Assembly: GCA_045134215.1 (NCBI GenBank)
Contig: JBGUVH010000085.1
Coordinates: 1-32,716 of the forward strand
Length of the DNA stretch: 32,716 nt
Direction of reading: 5' to 3'
DNA from: Acutalibacteraceae bacterium
Lineage (GTDB): Bacteria; Bacillota; Clostridia; Oscillospirales; Acutalibacteraceae
Shown here: positions 1 to 32,716 of the stretch, one piece after another
Layout: each line of letters starts with the position of its first letter
How positions within the stretch are numbered: position 1 is the stretch's first letter
Program-made: the position numbers and the translations under genes
Notes under the pieces: generated by a model
What the model was told of the DNA's origin: nothing
Seen by the model: only the letters and a program-made list of their open reading frames with translations
Databases searched by the model: none

Positions 1-59
1 GAACAGGGCGACTCTGATAAAGAGGTCCAAGAATAAACAAAAAGACAGGAGCATAAATT

Positions 60-1052
60 ATGGTACAGAACTTAAAAGTCGATGTTATTTACTACAATAC
101 ACCTGCTGATTTTGAATTCGAGTTCAATCTCGGCGGTTGCTGTCCTTCACGAATACTAAACAGCCGCACCGCCTCCCCTGCTGAAATGCTTACCAGCCTT
201 TCCAAAGCTGTAAGCCGCAGCCGTATTATTCTTATTATAGGAAAAATCAACGAGGATGACGGTCTTATGGCTCTTGTTTCAAAGGCTATAGGAATACCGC
301 TTACAAATATAGACAGCAGCGAATTTTCTGTTGTTTACCCTGAGAATCCCAATGTTATAAAAAACGCATTACCTCTTATAAGTAATGACGGTATTCTCTC
401 GGGCTGCATTATCGAAAGCGGACCTCAGGCGATTGTTCTGCTTCCTGACAGCAAGTCTCTTCGTAAGGAAATTTGCGAAAGCCTTGTATTTCCATACATT
501 ACCGCTTTAAGCAAAACCCCTGAAACAGACAGCGTAAATTCAGAAGCAGAGGAGCAAACCGAAGAAGCTCCCATTACCGAAGAAATCGTTGAAGAGGTAA
601 CAGCAGAAGCTGAAGAAGAGCAAGAGGCAACCGAAATTTCAGAGGAAAGCAACGAGGGAGCTGAAAAAGCAGGTGAAGCTGATTCAAACGAAGAAATTGA
701 GGAAGCGGCTGAATTTATTCAACCAGATGATGAGGTAATATTCACAACAGGCGACGAAGCTTTCGACAACATCGAAGACGCAGAAGACGGCAACGCCCCC
801 ATAATTGATGAAAACTATATATTTACTGCAAACAGCATAGAAAATGAAGATAAAACCTATGATTCAGACGAGGAGGAAGACGAAGCGCCAAGAAAAAAAT
901 CCCGTCTAAGCGGACTAAGCATTGCAATTATTGTACTTGTTGGAATTCTGCTTATCGTAGCGGCAGCTCTTTTATATATTTTCTTTTATCATTCTTCTTC
1001 CAATTCCGTACCGGTACTTGAATATGTAAAAGAAATTTTTAATTTCTCATAG
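60..1052 (+). CDS. Membrane-anchored hypothetical protein: degenerate CinA/MoCF-binding-like N-domain, long D/E-rich linker, C-terminal TM helix
   Basis: 330-aa ORF with AGGAG 8 nt upstream of the ATG. The N-terminal ~150 aa loosely resemble the CinA N-domain (RSRIILIIGKINEDDGL..., GPQAIVLLPDSKSLRKEI) but lack the GGLGPT motif. Residues ~160-275 are strongly acidic. C-terminal hydrophobic helix LSIAIIVLVGILLIVAAALLYIFFY. Confidence 0.7.
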   Translation: MVQNLKVDVIYYNTPADFEFEFNLGGCCPSRILNSRTASPAEMLTSLSKAVSRSRIILIIGKINEDDGLMALVSKAIGIPLTNIDSSEFSVVYPENPNVIKNALPLISNDGILSGCIIESGPQAIVLLPDSKSLRKEICESLVFPYITALSKTPETDSVNSEAEEQTEEAPITEEIVEEVTAEAEEEQEATEISEESNEGAEKAGEADSNEEIEEAAEFIQPDDEVIFTTGDEAFDNIEDAEDGNAPIIDENYIFTANSIENEDKTYDSDEEEDEAPRKKSRLSGLSIAIIVLVGILLIVAAALLYIFFYHSSSNSVPVLEYVKEIFNFS

Positions 1053-1067
1053 AGTGAGGTAAATTTA

Positions 1068-1580
1068 ATGACCGAAGAATTAGTGAATAGCTTTGTGGAA
1101 TTTTTTAAAAGCAAAATTCCCGATGAATTACTTATTTTTATTATTTCAATGCTACCAATTCTGGAGCTTAGAGGCGGCCTTATTGCTGCGGCTCTTTTGA
1201 ATGTTAATCTTCTTGTAGCTTTTCCTATATGCGTTTTGGGAAATATACTTCCTATTCCCTTTGTGCTACTCTTTATAAGAAAGATTTTTGAACTGCTAAA
1301 AAAAACAAAGCTTTTCTCAAAAACGGTTACAAGGCTGGATGAAAAAGCAAAAGAAAAAGCCAATTCAAAAACAATGCTTAAATATAAAGCATGGGGACTT
1401 TTCCTGTTTGTTGCAATTCCTCTTCCCGGCACAGGGGGCTGGACAGGAGCATTGGTAGCAGATGTTATGGACATACGACTCAAAACAGCTCTGCCGATTA
1501 TCGCTCTTGGTATTATATCCGCAGGTCTGATAATGTCCTTCATATCATACGGAATTCCAGCTATTATAGGGATGTTTTAA
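1068..1580 (+). CDS. Small multidrug export protein family (COG2426 / PF06695-like) membrane protein
   Basis: 170-aa ORF with GAGGT 7 nt upstream. Has the family-typical LPILELRGGLIAA motif and several TM helices (PLPGTGGWTGALVA). Confidence 0.78.
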   Translation: MTEELVNSFVEFFKSKIPDELLIFIISMLPILELRGGLIAAALLNVNLLVAFPICVLGNILPIPFVLLFIRKIFELLKKTKLFSKTVTRLDEKAKEKANSKTMLKYKAWGLFLFVAIPLPGTGGWTGALVADVMDIRLKTALPIIALGIISAGLIMSFISYGIPAIIGMF

Positions 1581-1585
1581 AAGAA

Positions 1586-1624
1586 CAAAAAACCGAAGTG
1601 CAGAAAACACTTCGGTTTTTGTTT
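1586..1624. terminator. Bidirectional intrinsic terminator between the convergent export-protein gene and htrA
   Basis: 10-bp stem aaccgaagtg (1591-1600) / cacttcggtt (1608-1617) with a 7-nt loop. An A-run lies upstream and a T-run (tttttgttttt) downstream, so the hairpin works on both strands. Confidence 0.8.
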
Positions 1625-2899
1625 TTATTGAGCATTATTTGAGCTGACTGTAATTGCAGTAGAATAATATCTTCCCGAACGGTAAATCTTAACCGAAACG
1701 GTATCCCCTGAATTGCATTTTGAAAGTGCCTCTGATACAGCATCTACATTTGATACGGCAGTACCGTTAAATTCTGTAACTATATCACCGCTTTTAATTC
1801 CCGCTGCATCGGCAGGTCCACCGCCAACCACGCTGTTAACAACCGCACCTGCAGGATAACCGTACATTTGAAGTCTTGTTTCTGTCCAGGAATTGCTGAA
1901 GGTAATTCCAATGTATGGATCGGGATTATATTCTTTAGCTATTATCTTATCACAGATGTCCTTTACAGTATCGGCAGGAATAGCAAAGCCCATACCCTCA
2001 AAGCTTTCAGAAACTATTTTTGAGCTGTTCACACCAACAAGCTCACCCTTTGTATTAACGAGCGCTCCGCCCGAATTACCTGGGTTGATAGCCGCATCGG
2101 TCTGTATAAGCGAAACCTCTTTTTCAGCAGCATTGGAAGCGGCAACCGTACGGTTTAATCCGCTTATTATACCATAGCTGACACTTCCCATAAACTCAAG
2201 TCCACCGGGTGCGCCTACTGCTGCAACATACTGTCCTACAGCAAGATTACTTACATCGGCAAAATCAATTACACTTAGTCCGTCCTTTTCAACCTTTATA
2301 ACAGCAAGGTCATAGGCAATATTATAGCCAACTACTGTTGCGGATACAGGGTTTTCTATATCACTTTCAAAGAAAACCTCTATTGACGCATTTGTTCTTC
2401 CCGTAGCGCTTTTAATAACGTGATAGTTGGTAATAATATATCCGTCATCAGTATATATTACTCCTGAGCCCTCGCCTGTAGATTCGGTGCTTCCGCCAAA
2501 AAAGCTCTGAACAGCCGCTGTGGTGCGTATACCTACAACGCTTGGAGTAACTTTTTTTGCAACAGCTTCAATTGCTGAATTTACTGTTTCGTCAACAGTA
2601 ATATTAATATCGGTACGGTTTTCTCCACTACTCTGATTTTCAGAAGGAGTCTGGGGAATTTTTGCAATCATATAGCTTGCGGCAAAAGCGCCTCCCGATA
2701 TTCCTATAATAAGCGACAGAAGTACGCATACAAGCACAGTCACCCAGTTCCTGCTCTTCTTTTCGTCCTTTTTTGTATTTACAGTGTTATTATTATAATA
2801 AGGAACCGAATAGTCAGGACTGTAAACATAGCTCTGCTTTTCTTCGTTTTTTGGCAGCTCGTCATTATGCGAGCTGTTATTTATATTGAATTCATCCAT
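1625..2899 (-). CDS. htrA: HtrA/DegP-family trypsin-like serine protease with PDZ domain, N-terminal membrane anchor
   Basis: Catalytic triad contexts ITNYHVI, YDLAVIKV and GNSGGALVN. C-terminal PDZ-like region (GIKSGDIVTEFNG). TM helix near the N-terminus. AAGGAG 7 nt upstream of the ATG. Confidence 0.9.
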   Translation of the reverse strand: MDEFNINNSSHNDELPKNEEKQSYVYSPDYSVPYYNNNTVNTKKDEKKSRNWVTVLVCVLLSLIIGISGGAFAASYMIAKIPQTPSENQSSGENRTDINITVDETVNSAIEAVAKKVTPSVVGIRTTAAVQSFFGGSTESTGEGSGVIYTDDGYIITNYHVIKSATGRTNASIEVFFESDIENPVSATVVGYNIAYDLAVIKVEKDGLSVIDFADVSNLAVGQYVAAVGAPGGLEFMGSVSYGIISGLNRTVAASNAAEKEVSLIQTDAAINPGNSGGALVNTKGELVGVNSSKIVSESFEGMGFAIPADTVKDICDKIIAKEYNPDPYIGITFSNSWTETRLQMYGYPAGAVVNSVVGGGPADAAGIKSGDIVTEFNGTAVSNVDAVSEALSKCNSGDTVSVKIYRSGRYYSTAITVSSNNAQ

Positions 2900-2982
2900 A
2901 ATAATTCTCCTTTACCGGTGTGGCTAAAGTATAAATCACAGATTTAACATTTTTGCTTCTTAATTGTTAACAAACAGTTAAA

Positions 2983-3681
2983 TTATGCTTTCTTATTTCT
3001 GTTTTTAATATCTTTTACGAGAGAAATAACAATAAAAACAACCAATGCAGCTACTGCAAGTAAGCTTACTGACACTATTATTATAGACAGCATATCAGAG
3101 GATAAATCCTTTTTAATGCTCAGACTGTTCATAACCTGAATTATATTGTTTTCGTCCACAAGCTCAAACATTTCATCATCAGTAGTAAAAGATACCACAT
3201 ATAATTTACCGTTTTTAACAGTTACATACTGACGGGTACAGAACGGACGACTCGGTCCCATCACATTTCCGTCGGAAAATATGTATGTTGCATCATCGGT
3301 TTTAAAACAAGAAAGATAATCAGGGACAAGTGTTTTGGCTATCTCATTAAGCTCAAGCTGTGTATAAACAGAAAAATCCTCCACACGCTTTGAAAATTCA
3401 GTGGTTTCAGAGATAACAGTAAAGCTTAATCTTCTATCCTTTCTTGCACCGCTAAGCAAAATACCTGAGCTTTCCATATTCTCTTTTATTTTGTTTTTTT
3501 CCATTGAAAAAAGCTCTGCAGCCTCCTCTGGAATACTGTCAGGGGTAAAAACAACCAATTCGTCATAAGGCTTAAAGCTTAAATCCCCAGTCCTTATTTC
3601 ACCACAGCCACAAACAGCAATACATAGGAATAATATAGAAAACAAAACAGCGATAATTTTCTTCATACTCTTAAATTCCAT
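2983..3681 (-). CDS. Hypothetical lipoprotein with an additional C-terminal TM anchor
   Basis: Signal peptide MKKIIAVLFSILFLCIAVCGC with a lipobox-like AVCGC, and a C-terminal helix LSIIIVSVSLLAVAALVVFIVISLV followed by a basic tail. The start is ambiguous: ATG at 3681 or ATG at 3666, and neither has a strong SD. Confidence 0.65.
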   Translation of the reverse strand: MEFKSMKKIIAVLFSILFLCIAVCGCGEIRTGDLSFKPYDELVVFTPDSIPEEAAELFSMEKNKIKENMESSGILLSGARKDRRLSFTVISETTEFSKRVEDFSVYTQLELNEIAKTLVPDYLSCFKTDDATYIFSDGNVMGPSRPFCTRQYVTVKNGKLYVVSFTTDDEMFELVDENNIIQVMNSLSIKKDLSSDMLSIIIVSVSLLAVAALVVFIVISLVKDIKNRNKKA

Positions 3682-4522
3682 TCTGTTTTTTAGCGGCAGT
3701 GACGGTGTTACACATAAGCATAGCTCTTGTCATAGGTCCTACACCACCGGGTACGGGAGTTATCATAGAAGCCTTTGCGCTGACATTTTCATAATCAACG
3801 TCACCGCAAAGCTTACCCTCTTTATTGCGGTTCATTCCTACATCTATAACCACTGCTCCATCCTTTACCATATCGGCAGTAACAAAACCGGCCTTACCCA
3901 CAGCAGAAATGAGTATATCTGCATTTGCGCAAACCTCTTTAAGATTCTTTGTTCTTGAATGACAAATGGTAACGGTTGCATTACTGTGAAGCATAAGCAT
4001 TGCCATAGGCTTACCTACTATATTGCTTCTTCCTATAACAACACAGCTCTTACCTTCAGCCGAAATATTATAGTACTTAAGCATTTCCATAATTCCCGCA
4101 GGTGTGCAGGGCAGAAATTCATACTTTCCTGTCATAATCTTACCTACATTTTCGGGATGAAACGCATCAACATCCTTAAAAGGCGAAATGGTTTCAAGCA
4201 CCTTTGTTTCATCAAGATGCTTTGGTAACGGAAGCTGACATAAAATTCCGTTTATTTCTTTGTCCTCATTAAGCTTTTCAATAAGAGCCAAAAGCTCATC
4301 CATTGTTGTTTCCTCAGGGAGAGCATACTCAACAGACTTTATGCCCAGCTCGTCGCAATCCTTTCTTTTATTTGCAACATATACACAGGAGGCAGGGTCG
4401 TTACCTACTAATATAACAGCAAGGCATACAGGTATATTATTCTTATACAGCGCTTCTACCTCGTCTTTAGCTTTATTTTTTACATACGCAGCTACAGCAC
4501 GTCCGTCAATAATTTGCGGCAT
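3671..4522 (-). CDS. folD: Bifunctional methylenetetrahydrofolate dehydrogenase / methenyltetrahydrofolate cyclohydrolase
   Basis: 283 aa with canonical FolD blocks (VGNDPASCVYVANKRK, GRSNIVGKPMAMLL, PVPGGVGPMT). Confidence 0.95.
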   Translation of the reverse strand: MPQIIDGRAVAAYVKNKAKDEVEALYKNNIPVCLAVILVGNDPASCVYVANKRKDCDELGIKSVEYALPEETTMDELLALIEKLNEDKEINGILCQLPLPKHLDETKVLETISPFKDVDAFHPENVGKIMTGKYEFLPCTPAGIMEMLKYYNISAEGKSCVVIGRSNIVGKPMAMLMLHSNATVTICHSRTKNLKEVCANADILISAVGKAGFVTADMVKDGAVVIDVGMNRNKEGKLCGDVDYENVSAKASMITPVPGGVGPMTRAMLMCNTVTAAKKQNGI

Positions 4523-4525
4523 TTT

Positions 4526-5491
4526 TTATTCTCCTTCCGTAATTTCGGCTTCTTCGGTTTCTTCTATGCTGTCCTCACAAAGAGCTTCAACAGCTTCGGT
4601 TTCTTCCTCTATGTTCTCCTCGTCCTTCATCTGCTCATCAAACATTGCTTCGTAGGGCAGTGTTTCATAAACCTTTTTAGTTTTATTAAAGAAGTAAACA
4701 AGTAAAATAACACAAACAATAAAAGCAATAGCGGCAACCAGCTGTGAAACGCGAATTTCACCTATAGTAAGACTGTCTGTACGGATTCCTTCAATAAAGA
4801 ATCTTCCAAGTCCGTACCAAGCGCCGTACATAAGGAAAATCTGTCCGCTGAATTTACGTTTTTTGCTTATATTATGAAGAATAACAAAGCCTATTATACA
4901 CCACAGTGATTCATACAAAAAGCAGGGATGAACAAGTCCTACACCCATTTCTCTTATAGTTGTTTCACTTTGCATCCCCCACCATGAGCTTCCCGTAAAT
5001 GTACCGTAAGCCTCTTGGTTAGTAAAGTTGCCCCATCTTCCTATTGCCTGACCTATAAGAAAGCCAAGAGAAGCAAGGTCAAACATATCCAAAATATTCA
5101 CCTTGCGAAGCTTACACATAAGCGCTCCGCAAAGGAAAGCGCCTATAACACCGCCGTAAATAGCAAGACCTGAAAACCCGCCTGCTTCTCCAAAACCGAA
5201 AAATTCCTTTATTGAAGATATTCTTGTTCCGTTTACATTTTCAAAAATACAGTAATATGCTCTTGCGCAAAGGATAGCAACGGGAATGGTAACAATTACC
5301 ACATCAAGCATTCTGTCCTTGTCTATGCCGAAGCGTGAAGCGAATTTCATACCGTAAATAAGCGCAAGAAGACATCCTGTGCCAATAAGAATTCCATACC
5401 AGTATATCGGCCAACCTGCACCGACAGGTATAGTAAATGCTATGGGGTCAATAGTAATGGTTATACCAAAAATCGTAATAGTATTCGCCAT
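4526..5491 (-). CDS. lgt: Prolipoprotein diacylglyceryl transferase with an acidic C-terminal extension
   Basis: Lgt signature GRWGNFTNQEAYG and a multi-TM profile. The last ~40 aa are E/D-rich (EEETEAVEALCEDSIEETEEAEITEGE). Confidence 0.92.
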   Translation of the reverse strand: MANTITIFGITITIDPIAFTIPVGAGWPIYWYGILIGTGCLLALIYGMKFASRFGIDKDRMLDVVIVTIPVAILCARAYYCIFENVNGTRISSIKEFFGFGEAGGFSGLAIYGGVIGAFLCGALMCKLRKVNILDMFDLASLGFLIGQAIGRWGNFTNQEAYGTFTGSSWWGMQSETTIREMGVGLVHPCFLYESLWCIIGFVILHNISKKRKFSGQIFLMYGAWYGLGRFFIEGIRTDSLTIGEIRVSQLVAAIAFIVCVILLVYFFNKTKKVYETLPYEAMFDEQMKDEENIEEETEAVEALCEDSIEETEEAEITEGE

Positions 5492-5506
5492 ATTAAAACA
5501 TCCTTT

Positions 5507-6778
5507 CTAATTCTTCGGAAGTATAACTGAAAGAACAGATTTTTCTTCATAAAGTTTTTTAAGGCACTGTATTACCTTTTCTTCAGTGACACCGGCAATA
5601 ATGTCAGGCTCACTGAACAAATCAAAGCCAAACATAGCGCACTCTATCATCTGACTCGCAATATTCTCGGTACTGTTAAACCTTCTTATAACATCACCGT
5701 ACATAGCGCGTTTAACAGTAGCCAGAAGCTGTTCTTCAACACCCTCGTCAATAATTCGCTTTATCTCACTCAGAATTTCGTTCTTCACGTCACTTGGCGC
5801 TTCCGACTCACCTGAAAACATTACGCAGGCATATCCGCTTCCTGTGAAATATTCGGTTTCAAACTCATCATTTATAAGCTCAAGGTCAATAAGCCGCTTA
5901 TAGAGAGGAGAGCAGTCCCCTGCAAGTACCTCAAGCGCAACACCCATTTCCACACGCTCTTGGGCCGTTTTTTCAGGTCTGTCGCACTGTTCCTTAAAGC
6001 CAAAGCAGAACTGAGGAGAAGACACCTCAAGGCACTGCTCGGTATATACTCTTTTAACATCTGCACCCTCACTAAAAGAGCCTCTTACTATATCAACAGG
6101 CTTTGAGGAAAGAAGATGCTTATCCACAAAATCGGCAACCTCGTCAGCCTTTACATTACCTGCCACGCAGACAAACATATTAGAAGGATTATAAAAGGTA
6201 TTATAACATTCATAAAGCAGCTTATCGGTTATTTCCGATATACTTTCTACCGTTCCTGCAATATCAATTCTTACAGGATGCTTTTCATACATTGCTTCCA
6301 GCATATTGAAAAGCACACGCCAGGAGGGGCTGTCATCATACATTCTTATTTCCTGTCCGATAATCCCTTGCTCTTTTTTAACCGTCTGTGCTGTAAAATA
6401 AGGATGCTGAACAAAATCAAGCAATATTTCCAGATTGTCATAAAAACGGTCTGAACAGGAAAACAGATAACAGGTTCTGTCAAAAGAGGTATATGCATTA
6501 GCACTTGCTCCTGTTTCTGCATAACGGGAAAAAGCATCCCCATCCTCGCTTTCGAAAAGCTTATGCTCAAGAAAATGAGCAATTCCCTCAGGAACCGAAA
6601 CAAAGCTTTTTCCACCGTCGCTACTAAAAAAGGTATCAATCGAACCGTATTTAGTACCGAACACAGCGTAATTAGAAGAATAATCGGGTTTTTCATATAC
6701 AAAAATCTTAAGTCCCGAAGGATGAAGATATTTTACATAAGCTTCACCGAAGCGGCCCTTTAATATTTCTTTTTTCAT
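5507..6778 (-). CDS. M16 (pitrilysin/insulinase) family zinc peptidase, catalytic-type subunit
   Basis: HxxEH zinc motif (HFLEHKLFE). I prefer the ATG at 6778 (MKKEILKG...) because the longer track ORF would overlap the upstream gene; its stop is at 6783. Confidence 0.87.
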   Translation of the reverse strand: MKKEILKGRFGEAYVKYLHPSGLKIFVYEKPDYSSNYAVFGTKYGSIDTFFSSDGGKSFVSVPEGIAHFLEHKLFESEDGDAFSRYAETGASANAYTSFDRTCYLFSCSDRFYDNLEILLDFVQHPYFTAQTVKKEQGIIGQEIRMYDDSPSWRVLFNMLEAMYEKHPVRIDIAGTVESISEITDKLLYECYNTFYNPSNMFVCVAGNVKADEVADFVDKHLLSSKPVDIVRGSFSEGADVKRVYTEQCLEVSSPQFCFGFKEQCDRPEKTAQERVEMGVALEVLAGDCSPLYKRLIDLELINDEFETEYFTGSGYACVMFSGESEAPSDVKNEILSEIKRIIDEGVEEQLLATVKRAMYGDVIRRFNSTENIASQMIECAMFGFDLFSEPDIIAGVTEEKVIQCLKKLYEEKSVLSVILPKN

Positions 6779-6782
6779 AGCC

Positions 6783-8057
6783 TTACACCTTCTCTGCATT
6801 AAGCAATAAATAAACTGTATTAAGGCTACAGTTTTCTGCCGCCCTGACAACCGACTCTCTGGTAACCTCTGAGAGCTTCTCTATTATTTCATCGGGAGAA
6901 TAGATATTGCCGTTTACCGCCTTGACGGTATACCACACATCAAGTCCACTCTGGCTGTCATTATAGGTTTTAAGTGAATCCTTTATGCTTTTAAGTGACG
7001 ACTCAAATTCAAAATCACTGAATTCTCCCGCCTTCATTATGCCGAGCTGTTCAAGTATTGCTTCTTCAGCCTTGGTAGCATTTTCCTGCTCCACACCGCA
7101 GTCAACAGTCATATAACCTTTATTTCTCACAGACTGCGCACTGCAATAATAGCAAAGACTCATTTTTTCACGCACATTGGTAAACAGCCTTGAATAAGGT
7201 CCGCCGCCGAAAATATCACACATCATCATTACATCAAGTGTGGAGTCATCATCACCGCCGCCGCAGTTAAAGCCCATAACCAGCTTTCCCTGAGCTACAT
7301 CCATTCTTTCTTCTACCCTTTTGGCTTCATTTCTCTTTTTAAGGACAGAAACATTTTTAATGTCAGTTATATTCTTTCTTTCTATTGCAGAAAATTCCTG
7401 TTTTATACGCTCATAAACCTGTACAGGCTCTTCCTCGCCTATTATATGAATACGCACATAAGAGGAGCTTAGCATTTCCCTCCAGGCATTATAAAGCTCT
7501 TTACCTGTTATTTTTAAAACCTGCTCAACAGTACCAAGTCTATAAAGACCGTAAGGGTCATCCTCAAACATTTCGGCAACAAGTCGGTTTCTTGCATAAA
7601 TCCGCTTTTCGTTAAGGTCGCCTCTGATACGCTCAATAAGCTTACGCTTTTCTCTTTTTAGGTCTTCTTCATAAAAAGAGCCGTTTTCGGTTTTAGGACT
7701 GAATATCAAATCAAGAAGCAGACCTATAGTATCCTCAACAACCCTTTCGCCGCCGAAGGCATACTTATTATTAATTGAAGATGCCGAAAACTTTACACAA
7801 AGACAATTGCCAACCTTTGAAACCGAGGCAACCGCGTCGGCTCCGTAAAGGGATGAAAGCTTAAAGTTAAGCTTAAGGTAATCGGGATAATCTGCACTGC
7901 AGGTAGCCATAACCTCGGGAAGCAGAGCGAATTTTGCAATAGTAGCTTCACAAAGCGGCAGGTAAAAATTCACCGACACATAGGTGGTATTAAAAGATTT
8001 ATTGGGCAGATACAGTGCTTCCACACCGTCTGCTATTTTTTTTATTTTTTTCGGCAA
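6783..8057 (-). CDS. M16 family peptidase-like protein lacking the HxxEH motif (probable non-catalytic partner)
   Basis: Two-domain M16 length and fold signals but no HxxEH. The track start at 8072 is a TTG with no SD. The TTG at 8057 is preceded by GGAGG with a 7-nt spacer, so I prefer it. Confidence 0.82.
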   Translation of the reverse strand: MPKKIKKIADGVEALYLPNKSFNTTYVSVNFYLPLCEATIAKFALLPEVMATCSADYPDYLKLNFKLSSLYGADAVASVSKVGNCLCVKFSASSINNKYAFGGERVVEDTIGLLLDLIFSPKTENGSFYEEDLKREKRKLIERIRGDLNEKRIYARNRLVAEMFEDDPYGLYRLGTVEQVLKITGKELYNAWREMLSSSYVRIHIIGEEEPVQVYERIKQEFSAIERKNITDIKNVSVLKKRNEAKRVEERMDVAQGKLVMGFNCGGGDDDSTLDVMMMCDIFGGGPYSRLFTNVREKMSLCYYCSAQSVRNKGYMTVDCGVEQENATKAEEAILEQLGIMKAGEFSDFEFESSLKSIKDSLKTYNDSQSGLDVWYTVKAVNGNIYSPDEIIEKLSEVTRESVVRAAENCSLNTVYLLLNAEKV

Positions 8058-8129
8058 AACTAATTCCTCCAAAAAATCATTAGGATTAAGATTCTCTAAT
8101 ATTTTGATTTATTATATCGTTTCCTTTTA

Positions 8130-11100
8130 TTATACCACAATACACCTATCCAAAACAAGAGAATATATAATTTTTTCTTTGACAGGCAGTCCCATTATTT
8201 TTTCACAGGCAACAGCGTAAATATTTAATTGCTCTGCATAGGAGTCAACAAGTCTCTTTTCGTCCTTTACTCTGTCTGTTTTGAAGTCTACAATTACCAA
8301 ACCGCCGTCCTCTACAAACATACAGTCCACAGCACCCTGAACAACTATATTTTCGTCCCTTAAATGCTGTGGCAGATTTTCCTCTATAGAAGAAATAGGC
8401 ATAAAGGTCAAAAACTTCATTTCTCTGTGCAAATCCTTTGAAGCGCACATTCTTTTGAAAATATCACTGTTCACAAAAGTTTTTATATGCCCTGTATCTA
8501 CCTGAGCTTCATTCTCACTTATATATTCCCATTCCCGAAGTCTGTTTATTTCGCCCTCGAAATCCTCTTTAATAGCCGAAAAATCCATATACTGCATAAT
8601 CTTGTGAACTGCAGTTCCGCGCTCGGTGGGGGTAAGTCCCGTATTATTTAAAAATCCGGGCAAAGAGGTAAAGTCAAAGCTTTCTGCCTCCTCTTTTTTA
8701 ATCATAGAAGAAACAGCAGCCTTGGACTGAATATTTCTGAGAGCTTCAAAGGGATACTCATATTCTATTCGCCGACAAATTTCCTTTACGGTATCGCTGT
8801 TAACCTCTGAATTCTTTTCGCTTTTAGTCTCTGCTATCTCCTGTACCTTGCCTACGGTTATCAGCATATCCTTATTGCCGTCAGCTTCCATCTCATAATC
8901 CCCAAGCTTTCTGAGCATACTTCCGTCAGGGTGAAGAAGCATACAGGGGATTATCCAATCGGCATAGCAGTTTGCTGTACTGTAAATATCCTCGGTTATA
9001 ATGCCATCAGCAGCAGACAGCTTTACAGCAATTTTTGAAAGGGCTGACTCTGGATTTTTCTTTGCAGCAGTAATAACAAGTCTGTCTTCAGCGCGGGTAG
9101 CAGCAACATAAAACATACGAAGCTCTTCTTTAAGCTGTCTGTTTTTAGAAAATACCGAAAGAAGCTTTTTATCAACAGGAACAACTGCACCCTCATCCTC
9201 ATCATAATACTTAAAGGAAATACCATAATCGGTGTCAATGATAAGGGACTGCTTCTGGTCAATACTGTTAAAGGGAGAGCCTGTAAAAGCAAAAATACAT
9301 ACAGGATACTGAAGCCCTTTTGAATAATGCACCGTAACAAGCTGAACGCTGTCACCGCCTGAATTCATAACAGCACCCTTAAGCTTTCCGTCCCCAAGTC
9401 TTTCAAGATGTCTTTTAAAAGCAGAAATGCCGTGATTACCTGAAGCCTCAAAGGAAGCCGCCAGATCTGTAAGATAATTAAGATTAGCGACACGGGACTG
9501 GGCTTCACTCATAAGAGAAACCATACCCGTAAAATCGGTAACATCGTAAATATGTGTAATCAGCTTGGAAAGCGGCATTACTGCAGCATATTTTCTAAAA
9601 TCTCCTATACGCTCTATGAAATCAGCGCATTTTTTATTTCCGTTATTAGCAGAGGCAACAAGAGCCGCATAAAGATTACATTTTCTCTTGCTTATTCTTA
9701 TATCTGCCATATCATCAGGGGTAAAACGGAAAAAGGGTGACATAAGAACTGAAAGCAGTTCTATTTCCTGAGTGGGATTATCTATTACACTTAAAAGAGA
9801 TAGCATAATTTTAATTTCCCGCGCCTCAAGAAAGCCCTCTTTTGTATAGCTTACAGGTATATTTCTTTTAGTAAACTCACTTATAAGCGCTTTGGATACA
9901 GGCTTTAAATAACGTACCAATACAGCAAAATCAGAGAAACGGGCATTCCTTAGTTTACCTGTTTCCTTATCGCGTATTACCTCACCGGACGCCATAACCT
10001 TCAAAATGTAGTCTGCTATATAAGCCGCTTCTGCAGTCTTTTCATTTTCACCCTGTGTATCCACAAGATGAAACTGAGCGGCAGGAAGCTCAAGGTCAGG
10101 AAATTTTGCCTGTGCGCTTAGTCTTTCGGTAGCACTGTAGTCAATACCGCAGAACTGCTTGGTCATAATACGGTCAAAAATAAAATTAACGCAGTCACAT
10201 ACTCCGCTTTTACTTCTGAAGTTAGCGTCAAGTATTATAGACTTAATATCTCCGTCCTCTGCCTTGCGGAAGTCAACTGCTTTTTCCTGCTTACTTAAAA
10301 AGTTTTCAGGATTGGCGCCTCTAAAGCCATAAATACTTTGCTTTACATCCCCAACGACAAAAAGTTTTTTCCCCATATCTGCCAGATAATAGAAAAATTT
10401 ATCCTGAAGGTCATTGACATCCTGATACTCGTCAACAAAAATCTCATCGTACTGCTTTGTAAATTCCTCTGCGCCCTCTTTAAGCGAAATGTCACCTTTT
10501 TCATTATACTCGCAAAGTAGTTCAAAAGCTTTATGCTCAATATCGCTGAAGGAATAAACTCCCTTTTCCATAAGGATAGTCTGCAGCTCTTCATAGTATT
10601 CCTGTGCAAGAACAAACATAAGTGAGGAAAGCGGCGCTGTGGCTTCATAATGGCTTCTGACTGTCTGTTCAGTACCGTAAATTATGGACTTTGCCTTTTC
10701 AAGCTGAGCCTTTGCAAAATCTCTCAGCTCCTTAACACATACTGCGTTTTTATCAGCGCCTGAATTCTTAAGGCTCTTAAATTTTTCGAAAGCAAAGGAA
10801 CTAATCAGAGAATATACCGTATCCCATTCTCCCGTTTCAATCAAATCGAGGATTTTTTCGGTTTTTCCTCTGCCATTTTCCATAGACGGACCGTAGGCAG
10901 CCTTTAACTTTTCATCAGCACAAAGGTATTTATCTGCCGCAAGAATATATCTTTGGGCGCGGCTTGCATATTCAGCCGCCTGCTTTAAAGCCTGATTGCG
11001 CCACAGTGTAAAAGAGCCGTCAGAATATCTCTTTTGCATATCCTTCATCCAAACAGAAGGAAATGGCATATTCATACTTACTTCGCATATTTTTTTAACA

Positions 11101-11618
11101 GCCTGTGAAAGACTGCTTTCATCATACACCGAACCGAAGGCATCAAGAAGCTGTATAAACACTTCATCTTCACTAGCGAAATATCTTTCAAAAACCTCAT
11201 TGACTGCCTTTTCCTTTATACCCTCAAGCTCGTTTTCTTCAGCTATCTTAAAATCTATATCCACCCCTGCTTTATGGAAGTTTTCCCTTACCATAGAAAT
11301 ACAGTAGGAGTCGATAGTACATATAGACGCACTCTGAAGCAAAAGCTTCTGCTTGATTGCCGCTTTATCGTAAGGATGCTCTATACAATATTCATTAATA
11401 CCCTTTTCCAGACGCGCCCTCATTTCAGATGCTGCGGAATTAGTAAAGGTAACCACCAAAATTCTGTCAGCTCTTACAGGATTTTCGCTTCTGGTCAGTT
11501 GTTCAATTATACGCTGAACAAGTACGGCTGTTTTTCCCGAACCGGCGGCGGCAGAAACAAGTATACTTCCCTGCTCTTTAACAGCAGCCTCCTGCTGCTT
11601 TGTAAGCTTAAATCCCAT
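8130..11618 (-). CDS. addA: ATP-dependent helicase/nuclease AddAB, subunit A
   Basis: UvrD-like helicase with Walker A AAAGSGKT and a C-terminal RecB-type nuclease block (GAVDCMFVEDGGLVIVDFKTD). GGAGG upstream. The start overlaps the end of addB by 11 nt. Confidence 0.93.
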   Translation of the reverse strand: MGFKLTKQQEAAVKEQGSILVSAAAGSGKTAVLVQRIIEQLTRSENPVRADRILVVTFTNSAASEMRARLEKGINEYCIEHPYDKAAIKQKLLLQSASICTIDSYCISMVRENFHKAGVDIDFKIAEENELEGIKEKAVNEVFERYFASEDEVFIQLLDAFGSVYDESSLSQAVKKICEVSMNMPFPSVWMKDMQKRYSDGSFTLWRNQALKQAAEYASRAQRYILAADKYLCADEKLKAAYGPSMENGRGKTEKILDLIETGEWDTVYSLISSFAFEKFKSLKNSGADKNAVCVKELRDFAKAQLEKAKSIIYGTEQTVRSHYEATAPLSSLMFVLAQEYYEELQTILMEKGVYSFSDIEHKAFELLCEYNEKGDISLKEGAEEFTKQYDEIFVDEYQDVNDLQDKFFYYLADMGKKLFVVGDVKQSIYGFRGANPENFLSKQEKAVDFRKAEDGDIKSIILDANFRSKSGVCDCVNFIFDRIMTKQFCGIDYSATERLSAQAKFPDLELPAAQFHLVDTQGENEKTAEAAYIADYILKVMASGEVIRDKETGKLRNARFSDFAVLVRYLKPVSKALISEFTKRNIPVSYTKEGFLEAREIKIMLSLLSVIDNPTQEIELLSVLMSPFFRFTPDDMADIRISKRKCNLYAALVASANNGNKKCADFIERIGDFRKYAAVMPLSKLITHIYDVTDFTGMVSLMSEAQSRVANLNYLTDLAASFEASGNHGISAFKRHLERLGDGKLKGAVMNSGGDSVQLVTVHYSKGLQYPVCIFAFTGSPFNSIDQKQSLIIDTDYGISFKYYDEDEGAVVPVDKKLLSVFSKNRQLKEELRMFYVAATRAEDRLVITAAKKNPESALSKIAVKLSAADGIITEDIYSTANCYADWIIPCMLLHPDGSMLRKLGDYEMEADGNKDMLITVGKVQEIAETKSEKNSEVNSDTVKEICRRIEYEYPFEALRNIQSKAAVSSMIKKEEAESFDFTSLPGFLNNTGLTPTERGTAVHKIMQYMDFSAIKEDFEGEINRLREWEYISENEAQVDTGHIKTFVNSDIFKRMCASKDLHREMKFLTFMPISSIEENLPQHLRDENIVVQGAVDCMFVEDGGLVIVDFKTDRVKDEKRLVDSYAEQLNIYAVACEKIMGLPVKEKIIYSLVLDRCIVV

Positions 11619-14600
11619 TTTCTCCGCCTCCTCTCATAGTTTCGATAATTTCCGAATTCGAAAGCTTTACAACCGATTTATGCTCTTCATCCTCAATGCC
11701 GCAAACCGCACTGTAATAGCAGTACTGACAGGCAATACTGTTACAGGCATCCACAGGCTCTACCTCTATATCACCGCTGTGAAGAGTTTTACCCATCTTT
11801 TCGGCAAGCTCTTCTATATAATCAAAAATCACATCAAAGGCTTCCTCGGAAATATATGAAGCATTATTCTTATATGGTGTTCCGTCATTTTTCAGCTTGT
11901 ATTTAGGTATAAACACACCCTCGTTATCCTTTTCCATAGCCTCAATAACATCCTTATTTTCACAAAGAAGTCCGTTCATAGCCATACCCTTTTTATCAAG
12001 GTCTTTTTTGGAAATAAGATAAAGAATTCCCGCAGGATTTTGCCCTTTATACTGTGAGTTACCTCTTATAACACAGTAAAGATAAATAAGCATTTGCAAA
12101 TTCTGTCCGTAAAGGGTATCAGACAGCTCGAATTTTTTGCTTCCTGTTTTATAATCAACAATTCTTACAAAGCTTCCCCATCTGTCAAGCCTGTCAATGC
12201 TTCCGTAAAGAGAAAGCTTACCGCTTTCGGAAAACGGGAAGGTAACGGTGGGAATAGTGCCGTCATTACCAATAGATACCTCGCACCTTTCGGGACGGAA
12301 TTTACTCTGTGCAAATTCCTCCACTATACGCCCAATAACCTCAATAATTCCCTCTTTGATTTTTTTAAGAAGGAAATTAAATCTGGCTGTAAACAGGAAT
12401 TCACTGCCCTTAATGCTATCAAAATATTCTGCTATATACTTATCGGTTTCCTTCTCGATAGTTTCCCTGTCAACCGTTTCAATATCACTTAAATGGGCAT
12501 TGCAGAACTGTTCAAGTACAAAATGAACAATGGTACCTCTCTGCATTGTATCAAGCTTAGCAGGCTGTATCACATCGGTATCAAGCCCGTATCTGCAGAA
12601 ATATCTGAAACGGCAGGTATGATATGTATCAAACTTGGTTGCAGAAAGACTTATATTATTACCGAACAGCGCCTTAGCCTTATCCTCGCTAAGCTTCATA
12701 GCGTATCTTCTTGAAGCAGCCTCAATAGAGGAAAACTTTTCTTTTTCCTTAACATCTGTAAACAGAGACTCTGCAATTTCGGCAGCGCCCTCTATATTAT
12801 TCCCTATATAATGACACAAGGCTTTAAATGCCGAAGCCTTTGTTTCAGGGTAATTTTCCTCACAAAGTCGGCTTATAGGCTCATGCAAAAGCTTAACACC
12901 ACAAAGTTTATCCTTTAATATAGAAAAGAAGGCTGAAGGTTCTTTTGTTTTAGAGTCACCGCCCGTTTCGACACAGCTTATAAAAAGCTTTTCAGAGGCA
13001 CAGCAAACACAGGAATAAACAAGCAGATTTTCCTCTACAGTCTGGAACACTGTTTTATCCCTTATCTGAAGCCCCGCTGCCCTGAGTATCCGTCTGTCAC
13101 TGTTACTGATTACACTGTTATTTTCACTTATTGCAGGAAAAACGCCGTAATTCGCACCTAGAATAAAAGCAACCTTAGGATATGAGGGACGAATTCTGTC
13201 CGCCGCACCGAAGGTAACCTCATCAAGCATCTGTGGAATTCTTCCAACGGTTGTAAGCTGACAGGCGGTAGCAAACATTTCTCTGTACTGCTGACAGGAC
13301 ATATTATCCTCGCCAAAGCTTCTTACAAGTCCGTCAAACACCTGCATAGTTAAGTCCCAGCTCTGACGAAGCACATCAATATCCTCGGGTGAAAATATTT
13401 CCTTTGATGAGTCTATCATAGTCTTCATATTCTGAGCACAATTAATGTCCTTAATAAGACATACGGTAGCATAGGACATATCGCGGACATTACCTTTAAA
13501 GCCTCTGCTGAATTTTTGTATAGCATTAACTGCTTTTTCTCTCAGTGAGTTTAGCCTATGAAGAGAAAGTTCTATCTCTTCCCCTTTCTTTTCATCTGTT
13601 TTTGAAAAGCCTGTAGGGTCCATATCCCACTCTTTAAGCCAGTTTTCCTTATCTATATCCCAAAGATAAACATAGTTTTCAAGCTCACTTATTTCCTCCT
13701 CTGTAAAATCAAGCACCAAGCCGGTTTTAAGGAAACGGAATATTGATTCGGTAGAAAATCGTACAGCGCAGTCCATAGCTGCGTCAATAAGCGCATAAAG
13801 AGGAGATATGGTAAGCTCGGTGCGCTTATCAAAAAAACAGCATATACCGTTAGCTGTAAACTCACGCTCTACTGCATTTTCATAGGTTTCTATATTTCTG
13901 GCAATAACTACAAAATCTTTATAGCGGTAACCTTCTTCACGCACAAGCCGTCTGATGCTTCTAGCGGCAAAATTCACCTCATCATCAACGGTTTTGGCAA
14001 TACAAAGAGTAACACCCTGACAGTCATAAGCCTTCTGACTGTCAGCGCCGCAGGACAGTATTTCCTCTACATTTTTTATGCCGTCACTTTTAAAATGGGT
14101 TGTCCCGCAGTTTTCCTCATTTACCGTCATTTTATATTTCTCAGCTAAGGAAATTATTTTCTGTGAGGTAGCCTTTGTATTTTCAAAAATTCCCTGTTTA
14201 TCCTCTTTGTCGTACAGCAAAGCCACACAGACAGAATTTGCCTGTGCGCAAATTAGATCAATAATTTTATACTGCTGACCTGTAAATCCGTTAAAGCCGT
14301 CAATAAATACCTCTTTATCTAAAAAGTATTTATTCTTCTGCAAATCGTAAAACAGCTTCTGTAGCCTGTCCGCAGGGTCTATAAATCTTTCGCCCACCAA
14401 AGCGTCATAGGTACGATAAACAAGTGCCAATGCATTTATTTTTTCCTTTAGTGAGCCGTCTATAAGCTCTGCCGTTTTCTCAAGCTCCTCTGGAAATACA
14501 GCGCTTACCTTGAATTCACCTATAATGTCTACTATTTTGGAAGCAAAGCCAACAGAGGAAATATATTTACGCCATATAGGAAGGCTGTCCTGCAGGGATT

Positions 14601-14889
14601 TAAGAGTTTTGCTCATAAACATAATTTTATCGGCATCACTGAGAACATTACGGGCAGAGCCACCGCAAAGCGAGGTCATAATATCCGCAAGACTCGAAAA
14701 GCTTACCACATTAACCCTACCTGCTATTTTATCTCCAAGCATAGAAAGAACAGCCCTTTCGCTTTCAAAAGAAAACTGTTCGGGCACAATATACACCACA
14801 GATTTTCCGTTCTCTGCCGTGTTTCTTATTTTTTCAAGCACTAATGTTGTTTTTCCCGTTGCAGCGCGACCGTAAACAATGTTTAACAT
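11608..14889 (-). CDS. addB: ATP-dependent helicase/nuclease AddAB, subunit B
   Basis: N-terminal GRAATGKT, a C-terminal nuclease block (SIDRLDRW...IVDYKTG), and Fe-S cysteines (TCRFRYFC..., CNSIACQYCYYSAVC). The ATG at 14889 (MLNIVYG...) has GGAGG 5 nt upstream; the track start at 14901 has no SD. Confidence 0.92.
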   Translation of the reverse strand: MLNIVYGRAATGKTTLVLEKIRNTAENGKSVVYIVPEQFSFESERAVLSMLGDKIAGRVNVVSFSSLADIMTSLCGGSARNVLSDADKIMFMSKTLKSLQDSLPIWRKYISSVGFASKIVDIIGEFKVSAVFPEELEKTAELIDGSLKEKINALALVYRTYDALVGERFIDPADRLQKLFYDLQKNKYFLDKEVFIDGFNGFTGQQYKIIDLICAQANSVCVALLYDKEDKQGIFENTKATSQKIISLAEKYKMTVNEENCGTTHFKSDGIKNVEEILSCGADSQKAYDCQGVTLCIAKTVDDEVNFAARSIRRLVREEGYRYKDFVVIARNIETYENAVEREFTANGICCFFDKRTELTISPLYALIDAAMDCAVRFSTESIFRFLKTGLVLDFTEEEISELENYVYLWDIDKENWLKEWDMDPTGFSKTDEKKGEEIELSLHRLNSLREKAVNAIQKFSRGFKGNVRDMSYATVCLIKDINCAQNMKTMIDSSKEIFSPEDIDVLRQSWDLTMQVFDGLVRSFGEDNMSCQQYREMFATACQLTTVGRIPQMLDEVTFGAADRIRPSYPKVAFILGANYGVFPAISENNSVISNSDRRILRAAGLQIRDKTVFQTVEENLLVYSCVCCASEKLFISCVETGGDSKTKEPSAFFSILKDKLCGVKLLHEPISRLCEENYPETKASAFKALCHYIGNNIEGAAEIAESLFTDVKEKEKFSSIEAASRRYAMKLSEDKAKALFGNNISLSATKFDTYHTCRFRYFCRYGLDTDVIQPAKLDTMQRGTIVHFVLEQFCNAHLSDIETVDRETIEKETDKYIAEYFDSIKGSEFLFTARFNFLLKKIKEGIIEVIGRIVEEFAQSKFRPERCEVSIGNDGTIPTVTFPFSESGKLSLYGSIDRLDRWGSFVRIVDYKTGSKKFELSDTLYGQNLQMLIYLYCVIRGNSQYKGQNPAGILYLISKKDLDKKGMAMNGLLCENKDVIEAMEKDNEGVFIPKYKLKNDGTPYKNNASYISEEAFDVIFDYIEELAEKMGKTLHSGDIEVEPVDACNSIACQYCYYSAVCGIEDEEHKSVVKLSNSEIIETMRGGGENGI

Positions 14890-14956
14890 AGGCTCCTCCA
14901 TTTTTTATATTTCACAAACATTATACCATATTATAGTGCTTTTCTCACCTGTTTTT

Positions 14957-15223
14957 TTAAATAAATATAATATATTTCATTATTTCCAGCAAAATCACTC
15001 CCGGTACACCCAGAATACCCGACACTGTTACCGTTCCCACATTAAGCGGAAGATGAAGTCCTGTATAAAATGCAGTCAGCTCTATTACCGCAATACACCA
15101 CCAGGCAGTAAGAGCATTTAAAAGCATAGTTTTAAAGGGCTTTTGTGTTAAAATAAGAAGTATAATATAACAAAGCAGATAAACTCCCACAGCCGTCCAT
15201 AACAAAACAGATAATATTTTCAT
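14957..15223 (-). CDS. bofA: BofA-family small membrane protein (pro-sigma-K processing inhibitor-like)
   Basis: 88 aa with two TM segments. The C-terminal GLHLPLNVGTVTVSGILGVPGVILLEIMK matches the conserved BofA tail pattern. GGGGGA SD upstream. Confidence 0.6.
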   Translation of the reverse strand: MKILSVLLWTAVGVYLLCYIILLILTQKPFKTMLLNALTAWWCIAVIELTAFYTGLHLPLNVGTVTVSGILGVPGVILLEIMKYIIFI

Positions 15224-15241
15224 ACTAATCCCCCTTAGAAA

Positions 15242-15270
15242 TCATTATGAAAAACAGCGTACAAATATGA
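15242..15270 (-). promoter_or_regulatory. Possible sigma-E-type sporulation promoter for bofA
   Basis: The minus strand reads TCATATT-14 nt-CATAATGA, against the B. subtilis sigma-E consensus of roughly kmATATT-14-CATACAnT. The -10 match is only partial. Confidence 0.25.
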
Positions 15271-15296
15271 AAAAAGCACGGTTTTTACACCGTGCT
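15270..15296 (-). terminator. Intrinsic terminator after secG
   Basis: 8-bp stem agcacggt / accgtgct with a 6-nt loop, followed on the minus strand by UUUUUU. Confidence 0.75.
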
Positions 15297-15317
15297 TCAT
15301 ATTTTCATTTCGCTTAT

Positions 15318-15569
15318 TTACGCAATAATAGTAGCTACAACGGTAGCAGCAATAGCAAGTACAAAGAAAACGATTGCACCAATCATTGTGTAGCGCTTCA
15401 GTGCGGCATCTGCTGTTCTTGCCTTATTCTTGGAAAGGAAGGTTTCTGCTGCGCCTGAAATGGCACCAGAAATACCTGCTCTGTGACCCTGCTGAAAAAG
15501 GATAAGAGCGATCAAAACCAAGGAAAGTAAGCCAAGTAATATACCGATAATAATCTGTAAAACTTCCAT
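15318..15569 (-). CDS. secG: Preprotein translocase subunit SecG
   Basis: 83 aa from the ATG at 15569 (MEVLQIIIGILL...), with GGAGG upstream. Two TM helices and a glycine-rich loop (GHRAGISGAISGAAETF). Confidence 0.87.
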   Translation of the reverse strand: MEVLQIIIGILLGLLSLVLIALILFQQGHRAGISGAISGAAETFLSKNKARTADAALKRYTMIGAIVFFVLAIAATVVATIIA

Positions 15570-15636
15570 TTTTAGTCCTCCTAATCTACAATATAGCAAT
15601 AATATCACAACTTATAAAAAAAATCAAGTGTTTTTC

Positions 15637-16032
15637 TTAACTATTGTTTGCACCCTGATTACTGCCACAGCTGCTACAGCTTTTATAAAGCTTTGAAGCA
15701 TCAAGCTTTTTCTCTTCCCTGTCAGCTATAAAATCAAGCTTCTCAAAAATAGCCTCAGGCGAATTTTCACTATAGCGAACAGCAATCACATTTGCGCAAA
15801 CAGCATTATGAATTGCGCTTCTCAGTATTCCATCGGCAAGAAAAAGGTCATCTTTAGGCTCAAGCTCAAGTATTGTCATTTCCTTTTCATCAAGAAAATA
15901 AAGACAGTAGCCAAGAATTTCACTCTCACATCTTGCTATAACACAGCCCGAATTCTCATTAAAATCAAGAGAATACTTTTTAAAAAGTGACTCAATTTCC
16001 CCTTTATCCTTAGAGGGCAGAACGCTAATCAT
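15637..16032 (-). CDS. Hypothetical small protein, possibly a GNAT-fold remnant with a Cys/Ser-rich tail
   Basis: The ATG at 16032 lies 9 nt after AAGGAGG, which sits inside the end of rluB; the track GTG start at 16041 abuts the SD. No Q/RxxGxG/A acetyl-CoA loop is visible. C-terminal KSCSSCGSNQGANNS. Confidence 0.55.
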   Translation of the reverse strand: MISVLPSKDKGEIESLFKKYSLDFNENSGCVIARCESEILGYCLYFLDEKEMTILELEPKDDLFLADGILRSAIHNAVCANVIAVRYSENSPEAIFEKLDFIADREEKKLDASKLYKSCSSCGSNQGANNS

Positions 16033-16774
16033 TACCTGCACCCTCCTTGCCTTCGGAAATGGAGGTAAGCCTCTTCATTTCCCGCTCATTAAGGTCACGC
16101 CATTTACCTTGGGGCAGCATACCCATTTTAACACCTGCAATTTCGGTACGCTTAAGACGAATTACCGTAAGTCCAACTGCCTCACACATTTTTCTTATCT
16201 GACGGTTTCTGCCTTCGTGTATAACAAAGATAAGTACGGTCCTGTCGCTCTTTCTTTCAGCAACAAAGCACTCGCAAGGAAGAGTTTTTCTGCCATCAAT
16301 TTCAACACCGTCACAAAGCTTTATTATCTGTTCATCATCAACCTCGCCCTTTACCGTCGTTCTATAGGTTTTATTCACATGCTTTGAGGGGTGGGTGAGA
16401 TTATTAGCAAACTCTCCGTCGTTAGTAAGGAAAAGCAGTCCCTCTGAATCCTTATCAAGTCTTCCTACAGGAAACACCCTTACTCCCACATCTTTCACAA
16501 GGTCAGTTACACACTTTCTGCCAAGCTCGTCCGATACGGTGGTTACAAAGCCTCTGGGCTTGTGAAGCATTATATAAACCTTTTTATTAACAGGAATTAC
16601 ATTCTTTCCCGAAACGGTCACCTTATCTCTTACAGGGTCTACCTTGTCCCCAAGTGACGCTATGTGTCCGTTCACACGAACCTTTTTATTTTCGATTAAT
16701 TCCTCCGCTTTTCTTCTGGAAGCAACACCACACTCTGATAGGTGCTTCTGAAGACGGATTTTATTATCTTTCAT
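16025..16774 (-). CDS. rluB: RsuA/RluB-family 23S rRNA pseudouridine synthase with N-terminal S4 domain
   Basis: S4-like N-terminus (RLQKHLSECGVASRRKAEELI) and catalytic block GRLDKDSEGLLFLTNDG. AAGGAG upstream. Confidence 0.88.
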   Translation of the reverse strand: MKDNKIRLQKHLSECGVASRRKAEELIENKKVRVNGHIASLGDKVDPVRDKVTVSGKNVIPVNKKVYIMLHKPRGFVTTVSDELGRKCVTDLVKDVGVRVFPVGRLDKDSEGLLFLTNDGEFANNLTHPSKHVNKTYRTTVKGEVDDEQIIKLCDGVEIDGRKTLPCECFVAERKSDRTVLIFVIHEGRNRQIRKMCEAVGLTVIRLKRTEIAGVKMGMLPQGKWRDLNEREMKRLTSISEGKEGAGND

Positions 16775-16784
16775 AATTTCTCCT

Positions 16785-17891
16785 TTATATGTAACAAAGC
16801 ATTTTCACAAACGCGGTGAAAATTTTTAGAAGTGAATCTGTTTGCTTTACTTCATTTACATCCTCTTGGGCATAAAGCCTCTGAACAGCAACGGTAAATC
16901 CACCGTTTGTATATTCTATATAACCTACCTCATCCCCCCTTTTTACAGGAGCGTACAGGTAAGGATAAATATATTCCTTTTTTATAACAGCTTCGCCGCT
17001 TACCGTACGAAACTGAACACCTTCGCTTTTAGCTGTAACGAAATCGCTTTCCCCCGAAAAAACAGGTATACTATAGCCGCTTTCTTCAAATGAAATAAGT
17101 TCTTCGTCCATAAGTGAAAAGCCGTATTCCAGCATATTTATATGGTCGTTCCAATCATTACCGTCGTTAAGAGTTACGGCAATAACCAGTCCGCCGTTTT
17201 TTTCTGCCGCCGAAACAAGACATCTTCCCGATTTCTTTGTGAACCCTGTTTTTACACCCACAGCGCCTTCATACATATTAAGAAGCTTGTTGTGATTATT
17301 AAGGGTTATTTTTTCACCAAAGCAGTCAAGGGTTATCCTCTTTGTTTTACAGGCATTATAAAAATCACTGTTTGAAAGAGCGAATCTTGCAAGACAGGCT
17401 AAATCATAGCTTGTGGTGTAATGAGTATCTCCGTCAAGTCCCGAGGGAGTGTCAAAATGAGTGTTCTCAAGTCCAAGCCTTATAGCTCTCTCATTCATCA
17501 TTGAAACAAAGCTTTTTACACTTCCGCCCACAGCAATAGCCGCGGCGGTTGCCGCATCGTTACCTGAAGACAGCATCATTCCGTAAAGCAGATCTCGACC
17601 TGTCACCCTCATTCCAACCCGAAGCCCCATTGACGAGCCTTCGATGTATACCATTTCGGGAGTGATGGTTATTACATCAGCCAATTTTCCGCTTTCACAA
17701 AGCAGTAAGGCTGTCATTATCTTGGTAGTACTTGCCATTGAAAGCCTTGCGTTTTGATTTTTAGAAAAAAACACCTTTCCGCTAACCCCGTCTATAAGAG
17801 TCGCCGCAGAAGCGGATACCGATACTGCCGAAACGGGAAGCGAATAAAGAAGCATAAAAACGCAAAGCACAACACAGAAAATTCGTTTCAT
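16785..17891 (-). CDS. dacB: Serine-type D-alanyl-D-alanine carboxypeptidase (S11, PBP5*-like)
   Basis: Signal peptide plus the SxxK (ASTTK), SGN (SSGNDAA) and KTG (KTGFT) motifs. Its position after scpA-scpB-ytfJ resembles the B. subtilis scpA-scpB-ypuI-dacB order. Confidence 0.88.
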   Translation of the reverse strand: MKRIFCVVLCVFMLLYSLPVSAVSVSASAATLIDGVSGKVFFSKNQNARLSMASTTKIMTALLLCESGKLADVITITPEMVYIEGSSMGLRVGMRVTGRDLLYGMMLSSGNDAATAAAIAVGGSVKSFVSMMNERAIRLGLENTHFDTPSGLDGDTHYTTSYDLACLARFALSNSDFYNACKTKRITLDCFGEKITLNNHNKLLNMYEGAVGVKTGFTKKSGRCLVSAAEKNGGLVIAVTLNDGNDWNDHINMLEYGFSLMDEELISFEESGYSIPVFSGESDFVTAKSEGVQFRTVSGEAVIKKEYIYPYLYAPVKRGDEVGYIEYTNGGFTVAVQRLYAQEDVNEVKQTDSLLKIFTAFVKMLCYI

Positions 17892-17945
17892 TAACTCCCC
17901 TCCCTTTTAACATATTTATTAAAGGGAGAAGAATTCTATTACAAA

Positions 17946-18311
17946 TTACTCTTTAGCGGTAAATACATCCTTTACCTTATCAATAATTTCAGGGGCAGCT
18001 GCAATAGCTCTGTCAACAGCGGTAGACTCACTGGATACAGGTATCATTCTGATGCTATCGCCCTTGACACTCAAAAAGCCTACAGGGGAAACAGTAACCC
18101 CCGCGCCGCTGGCACCGCCGAAAACCTCCTGCTGTGTTTTTGTGGGGAAATCGCTTCCGCCTGTTGCCAGACCGAAAGCAACCTTTGATACAGGAATTAA
18201 GGTCAGCTCACCAAGAACAATTGGTGTACCGATAACAACATCTGCATCCACCATTGTGCGAAGCTTTTCCATAGATGTATCCATTATTCCTCTTAATTTC
18301 TGTTCACTCAT
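17946..18311 (-). CDS. ytfJ: Sporulation protein YtfJ (GerW family)
   Basis: 121 aa. The LIPVSKVAFGLATGGSDF...GGASGAGVTVSPVGFLSV pattern is typical of YtfJ/GerW. Confidence 0.85.
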   Translation of the reverse strand: MSEQKLRGIMDTSMEKLRTMVDADVVIGTPIVLGELTLIPVSKVAFGLATGGSDFPTKTQQEVFGGASGAGVTVSPVGFLSVKGDSIRMIPVSSESTAVDRAIAAAPEIIDKVKDVFTAKE

Positions 18312-18359
18312 ATTTCACACACCTTAAACTTATATTAGTTTTTACATTATTTTCCTGAT

Positions 18360-18944
18360 TTATTCGCTTTCCTCAATAACATCAATTGCCGAAAGCTGTT
18401 CACCCATATCAGACTGCATAGCCTCTTCGTCGTGGGGCAGCGGCGGAAGCTCACTTAAATCGGAAATACCGAAGCAACGAAGGAAGTTTTTAGTTGTTCC
18501 GTACAGAAGAGGTTTACCGGGAAGCTCAAGACGACCTCGCTCCTCCAAAAGCCCTTTTTCTATAAGGGTGGTAACTGTACTGGAGCAGTCTACACCTCTT
18601 ACCTGTTCAATAAAGGATTTGGTAACAGGCTGATTATAAGCTACTACCGAAAGCACCTCGAATGCCGCTTGGGAAAGCGGAGTTTTTCTGTGCATATCTG
18701 CAATTTTTCTTATATATTCGCCGTATTCACTTCTTGTGCAAAGCTGATATGCGTTCTCAAGCTTTACAAGCTCTATTCCCGAGCCGCTTTTATTCAGCCT
18801 TTCCTTTAAAGCTTCAGTAACCTCATTAATTTCATCAATATCCAAATCAAAAACAGCGCTCAATTTGTCTATACTGACAGGCTCTCCACTTGCGAATAAA
18901 ACAGCTTCAAAGGCAGGAAGGAATTTCAGTATTTCCTTGTTCAT
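18360..18944 (-). CDS. scpB: Segregation and condensation protein B
   Basis: EAVLFASGEPVSIDKL and VRGVDCSSTVTTLIEKGLLEE blocks. Has a 4-nt overlap with scpA. Confidence 0.93.
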   Translation of the reverse strand: MNKEILKFLPAFEAVLFASGEPVSIDKLSAVFDLDIDEINEVTEALKERLNKSGSGIELVKLENAYQLCTRSEYGEYIRKIADMHRKTPLSQAAFEVLSVVAYNQPVTKSFIEQVRGVDCSSTVTTLIEKGLLEERGRLELPGKPLLYGTTKNFLRCFGISDLSELPPLPHDEEAMQSDMGEQLSAIDVIEESE

Positions 18945-19657
18945 TTTTTCTTCTCCTTAATCAGAGTAATCTCTGCAGTATTTGCTTCTCCCGAAATCTT
19001 TACACGGTTAGCCTTGCAAAGCTCAAGCACTGCAAGAAAGGTAGCTACAAGCTCGGAACGGCTTTTAGCTCCGCTATATAGACTTGACAGCTTTTTCGTA
19101 CCGCCTTTAAACAGATTTCGCATAACATAAACTATTTTTGAAGAAACCGAAACGATTTTCTTAGCCACAATCTTTGTAAAGGGCGCAGTAGAGGGCGGAA
19201 GTCTTCTTTTGCCTCTTCCTGCGGCAGCAAGATACGCTTCGAAAATCAAACCTGCATCGTGGGTAAGGGTATAGGTTTTATCAAGCTCTACAGGCTCTGC
19301 CCTTTTGACAAATCGGTCAATATCCTTACTCATAACATTAAGCTTGGCGGCAATCTCTCTGCAAAGCTGATATTCCAGTAATTCACCTGTAAGCTCCTGC
19401 TTTAACTCCTCAACCTCTTCGTGTTTAGGAAGCAGACTTACGGTTTTGATATAAATAAGTCGTGAAGCCATAGCAAGAAAATCACTCGCTATATCCATAT
19501 CATTAAGCTCCATTAACTTTATCTGCTCAAGATATTGGTCAATAAGCACAGTAAGTTTAATATCGTAAATATTAAGTTTGTTTTTTGCAATAAGCTGCAA
19601 AAGAAGGTCCAAAGGCCCTTCAAAATCTTCTACCTTGTAAGAAAGCACCATTTCCAT
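18941..19657 (-). CDS. scpA: Segregation and condensation protein A (kleisin)
   Basis: N-terminal FEGPLDLLLQLI motif and typical length (238 aa). Confidence 0.93.
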   Translation of the reverse strand: MEMVLSYKVEDFEGPLDLLLQLIAKNKLNIYDIKLTVLIDQYLEQIKLMELNDMDIASDFLAMASRLIYIKTVSLLPKHEEVEELKQELTGELLEYQLCREIAAKLNVMSKDIDRFVKRAEPVELDKTYTLTHDAGLIFEAYLAAAGRGKRRLPPSTAPFTKIVAKKIVSVSSKIVYVMRNLFKGGTKKLSSLYSGAKSRSELVATFLAVLELCKANRVKISGEANTAEITLIKEKKK

Positions 19658-19659
19658 AA

Positions 19660-20337
19660 TCAGTACCCGAAAATTAGTCTTGGTATAAATTTAACCGCAT
19701 TTATAAGAAAGCCCGAAATAAAGTTTATGGGGCCGTCGAGAATTCCCATATACACAATAAGAATAAGGGCAAAGCTTATATATCTTTCATACTGCATAAC
19801 ACGCCAGTAAATTCTGTCAGGCAAGAGTGAGCCCAGCACCTTCCAGCCGTCAAGTGGCGGAATAGGAATAATATTGAACACAGCAAGACCGATATTGATG
19901 CTTACATAATATGAAAGGAACATTGAAACATAAACAGTAACAGCGTTACCGCCGAATATACTGATAACTGCATAACGCAGAAAACAGGCTATAAAGGCGA
20001 GAATTATGTTCATAACAGGTCCAGCAGCGGCAGTAATAGCCATTCCCCGTTTAGCATTTTTGAAATATCTGGGATTGACAGGCACAGGTTTAGCCCAACC
20101 AAAGCCGAAAAGAATAATGGCAAGAGCACCGAAATAATCAATATGAGCAAAGGGACTGATGGTCAGCCTTCTTTGATAGCGTGCTGTCTTATCGCCTAAT
20201 TTATCGGCAACAAAAGCATGGGCAAATTCGTGAAAAGGTAGGGTTAAAAATATAACCACCAACGCCGAAAGAATATATATAACTGCTTTAGTAAAATTGA
20301 CTCTATCCTGTAATAAACCTAATAACAAGCATACCAC
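19660..20337 (-). CDS. Site-2 protease (M50) family membrane metalloprotease
   Basis: HEFAHAFVA (HExxH), a later PPLDG motif, and a multi-TM profile. The start is uncertain: GTG at 20337, or TTG at 20328 preceded by GGAG. Confidence 0.85.
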   Translation of the reverse strand: MVCLLLGLLQDRVNFTKAVIYILSALVVIFLTLPFHEFAHAFVADKLGDKTARYQRRLTISPFAHIDYFGALAIILFGFGWAKPVPVNPRYFKNAKRGMAITAAAGPVMNIILAFIACFLRYAVISIFGGNAVTVYVSMFLSYYVSINIGLAVFNIIPIPPLDGWKVLGSLLPDRIYWRVMQYERYISFALILIVYMGILDGPINFISGFLINAVKFIPRLIFGY

Positions 20338-20400
20338 TCCAATCTAATTAGTATTATTATATAACAAAAGCTTATATATTTCAAGTACAATAAATTAATG

Positions 20401-20429
20401 TTGCAGTTATGAAAGTTATGTGTTAATAT
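20401..20429 (+). promoter_or_regulatory. Candidate sigma-A promoter for murI-DUF1934-argS
   Basis: TTGCAG-17 nt-TAATAT, about 45 nt upstream of the murI ATG. Confidence 0.35.
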
Positions 20430-20475
20430 ATTATAGATAGTGTTCTGACTTATAAACTCAGAAAGGGGGAATATT

Positions 20476-21294
20476 ATGGCTGACAACCGTCCTATAGGAG
20501 TTTTTGATTCAGGACTTGGCGGACTCACCGTTGTAAAGGAGCTTGTAAAACAGCTTGGTAACGAAGATATAATTTATTTCGGTGACACCGACCGCGTTCC
20601 CTACGGCACAAAAAGTAACGAAACAATTAAAAAATTTGCCCGACAGGATGAAGCCTTTCTGCTGTCAAAGGATGTAAAGCTTATAGTTGCTGCCTGTGGT
20701 ACTGTAAGTTCTGTAGCAGGTGATACTGCAAAGGAGCTTCCCGTTCCCTTTGTTGAAGTAGTTTCTCACGCCTGTGCTGCGGCAGTAAGTGCCACAAAAA
20801 ATGGAAAAATCGGAGTTATCGGCACCTCTGCCACAATTAACAGCGGCGAACACCGAAAGCAAATTCTTAGCCTTTCTCCCGACTGCGAGGTGCTGTGCCA
20901 AAGCTGTACATTGTTTGTCCCTCTTGTTGAATCAGGCTGGATAGATGAAAACGATATTGTTGTTTACGAAACCGTCAAAAAGTATCTTACTCCTATGATT
21001 GAAGCAGGGGTTGATACACTGATTCTCGGTTGCACCCACTATCCCATACTTTCTTCCGCCATAAAAAAGGTTATGGGTGAAAATGTAACCCTGATTAATG
21101 CAGGTACTTCAACCGCCGAGGCTGTAAAACATCTTCTGACAGAAAAGGATATGCTTAGCAGCAACGACAAAAAAGGAAATATTTCTTATTTTGTCAGTGA
21201 TATAACTCCTTCATTTTCTTCTACCGCTTCCCTTCTCCTTGGTGAAAAGGTATACGAAAATGAGGTAATACAGGTAGATATAAACAGCCTATGA
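20476..21294 (+). CDS. murI: Glutamate racemase
   Basis: VFDSGLGGLTV, the catalytic Cys contexts (VAACGT, GCTHYP), and a GGGGGA SD. Confidence 0.95.
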   Translation: MADNRPIGVFDSGLGGLTVVKELVKQLGNEDIIYFGDTDRVPYGTKSNETIKKFARQDEAFLLSKDVKLIVAACGTVSSVAGDTAKELPVPFVEVVSHACAAAVSATKNGKIGVIGTSATINSGEHRKQILSLSPDCEVLCQSCTLFVPLVESGWIDENDIVVYETVKKYLTPMIEAGVDTLILGCTHYPILSSAIKKVMGENVTLINAGTSTAEAVKHLLTEKDMLSSNDKKGNISYFVSDITPSFSSTASLLLGEKVYENEVIQVDINSL

Positions 21295-21704
21295 CAAATG
21301 CAATAATAACCGTAAGGGGCTATCAGTATATAAACGGCGAAGAAGATGTTATCGAGCTTAAGACACAGGGAAAATTCGGTCTTAAAGACGGCAAATTTTA
21401 TATAAAATACAGTGAGCAGGATGAGTTTGGTGTAGAAACCCAAACACTTATAAAAGTCAGCGACAGTCAGACACTGCTGCAGAGAAGCGGCGGAACCGAA
21501 AGTCGAATGGTTATTGAAGTCGGCAAACGAAACTGCTGTCTTTACAGCGCTCAGGGTGCAGGTTTAATGCTTGAAATATACGGTGAGCATATAGAAAACG
21601 GTCTTACCTGTTTCGGCGGAAATCTTACCCTTGAATATTCAATTCTCACAAACAGCACACTACTGAGTCAGAACAAAACAGAAATTACCGTAAAAGAGGT
21701 TTAA
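21291..21704 (+). CDS. DUF1934 (YwiB-like) beta-barrel protein
   Basis: 137 aa with an ATGA overlap with murI, immediately upstream of argS as in many Firmicutes. The assignment rests on size, position and general sequence character. Confidence 0.7.
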   Translation: MTNAIITVRGYQYINGEEDVIELKTQGKFGLKDGKFYIKYSEQDEFGVETQTLIKVSDSQTLLQRSGGTESRMVIEVGKRNCCLYSAQGAGLMLEIYGEHIENGLTCFGGNLTLEYSILTNSTLLSQNKTEITVKEV

Positions 21705-21708
21705 AAAT

Positions 21709-23394
21709 ATGTCACTTTTAGTGAATAAAGCAAAAAATCAAATTAAAGAATTAATAAGCTGCGCAGCCAAAAAGGCTATGGAAGAAAACATTTTATGCGA
21801 GGCAGAGCTTAATGACTTCAACATTGAGGTTCCCTCGGATACAAAGCACGGCGACTATGCTGTCAATGCTGCTCTTGTATGGGCACGTGCTTTCAAAAGC
21901 GCTCCAAGAAAAATTGCCGAAATTCTTATGGAAAAGGCAGACTTTAAGGATACCTATATTGACCGCTTTGAAATCGCAGGTCCGGGATTTATTAACTTCT
22001 TTCTTAGTGATAAATATTATTCCGACATTCTTACCGATATTGCCGAAAAACAGGATAAATACGGTGAGAGTGGTTTTGGCGAAAACAAAAAGGTTCTTGT
22101 GGAATTTGTTTCTGCCAACCCTACAGGCCCTATGCATATTGGAAATGCCCGAGGCGGTGCGCTGGGTGACTGCCTTGCGGCTGTTATGGAAAAAGCGGGT
22201 TACTATGTTGAAAGAGAATTTTATATTAACGATGCAGGTAATCAGATAAATAAATTTGGTCTTTCCCTGTCACTGCGTTATCAGCAGCTTTTTGACAACA
22301 GTATTGAAATGCCCGAAGACTCCTATCACGGCGCAGATATTATAGCTCACGCTAAAGCCTTTGCAGATATTAACGGAGATAAATTTATAAATGTCAGCGA
22401 GGAAGAAAGAAGAAAGGCTCTTGTCGAATTCGCCCTGCCCAAAAATATTCAGGGTCTTCACGATGACCTTTTAAAATACAGAATCCAGTATAACACCTGG
22501 TTTAAGGAAAGCTCACTTCATGCAAACGGTGAAACCAAGAGAATAATTGAACTGCTCAAAGAAAGTGGTCACACCTATATTGAAGAGGATGCCCTCTGGT
22601 TTAAGGGCGAGGATTTTGGAAGTGATAACTTTGTTTTAGTTCGCAGCAACGGTGTTCCTACCTATATTGTTCCTGACATAGCTTATCACTATAATAAGCT
22701 GGTTACCCGCGGCTTTGACAAGGCTATTGATATTCTCGGCGCAGACCACCACGGCTATGTTCCCCGTCTTAAAGGTGCGCTTACAGCATTAGGTATTGAC
22801 AGCAGCAAATTAGACGTTGTACTTATGCAGATGGTTCGTCTTGTTAAGGACGGTGAAATAATAAAGGCAAGTAAGAGAAGCGGTAAGGCTATTACCCTTG
22901 TTACCCTTCTTGAAGAGGTTCCCATTGATGCAGCCCGTTTCTTCTTTAACCTTCGTGAGCCTAACTCTCACTTTGATTTTGATTTGGACCTTGCTATTGA
23001 AGAATCAAATAAAAACCCTGTTTATTATGTTCAGTATGCCTATGCCAGAATTTGCAGCATTATAAGAAATCTGGCGGCTGACGGCATTACCCAGAGAGCC
23101 TGTACCGCTGAAGAGCTTATGAAGCTTACCACCCCCGAAGAGAGAGAGCTTACTGTTCATCTTGCCGCTTATACAGATGAAATTATAAGCTCCGCCAAAG
23201 CCTATGACCCCGCAAAGATTACCCACTATGTAGAAGAACTTGCTACTAAATTCCATAAGTTCTATAACTCCTGCAGAGTAAAAGGTGATGACGAAGGTCT
23301 TATGCAAGCCCGTCTTACCCTTTGCACCGATACAAAGACGGTTATTAAGAATGTACTTGATTTACTTAAAATCGATGCTCCTGAGATGATGTAA
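21709..23394 (+). CDS. argS: Arginine--tRNA ligase
   Basis: 561 aa with the class I HIGH-type motif (PTGPMHIGNARG), the canonical ArgS C-terminal anticodon-binding region, and the terminal M. Confidence 0.97.
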   Translation: MSLLVNKAKNQIKELISCAAKKAMEENILCEAELNDFNIEVPSDTKHGDYAVNAALVWARAFKSAPRKIAEILMEKADFKDTYIDRFEIAGPGFINFFLSDKYYSDILTDIAEKQDKYGESGFGENKKVLVEFVSANPTGPMHIGNARGGALGDCLAAVMEKAGYYVEREFYINDAGNQINKFGLSLSLRYQQLFDNSIEMPEDSYHGADIIAHAKAFADINGDKFINVSEEERRKALVEFALPKNIQGLHDDLLKYRIQYNTWFKESSLHANGETKRIIELLKESGHTYIEEDALWFKGEDFGSDNFVLVRSNGVPTYIVPDIAYHYNKLVTRGFDKAIDILGADHHGYVPRLKGALTALGIDSSKLDVVLMQMVRLVKDGEIIKASKRSGKAITLVTLLEEVPIDAARFFFNLREPNSHFDFDLDLAIEESNKNPVYYVQYAYARICSIIRNLAADGITQRACTAEELMKLTTPEERELTVHLAAYTDEIISSAKAYDPAKITHYVEELATKFHKFYNSCRVKGDDEGLMQARLTLCTDTKTVIKNVLDLLKIDAPEMM

Positions 23395-23455
23395 ACGGAC
23401 ATTGTCGGTTTAGCTTAGTTCGCCAAGGCGAGATAAATGAAACATTCAACAACCA

Positions 23456-23494
23456 AGCCTGATGTTTATTTAACTAAACATCAGGCTCGTTTTC
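23456..23494. terminator. argS intrinsic terminator, usable from both directions
   Basis: 13-bp perfect stem agcctgatgttta / taaacatcaggct with a 6-nt loop, followed by cgTTTTc on the plus strand. On the minus strand the tail is uugguuguug. Confidence 0.8.
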
Positions 23495-23500
23495 ATTAAG

Positions 23501-23521
23501 CAAAAAAGCACTCGCAAGATT
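23501..23521. repeat. Left copy of a perfect 21-bp direct repeat, caaaaaagcactcgcaagatt
   Basis: Identical to 24136-24156, with the flanking bases differing on both sides. This copy is an orphan half of the tsf terminator; the stop codon of the small lipoprotein gene overlaps it. Confidence 0.95.
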
Positions 23522-23936
23522 AATCTTTCACTTGTTTTTTTCTAACTAATTTAACCTTAACAGTTACTTTCCAAATAGCTATATTTCCATCATAACTTCC
23601 ATTATCCTCTACTACCTTTACTATAAAACTTGTACTTGCGCCATCTATAAGAGAAATGTCTATCCAACCATATCCCGTATCTGAATATTTATCATTTTCC
23701 GTAAATCGCACGTATATTGTAGCCTCTGCCCCAAGCGGTGCAGTAATTATATCACCGCTTTTAATATTTCTACCATTACAGGAGTAGTATTTAGACCATT
23801 CGTTACCCACTTTATTATTTTCATCACAAATAGAGTCGATTGTTATCTCATATTCCCCATGTGTGTAATTTTCCTCACAGGCGCACAAAGAAATCATAAT
23901 AACAATGGCTAACACTGTGCAAATTATCTTTCTCAT
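23520..23936 (-). CDS. Small hypothetical lipoprotein (138 aa)
   Basis: The ATG at 23936 gives MRKIICTVLAIVIMISLCAC, a signal peptide with lipobox-like LCAC. The mature part looks beta-rich. The track start at 23966 is a TTG buried in a terminator stem, so I rejected it. Confidence 0.7.
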   Translation of the reverse strand: MRKIICTVLAIVIMISLCACEENYTHGEYEITIDSICDENNKVGNEWSKYYSCNGRNIKSGDIITAPLGAEATIYVRFTENDKYSDTGYGWIDISLIDGASTSFIVKVVEDNGSYDGNIAIWKVTVKVKLVRKKQVKD

Positions 23937-23949
23937 AAAATACCCCAAT

Positions 23950-23975
23950 AAAAAAGCGTACTCCAAGGAGTACGC
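23950..23975 (-). terminator. Intrinsic terminator/attenuator inside the leader, 14 nt upstream of the lipoprotein ATG
   Basis: The minus strand reads GCGUACUCC-UU-GGAGUACGC followed by UUUUUU. The effective stem is ~8 bp with a 4-nt loop. Confidence 0.65.
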
Positions 23976-23977
23976 CG

Positions 23978-24100
23978 AAAAAGTGTTTGTCCTCGGTTAA
24001 TTGCGACATCAACCAAATTACCCAACGAGGAATAGAGGAAAACACCTTTTACCAAGATATCTTCCCTCGTTGGATACAAATTATTTAATTGATGTCGCAA
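23978..24100 (-). promoter_or_regulatory. Unclassified structured RNA leader (candidate riboswitch/attenuator or small RNA)
   Basis: 12-bp perfect closing helix (24001-24012 / 24089-24100) and an inner ~10-11-bp helix (24021-24033 / 24061-24074). The apical loop segment 24035-24050 can form 16 bp (one bulge, one G.U) with linker 23978-23994. Confidence 0.5.
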
Positions 24101-24104
24101 ACAT

Positions 24105-24133
24105 ATTTTACCACAAACAAACTGAAAAGTAAA
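24105..24133 (-). promoter_or_regulatory. Candidate extended -10 promoter driving the structured leader
   Basis: The minus strand reads TTTACT-17 nt-TAAAAT with TGg immediately upstream of the -10. The predicted start falls at the base of the 12-bp helix. Confidence 0.4.
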
Positions 24134-24135
24134 GA

Positions 24136-24156
24136 CAAAAAAGCACTCGCAAGATT
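24136..24156. repeat. Right copy of the 21-bp direct repeat, forming part of the intact tsf terminator
   Basis: Identical to 23501-23521. Confidence 0.95.
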
Positions 24157-24169
24157 TTCTTGCGAGTGC
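24137..24169 (-). terminator. tsf intrinsic terminator
   Basis: 11-bp stem gcactcgcaag / cttgcgagtgc with a 5-nt loop, followed by UUUUUU on the minus strand. Confidence 0.85.
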
Positions 24170-24187
24170 AGTCTATTTAAGGTTTAA

Positions 24188-25099
24188 TTATTTTGCCATT
24201 GCAGCAACTTCAGCAGCGAAGTCGTCAACACGCTTCTCAATACCTTCGCCCTTTTCAAAACGAACATAAGAAGCAATCTTAACGGGAGTACCGATAGCCT
24301 TAGCAACGCTTTCTACATACTTACCAACGGTAAGGTCACCGTCGATAACGTACTGCTGCTCAACAAGGCAGTTTTCCTTATAGTACTTGCCCATTTTACC
24401 CTCAACGATTTTGCCGAGAACTGCCTCAGGCTTATTAGCCATTTTGGGATCTTCCTTCATCTGAGCAATCATAATTCCCTTTTCTTTTTCAATTACTTCA
24501 GCAGGAACACTTGCTTCATCAAGGAAAGCAGGGTTCATAGCAGCAATCTGCATTGCGATGTTCTTACCGCAAGCAACAAGCTCTGCATTGTCTGCCGCCG
24601 CATCGGTTTCAAAGTTTACGAGAACACCGATTTTACCGCCGCCGTGAATGTAAGATACAACCTTACCCTCATAACGAACAAAACGACGAACCTTAATATT
24701 CTCTCTAATTGCAAGGAAGAGCTCCTGTACCATTTCTTCAACGGTCTGACCGTCCTTAGAGGTAGCAAGAAGAGCCTCAAGGTCAGCAGGATTTTCGTCA
24801 GCAACAATTTCTGCAACCTTAGCGGCAAGAGCCTTAAAGCCGTCACCGTTAGCAACGAAGTCTGTTTCACTGTTAAGCTCAACAAGAGCGCCAACGCCGT
24901 TTTTAACAACAGCAGCAATAGTACCCTCAGCAGCAATTCTTGAAGACTTCTTAGCCTGAGAAGCAAGTCCCTTTTCTCTTAAATAGTCAACAGCTGCATC
25001 CATATTTCCGTCACACTCAACGAGAGCCTTTTTGCAGTCCATCATACCGCAACCGGTTTTCTCACGAAGAGTCTGTACGTCTTTAGCAGTAAAAGCCAT
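24188..25099 (-). CDS. tsf: Translation elongation factor Ts
   Basis: N-terminal UBA-like LREKTGCGMMDCKKAL. The length and conserved blocks are typical of EF-Ts. Confidence 0.97.
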   Translation of the reverse strand: MAFTAKDVQTLREKTGCGMMDCKKALVECDGNMDAAVDYLREKGLASQAKKSSRIAAEGTIAAVVKNGVGALVELNSETDFVANGDGFKALAAKVAEIVADENPADLEALLATSKDGQTVEEMVQELFLAIRENIKVRRFVRYEGKVVSYIHGGGKIGVLVNFETDAAADNAELVACGKNIAMQIAAMNPAFLDEASVPAEVIEKEKGIMIAQMKEDPKMANKPEAVLGKIVEGKMGKYYKENCLVEQQYVIDGDLTVGKYVESVAKAIGTPVKIASYVRFEKGEGIEKRVDDFAAEVAAMAK

Positions 25100-25137
25100 A
25101 ATACTTTTCCTCTTTTCTTAAAATTTCAAAATCAGAA

Positions 25138-25911
25138 TTATTCTGCAGAATCCTCAGTTGTTTCCTCAACAGGAGCTTCTTCTGTAGCATCTACAGCTTC
25201 AGCAGCCTCGGCAACAGGAGCATCCTGCTCACCCTGACGGCCTTCGATAATAGCAGCGCCGATAGTTTCAGCAATAAGCTTTACAGCGCGGATAGCATCA
25301 TCGTTACCAGGGATAACTGCATCAATTTCATCAGGATCACAGTTGGTATCAACAATAGCGATGATCGGGATACCAAGCTTCTTAGCTTCAGCAACAGCGA
25401 TTCTTTCTTTTCTGGGGTCAACAATGAAAAGAGCGCCGGGGATCTTCTTCATATCCTTGATACCGCCGAGATATTTCTCAAGCTTTTCAATTTCGAGCTG
25501 AAGACCAACAGTTTCTTTCTTGGGGAGAAGATCGAAGGTTCCGTCTTCTTCCATTTCTCTGAGCTGCTTTAAGCGGGCAATTCTCTTCTGAATAGTGCTG
25601 AAGTTAGTGAGCATACCGCCGAGCCAACGAGCGTTAACATAGGGCATACCGCAATTTTCAGCCTCTTCCTTAACAGAGTCCTGAGCCTGCTTCTTGGTAC
25701 CTACAAAAAGAATGTCCTTGCCTTCAGCAGAAATTTCGCGAGCGAAAAGATAAGCTTCGTTAAGCTTCTTTACGGTCTTCTGAAGGTCGATAATGTAAAT
25801 ACCGTTTCTTTCTGTGTAAATGTACTCAGCCATTTTTGGATTCCAGCGGCGAGTCTGATGTCCAAAATGAACACCGGCCTCAAGCAGCTGTTTCATAGAT
25901 ACTACTGCCAT
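25138..25911 (-). CDS. rpsB: 30S ribosomal protein S2 with an acidic C-terminal tail
   Basis: [27 protein letters not shown] is a canonical S2 N-terminus. C-terminal tail ...[23 protein letters not shown]. Confidence 0.97.
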
Positions 25912-26033
25912 TTGTTTTTCCTCCTAAGGTTAAACCTCCATCCCGCCCATACAGGAAACTCCGGCAAAGAGACCTTCTGCAATACAAAGCGGAATGTGTG
26001 TATTATATTACTGCATAGTTTCGCAGCCTTACG

Positions 26034-26062
26034 ATTATAACATATAAAAATCAATTATGCAA
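26034..26062 (-). promoter_or_regulatory. Candidate sigma-A promoter for rpsB-tsf
   Basis: The minus strand reads TTGCAT-17 nt-TATAAT, which leaves a ~115-nt 5' leader before rpsB. Confidence 0.45.
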
Positions 26063-26071
26063 TACTTTTTT

Positions 26072-26106
26072 TTAAAAAAGTGAAATCGGCGAAAAAATCA
26101 CCGATT
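26072..26106 (-). terminator. Weak intrinsic terminator after the histidine phosphatase gene
   Basis: 9-bp stem including one G.U (aaucgguga / ucgccgauu), followed by ucacUUUUUU on the minus strand. Confidence 0.4.
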
Positions 26107-26112
26107 CCTCTT

Positions 26113-26826
26113 TTAAAAATAAATTTCGTTATTGTATTTTGTGGGTAAGCCCTCTTTATAAAGGTGTGAATCGTTGGCAAGCGTAAGAATTTTAGGTATA
26201 GCTATTCCGTTTTCGTCTTTAAACTCAATAACCGTAATTCCTGTATGTGATGTATCAAAATGCATAGCAAAAACAGGATACGGAATATCTAAAAGACTGC
26301 TTAAGAAGGCAAATCCAAAACCCTGATGAGCAAAAAGAGCAACTCTTTCTTCATTATCTCTAAGTACCTTATATGTTCCTGTTCCCTTTATATGCTCATA
26401 GCCAAAGCTTCTGAAGAGTTTATCACTTTCCTCTGAAACGCGCTGTAATCCGTTTTCGAAATGATAATCCTTAAAATCGGAATGAGTATACCATTTATCC
26501 CTAAGACTTAAAACCTCAGGGGAGCACATAAGCCTTCGATATTCATTCACCTGAAATATCCATCTTTTACCTGTTTCTATATCAACAGTAAAATCTCTCC
26601 ACGCGTGACCTTCATTACAGAAATCAAGCTGAGTTATATCCTTTTTAAGAATTTCGGCTGTAGGAGTTGCTGTCTGTATAGCACGATTAGAGGTAGAAGA
26701 GAAAATCCTGTCAATTCCGTATAACGCCAGTCGTTTTGCAACAGCCTCTGCCTGTCTTTCGCCCAAGGGAGTAAGAGAATCAGGATTATAAATAGGGTCA
26801 CCGTGACGCACATAGAAAAATAGCAT
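26113..26826 (-). CDS. Histidine phosphatase (phosphoglycerate mutase-like) family protein
   Basis: RHGDP motif (FYVRHGDPIY) and a second His context (LFAHQGFG). The ATG at 26826 overlaps the upstream stop as TGATG and has AAGGTG 8 nt upstream. Confidence 0.85.
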   Translation of the reverse strand: MLFFYVRHGDPIYNPDSLTPLGERQAEAVAKRLALYGIDRIFSSTSNRAIQTATPTAEILKKDITQLDFCNEGHAWRDFTVDIETGKRWIFQVNEYRRLMCSPEVLSLRDKWYTHSDFKDYHFENGLQRVSEESDKLFRSFGYEHIKGTGTYKVLRDNEERVALFAHQGFGFAFLSSLLDIPYPVFAMHFDTSHTGITVIEFKDENGIAIPKILTLANDSHLYKEGLPTKYNNEIYF

Positions 26827-28220
26827 CAGAAACACACCTTCTCGGGATTAAGAATATTTTTCGGGTCAAATACTTTTTTAATTCCCTGCATAAGCGCAAT
26901 ATGACTTTCACCGTACTGCTTTTTAAGGAAATCCTTTTTAGCATAGCCTATTCCATGCTCACCTGAAACAAGACCTCCTATTTCCTCAGCCTTTTTATAC
27001 ATTTCATCAAAGCAAAGCTTAAGCTTTTCCTGCCACTGCTTATCGTCAAGGTCATCTCTACATATATAAATATGTAGATTTCCATCGCCCGCGTGACCAA
27101 AGCTGGGAATTCTTATATTATACTTTTCAGACAAATGATGTGTAAACACAATAAACTCATCAATTTTATTGCCCGGAACTACAACATCACATTCATCCAT
27201 CTCAGTGGTAGAAGCCTTGATTGCCTCAAGGAATGCTCCGCGGGCTGACCATACTGATTTTTTTCTCTCCTCGGTGTCAACTATATAAGCATCAAGCGCA
27301 CCGATAGAAAGGCATAAATCAGCGACACTGTTAAGGTCATTTTCTACTTGTTCGTTAGTATTTCCATCAAAGGTGAGCAGGATATACGCCTCATTTTTAG
27401 TATCGGGGAATTTTTTACCCAGATAGCTTTCAGAGAAAAGAATGGTATCCCTTGACATATACTCAATAGCTGTAGGTGTAACCTTTGAACGAATAATATG
27501 GGGGACTGCTTCCAGAGCTGTCTTCATATCAGGGAAAGGCACCAGCAGACTTATAGAAACTTTTGGCAGTGGTACAAGCTTGAGCACAGCTTCTGTAATA
27601 ATCGCAAGAGTACCCTCAGAGCCGATAATAAGGTCCTTAAGGCTATAGCCAGAGCTATTTTTAGCAACCTTTCCGCCAAGCTTCATAATTTCTCCGTTTG
27701 GCATAACCACTGTAAGCTCTCTCACATAATCTCTTGTAACACCGTATTTTACAGCACGCATACCACCTGCATTAGTAGATATATTTCCGCCGATAGTTGC
27801 GCTTTTCTCACCTGGATCGGGAGGATACAGAAAATCATTTTCCTCCGCAAAAGCGGCAAGCTCCATTAAAAGCACTCCGGGCTGAACAGTAACTGTCAGA
27901 TTATCTCTGTCAAGCTCGAGTATTTTGTTCATTCCTGTGGTTTCGAGCAATATTCCGCCCTTAACAGCAACTGCAGCTCCTACAAGCCCTGTTCCGCTTC
28001 CTCTTACTGTTACAGGAATATTTCTCTCATAAGCAAGCTTCATTATCTTAGAAATTTCTTCGGTAGTATGTACCTTTACAAGTACATCAGGCATTTTTTC
28101 TATTCCGCCCAATTCATCGTGGCTGTAATCGTGGTTTATTTCTTCACCGGTAAAGACATTGTTATCATTGGAAATTTCTATTATTTTTTCAATATCGGCA
28201 GTGGTTATCTTATTATACAT
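26826..28220 (-). CDS. FAD-binding oxidase, GlcD/LctD-like (probable Etf-dependent D-lactate/2-hydroxyacid dehydrogenase)
   Basis: FAD-binding PCMH-type domain ([12 protein letters not shown]) and a C-terminal FAD-oxidase domain ([10 protein letters not shown]). It lies directly downstream of etfBA with an 8-nt overlap and has an AAGGAGG SD. Confidence 0.9.
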
Positions 28221-29283
28221 TTGCCTTTACCTCCTTGATTTTTTCTATGAGCGAAGGAACTATTTCGTTCACATCGCCAACTACAGCGTAATGCGCAACA
28301 TCAAAAATAGAAGCATTCTTATCACTGTTTATGGCAACTATGCAGTCACTGGACTTCATTCCTGCCGCAAACTGAACCGCGCCTGAAATACCAAGACATA
28401 TTATAAACTTGGGTTTTACCGTTCGTCCCGAAAGACCTATTTGTCTTTTAGCATCATAAATATTTGCTTCTGCAAGTGGACGTGTACAGGCAACCATACC
28501 GCCGAGCAGCTCAGCAAGTTCTTCAGCGTATTTTCGCATAGCTTCACCCTGTGCGCCTCTGCCCACAGCAACTATTACCTCCGCCTCGGATATATCCACC
28601 TCTCTGGGTTTATCATAATAAGAAATTATTTCGATATCAGATTTAATTTTTTCCGCATCCACCGACATAGGAATAACTTCGCCTGTTCTGCTAAAGTCAG
28701 GCTGAGGCTCACTGAACACCTTATAGCGAACAGTACAGAACTGAGGTCGGGTATTTGTAGAAATAATCTGCGCCATAATATTTCCGCCGAAAGCAGGACG
28801 AATCTGCACAAGATCTGTATTGTCCTTCATTTTAAGCACCGTACAGTCGGCGGTAAGACCCGCCTTACACCTTGCAGCAATTCGCGGAGCCAGCTGTCTG
28901 CCCAGATTAGTAGCGCCAAGCATAACAGAGGAAGGCTTTATCTTCTCAATAAAATCATAGAAAGCGGCTGTATATGGTTCAATTCTGAAATGCTCGAAGG
29001 CTTCATTATCATACACATAAACCTTGTCGGCACCGTATTTAATGAGCTTCTGAACGCTTTCACGCATATCATATCCGATAACAAGCGCATATACCTGCTG
29101 TCCTGTCACGGCTGCCAGCTCTCTCGCCTTGCCGAGAAGCTCACAGGTTACGCGGTGAATATTTCTTTCTCTGTGGTCTACATATACGCAAATACCCTGC
29201 CACAGTGATTTATCCACAGCAGTAGCTTCATCTTCTCTGTATTCAATCAGTCCGCCGCCTTTTTTAACGCAAAGCCTACACAT
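28213..29283 (-). CDS. etfA: Electron transfer flavoprotein alpha subunit, intact core frame; the N-terminal ferredoxin domain is cut off by a frameshift
   Basis: Contains [30 protein letters not shown], typical of EtfA. The frame stays open upstream of the annotated Met and there encodes ...KKICPFGAISYDGEKLEISSACK before MCRLCVKK. Confidence 0.9.
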
Positions 29284-29317
29284 TTTACAGGCGGAGGAAA
29301 TTTCTAATTTTTCTCCG

Positions 29318-29410
29318 TCATAGGAAATAGCACCGAAGGGACATATTTTTTTTAAGAGTTTCAGCGTTTTCGCTGTTTATAAGTTCCTGTTTAATTACAA
29401 GCTCAGCCAT
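29318..29410 (-). pseudogene. etfA: 5' fragment of etfA (true start and the first 21 codons), out of frame with the core
   Basis: GGAGGG-ataaaa-ATG at 29410 gives MAELVIKQELINSENAETLKK and then runs into the A8 tract. The frame ends at a TGA after 30 codons. Removing one A fuses it in frame with 28213-29283. Confidence 0.75.
29346..29353. repeat. A8 (T8 on the plus strand) homopolymer at the etfA frameshift site
   Basis: Counted directly in ...acataTTTTTTTTaagag... Confidence 0.95.
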
Positions 29411-29421
29411 TTTTATCCCTC

Positions 29422-30210
29422 CTATATAAGCTTCTTATGCGTACTGAATCCAAACAGGGCAGCTGCCGGCTCCTCGCCCGTACCTGTTACGTATGTTTTA
29501 TCGGTGTTTTTTTCGGGCGGAAAAATTCTCTCAACCTGAGTTGCAGAACCGTTAAGACCGTAATGGTCAGGATTTTTATCATCAAAATCATCAAAGGACA
29601 AAAATGTCACTGCCTCCTCACCTAGTGACTGTTTTCTTTTATACGAAGGCAGTCTTGGAGAATTTATATCATTTTCTACTGAAATAAGACAGGGCATTTT
29701 TATGCTCATTTTTACAATCTGGTCATCAAGGGAAACGGTAAGAAAAACCTTTCTCCCGTTAATTTTATCTACCGATAAGACATTCGATACATTTGGAATA
29801 CCCAGATATTCAGCAACCTCAGCGCCTACCTGTGCAGTATCACCGTCGGTAGTCTGTTTTCCGCAAATAATAATATCAAACTCACCCATTTTCTTTATAC
29901 CCTGTGAAAGAGTATAGGCAGTAGCAAGTACATCGGCACCTGCAAATTTACGGTCTGAAAGAACAGTTCCTTTTTTAGCGCCCATACAAACCGTTTCTTC
30001 TATTACGGTTTTAGCCTGAGGAGGACCCATAGTTATACTTTCTACCTCTGCTCCGTATTCCTCAGCAAGAGAAAGTGCAGTTTCTATACCATATAAATCG
30101 TACGGATTCATTTTACTGGCAATTCCGTTTCTTTTAAGAACACCTGTAACCGCGTCAACCTCAACATTGTTTGACCCCGGTACCTGTTTTACGCAAACTA
30201 AAATCTTCAT
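29422..30210 (-). CDS. etfB: Electron transfer flavoprotein beta subunit
   Basis: The ATG at 30210 gives the canonical MKILVCVKQVPG, with a GGAGGT SD 5 nt upstream. The track start at 30252 adds 14 unsupported residues. Confidence 0.92.
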   Translation of the reverse strand: MKILVCVKQVPGSNNVEVDAVTGVLKRNGIASKMNPYDLYGIETALSLAEEYGAEVESITMGPPQAKTVIEETVCMGAKKGTVLSDRKFAGADVLATAYTLSQGIKKMGEFDIIICGKQTTDGDTAQVGAEVAEYLGIPNVSNVLSVDKINGRKVFLTVSLDDQIVKMSIKMPCLISVENDINSPRLPSYKRKQSLGEEAVTFLSFDDFDDKNPDHYGLNGSATQVERIFPPEKNTDKTYVTGTGEEPAAALFGFSTHKKLI

Positions 30211-30242
30211 TTTAACCTCCAACACCGTAAAAACTTTATATA

Positions 30243-30271
30243 ATTTTATCACGCTAAAGTACCCTTGTCAA
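30243..30271 (-). promoter_or_regulatory. Candidate sigma-A promoter for the etfB-etfA-glcD-like-phosphatase operon
   Basis: The minus strand reads TTGACA-17 nt-TAAAAT, about 30 nt upstream of the etfB ATG. Confidence 0.5.
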
Positions 30272-30280
30272 TATCGCACA

Positions 30281-30309
30281 AAAATAAAACCGCCAAAACG
30301 GCGGTTTTT
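30281..30309 (-). terminator. Intrinsic terminator after cysK
   Basis: G+C core stem accgcc / ggcggt, extendable through A/U pairs, with a 5-nt loop and the tail UUUAUUUU on the minus strand. Confidence 0.7.
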
Positions 30310-30335
30310 GTTAATTATTTAACATTTATGTGATT

Positions 30336-31265
30336 TTATTCTTCGAACAAAGGAGTTGAGAAATATCTTTCGGCTGTATCAGGAAGAACGGTAACCACTG
30401 TTTTTCCTTTACCAAGCTTTTTAGCAAGCTTAAGTGCTGCCGCAACATTAGTGCCACTGCTTATACCGCACATAATTCCTTCCTTACTGGCAAGAGCCTT
30501 AGCGGTGCTTAATGCCTCTTCGTCCTTTATTATACAAACATCTTCATATATTTCCTGATTGAGTATTTTGGGAATAACCCCATCACCGATGCCCATCTGA
30601 ATATGTGTACCTATAGAACCGCCCGAAAGAATAGCAGCGTTTTCAGGCTCAACCGCCCAGATAATCATATCAGGATTTTCTGCTTTAAGAGTTTCTCCTA
30701 TTCCTGTTATTGTTCCTCCTGTGCCTATGCCCGAGCAGAAGCCGTGTATAGCGCCGTTTACCTGACTGAGTATTTCCTTTCCTGTTGCCTGACGCTGAAT
30801 AGCAGGGTTAGCGGGATTTTCAAACTGCTGAGGAACAAACACATTTTCTCCCTCATCCTTCATTTTAAGTGCAAGCTGAACACATTCTTCAATACAAAGA
30901 CCGATATTACCTGCATCATGAACAAGAATAACCTCGGCACCGTAATGTCTTACAAGCTTTCTTCTTTCTTCACTTACAGAGTCGGGCATAATTATTTTCA
31001 CCTTATATCCTCTTACAGCACCCACAAGAGCAAGACCTATTCCCTGATTACCACTGGTTGGTTCGACAATAACGGTATCTTTATTTATAAGTCCCTTTTT
31101 CTCTGCGTCTAAAATCATATTCAAGGCTGTTCTTGTTTTTATAGAGCCGCCTACATTCAGTCCTTCAAATTTTACCAGCACATCTGCGCTGTCCTTATCC
31201 ACTATATTCTGGAGCTTTATAATGGGAGTATCTCCCATAGCTTCAAGTATGTTCCTGTAAACCAT
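30336..31265 (-). CDS. cysK: Cysteine synthase (O-acetylserine sulfhydrylase) family PLP enzyme
   Basis: PLP-lysine context GGSIKTRTALNMI, a TSGNQGIGLA block, and a GTGGTITG phosphate loop. Confidence 0.9.
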   Translation of the reverse strand: MVYRNILEAMGDTPIIKLQNIVDKDSADVLVKFEGLNVGGSIKTRTALNMILDAEKKGLINKDTVIVEPTSGNQGIGLALVGAVRGYKVKIIMPDSVSEERRKLVRHYGAEVILVHDAGNIGLCIEECVQLALKMKDEGENVFVPQQFENPANPAIQRQATGKEILSQVNGAIHGFCSGIGTGGTITGIGETLKAENPDMIIWAVEPENAAILSGGSIGTHIQMGIGDGVIPKILNQEIYEDVCIIKDEEALSTAKALASKEGIMCGISSGTNVAAALKLAKKLGKGKTVVTVLPDTAERYFSTPLFEE

Positions 31266-31269
31266 ATTA

Positions 31270-31956
31270 TCACCCTTCGTTTCCTGTTAAAAAAGAAATA
31301 GTACGCTCGACAGAATCCTTTGAATTTCCCCAATCAGCATCCTTACCGCTGTTTCTGTAATCATACATAGAGCAAAAATGCTTTATATCGCTATGAAGCG
31401 TTTTTGAATAGTCCTGCGTAATACGCGTAAGATTTTTAACAAATTCTCCGTAATAAGATTTCATATTCTTCTTATCTGCGCCACCCATAAGCATTTCAAA
31501 ATGGGGCAGACAAAACTTTTCCTGACAGTTAAACATCTTTCTAAAATCCATATCTGTTTCATAACAACGGTAAAGGGTATCTATCATTCTGCTCATACCC
31601 CACTGTATCTTGTCACAGATAAAACAGGAATCTGTTATCCTTCTTACCTTTTGACCCTTTGTCTTATTGCTGTAAAACAGCTTGTCGGTAAGCACCTGAC
31701 TGTTTATCTCATCAATATGGGACTGGAGCATAAGGGCAAGCTGAAGTCTGCCTTTTCTATGAAGCATTTTGCTAAAGTGTTTTTCGCAAAAGCCTGTTTT
31801 ATTAGTAATCATTCTTATGTCAGGCTCCATCATTGCAGCCCCCATAATATATTCTATTATCCTTTCTTGTACAGTGTTATACATTCTGCAGACAGGACAG
31901 CCGTCATTTTGTTCGAAAACCTCACTGACAGGTATGGTGCAAATATCATCTCTCAT
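31270..31956 (-). CDS. Uncharacterised Cys/His-rich protein with a duplicated CxxC...FCxxH module (possibly DUF6062-like)
   Basis: C20-x2-C23 ... C57-x2-H60 and C111-x2-C114 ... C149-x2-H152, with near-equal spacing in the two halves. The TAATG overlap with gtrA-like and the 4-nt gap to cysK indicate one operon. Confidence 0.75.
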   Translation of the reverse strand: MRDDICTIPVSEVFEQNDGCPVCRMYNTVQERIIEYIMGAAMMEPDIRMITNKTGFCEKHFSKMLHRKGRLQLALMLQSHIDEINSQVLTDKLFYSNKTKGQKVRRITDSCFICDKIQWGMSRMIDTLYRCYETDMDFRKMFNCQEKFCLPHFEMLMGGADKKNMKSYYGEFVKNLTRITQDYSKTLHSDIKHFCSMYDYRNSGKDADWGNSKDSVERTISFLTGNEG

Positions 31957-32375
31957 TATTTACCCTCTTTTATTGCAGTATCAATGCTTTTACCAAACAC
32001 GACAAAACGGTCGTAAATATATTCGGTAATAAAATTTGTAAGCATCATTATAGCAGTAACAAGATAACCGTTCCATAAAAGCTGTTCGGTAAGCACAGCC
32101 TCACCATAGGTTGAAAGAGGCGTAAACACTGCATAGAAAGCCGCTACCTTAAGCATAGCAACGGGAATATTGTTTGATGAGTGGAAGGTATATTTACGGT
32201 TAAGGGTAAAATTCCATACCACAGACAAAACAAGGGATACAAGATATGCTAACCAATCTTTAAAACCCATCAGTTCTTTGAATATGGTAAAGCCACCTAT
32301 CTGGATAATTCCTGCACTTGCAGAAAAAAGTACAAATTTTACTGTTCTTACAAGTTCTTTTTTCCTTTTATTCAT
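31956..32375 (-). CDS. GtrA-like family membrane protein
   Basis: 139 aa with 4 TM segments, the N-terminal VKFVLFSASAGIIQIG pattern, and an NRKYTF motif. GGGGGAG SD. Confidence 0.8.
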   Translation of the reverse strand: MNKRKKELVRTVKFVLFSASAGIIQIGGFTIFKELMGFKDWLAYLVSLVLSVVWNFTLNRKYTFHSSNNIPVAMLKVAAFYAVFTPLSTYGEAVLTEQLLWNGYLVTAIMMLTNFITEYIYDRFVVFGKSIDTAIKEGK

Positions 32376-32499
32376 TCTTTTCTCCCCCTACTTTACTATA
32401 CCTTGCAAGACCTATTATAGAAGAAATAATAACTATTGCTTCATATACGGCGCCAAGTCCCTAATCTATATAATATAAAATCCGTTCCATTTTTTATCA

Positions 32500-32716
32500 C
32501 TATCCCAACAAAACATCACTGATAAGCATTACAGAAAATCCCACAAGAAGCGCGTAAGTTGCCCCACGCTGACTGCCGTGGGAGTGGGTTTCGGGTATCA
32601 TTTCATCACTTATTATATAAAGCATAGTACCCCCTGCAAAAGCAAGAGCAAAGGGCAAAATCACCGATGCTATATTTACTGCAAAATAGCCGATAAAGGT
32701 GCCTATCACTTCTATT
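32500..32716 (-). CDS. ZIP-family (ZupT-like) divalent metal transporter, C-terminal part; the gene continues beyond the window
   Basis: GGTMLYIISDEMIPETHSHG is typical of the conserved ZIP TM region. The frame is open to the window edge. Confidence 0.78.
   Translation of the reverse strand, partial: IEVIGTFIGYFAVNIASVILPFALAFAGGTMLYIISDEMIPETHSHGSQRGATYALLVGFSVMLISDVLLG

Follow-up and report, generated by a model that had tools for sequence, protein, structure and literature searches.

A 635-bp segment with a putative lipoprotein gene between argS and tsf in an Acutalibacteraceae genome: probably an old accessory unit with a recombination scar as its 21-bp repeat

The 635-bp segment that lies between argS and tsf in the 32,716-nucleotide stretch of Acutalibacteraceae DNA analysed here (the window) is probably an old accessory unit of the argS 3' flank, and the perfect 21-bp direct repeat that bounds it would be the scar of a recombination event and not the mark of a recent insertion. 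We establish the anatomy of the segment, and comparison with related genomes shows that it is ancestral at the locus, that the duplication is older than the species, that alleles with and without the unit exist on identical flanks and that the unit was lost repeatedly and independently. The change at the locus appears to have been loss rather than gain, and for the allele of a congener that lacks the segment (G014) an origin by deletion is the simplest reading. The first-pass annotation of the window had suggested a small non-autonomous cassette; the recent insertion of such a mobile cassette is not supported, since the unit is ancestral at the argS 3' flank across the genus and relatives carry it without the repeat.

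Anatomy of the segment and its repeat

The source assembly, G000, is a MAG of 1.16 Mb in 146 contigs, 79% complete and with 5% contamination. The 21-mer CAAAAAAGCACTCGCAAGATT occurs in two copies with 0 mismatches between them, at a spacing of 635 bp and enclosing 614 bp (Table 1); the bases that neighbour the left and the right copy differ, as had been described before. No further match was found in the window at up to 3 mismatches, with 0 expected from 100 shuffles, and the same two copies are the only ones in the entire MAG at up to 2 mismatches, so that the 21-mer is not a common repeat of the genome. The left junction is unchanged in Logan contigs from two other samples (X2, covering 23375-23610, and X3, covering 23427-23592), and the right junction is covered by a third independent Logan contig (X1).

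In the sense of the tsf RNA, the right copy comprises the last two bases of the loop, followed by the 3' strand of the stem and by the U-tract. Its earlier placement in an intact tsf terminator is correct, whereas its description as the 5' half is true only in plus-strand coordinates. The left copy had been seen as an orphan half-terminator sitting on the stop codon of the lipoprotein gene, and this is supported by the folding of its region, which gives no hairpin (-6 kcal/mol, z = 0.1), and by its final two bases, which fall in the TAA stop (complement of 23520-23522). The argS terminator is common to the window, G014 and L053 and is absent in G005, G006, G018 and L085. The tsf terminator is conserved in G014, G008, G018, G006, G017 and G013 and missing in L085, where the right end of the cassette abuts atpC without the GCACTCGC hairpin and without the repeat; this absence assigns the terminator to tsf and not to the cassette, and the idea of a GCACTCGCAA hairpin travelling with the cassette was rejected on the example of L085.

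Next to the left repeat stands one half of a former terminator of the lipoprotein gene, which coincides with the inverted repeat I2. The two meet in the old terminator loop, within AAGATT|AATCTT, and of the original hairpin nothing but the TCTTTCACTTG-T7 half is left in the window. When reconstructed, the hairpin has a folding energy of -19.7 kcal/mol. A homologous intact hairpin is found at the 3' end of the lipoprotein gene in G005, G006 and L085; G017 has a different hairpin there, in G009 none is evident, and G018 retains a relic of the terminator, ctgacAAGATTAATCTTgtcagttttttt, with the AAGATTAATCTT loop as in the window.

Table 1. Features of the argS-tsf interval and its neighbours, in positions of the window.
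Feature	Position	Strand	Description
argS (arginine--tRNA ligase)	21709..23394	+	ORF; TIGR00456, 439 bits; left neighbour, convergent with cassette and tsf
argS intrinsic terminator	23456..23496	+	13-bp hairpin 23456-23487 and CGTTTTCATT tail; -20 kcal/mol, z = -6
Left copy of 21-bp repeat	23501..23521	+	orphan: A-tract and one half of tsf terminator
Small lipoprotein gene	23520..23939	-	139 aa; predicted signal peptide and candidate lipobox L-C-A-C; mature part a predicted beta-sandwich
Remaining half of an earlier bidirectional terminator of the lipoprotein gene	23522..23541	+	AATCTTTCACTTGTTTTTTT; counterparts in relatives
Structured leader RNA	23951..24103	-	P1 and P2 helices; conserved apex hairpin with UUGGUAAAA; linker complementary to apex 3' strand
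Terminator-like attenuator (predicted), ending the leader	23955-23976	-	intrinsic terminator with U-tract
Predicted cassette promoter	24105..24133	-	-35 TTTACT, 17 nt, TG-extended -10 TAAAAT
Right copy of 21-bp repeat	24136..24156	+	part of functional tsf terminator
tsf intrinsic terminator	24137..24169	-	12-bp stem 24143-24169, -21 kcal/mol; U-tract 24142 down to 24137
tsf (elongation factor Ts)	24188..25099	-	ORF; TIGR00116, 286 bits; right neighbour

The unit is encoded on the minus strand and is self-contained, in agreement with the first-pass annotation: a promoter, a structured leader with an attenuating terminator and the lipoprotein gene are all predicted inside the interval. Whereas the G+C content is 39.9% in the genome, 41.5% in argS and 44.8% in tsf, it is 34.5% in the segment, which bears out the A+T-richness noted earlier. 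The lipoprotein family is restricted to this Acutalibacteraceae genus, with homologues that are 51-85% identical, and the gene is evidently under purifying selection, judging from its dN/dS of 0.16-0.19. The candidate lipobox region, MRKIICTVLAIVIMISLCAC, carries L-C-A-C; the Cys at position -2 lies outside the classical [LVI][ASTVI][GAS]C set, which the homologues (LSAC, FSAC or LAAC) satisfy. The AF2 model has a pLDDT of 87 and an N-terminal helix. Searches of PDB, Pfam, PHROG and NCBIfam gave no significant match to the protein, and the weak C2-like beta-sandwich matches of a structure search (E > 0.004, TM <= 0.41) were rejected. In an exact-protein look-up neither the 139-aa nor a 142-aa form was on record.

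The cassette is present as a single copy in the MAG, so that the additional copies at other terminators envisaged at first were not found. No convincing terminal inverted repeats with arms abutting 23522 and 24135 were identified. An A/T-rich 17-nt inverted repeat (23544-23560 and 24177-24193), one arm of which lies within the lipoprotein gene while the other spans the stop codon of tsf, does not line up with the ends of the repeats and was taken as chance. Inspection by eye also showed TCTTT(C)ACTT inside the repeats, a match of about 10 nt that includes a gap. No match to the tyrosine recombinase family PF00589 was obtained in the MAG (79% complete) and no recombinase-like ORF occurs among those listed for 21000-26500, in line with the lack of a recombinase noticed previously.

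The locus in related genomes

The cassette adjoins argS in at least seven other species or assemblies of the genus; the repeat is lacking in these, and in most cases the terminator of the cassette itself is intact. In G005, G006, G009, G002, G017 and L085 it is found beside argS in the same orientation, with argS and Tsf products that are 91-97% identical in amino acids, and in G013 the leader lies beside tsf at a contig end. In a tsf+rpsB tree the cassette-bearing species surround the clade formed by G000, G014 and G008, which the 1.7 kb used for the tree leave as a trichotomy. Inside this clade G014 displays the exact empty site that had been predicted from the window, ...aacatcaggcttgttttcattata-CAAAAGCACTCGCAAGATT-ttcttgcgagtgc..., which is what remains when one repeat copy and the interval are taken out of the full allele. 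A collapsed junction is also found in G008, in shortened form, and G018 shows a deletion of the cassette with end points of its own that differ from the others. The cassette gene is a pseudogene in G001, and G007 and G011 have replacements at the locus. These changes are independent cases of decay. The empty forms number three; together with the single decayed copy and both replacements they mark the locus as a turnover hotspot.

The scaffold L053 carries the cassette on a left flank that is 100% identical to that of G014 over about 170 nt; it is 730 bp long with the right repeat copy outside view, and its conspecificity with G014 is judged from these identical bases. At the position equivalent to the left repeat of the window it bears GAAAAATCACTCGCAAATTC, in which the orphan half of the window is recognisable in degenerate form, which argues that the duplication predates the species. 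The cassettes of L053 and the window are 87% identical in nucleotides and 85% in amino acids. The dS of the lipoprotein gene between G000 and L053 is 0.61 (dN/dS 0.16) and that of tsf between G000 and G014 is 0.34, values that fit a functional gene co-diverging with its surroundings. Of the 8 bases directly to the left of the repeat, 3 differ between L053 and G014, and thus G014 did not descend from an allele identical to that of L053.

Three contexts of the cassette were found in all: argS-tsf, argS-atpC and ilvE-VirE-like. The relocated copies in G004, G011 and L084 are flanked by unrelated dispersed repeats and not by the 21-bp core. In G004 and G011 a near-identical copy lies beside a VirE-like mobile-element gene, and the cassettes of these two genomes are 99% identical, against 94% for their housekeeping genes. 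A scan of JGI metagenomes returned one locus only, L084, which is of the G004/G011 type. Neither excision nor empty-site joints were found in 6 runs with G000-like and 4 with G014-like DNA, examined as Logan contigs with a depth of 3-15x, which is too low to be informative on rare excision events. Sliding-window identity between G000 and G014, G008, G006 and G018 gave no signal of an imported tract next to the cassette.

Origin of the repeat

We propose that the repeat is the scar of an illegitimate recombination between two similar terminator hairpins lying in the same orientation 635 bp apart. One would be the tsf terminator, A6-GCACTCGCAAGA-TTT-TCTTGCGAGTGC, and the other the bidirectional terminator of the lipoprotein gene, which we infer to have been A6-7-CAAGTGAAAGA-TTAA-TCTTTCACTTG-T7; before the event both would already have had the A-tract in common, as well as AAGATT where the stem passes into the loop. 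In the precursor allele, present in situ, the argS hairpin would have been followed by an intact CAAGTGAAAGATTAATCTTTCACTTG hairpin, the terminator of the lipoprotein gene. A tsf-type half, with GCACTCGC as the minimal novel patch, would then have replaced the lipoprotein-type half through a joint inside AAGATT, in the hairpin loops, with destruction of the lipoprotein-gene terminator and creation of the 21-bp repeat before G000 and G014 diverged. Afterwards the repeat, or at least its A-tract, may have served as the substrate on which slippage, or recombination over short homology, removed the unit precisely and independently of RecA, leading to the empty allele of G014 and probably also to that of G008. 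As for the original duplication, an intrachromosomal route (template switch or short-patch conversion, or unequal exchange and later collapse) is a fair possibility that we advance tentatively, and with more reserve we consider a recombination between empty and cassette-bearing alleles having one end at the AAGATT microhomology.

Short direct repeats, acting as microhomology, give rise to deletions and duplications via replication slippage or RecA-independent recombination. The locus is similar to such cases in that a natural allele, G014, is the exact loss of one repeat and the interval and in that hairpin-forming sequences lie at both ends of the cassette; G014 paired with the window, and G014 paired with L053 (seen at the left junction only), can be read as direct-repeat deletion allele pairs. 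It differs in that no deletion event was seen in the reads analysed here and in that A-tract microhomology alone could suffice. The deletion in G014 would have used the repeat; however the empty site is no proof of such use, since a deletion by A-tract microhomology from a repeat-less ancestor gives the same junction. A further point against an old duplication is that the two copies are still 21/21 identical, although the event would precede a split whose two sides now differ at about 8-15% of nucleotides; we estimate it as rather unlikely that this identity survived since then without conversion.

A gain of the cassette could also have produced the repeat. The ancestor of G000, G014 and G008 would then have been already empty and G014-like, and the cassette would have been regained by homology-facilitated illegitimate recombination, with a homologous anchor in tsf and its terminator, the other end at the 6-bp AAGATT in the tsf loop and 21 bp duplicated, while G014 and G008 kept the original empty allele. 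We consider this re-acquisition unlikely. The block left of the junction, formed by the argS hairpin, CATTA and the tsf half-terminator, indeed equals the left part of the empty allele of G014 and is also found in shortened form in G008, and two species out of three in the clade are empty, but the decayed orphan half of L053, on a flank identical to that of G014, indicates an event that is neither recent nor specific to G000. Perfect 21/21 identity suits a younger event, and the G004 and G011 copies illustrate that the cassette is able to move between genomes; against this, the divergence of the cassette between G000 and L053 roughly tracks that of the flanks and the tsf gene beside the cassette has no mosaic tract. 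In its variable stem the leader of the window follows G005 (CCAACGAGG) and not the sister clade G013/G017, and the argS 3' spacer is common to G005 as well; the tree of the lipoprotein gene, however, does not conflict with the species groups, and a microhomology joint is the rarer outcome given the long homology available in argS. Homology-facilitated illegitimate recombination was reportedly described in naturally transformable bacteria by de Vries & Wackernagel and by Prudhomme et al. The locus resembles it in the long homologous side (tsf) and in a joint formed over 6 bp of microhomology within the loop of a hairpin, and the process would duplicate the recipient sequence between the joint and the start of homology; the locus differs in that no donor was identified for the cassette, no mosaic signal exists in tsf and the event would have to be old. 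The term itself is used in PMC6382021.

Insertion of a non-autonomous mobile cassette by a recombinase or transposase acting in trans, with the 21-mer as an att-type core or a long target-site duplication, is largely refuted and we regard it as very improbable. The layout is formally compatible with attL-cassette-attR and the exact one-core empty site is present, but at the same locus other species have no repeat at the cassette ends, and the cassettes of G005, G006, G009, G002, L085, G004 and G011 lack such a core. If hairpins had recombined reciprocally, a hybrid hairpin should stand at either end, but there is one on the left only, which, together with the lack of a PF00589 match in the 79% complete MAG, of convincing terminal inverted repeats and of further copies, outweighs the presence of the cassette in three genomic contexts and its G+C content below that of its neighbours. 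Terminator-half repeats were found around 0 of 19 other leader-gene modules, so that the similar repeat-bounded cassettes with other cargo anticipated by the first-pass annotation are missing among these. An att-type element, or the att-core identity segment or templated insertion that had been suggested, is thus rejected on the lack of a PF00589 match in the incomplete MAG, the single hybrid hairpin and the relatives' cassettes without the core.

An integron cassette is a promoterless ORF with attC, placed beside intI and attI. The segment is comparable as a small cassette bounded by imperfect palindromes with a junction within a hairpin; unlike an integron cassette it has its own promoter and leader, only one hybrid-hairpin boundary and no array or other cassettes at the site, and neither an integrase nor attI was found, which led us to reject this assignment. 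To our knowledge a duplication of 21 bp is longer than those of the IS families. As in a MITE or IS, a short segment with non-coding flanks is bounded by a direct repeat; in contrast to these, the cassette has a selected gene, is present in single copy without convincing inverted repeats abutting its ends, and lacks the repeat at orthologous cassettes, and since the relocated copies have other dispersed repeats in place of a 21-bp duplication of their own, an IS or MITE was also rejected. A chimeric join, or a likeness of the 21-mers by chance or terminator convergence, is scarcely credible: the MAG is fragmented, incomplete and partly contaminated and the A-tract and AAGATT are independently common to both terminators, but the recovery of both junctions in independent Logan contigs from other samples and assemblies means that the arrangement is not an assembly artefact, 0 matches are expected in the shuffles, convergence does not account for the 8 nt in the centre, GCACTCGC, and L053 has a homologous junction.

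The accessory unit and its leader RNA

Phage morons, in the concept of Hendrix and colleagues, are said to be autonomous promoter-gene-terminator units inserted between conserved genes. The old accessory unit proposed here shares with them its own promoter and formerly its own terminator, the location between two conserved genes, a lower G+C content, a product that is a predicted small surface lipoprotein and its presence or absence among close relatives, and one copy travels beside the VirE-like mobile-element gene (G004, G011). With promoter and attenuator predicted, the 3' terminator intact in relatives, presence and absence alleles and atypical G+C, the segment can be described as a moron-like autonomous unit. 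Unlike a phage moron, it is chromosomal, lies between housekeeping genes, has been mostly vertical for the life of the genus and carries an elaborate leader RNA.

The locus may thus serve as a natural example of the turnover of small accessory genes between convergent housekeeping genes, in which functionally alike terminator hairpins would supply the microhomology for a duplication that makes the gene precisely deletable. It also advises caution in genome scanning, as a direct repeat and an exact empty site alone do not demonstrate insertion. A broader proposal, which we regard as decidedly unlikely, is that terminator hairpins of convergent genes are recurrent recombinase-free joints, acting through loop and A-tract microhomology in the loss and regain of moron-like modules of a leader and a small surface-protein gene, and that the leader, in which two covarying helices exclude each other and a terminator follows, represents a new class of attenuator or riboswitch that governs small secreted, surface and mobile-element genes.

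The leader is the most novel item of this analysis. The long hairpin of the leader has a z of -8, and a TGnTAnAAT box about 7 nt upstream of P1 is conserved in most leader copies. A search of the window with Rfam 15 gave only terminator-driven sub-threshold matches, no match fell on the motif in 20 family-level leader copies searched against Rfam, and nothing relevant to a described leader motif was found in the literature search. The leader is a member of an order-wide RNA family that is supported by covariation and has no Rfam match, and the practical value of the present work may lie mostly in this widespread and well-supported family, which is named in no library. The family was found in about 30% of the sampled Oscillospirales genera, and in members of this order from the gut it precedes numerous small genes of the surface, secreted and mobile-element kinds.

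The direct repeat and the interval it bounds

The 21-mer CAAAAAAGCACTCGCAAGATT occurs twice between argS and tsf, and neither a further copy in the window with up to 3 mismatches (shuffled sequences expect 0) nor a third copy in the 1.16-Mb metagenome-assembled genome (MAG) with up to 2 mismatches was found. The right copy belongs to the tsf terminator (12-bp stem, -21 kcal/mol), as the first-pass annotation had stated, but it is not the 5' half named there, since in the RNA sense it comprises the 3' half of the stem and the U-tract. The description of the left copy as an orphan half-terminator holds, as this region folds no better than shuffles (-6 kcal/mol, z = 0.1); the copy overlaps the TAA stop codon of a minus-strand lipobox ORF of 139 aa. 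Between the copies the minus strand carries, as predicted from the sequence, a promoter with a TG-extended -10 box, a ~150-nt leader that forms a long hairpin (z = -8), a terminator-like attenuator and this ORF, a unit referred to here as the cassette, and the interval has a G+C content of 34.5% versus 39.9% for the genome.

Coordinates of the repeat, its neighbours, the leader copies and related loci
Feature	Sequence	Position	Strand	Remark
argS	window	21709-23394	+	neighbour; NCBIfam equivalog model
21-mer, left copy	window	23501-23521		
21-mer, right copy	window	24136-24156		
tsf	window	24188-25099	-	neighbour; NCBIfam equivalog model
Leader	window	23951-24103	-	
Leader	MAG contig C65	4402-4551	+	
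Leader	MAG contig C117	181-355	-	
Leader	MAG contig C75	15342-15514	-	
Apex loop	window	24040-24054		
Extended -10 box	window	24099-24113		
Cassette between atpC and argS	L085	1190-1960		
Gene of ~330 aa in argS-tsf spacer	L046 (G007)	316-1511		on argS strand
Relocated cassette	L008 (G004)	1373-2235		
Relocated cassette	L009 (G011)	1140-2319		

Both junctions are crossed without alteration by Logan contigs of other samples, so the arrangement is not an assembly artefact. In one such run (X1), where only the right copy is covered, a strain has a variant tsf terminator, differing at 24154 and at 24170-24173, and the A>T change at 24154 lies within that copy, so some strains may carry an imperfect repeat. 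In another run (X2) a 455-nt contig matches 23622-23876 perfectly, the remaining 200 nt, which end in GACTAACTAAAACCAT at the break at 23622, being unrelated to the window; it may come from a strain variant whose lipoprotein gene has a different 3' portion, or be a chimera of the assembly graph.

Origin of the left copy and the empty site

The lipoprotein gene ends in an intact bidirectional hairpin of its own in the relatives G005 and G006 and in the assembly L085 (e.g. AAAAAAACAAGCAGATG-ttaat-CATCTGCTTGTTTTTTT), and in a different hairpin in G017. The window keeps the right half only, AATCTTTCACTTGTTTTTTT. G018 has lost the gene and retains a relic hairpin, ctgacAAGATTAATCTTgtcag, with the same loop. 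These data indicate that the left copy is a tsf half-hairpin replacing the gene's own half in an inferred ancestral hairpin, CAAGTGAAAGATTAATCTTTCACTTG, with a predicted fold of -19.7 kcal/mol. The joint lies within AAGATT, a hexamer present at the top of the stem in both hairpins, each of which is preceded by an A-tract; of the left copy, just the central GCACTCGC is genuinely new to its site.

The cassette itself is ancestral at the argS locus. The lipoprotein gene and leader adjoin the argS stop codon, oriented as in the window, in five relatives (G005, G006, G009, G002 and G017), the leader adjoins tsf at a contig end in G013, and in the tsf plus rpsB tree the clade of the MAG, G014 and G008 is surrounded by cassette-bearing species. 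The 21-bp repeat is missing from all orthologous cassettes. Among cassette-bearing species ArgS and Tsf are 91-97% identical and the lipoprotein just 51-62%, with a dN/dS of 0.16-0.19 that denotes purifying selection on a real, fast-evolving gene. In L085 atpC stands in the place of tsf, which puts a rearrangement breakpoint at the promoter end of the cassette.

The exact empty site predicted in the first-pass annotation was sought in 40 relatives and is present in the congener G014, whose spacer reads argS hairpin, cattata, CAAAAGCACTCGCAAGATT, ttcttgcgagtgc, and is exactly what remains of the window once the interval and one of the repeat copies are removed. G008 has a similarly collapsed junction (TTTTCAcATTAcgtaaaCAAAAAGCAC) and in addition lacks the spacer and argS hairpin, both lost. 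The G014 junction would also be obtained by an A-tract microhomology deletion from an ancestor devoid of the repeat, so the empty site is no proof that the 21-mer served as substrate.

A protein search led to the 730-bp ENA scaffold L053, which encodes a lipoprotein of 85% identity and whose left flank (argS 3' end, spacer and argS hairpin, ~170 nt) is 100% identical to G014, the window being only ~81% identical to G014 in that region. This scaffold has the cassette, with 87% nucleotide identity to that of the window, and at the same position an orphan half-terminator in degenerate form, GAAAAATCACTCGCAAATTC, after which comes the remaining half of a lipoprotein-gene terminator. A decayed orphan half on a G014-identical flank places the duplication before the MAG and G014 lineages diverged. 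Full as well as empty alleles occur in the G014 lineage, and the simplest reading of the G014 reference genome is that it carries a deletion allele. After such a time the 21/21 identity is mildly surprising (estimated chance roughly 0.1-0.3), and conversion by the functional right copy may account for it.

Three routes would each yield the observed structure. A full allele could have recombined with an empty one by homology-facilitated illegitimate recombination, one end lying at the AAGATT microhomology; the stretch formed by the argS hairpin, CATTA and the tsf half, which equals the left part of the empty allele, mildly favours this route. Alternatively, an unequal exchange at AAGATT could have given a tandem duplication followed by A-tract collapse, or the two hairpins could have exchanged sequence within the chromosome, through a double template switch or through short-patch conversion. 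A mosaic tract in tsf is absent, and neither this absence nor the age of the event discriminates among the three.

Mobility of the cassette and turnover of the spacer

The proposal of a mobile cassette bounded by an att core or target duplication is not sustained, the repeat being absent at every orthologous cassette and the cassette single in the MAG, where no second copy was found. Nor were convincing terminal inverted repeats found abutting the 21-bp repeat, or a terminator-half repeat at other leader-gene modules (0/19). The tyrosine recombinase family PF00589, XerC/D-like proteins included, has no match in the MAG and matches in 14/14 control genomes, an absence probably due to the incompleteness of the MAG (79%). 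Site-specific recombination of hairpin by hairpin would leave two hybrid hairpins, but on the right the hairpin is purely that of tsf; a tsf-type hairpin travelling as part of the cassette is likewise rejected, as it is missing from the L085 cassette.

Relocated copies do exist in G004 and G011, and likewise on L084. The former two, 99% identical with housekeeping genes at 94%, have ilvE on one side and a VirE-like gene of the primase/helicase type on the other, and dispersed repeats of 46-91 nt flank them as direct copies. The comparison suggests recent horizontal transfer of the cassette as cargo, and the relocation was possibly repeat-mediated.

The argS-tsf locus is a general turnover hotspot: the gene is deleted with different end points in G018, G001 has a decayed pseudogene and a deleted leader, other DNA replaces the cassette in G007 and G011, and an IS3-like transposase gene adjoins tsf in G004. 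A different gene lies in the spacer in G007. The spacers of G009 and G002 (L006/L007) and of G011 (L047) contain short G-rich repeats of the type TAGGGAATAGGGATTAGGG, inverted on both sides of the cassette, and other dispersed repeats; a family of small repeat elements populates this spacer in some species.

Of the first-pass reading, the observation and the empty site stand and the mobile cassette does not. The feature is real and mechanistically instructive, and it belongs to known kinds, namely a moron-like accessory unit that bears a recombination scar at a short repeat and is polymorphic for its deletion, rather than to a new class of mobile cassette.

The lipoprotein and the leader RNA

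The lipoprotein has no match in Pfam, PHROG or NCBIfam and is confined to this Acutalibacteraceae genus, in MAGs from animal guts. It is predicted with good confidence as a beta-sandwich (pLDDT 87), with no significant structural neighbour in the PDB.

The leader is the most unusual component of the cassette. With a covariance model trained on 15 copies from the genus, the leader is found 4 times in the MAG, in 27/150 genera within the family and in 35/120 genera sampled order-wide, with up to 8 copies in some genomes and at times in tandem (G016:C8, G006:C17, G008:C20 and G013:C47). It matches no Rfam family, and we found no description in the literature. The genes downstream are diverse, encoding small lipoproteins, BspA-like repeat and SLOG/YspA-like proteins, ABC ATPases and small Cys-rich proteins.

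The leader represents a structured RNA family with strong covariation. Its members share a P1/P2 hairpin close to the promoter and a conserved UUGGUAAAA apex, then a linker whose sequence complements the apex 3' strand, and finally an intrinsic terminator. Across 35 copies, in an alignment fitted to the model and thus favouring the structure, 91.9% of cells pair, where shuffles give 70% and slid controls 32-54%, with compensatory changes in 32/37 pairs. The complementarity between the pre-terminator linker and the apex strand covaries, with mean duplex energies of -15.2 kcal/mol for self and -8.8 kcal/mol for cross pairings, which implies two mutually exclusive folds. In the window the sequence of the apex loop, TGGTAAAAGGTGTTT, recurs in the extended -10 box of the leader's promoter, TGGTAAAATATGTTT, and from this likeness the conserved loop could have a further role in the DNA itself, as a sigma-dependent pause element resembling a -10 box.

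Follow-up and report, generated by a model that had tools for sequence, protein, structure and literature searches.

A conserved leader RNA with an intrinsic terminator, located upstream of a lipoprotein gene, is one copy of an uncatalogued multi-copy family of rumen and gut Clostridia

Terminator attenuators and riboswitch platforms of Firmicutes, such as the T-box and the Ptet/orf12-tet(M) region of Tn916, follow the order promoter, leader, terminator and read-through gene and can be arranged in tandem; in Tn916, the attenuator sits before the cargo gene tet(M). In the P1/P7 c4 and P4 CI systems, a structured RNA derived from the leader pairs between molecules and controls downstream termination or translation. 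Processive antitermination modules, among them lambda PR'-6S RNA-tR'/Q, N/nut, HK022 put, pLS20 conAn and LoaP, yield a short terminated RNA unless the polymerase is modified. Sibling small RNAs such as LhrC, Qrr and csRNA are present in several copies, some in tandem, each with its own promoter and terminator, and combine a conserved single-stranded segment with variable stems. The type III toxin-antitoxin system ToxIN is arranged as promoter, structured RNA, terminator and protein gene.

The leader studied here lies on the minus strand of a 32,716-nt window (the whole stretch of DNA analysed: Acutalibacteraceae bacterium, GCA_045134215.1, contig JBGUVH010000085.1, 1-32,716 of the forward strand), where positions 24133-23950 contain, in this order, an extended -10 promoter, a rod-shaped hairpin of ~100 nt, a conserved linker and a terminator. 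It represents a previously uncatalogued structured RNA that occurs in multiple copies in rumen and gut Clostridia. With the Firmicutes attenuators this RNA shares the order of its parts and the tandem arrangement, and at locus L034 it stands before the cargo gene of an element whose integrase is of the Tn916 type, as the attenuator of Tn916 precedes tet(M); L016 has the same setting by resemblance, the excisionase being confirmed for L034 only. Unlike these systems, it has no competing antiterminator, no leader peptide and no Rfam match. As in c4 and CI RNA, one strand of the leader (strand A) is complementary to a downstream strand of the same transcript (strand B) that it would poorly encounter in cis, and a few copies lie on phage contigs or in mobile elements. 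This likeness is taken as an analogy: the RNA gives no Rfam C4 match in sequence or structure, its strand B lies off any ribosome-binding site with a start codon, and most of its copies precede single chromosomal genes. It resembles the processive antitermination modules in the position of a conserved element between the promoter and the first terminator, in its occurrence in phages and conjugative elements and in the -10-like sequence within the transcribed leader. However, it has no homology to them, mostly precedes one small gene and no long operon, and forms a rod much longer than the boxB or put stems. The multiple and tandem copies, the conserved single-stranded segment, the variable stems and the dedicated promoter and terminator recall LhrC, Qrr and csRNA, but only here is a promoter-less co-oriented gene systematically found 10-35 nt downstream. 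A type III antitoxin RNA was also considered and rejected: although the order of parts is that of ToxIN, the RNA has no tandem direct repeats, and the proteins encoded downstream are of diverse kinds other than endoribonuclease toxins.

The promoter is of the sigma-70 type and spans 24105..24133 on the minus strand, as do all features below on that strand; its -35 element TTTACT (24133-24128) is separated by a 17-nt spacer from the extended -10 element TG-g-TAAAAT (24113-24105). The promoter scan thus recovered, at 24133-24105, the TTTACT-17-TG-g-TAAAAT sequence pointed out in a preliminary description of this DNA, and the promoter-to-ATG leader layout proposed there was found again in nearly all copies of the family. 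The extended -10 element stands at a fixed distance from the first helix, P1, in essentially all copies, and transcription probably starts at the base of P1, at about 24100-24098, judging from the sequence. Covariance models delimited the full extent of the family member to 23943..24106 (R1, 163.4 bits; R2, 164 bits; E 2.9e-35), and a search of the window with R2 and filters off detected no other copy.

The transcript is predicted to fold into a nearly continuous rod with one bulge, a duplex length of 35-45 bp and no multi-helix junction. In P1, UUGCGACAUCAA followed by UUAAAU (24083..24100) pairs with AUUUGG followed by UUGAUGUCGCAA (24001..24018), and compensatory changes were observed in 12/13 modelled pairs. 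The 12 perfect base pairs first described for this closing helix (24100-24089 with 24012-24001) are present and become 18 bp once G.U pairs are counted. Similarly, the inner helix CCAACGAGG/CCUCGUUGG (24073-24065 with 24030-24022) was retrieved within helix P2, which is formed by UAU-CCAACGAGG (24065..24076) and CCUCGUUGG-GUA (24019..24030) and shows compensatory changes in 9/10 modelled pairs. By contrast, what had been described as an apical loop of ~30 nt is really an 11-bp helix, P3 (24064-24054 with 24048-24038), with a GGUAA cap and then a 7-nt 3' bulge. The pentaloop (24049..24053) reads GGAAA or GGCAA in other copies, and the bulge, CUCUAUU (24031..24037), located between P3 and P2, is pyrimidine-rich and unpaired (P(unpaired) 0.79). 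In the minimum free energy (MFE) fold, the 5' strand of P3, GAAGAUAUCUU (24054..24064), is purine-rich and linker-like in sequence; across copies P3 is 93.6% paired and its sequence is nearly invariant. A T-box was rejected, with no RF00230 match and no antiterminator, the apical UGGN varying as G[G]NAA, which better fits a GNRA-like loop. The MFE amounts to -66.1 kcal/mol compared to -35.2 +/- 4.0 kcal/mol for 200 dinucleotide shuffles (z = -7.7), and to -46.8 kcal/mol for the opposite strand of the same stretch, indicating that the fold is strand-specific; in 36/36 copies folding favours the sense over the antisense strand, by a mean of 16.4 kcal/mol. The partner swapping suggested between GAGG-containing segments and UUCCUC copies found no comparative support.

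Downstream of the rod, the linker CC-GAGGACAAACACUUUUU (23978..23996) constitutes strand B, in which an SD-like GAGGA and a run of U5 are found. This linker (CCGAGGACAAACACUUUUUCGG) is half unpaired in the ensemble (P(unpaired) 0.5) and almost invariant. Strand A, AAAAGGUGUUUUCCUC (24035..24050), consists of the 3' strand of P3 and the start of the bulge, and shows complementarity to the linker as well as to the P3 5' strand. The loop-linker complementarity reported initially, AAAAGGUGUUUUCCUC (24050-24035) with GAGGACAAACACUUUUU (23994-23978), comprises 16 bp with one bulged C and one G.U, as described. Across copies A:B is 97-98% paired vs 52-64% in slid controls, and its columns contain 13 double-changed cells (0/500 shuffles). 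The divergent copy L019:5809-5995 rebuilds the A:B complementarity in full from different letters, with a cognate energy of -14.8 kcal/mol compared to -3.6 and -8.1 kcal/mol for the cross pairings with consensus strands. Among consensus-type copies, cognate and non-cognate A:B duplex energies did not separate; they are uninformative there because purine and pyrimidine tracts pair generically. As regards the two forms proposed for this pairing, a pseudoknot on the intact rod is impossible, the connection from P1 to the linker being only 6 nt, and the nested alternative fold, although its pairing is conserved, lies about 25 kcal/mol above the rod. This makes a switch within one molecule implausible if unaided, and A:B cannot simply coexist with the rod in cis. 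A linker hairpin, P4, is 95% paired but shows zero compensatory changes and overlaps the terminator by GG only; for lack of covariation it was ruled out as a conserved helix.

The intrinsic terminator occupies 23950..23977 and includes an invariant CGG, the stem GCGUACUC/GAGUACGC, a CUUG loop and U6 at 23955-23950. The terminator scan confirmed the previously described GCGUACUCC/GGAGUACGC hairpin with its U6 at 23976-23950, 13 nt upstream of the lipoprotein ATG. Six of the 8 modelled pairs covary and 100% of the cells are paired. No conserved pairing overlapping the terminator stem, as would be required for an antiterminator, was found, the best partners of the terminator strands being inconsistent and weak (-5 to -12.5 vs -12 to -17 kcal/mol). 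A gap of 1 nt separates the 3' end of helix A:B from the conserved G pairs located at the terminator base. The lipoprotein gene (23520..23946, 138 aa, lipobox LCAC) has an SD GGGG at 23946-23943 and its ATG at 23936. No promoter-like sites were detected between the terminator and the ATG, the only sites being within the coding region. Pairing of strand A or B with the downstream ribosome-binding site was no better than with 175 background sites. The protein belongs to no Pfam or PHROG family and is unrelated to the DUF4839 lipoprotein of a phage copy; its AlphaFold model is a beta-sandwich with weak C2-like matches only and no functional match.

In total, MAGs of Acutalibacteraceae/Oscillospiraceae, metagenomes and three viral contigs yielded 40 distinct copies with one architecture; a single genome carries as many as five, and some copies are in tandem (L015, L014). 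Covariation statistics were computed on 36 of these sequences. Paired cells reached 96.4% compared to 80.7% in shuffles, double changes were found in 29/41 pairs, and the covariation score was 0.526 vs 0.199 in shuffled alignments (0/500 shuffles; slid controls, 0.04-0.14). The helices are thus conserved in homologous loci, P1, P2 and the terminator covarying strongly in the 36-40 copies. These three helices drift freely, and P3 and strands A and B are almost invariant across species and within-genome copies; search patterns imposed part of this apparent invariance, but the core is still kept in the pattern-free finds L054, L064 and L019b. A leader peptide or hidden coding region was rejected, with stops in all three frames in 32/36 copies and an inter-block distance that varies modulo 3. 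In agreement with the preliminary description, which could match the leader to no known class, the whole window gave no match at gathering threshold to Rfam 15 (4227 models, including riboswitches, T-box, leaders, c4 and small RNAs), and Rfam scans by E-value, run on the region and on nine further copies, yielded sub-threshold terminator-like or hairpin-like matches only, none of them recurrent. Blastn searches of curated plasmid and phage collections detected no homology. Weinberg et al. 2017 (PMC5737381) make no mention, in their main text, of a motif associated with DUF2493, DprA or lipoproteins. This is a new RNA family whose general kind is already known. The absence from Rfam, the covariation and the recurrent layout together support the earlier suggestion that this is a structured leader or small RNA of a novel type.

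In 36/40 copies, an ORF on the same strand, equipped with an SD, begins 10-35 nt past the U-tract; these copies also display the complete layout of a cis-attenuator (promoter, leader, hairpin with U-tract, promoter-less co-oriented gene). In two further copies the second tandem copy comes next, and one copy (L007/L013) has no downstream gene. The recurrent downstream families are the 138-aa lipoprotein, YAcAr and YpsA SLOG proteins (Pfam PF10686 and PF06908) and Cys-rich proteins of 55-78 aa; an HTH protein is also encountered. No common metabolic or transport theme was found among these genes, which are instead accessory genes of the mobile-element type. Some copies adjoin a Mob_Pre-like (relaxase-like) gene or sit on a phage contig, and many are at ordinary chromosomal sites, e.g. 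tsf-argS or serS.

Taken together, these results lead us to favour, tentatively and at a little under an even chance, a factor-dependent transcription attenuator that acts in cis and whose invariant core is read by a shared putative partner. Most likely, the module gates transcription of the small accessory genes directly behind it. The strong extended -10 promoter would launch transcription at the base of the ~100-nt P1-P2-P3 rod, followed by the largely single-stranded conserved linker and the strong intrinsic terminator. Lacking its own promoter and beginning 10-35 nt past the U-tract, the downstream gene should be expressed only via read-through. By default, the rod would fold first and the terminator would halt most transcripts, yielding an RNA of ~150 nt; a shared trans-acting partner, for which a protein or RNA is a likelier candidate than a metabolite, would then set the level of read-through. 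This putative partner may recognise the P3 apex, the bulge and the linker, and strand A, by pairing now with the P3 5' strand and now with the linker, may be the switchable part. The invariance of P3, A and B despite the drift of P1, P2 and the terminator is the pattern expected from a common external partner. A SLOG homologue without the leader, which has a divergent HTH regulator gene instead, also speaks for this reading. Against it stand the lack of a conserved pairing that competes with the terminator, the P4 hairpin without covariation, the energy of the A:B state in cis and the copy L007/L013 with no gene behind it. Of the transcription-attenuating riboswitch or protein/RNA-binding leader of the preliminary description, the novel structured leader is supported and the classical riboswitch picture is not: no pairing competes with the terminator, the loop-linker pseudoknot does not fit on the intact rod, and the downstream genes are no metabolic or transport set. 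Of the two readings offered there, the evidence agrees better with binding of a protein or an RNA than with a small-molecule switch.

The conserved linker also bears on another explanation, unlikely in our estimation but the most serious of the rivals, in which the RNA of ~150 nt acts in trans as a small RNA. The rod would protect its 5' end, the linker would provide the seed GAGGACAAACAC, and a U-rich stretch, the terminator hairpin and a poly-U tail would follow; read-through would be a by-product or a second output, and strand A might keep the seed covered or bind sister RNAs. The own promoter and strong terminator indeed define an independent transcription unit, the linker is half unpaired (0.5) and almost invariant next to drifting rod stems, and the copies are multiple and tandem as in known sibling small RNAs. 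The orphan copy L007/L013 and the orthogonality of A and B of the divergent copy to the consensus pair, which is expected if intermolecular specificity matters, are in line with this explanation. In its U5-hairpin-U6/7 order, the RNA may recall the Hfq-binding module at the 3' end of enterobacterial small RNAs. However, a promoter-less co-oriented ORF within 10-35 nt of 36/40 copies would be needless for an independent gene, complementary targets outside the elements were not found in the window and about 334 kb of loci (too little sequence to decide), and pairing of the leader with ribosome-binding sites is at background level. A small-molecule riboswitch, with a ligand pocket built from P3 apex, bulge and linker, e.g. 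by the partial pseudoknot AAAAGGUG:CACUUUUU, whose occupancy alters termination, would account for a conserved, strongly covarying leader with a terminator, for an invariant core among variable stems, for the tandem copies and for the A:B helix ending 1 nt from the G pairs of the terminator base; SLOG being a nucleotide-binding fold, a nucleotide-derived ligand would be suitable. We nevertheless consider it improbable: terminator and antiterminator do not compete, the near-continuous rod offers no junction or pocket-like architecture, few conserved nucleotides are unpaired, and full A:B pairing and the rod exclude each other on steric and energetic grounds. In addition, lipoproteins, Cys-rich miniproteins, SLOG and HTH proteins form no coherent pathway, and several copies are found within or beside mobile-element or phage genes.

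The position of the cassette before unrelated genes, in or near mobile-element genes and on a phage contig, the duplex of 35-45 bp and the probable start at the P1 base in all copies would also suit a constitutive 5' module, i.e. an mRNA stabiliser or RNase III site whose terminator allows a low, fixed read-through in a portable expression cassette. This has a small probability in our view, as it leaves unexplained both the near-invariant P3, bulge and linker beside the drifting P1 and P2 and the conserved, compensated A:B complementarity. The long imperfect palindrome, together with the copies that adjoin a relaxase-like gene or lie in a Tn916-type element, could suggest an element acting at the DNA level (cruciform, single-strand origin, oriT-like site or single-stranded-DNA promoter). 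This is very improbable, considering that G.U pairs favour the sense strand by 16 kcal/mol in 36/36 copies, that the promoter lies outside the hairpin with the terminator and SD behind it, and that many copies are found at ordinary chromosomal sites (tsf-argS, serS).

The family would add a well-supported structured RNA class to the poorly studied rumen and gut Clostridia and connect SLOG (DUF2493/YpsA-like) proteins that stand alone, orphan lipoproteins and Cys-rich miniproteins, a part of which are encoded on integrative elements or phage contigs, with one regulatory RNA. What is unusual is a terminator without visible antiterminator, combined with a three-way complementarity of the P3 5' strand, strand A and the linker that is unfit as a simple cis switch. 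Such an architecture points either to a putative RNA-binding factor of termination or antitermination or to sister leaders that control one another by RNA-RNA interaction. Control of the latter kind could go as far as a self-recognising network, which we regard as a long shot: terminated RNAs of ~150 nt would pair in trans with nascent sister leaders, through the exposed bulge and strand A on one side and the linker (strand B) on the other, or the reverse, and thereby set termination or read-through across the accessory gene set. Chromosomal, integrative-element and phage copies would together make up a dosage- or kin-sensing circuit, generalising P4 CI and P1 c4 to a host regulon, in which orthogonal A':B' variants such as L019:5809-5995 would form separate channels. 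Either of the two, a factor or RNA-RNA control between sister leaders, would, if true, represent a way of regulating accessory and mobile-element genes that is new in Firmicutes.

On the minus strand of the window, rpsB (25911-25138) and tsf (25099-24188) are followed by their terminator (24169-24143; terminator scan), a promoter and a structured leader that precedes a 138-aa lipoprotein gene. The promoter scan located an extended -10 promoter (TTTACT-17-TG-g-TAAAAT) at 24133-24105, and the minimum free energy (MFE) fold gave a rod composed of three helices. P1 (24100-24083 with 24018-24001) contains 12 perfect pairs, or 18 when G.U pairs are included, and is separated by a 6-nt 5' bulge from P2 (24076-24065 with 24030-24019); P3 (24064-24054 with 24048-24038) is capped by a GGUAA pentaloop and separated from the 3' strand of P2 by a 7-nt 3' bulge, CUCUAUU (24037-24031). 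Six nucleotides past P1 starts the linker CCGAGGACAAACACUUUUUCGG (23996-23975), abutted by a terminator stem (GCGUACUC/GAGUACGC + U6; terminator scan) ending at 23950, and 13 nt beyond it lies the lipoprotein ATG (23936) with its SD sequence GGGG. The promoter, closing helix, inner helix, loop-linker complementarity and terminator of the preliminary description are all present, and its observation is therefore confirmed, except that what it took for an "apical loop" folds into helix P3. The MFE of the element is -66.1 kcal/mol (z = -7.7 versus shuffles), compared with only -46.8 for the opposite strand. The tsf terminator is a perfect 12-bp stem whose hairpin can be read on both strands, and a separate terminator-like hairpin (23456-23487, plus strand) serves the convergent argS gene; the two structures flank the lipoprotein cassette and delimit it as an insert in the tsf-argS interval.

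The window contains exactly one copy of the element, as determined by model scan. Among 5.8 billion proteins, the window lipoprotein has only two homologue clusters, and both short contigs carry the element upstream. The copy that belongs to the more distant homologue, a protein of 51% identity, matches the window exactly in promoter, P1, P3 and linker, and its P2 has changed in a compensated manner, from CCAACGAGG/CCUCGUUGG to CUAGCAAGAG/CUCUUGCUGG. When GTDB species genomes were scanned with a two-block pattern, 22 true loci and one chance match emerged, all 22 in MAGs of Acutalibacteraceae, Oscillospiraceae, "Ruminococcus sp." or "Clostridiaceae bacterium" from herbivore gut samples. Scanning metagenomes with different anchors gave 15 further loci and scanning IMG/VR gave three, two of them from one virus; blastn against PLSDB plasmids and GenBank phages returned no match. 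All pattern-found loci scored 57-209 bits with R1 and R2, the covariance models of the element built here. Independently of the patterns, two copies were reached by protein search upstream of SLOG homologues (149.5 and 140.4 bits), and a strongly diverged copy was found ahead of a lipoprotein gene (L019:5809-5995, plus strand; 38.4 bits) in a MAG that also has four consensus copies. In total, 40 distinct full-length sequences were obtained. Five copies are spread over three contigs in the MAG JAZQAF, and two of these copies form a tandem pair. Tandem elements were observed at L015:5168-5555 (minus) and L014:5410-5629 (plus), where a complete element with its terminator is directly followed by a second promoter and second element and then by the gene; the second copy of L014 is cut by the contig end.

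Covariation was assessed on a model-based alignment of 36 sequences. Standard pairs occupy 96.4% of pair cells versus 80.7% in shuffles, both sides have changed in 29 of 41 pairs, and covariation scores 0.526, compared with 0.199 for shuffles (0/500) and 0.04-0.14 for slid controls; these counts lean toward structure, since the sequences were aligned by fitting them to the model. The same compensation in P1 and the terminator was seen in a first hand comparison and with RNAalifold on a plain MAFFT alignment. Compensatory changes affect 12 of 13 pairs in P1, 9 of 10 in P2 and 6 of 8 in the terminator, so that these proposed helices covary strongly in homologous copies; P3 is paired yet nearly invariant in sequence. 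In all 36 copies, folding is more favourable for the sense than for the antisense strand (mean difference, 16.4 kcal/mol), which argues for an RNA read from the sense strand rather than a DNA palindrome. A coding function was rejected, as stops occur in all frames in 32 of the 36 copies. Scans of the window and other copies against Rfam 15 found no corresponding family, and the candidate novelty proposed in the preliminary description stands. The data support well a new RNA class: the structured family is genuine and had not been catalogued before, and its general type, a terminator-bearing leader, is a known one; its control logic is unusual and its taxonomic range narrow.

Strand A (AAAAGGUGUUUUCCUC), which spans the 3' strand of P3 and the first part of the bulge, has two complementary partners: the 5' strand of P3 and, through 16 bp, the linker (strand B). 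In an alignment independent of this pairing, A:B is paired in 97-98% of cases versus 52-64% when slid, with double changes in 6 pairs (13 cells; 0/500 shuffles), a count that alone is modest evidence because about half of its columns are fixed by the search patterns. Stronger evidence comes from the diverged L019 copy, which retains the rod, a 15-nt 3' bulge, U5-CGG and the terminator. Its strands A' (AAAAAUGCAU-GCUC) and B' (GAGU-U-AUGCGUUUUU) are rewritten, mutually complementary (-14.8 kcal/mol, equalled by only 8 of 2000 shuffles) and orthogonal to the consensus pair, the cross pairings reaching -3.6 and -8.1 against -18.5 kcal/mol for consensus A:B. The 16-bp loop-linker complementarity is therefore real and conserved. 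The simple cis pseudoknot proposed for it is not tenable on the predicted geometry and energies: only 6 nt connect the P1 base to strand B, about 25 bp of rod separate that base from the bulge, and when A:B is imposed the most stable nested fold reaches -41.5 kcal/mol versus -66.1 for the rod. A:B must accordingly act after opening or processing of the rod, with the help of a factor, via its distal part only, or between molecules.

An extended -10 promoter is found at a fixed distance in essentially every copy, which places the putative transcription start at the P1 base. An ORF on the same strand, equipped with an SD sequence, starts 10-35 nt past the U-tract in 36 of the 40 copies; two further copies have a second element downstream instead. 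Downstream of the orphan L007/L013 copy lie repeats and a gene in convergent orientation; at L007:150-520 the repeats are three GC-rich, REP-like palindromes (GTAGGGAACGGGCTTGCTCGTTCCGCAAAAATAGCACAAA and similar), and no ORF follows. The downstream genes encode window-type 138-aa lipoproteins (11 copies), YAcAr/DUF2493 SLOG proteins (12), YpsA-like SLOG proteins (phrog_289; 3), Cys-rich proteins of 55-78 aa (4), proteins of 51-54 aa (2), an HTH protein (1) and, in a few copies, other lipoproteins or secreted proteins. In a Tn916-type integrase/excisionase context (L034 and, by resemblance, L016), the element occupies the genomic position of the Ptet leader of Tn916. L041 is a phage contig that encodes MazG, and ordinary chromosomal sites (tsf-argS, serS, VanY-OAD region) are also used. 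L005 carries a Mob_Pre relaxase-like gene (22.9 bits, below the Pfam cut-off of 25.5); a JetD_C (Wadjet) domain gene (L005:4198-5415, minus) adjoins it and the SLOG gene, so that this locus mixes mobilisation-type and defence genes.

The order of promoter, leader, strong terminator and gene makes the downstream genes dependent on read-through, which is an attenuator by definition, and the promoter scan found no promoter-like site between the terminator and the ATG in the window. The layout of the attenuating leader first proposed is thus upheld, but not the usual decision device: a search for partners of the terminator strands found no conserved antiterminator, the stops in 32 of 36 copies leave no leader peptide, pairing with the downstream ribosome-binding site did not exceed background, and a small linker hairpin showed no covariation across copies. 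P1, P2 and the terminator drift freely, whereas the P3 apex, bulge and linker are almost frozen across species and within-genome copies, which argues for a shared external partner. We tentatively favour, at slightly less than even confidence, a factor-dependent attenuator. By default, the rod would fold and the terminator would fire, releasing an RNA of about 150 nt; a protein or RNA reading the invariant core would alter the fate of the polymerase, and strand A, as the switchable part, would pair alternately with the linker and with the 5' strand of P3. A role as a trans-acting small RNA is plausible, if clearly less probable, as the element is an independent unit with an accessible invariant seed and has sibling, tandem and orphan copies; it leaves unexplained why promoter-less genes are attached right after the terminator.

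The frozen core and the compensated A:B pairing would likewise find no explanation in a constitutive stabiliser or processing cassette, which we consider improbable. A small-molecule riboswitch appears just as doubtful, since the element has neither an expression platform nor a pocket-like fold and its downstream gene set is not metabolic. Action at the DNA level is contradicted by the strand asymmetry and the transcription signals and is very improbable.

In layout, the element works like terminator attenuators, the Ptet leader of Tn916 among them, and it is similar to antitermination modules that depend on a factor (lambda Q/6S RNA, N/nut, put, conAn). The complementarity between its strands A and B is reminiscent of the immunity RNAs embedded in leaders of P1 (c4) and P4 (CI). 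It belongs to none of these groups. Features of T-boxes, leader peptides and type III antitoxins were each sought in the element and not found, nor does it belong to an Rfam family. The main text of Weinberg et al. 2017 (PMC5737381), to which the literature comparison was limited, describes no DUF2493-, DprA- or lipoprotein-associated motif.

The extended -10 (24099-24113, TGGTAAAATATGTTT) and the P3 apex (24040-24054, TGGTAAAAGGTGTTT) are identical at 13 of 15 positions on the minus strand, the apex TGGTAAAAG being a lookalike of the element's own promoter, and GGTAAAA is kept in the diverged L019 copy. Such a -10-like sequence within a transcribed leader could be a sigma-dependent pause signal. 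The invariant TTTTT ahead of the terminator may correspond to TTNTTT, the motif of NusG-dependent Bacillus pauses, and the U5-hairpin-U6/7 layout may be akin to that of Hfq-binding modules.

The YAcAr/DUF2493 SLOG homologue P0017 (L044-L053, gene at about 1501-1896) is devoid of an RNA leader; 90 nt upstream of it lies an HTH_26 gene in divergent orientation, as though a repressor protein stood in for the leader. The window lipoprotein (23520-23936, minus), close to an orphan, is predicted with good confidence to form an 8-strand beta-sandwich (pLDDT 83), with only weak, C2-domain-like PDB matches (TM 0.4-0.46). Finally, a sub-threshold Rfam match to t44 at L012:2188-2280 (minus; 27.8 bits, gathering 44, E 0.027) may be an rpsB leader upstream of rpsB-tsf.
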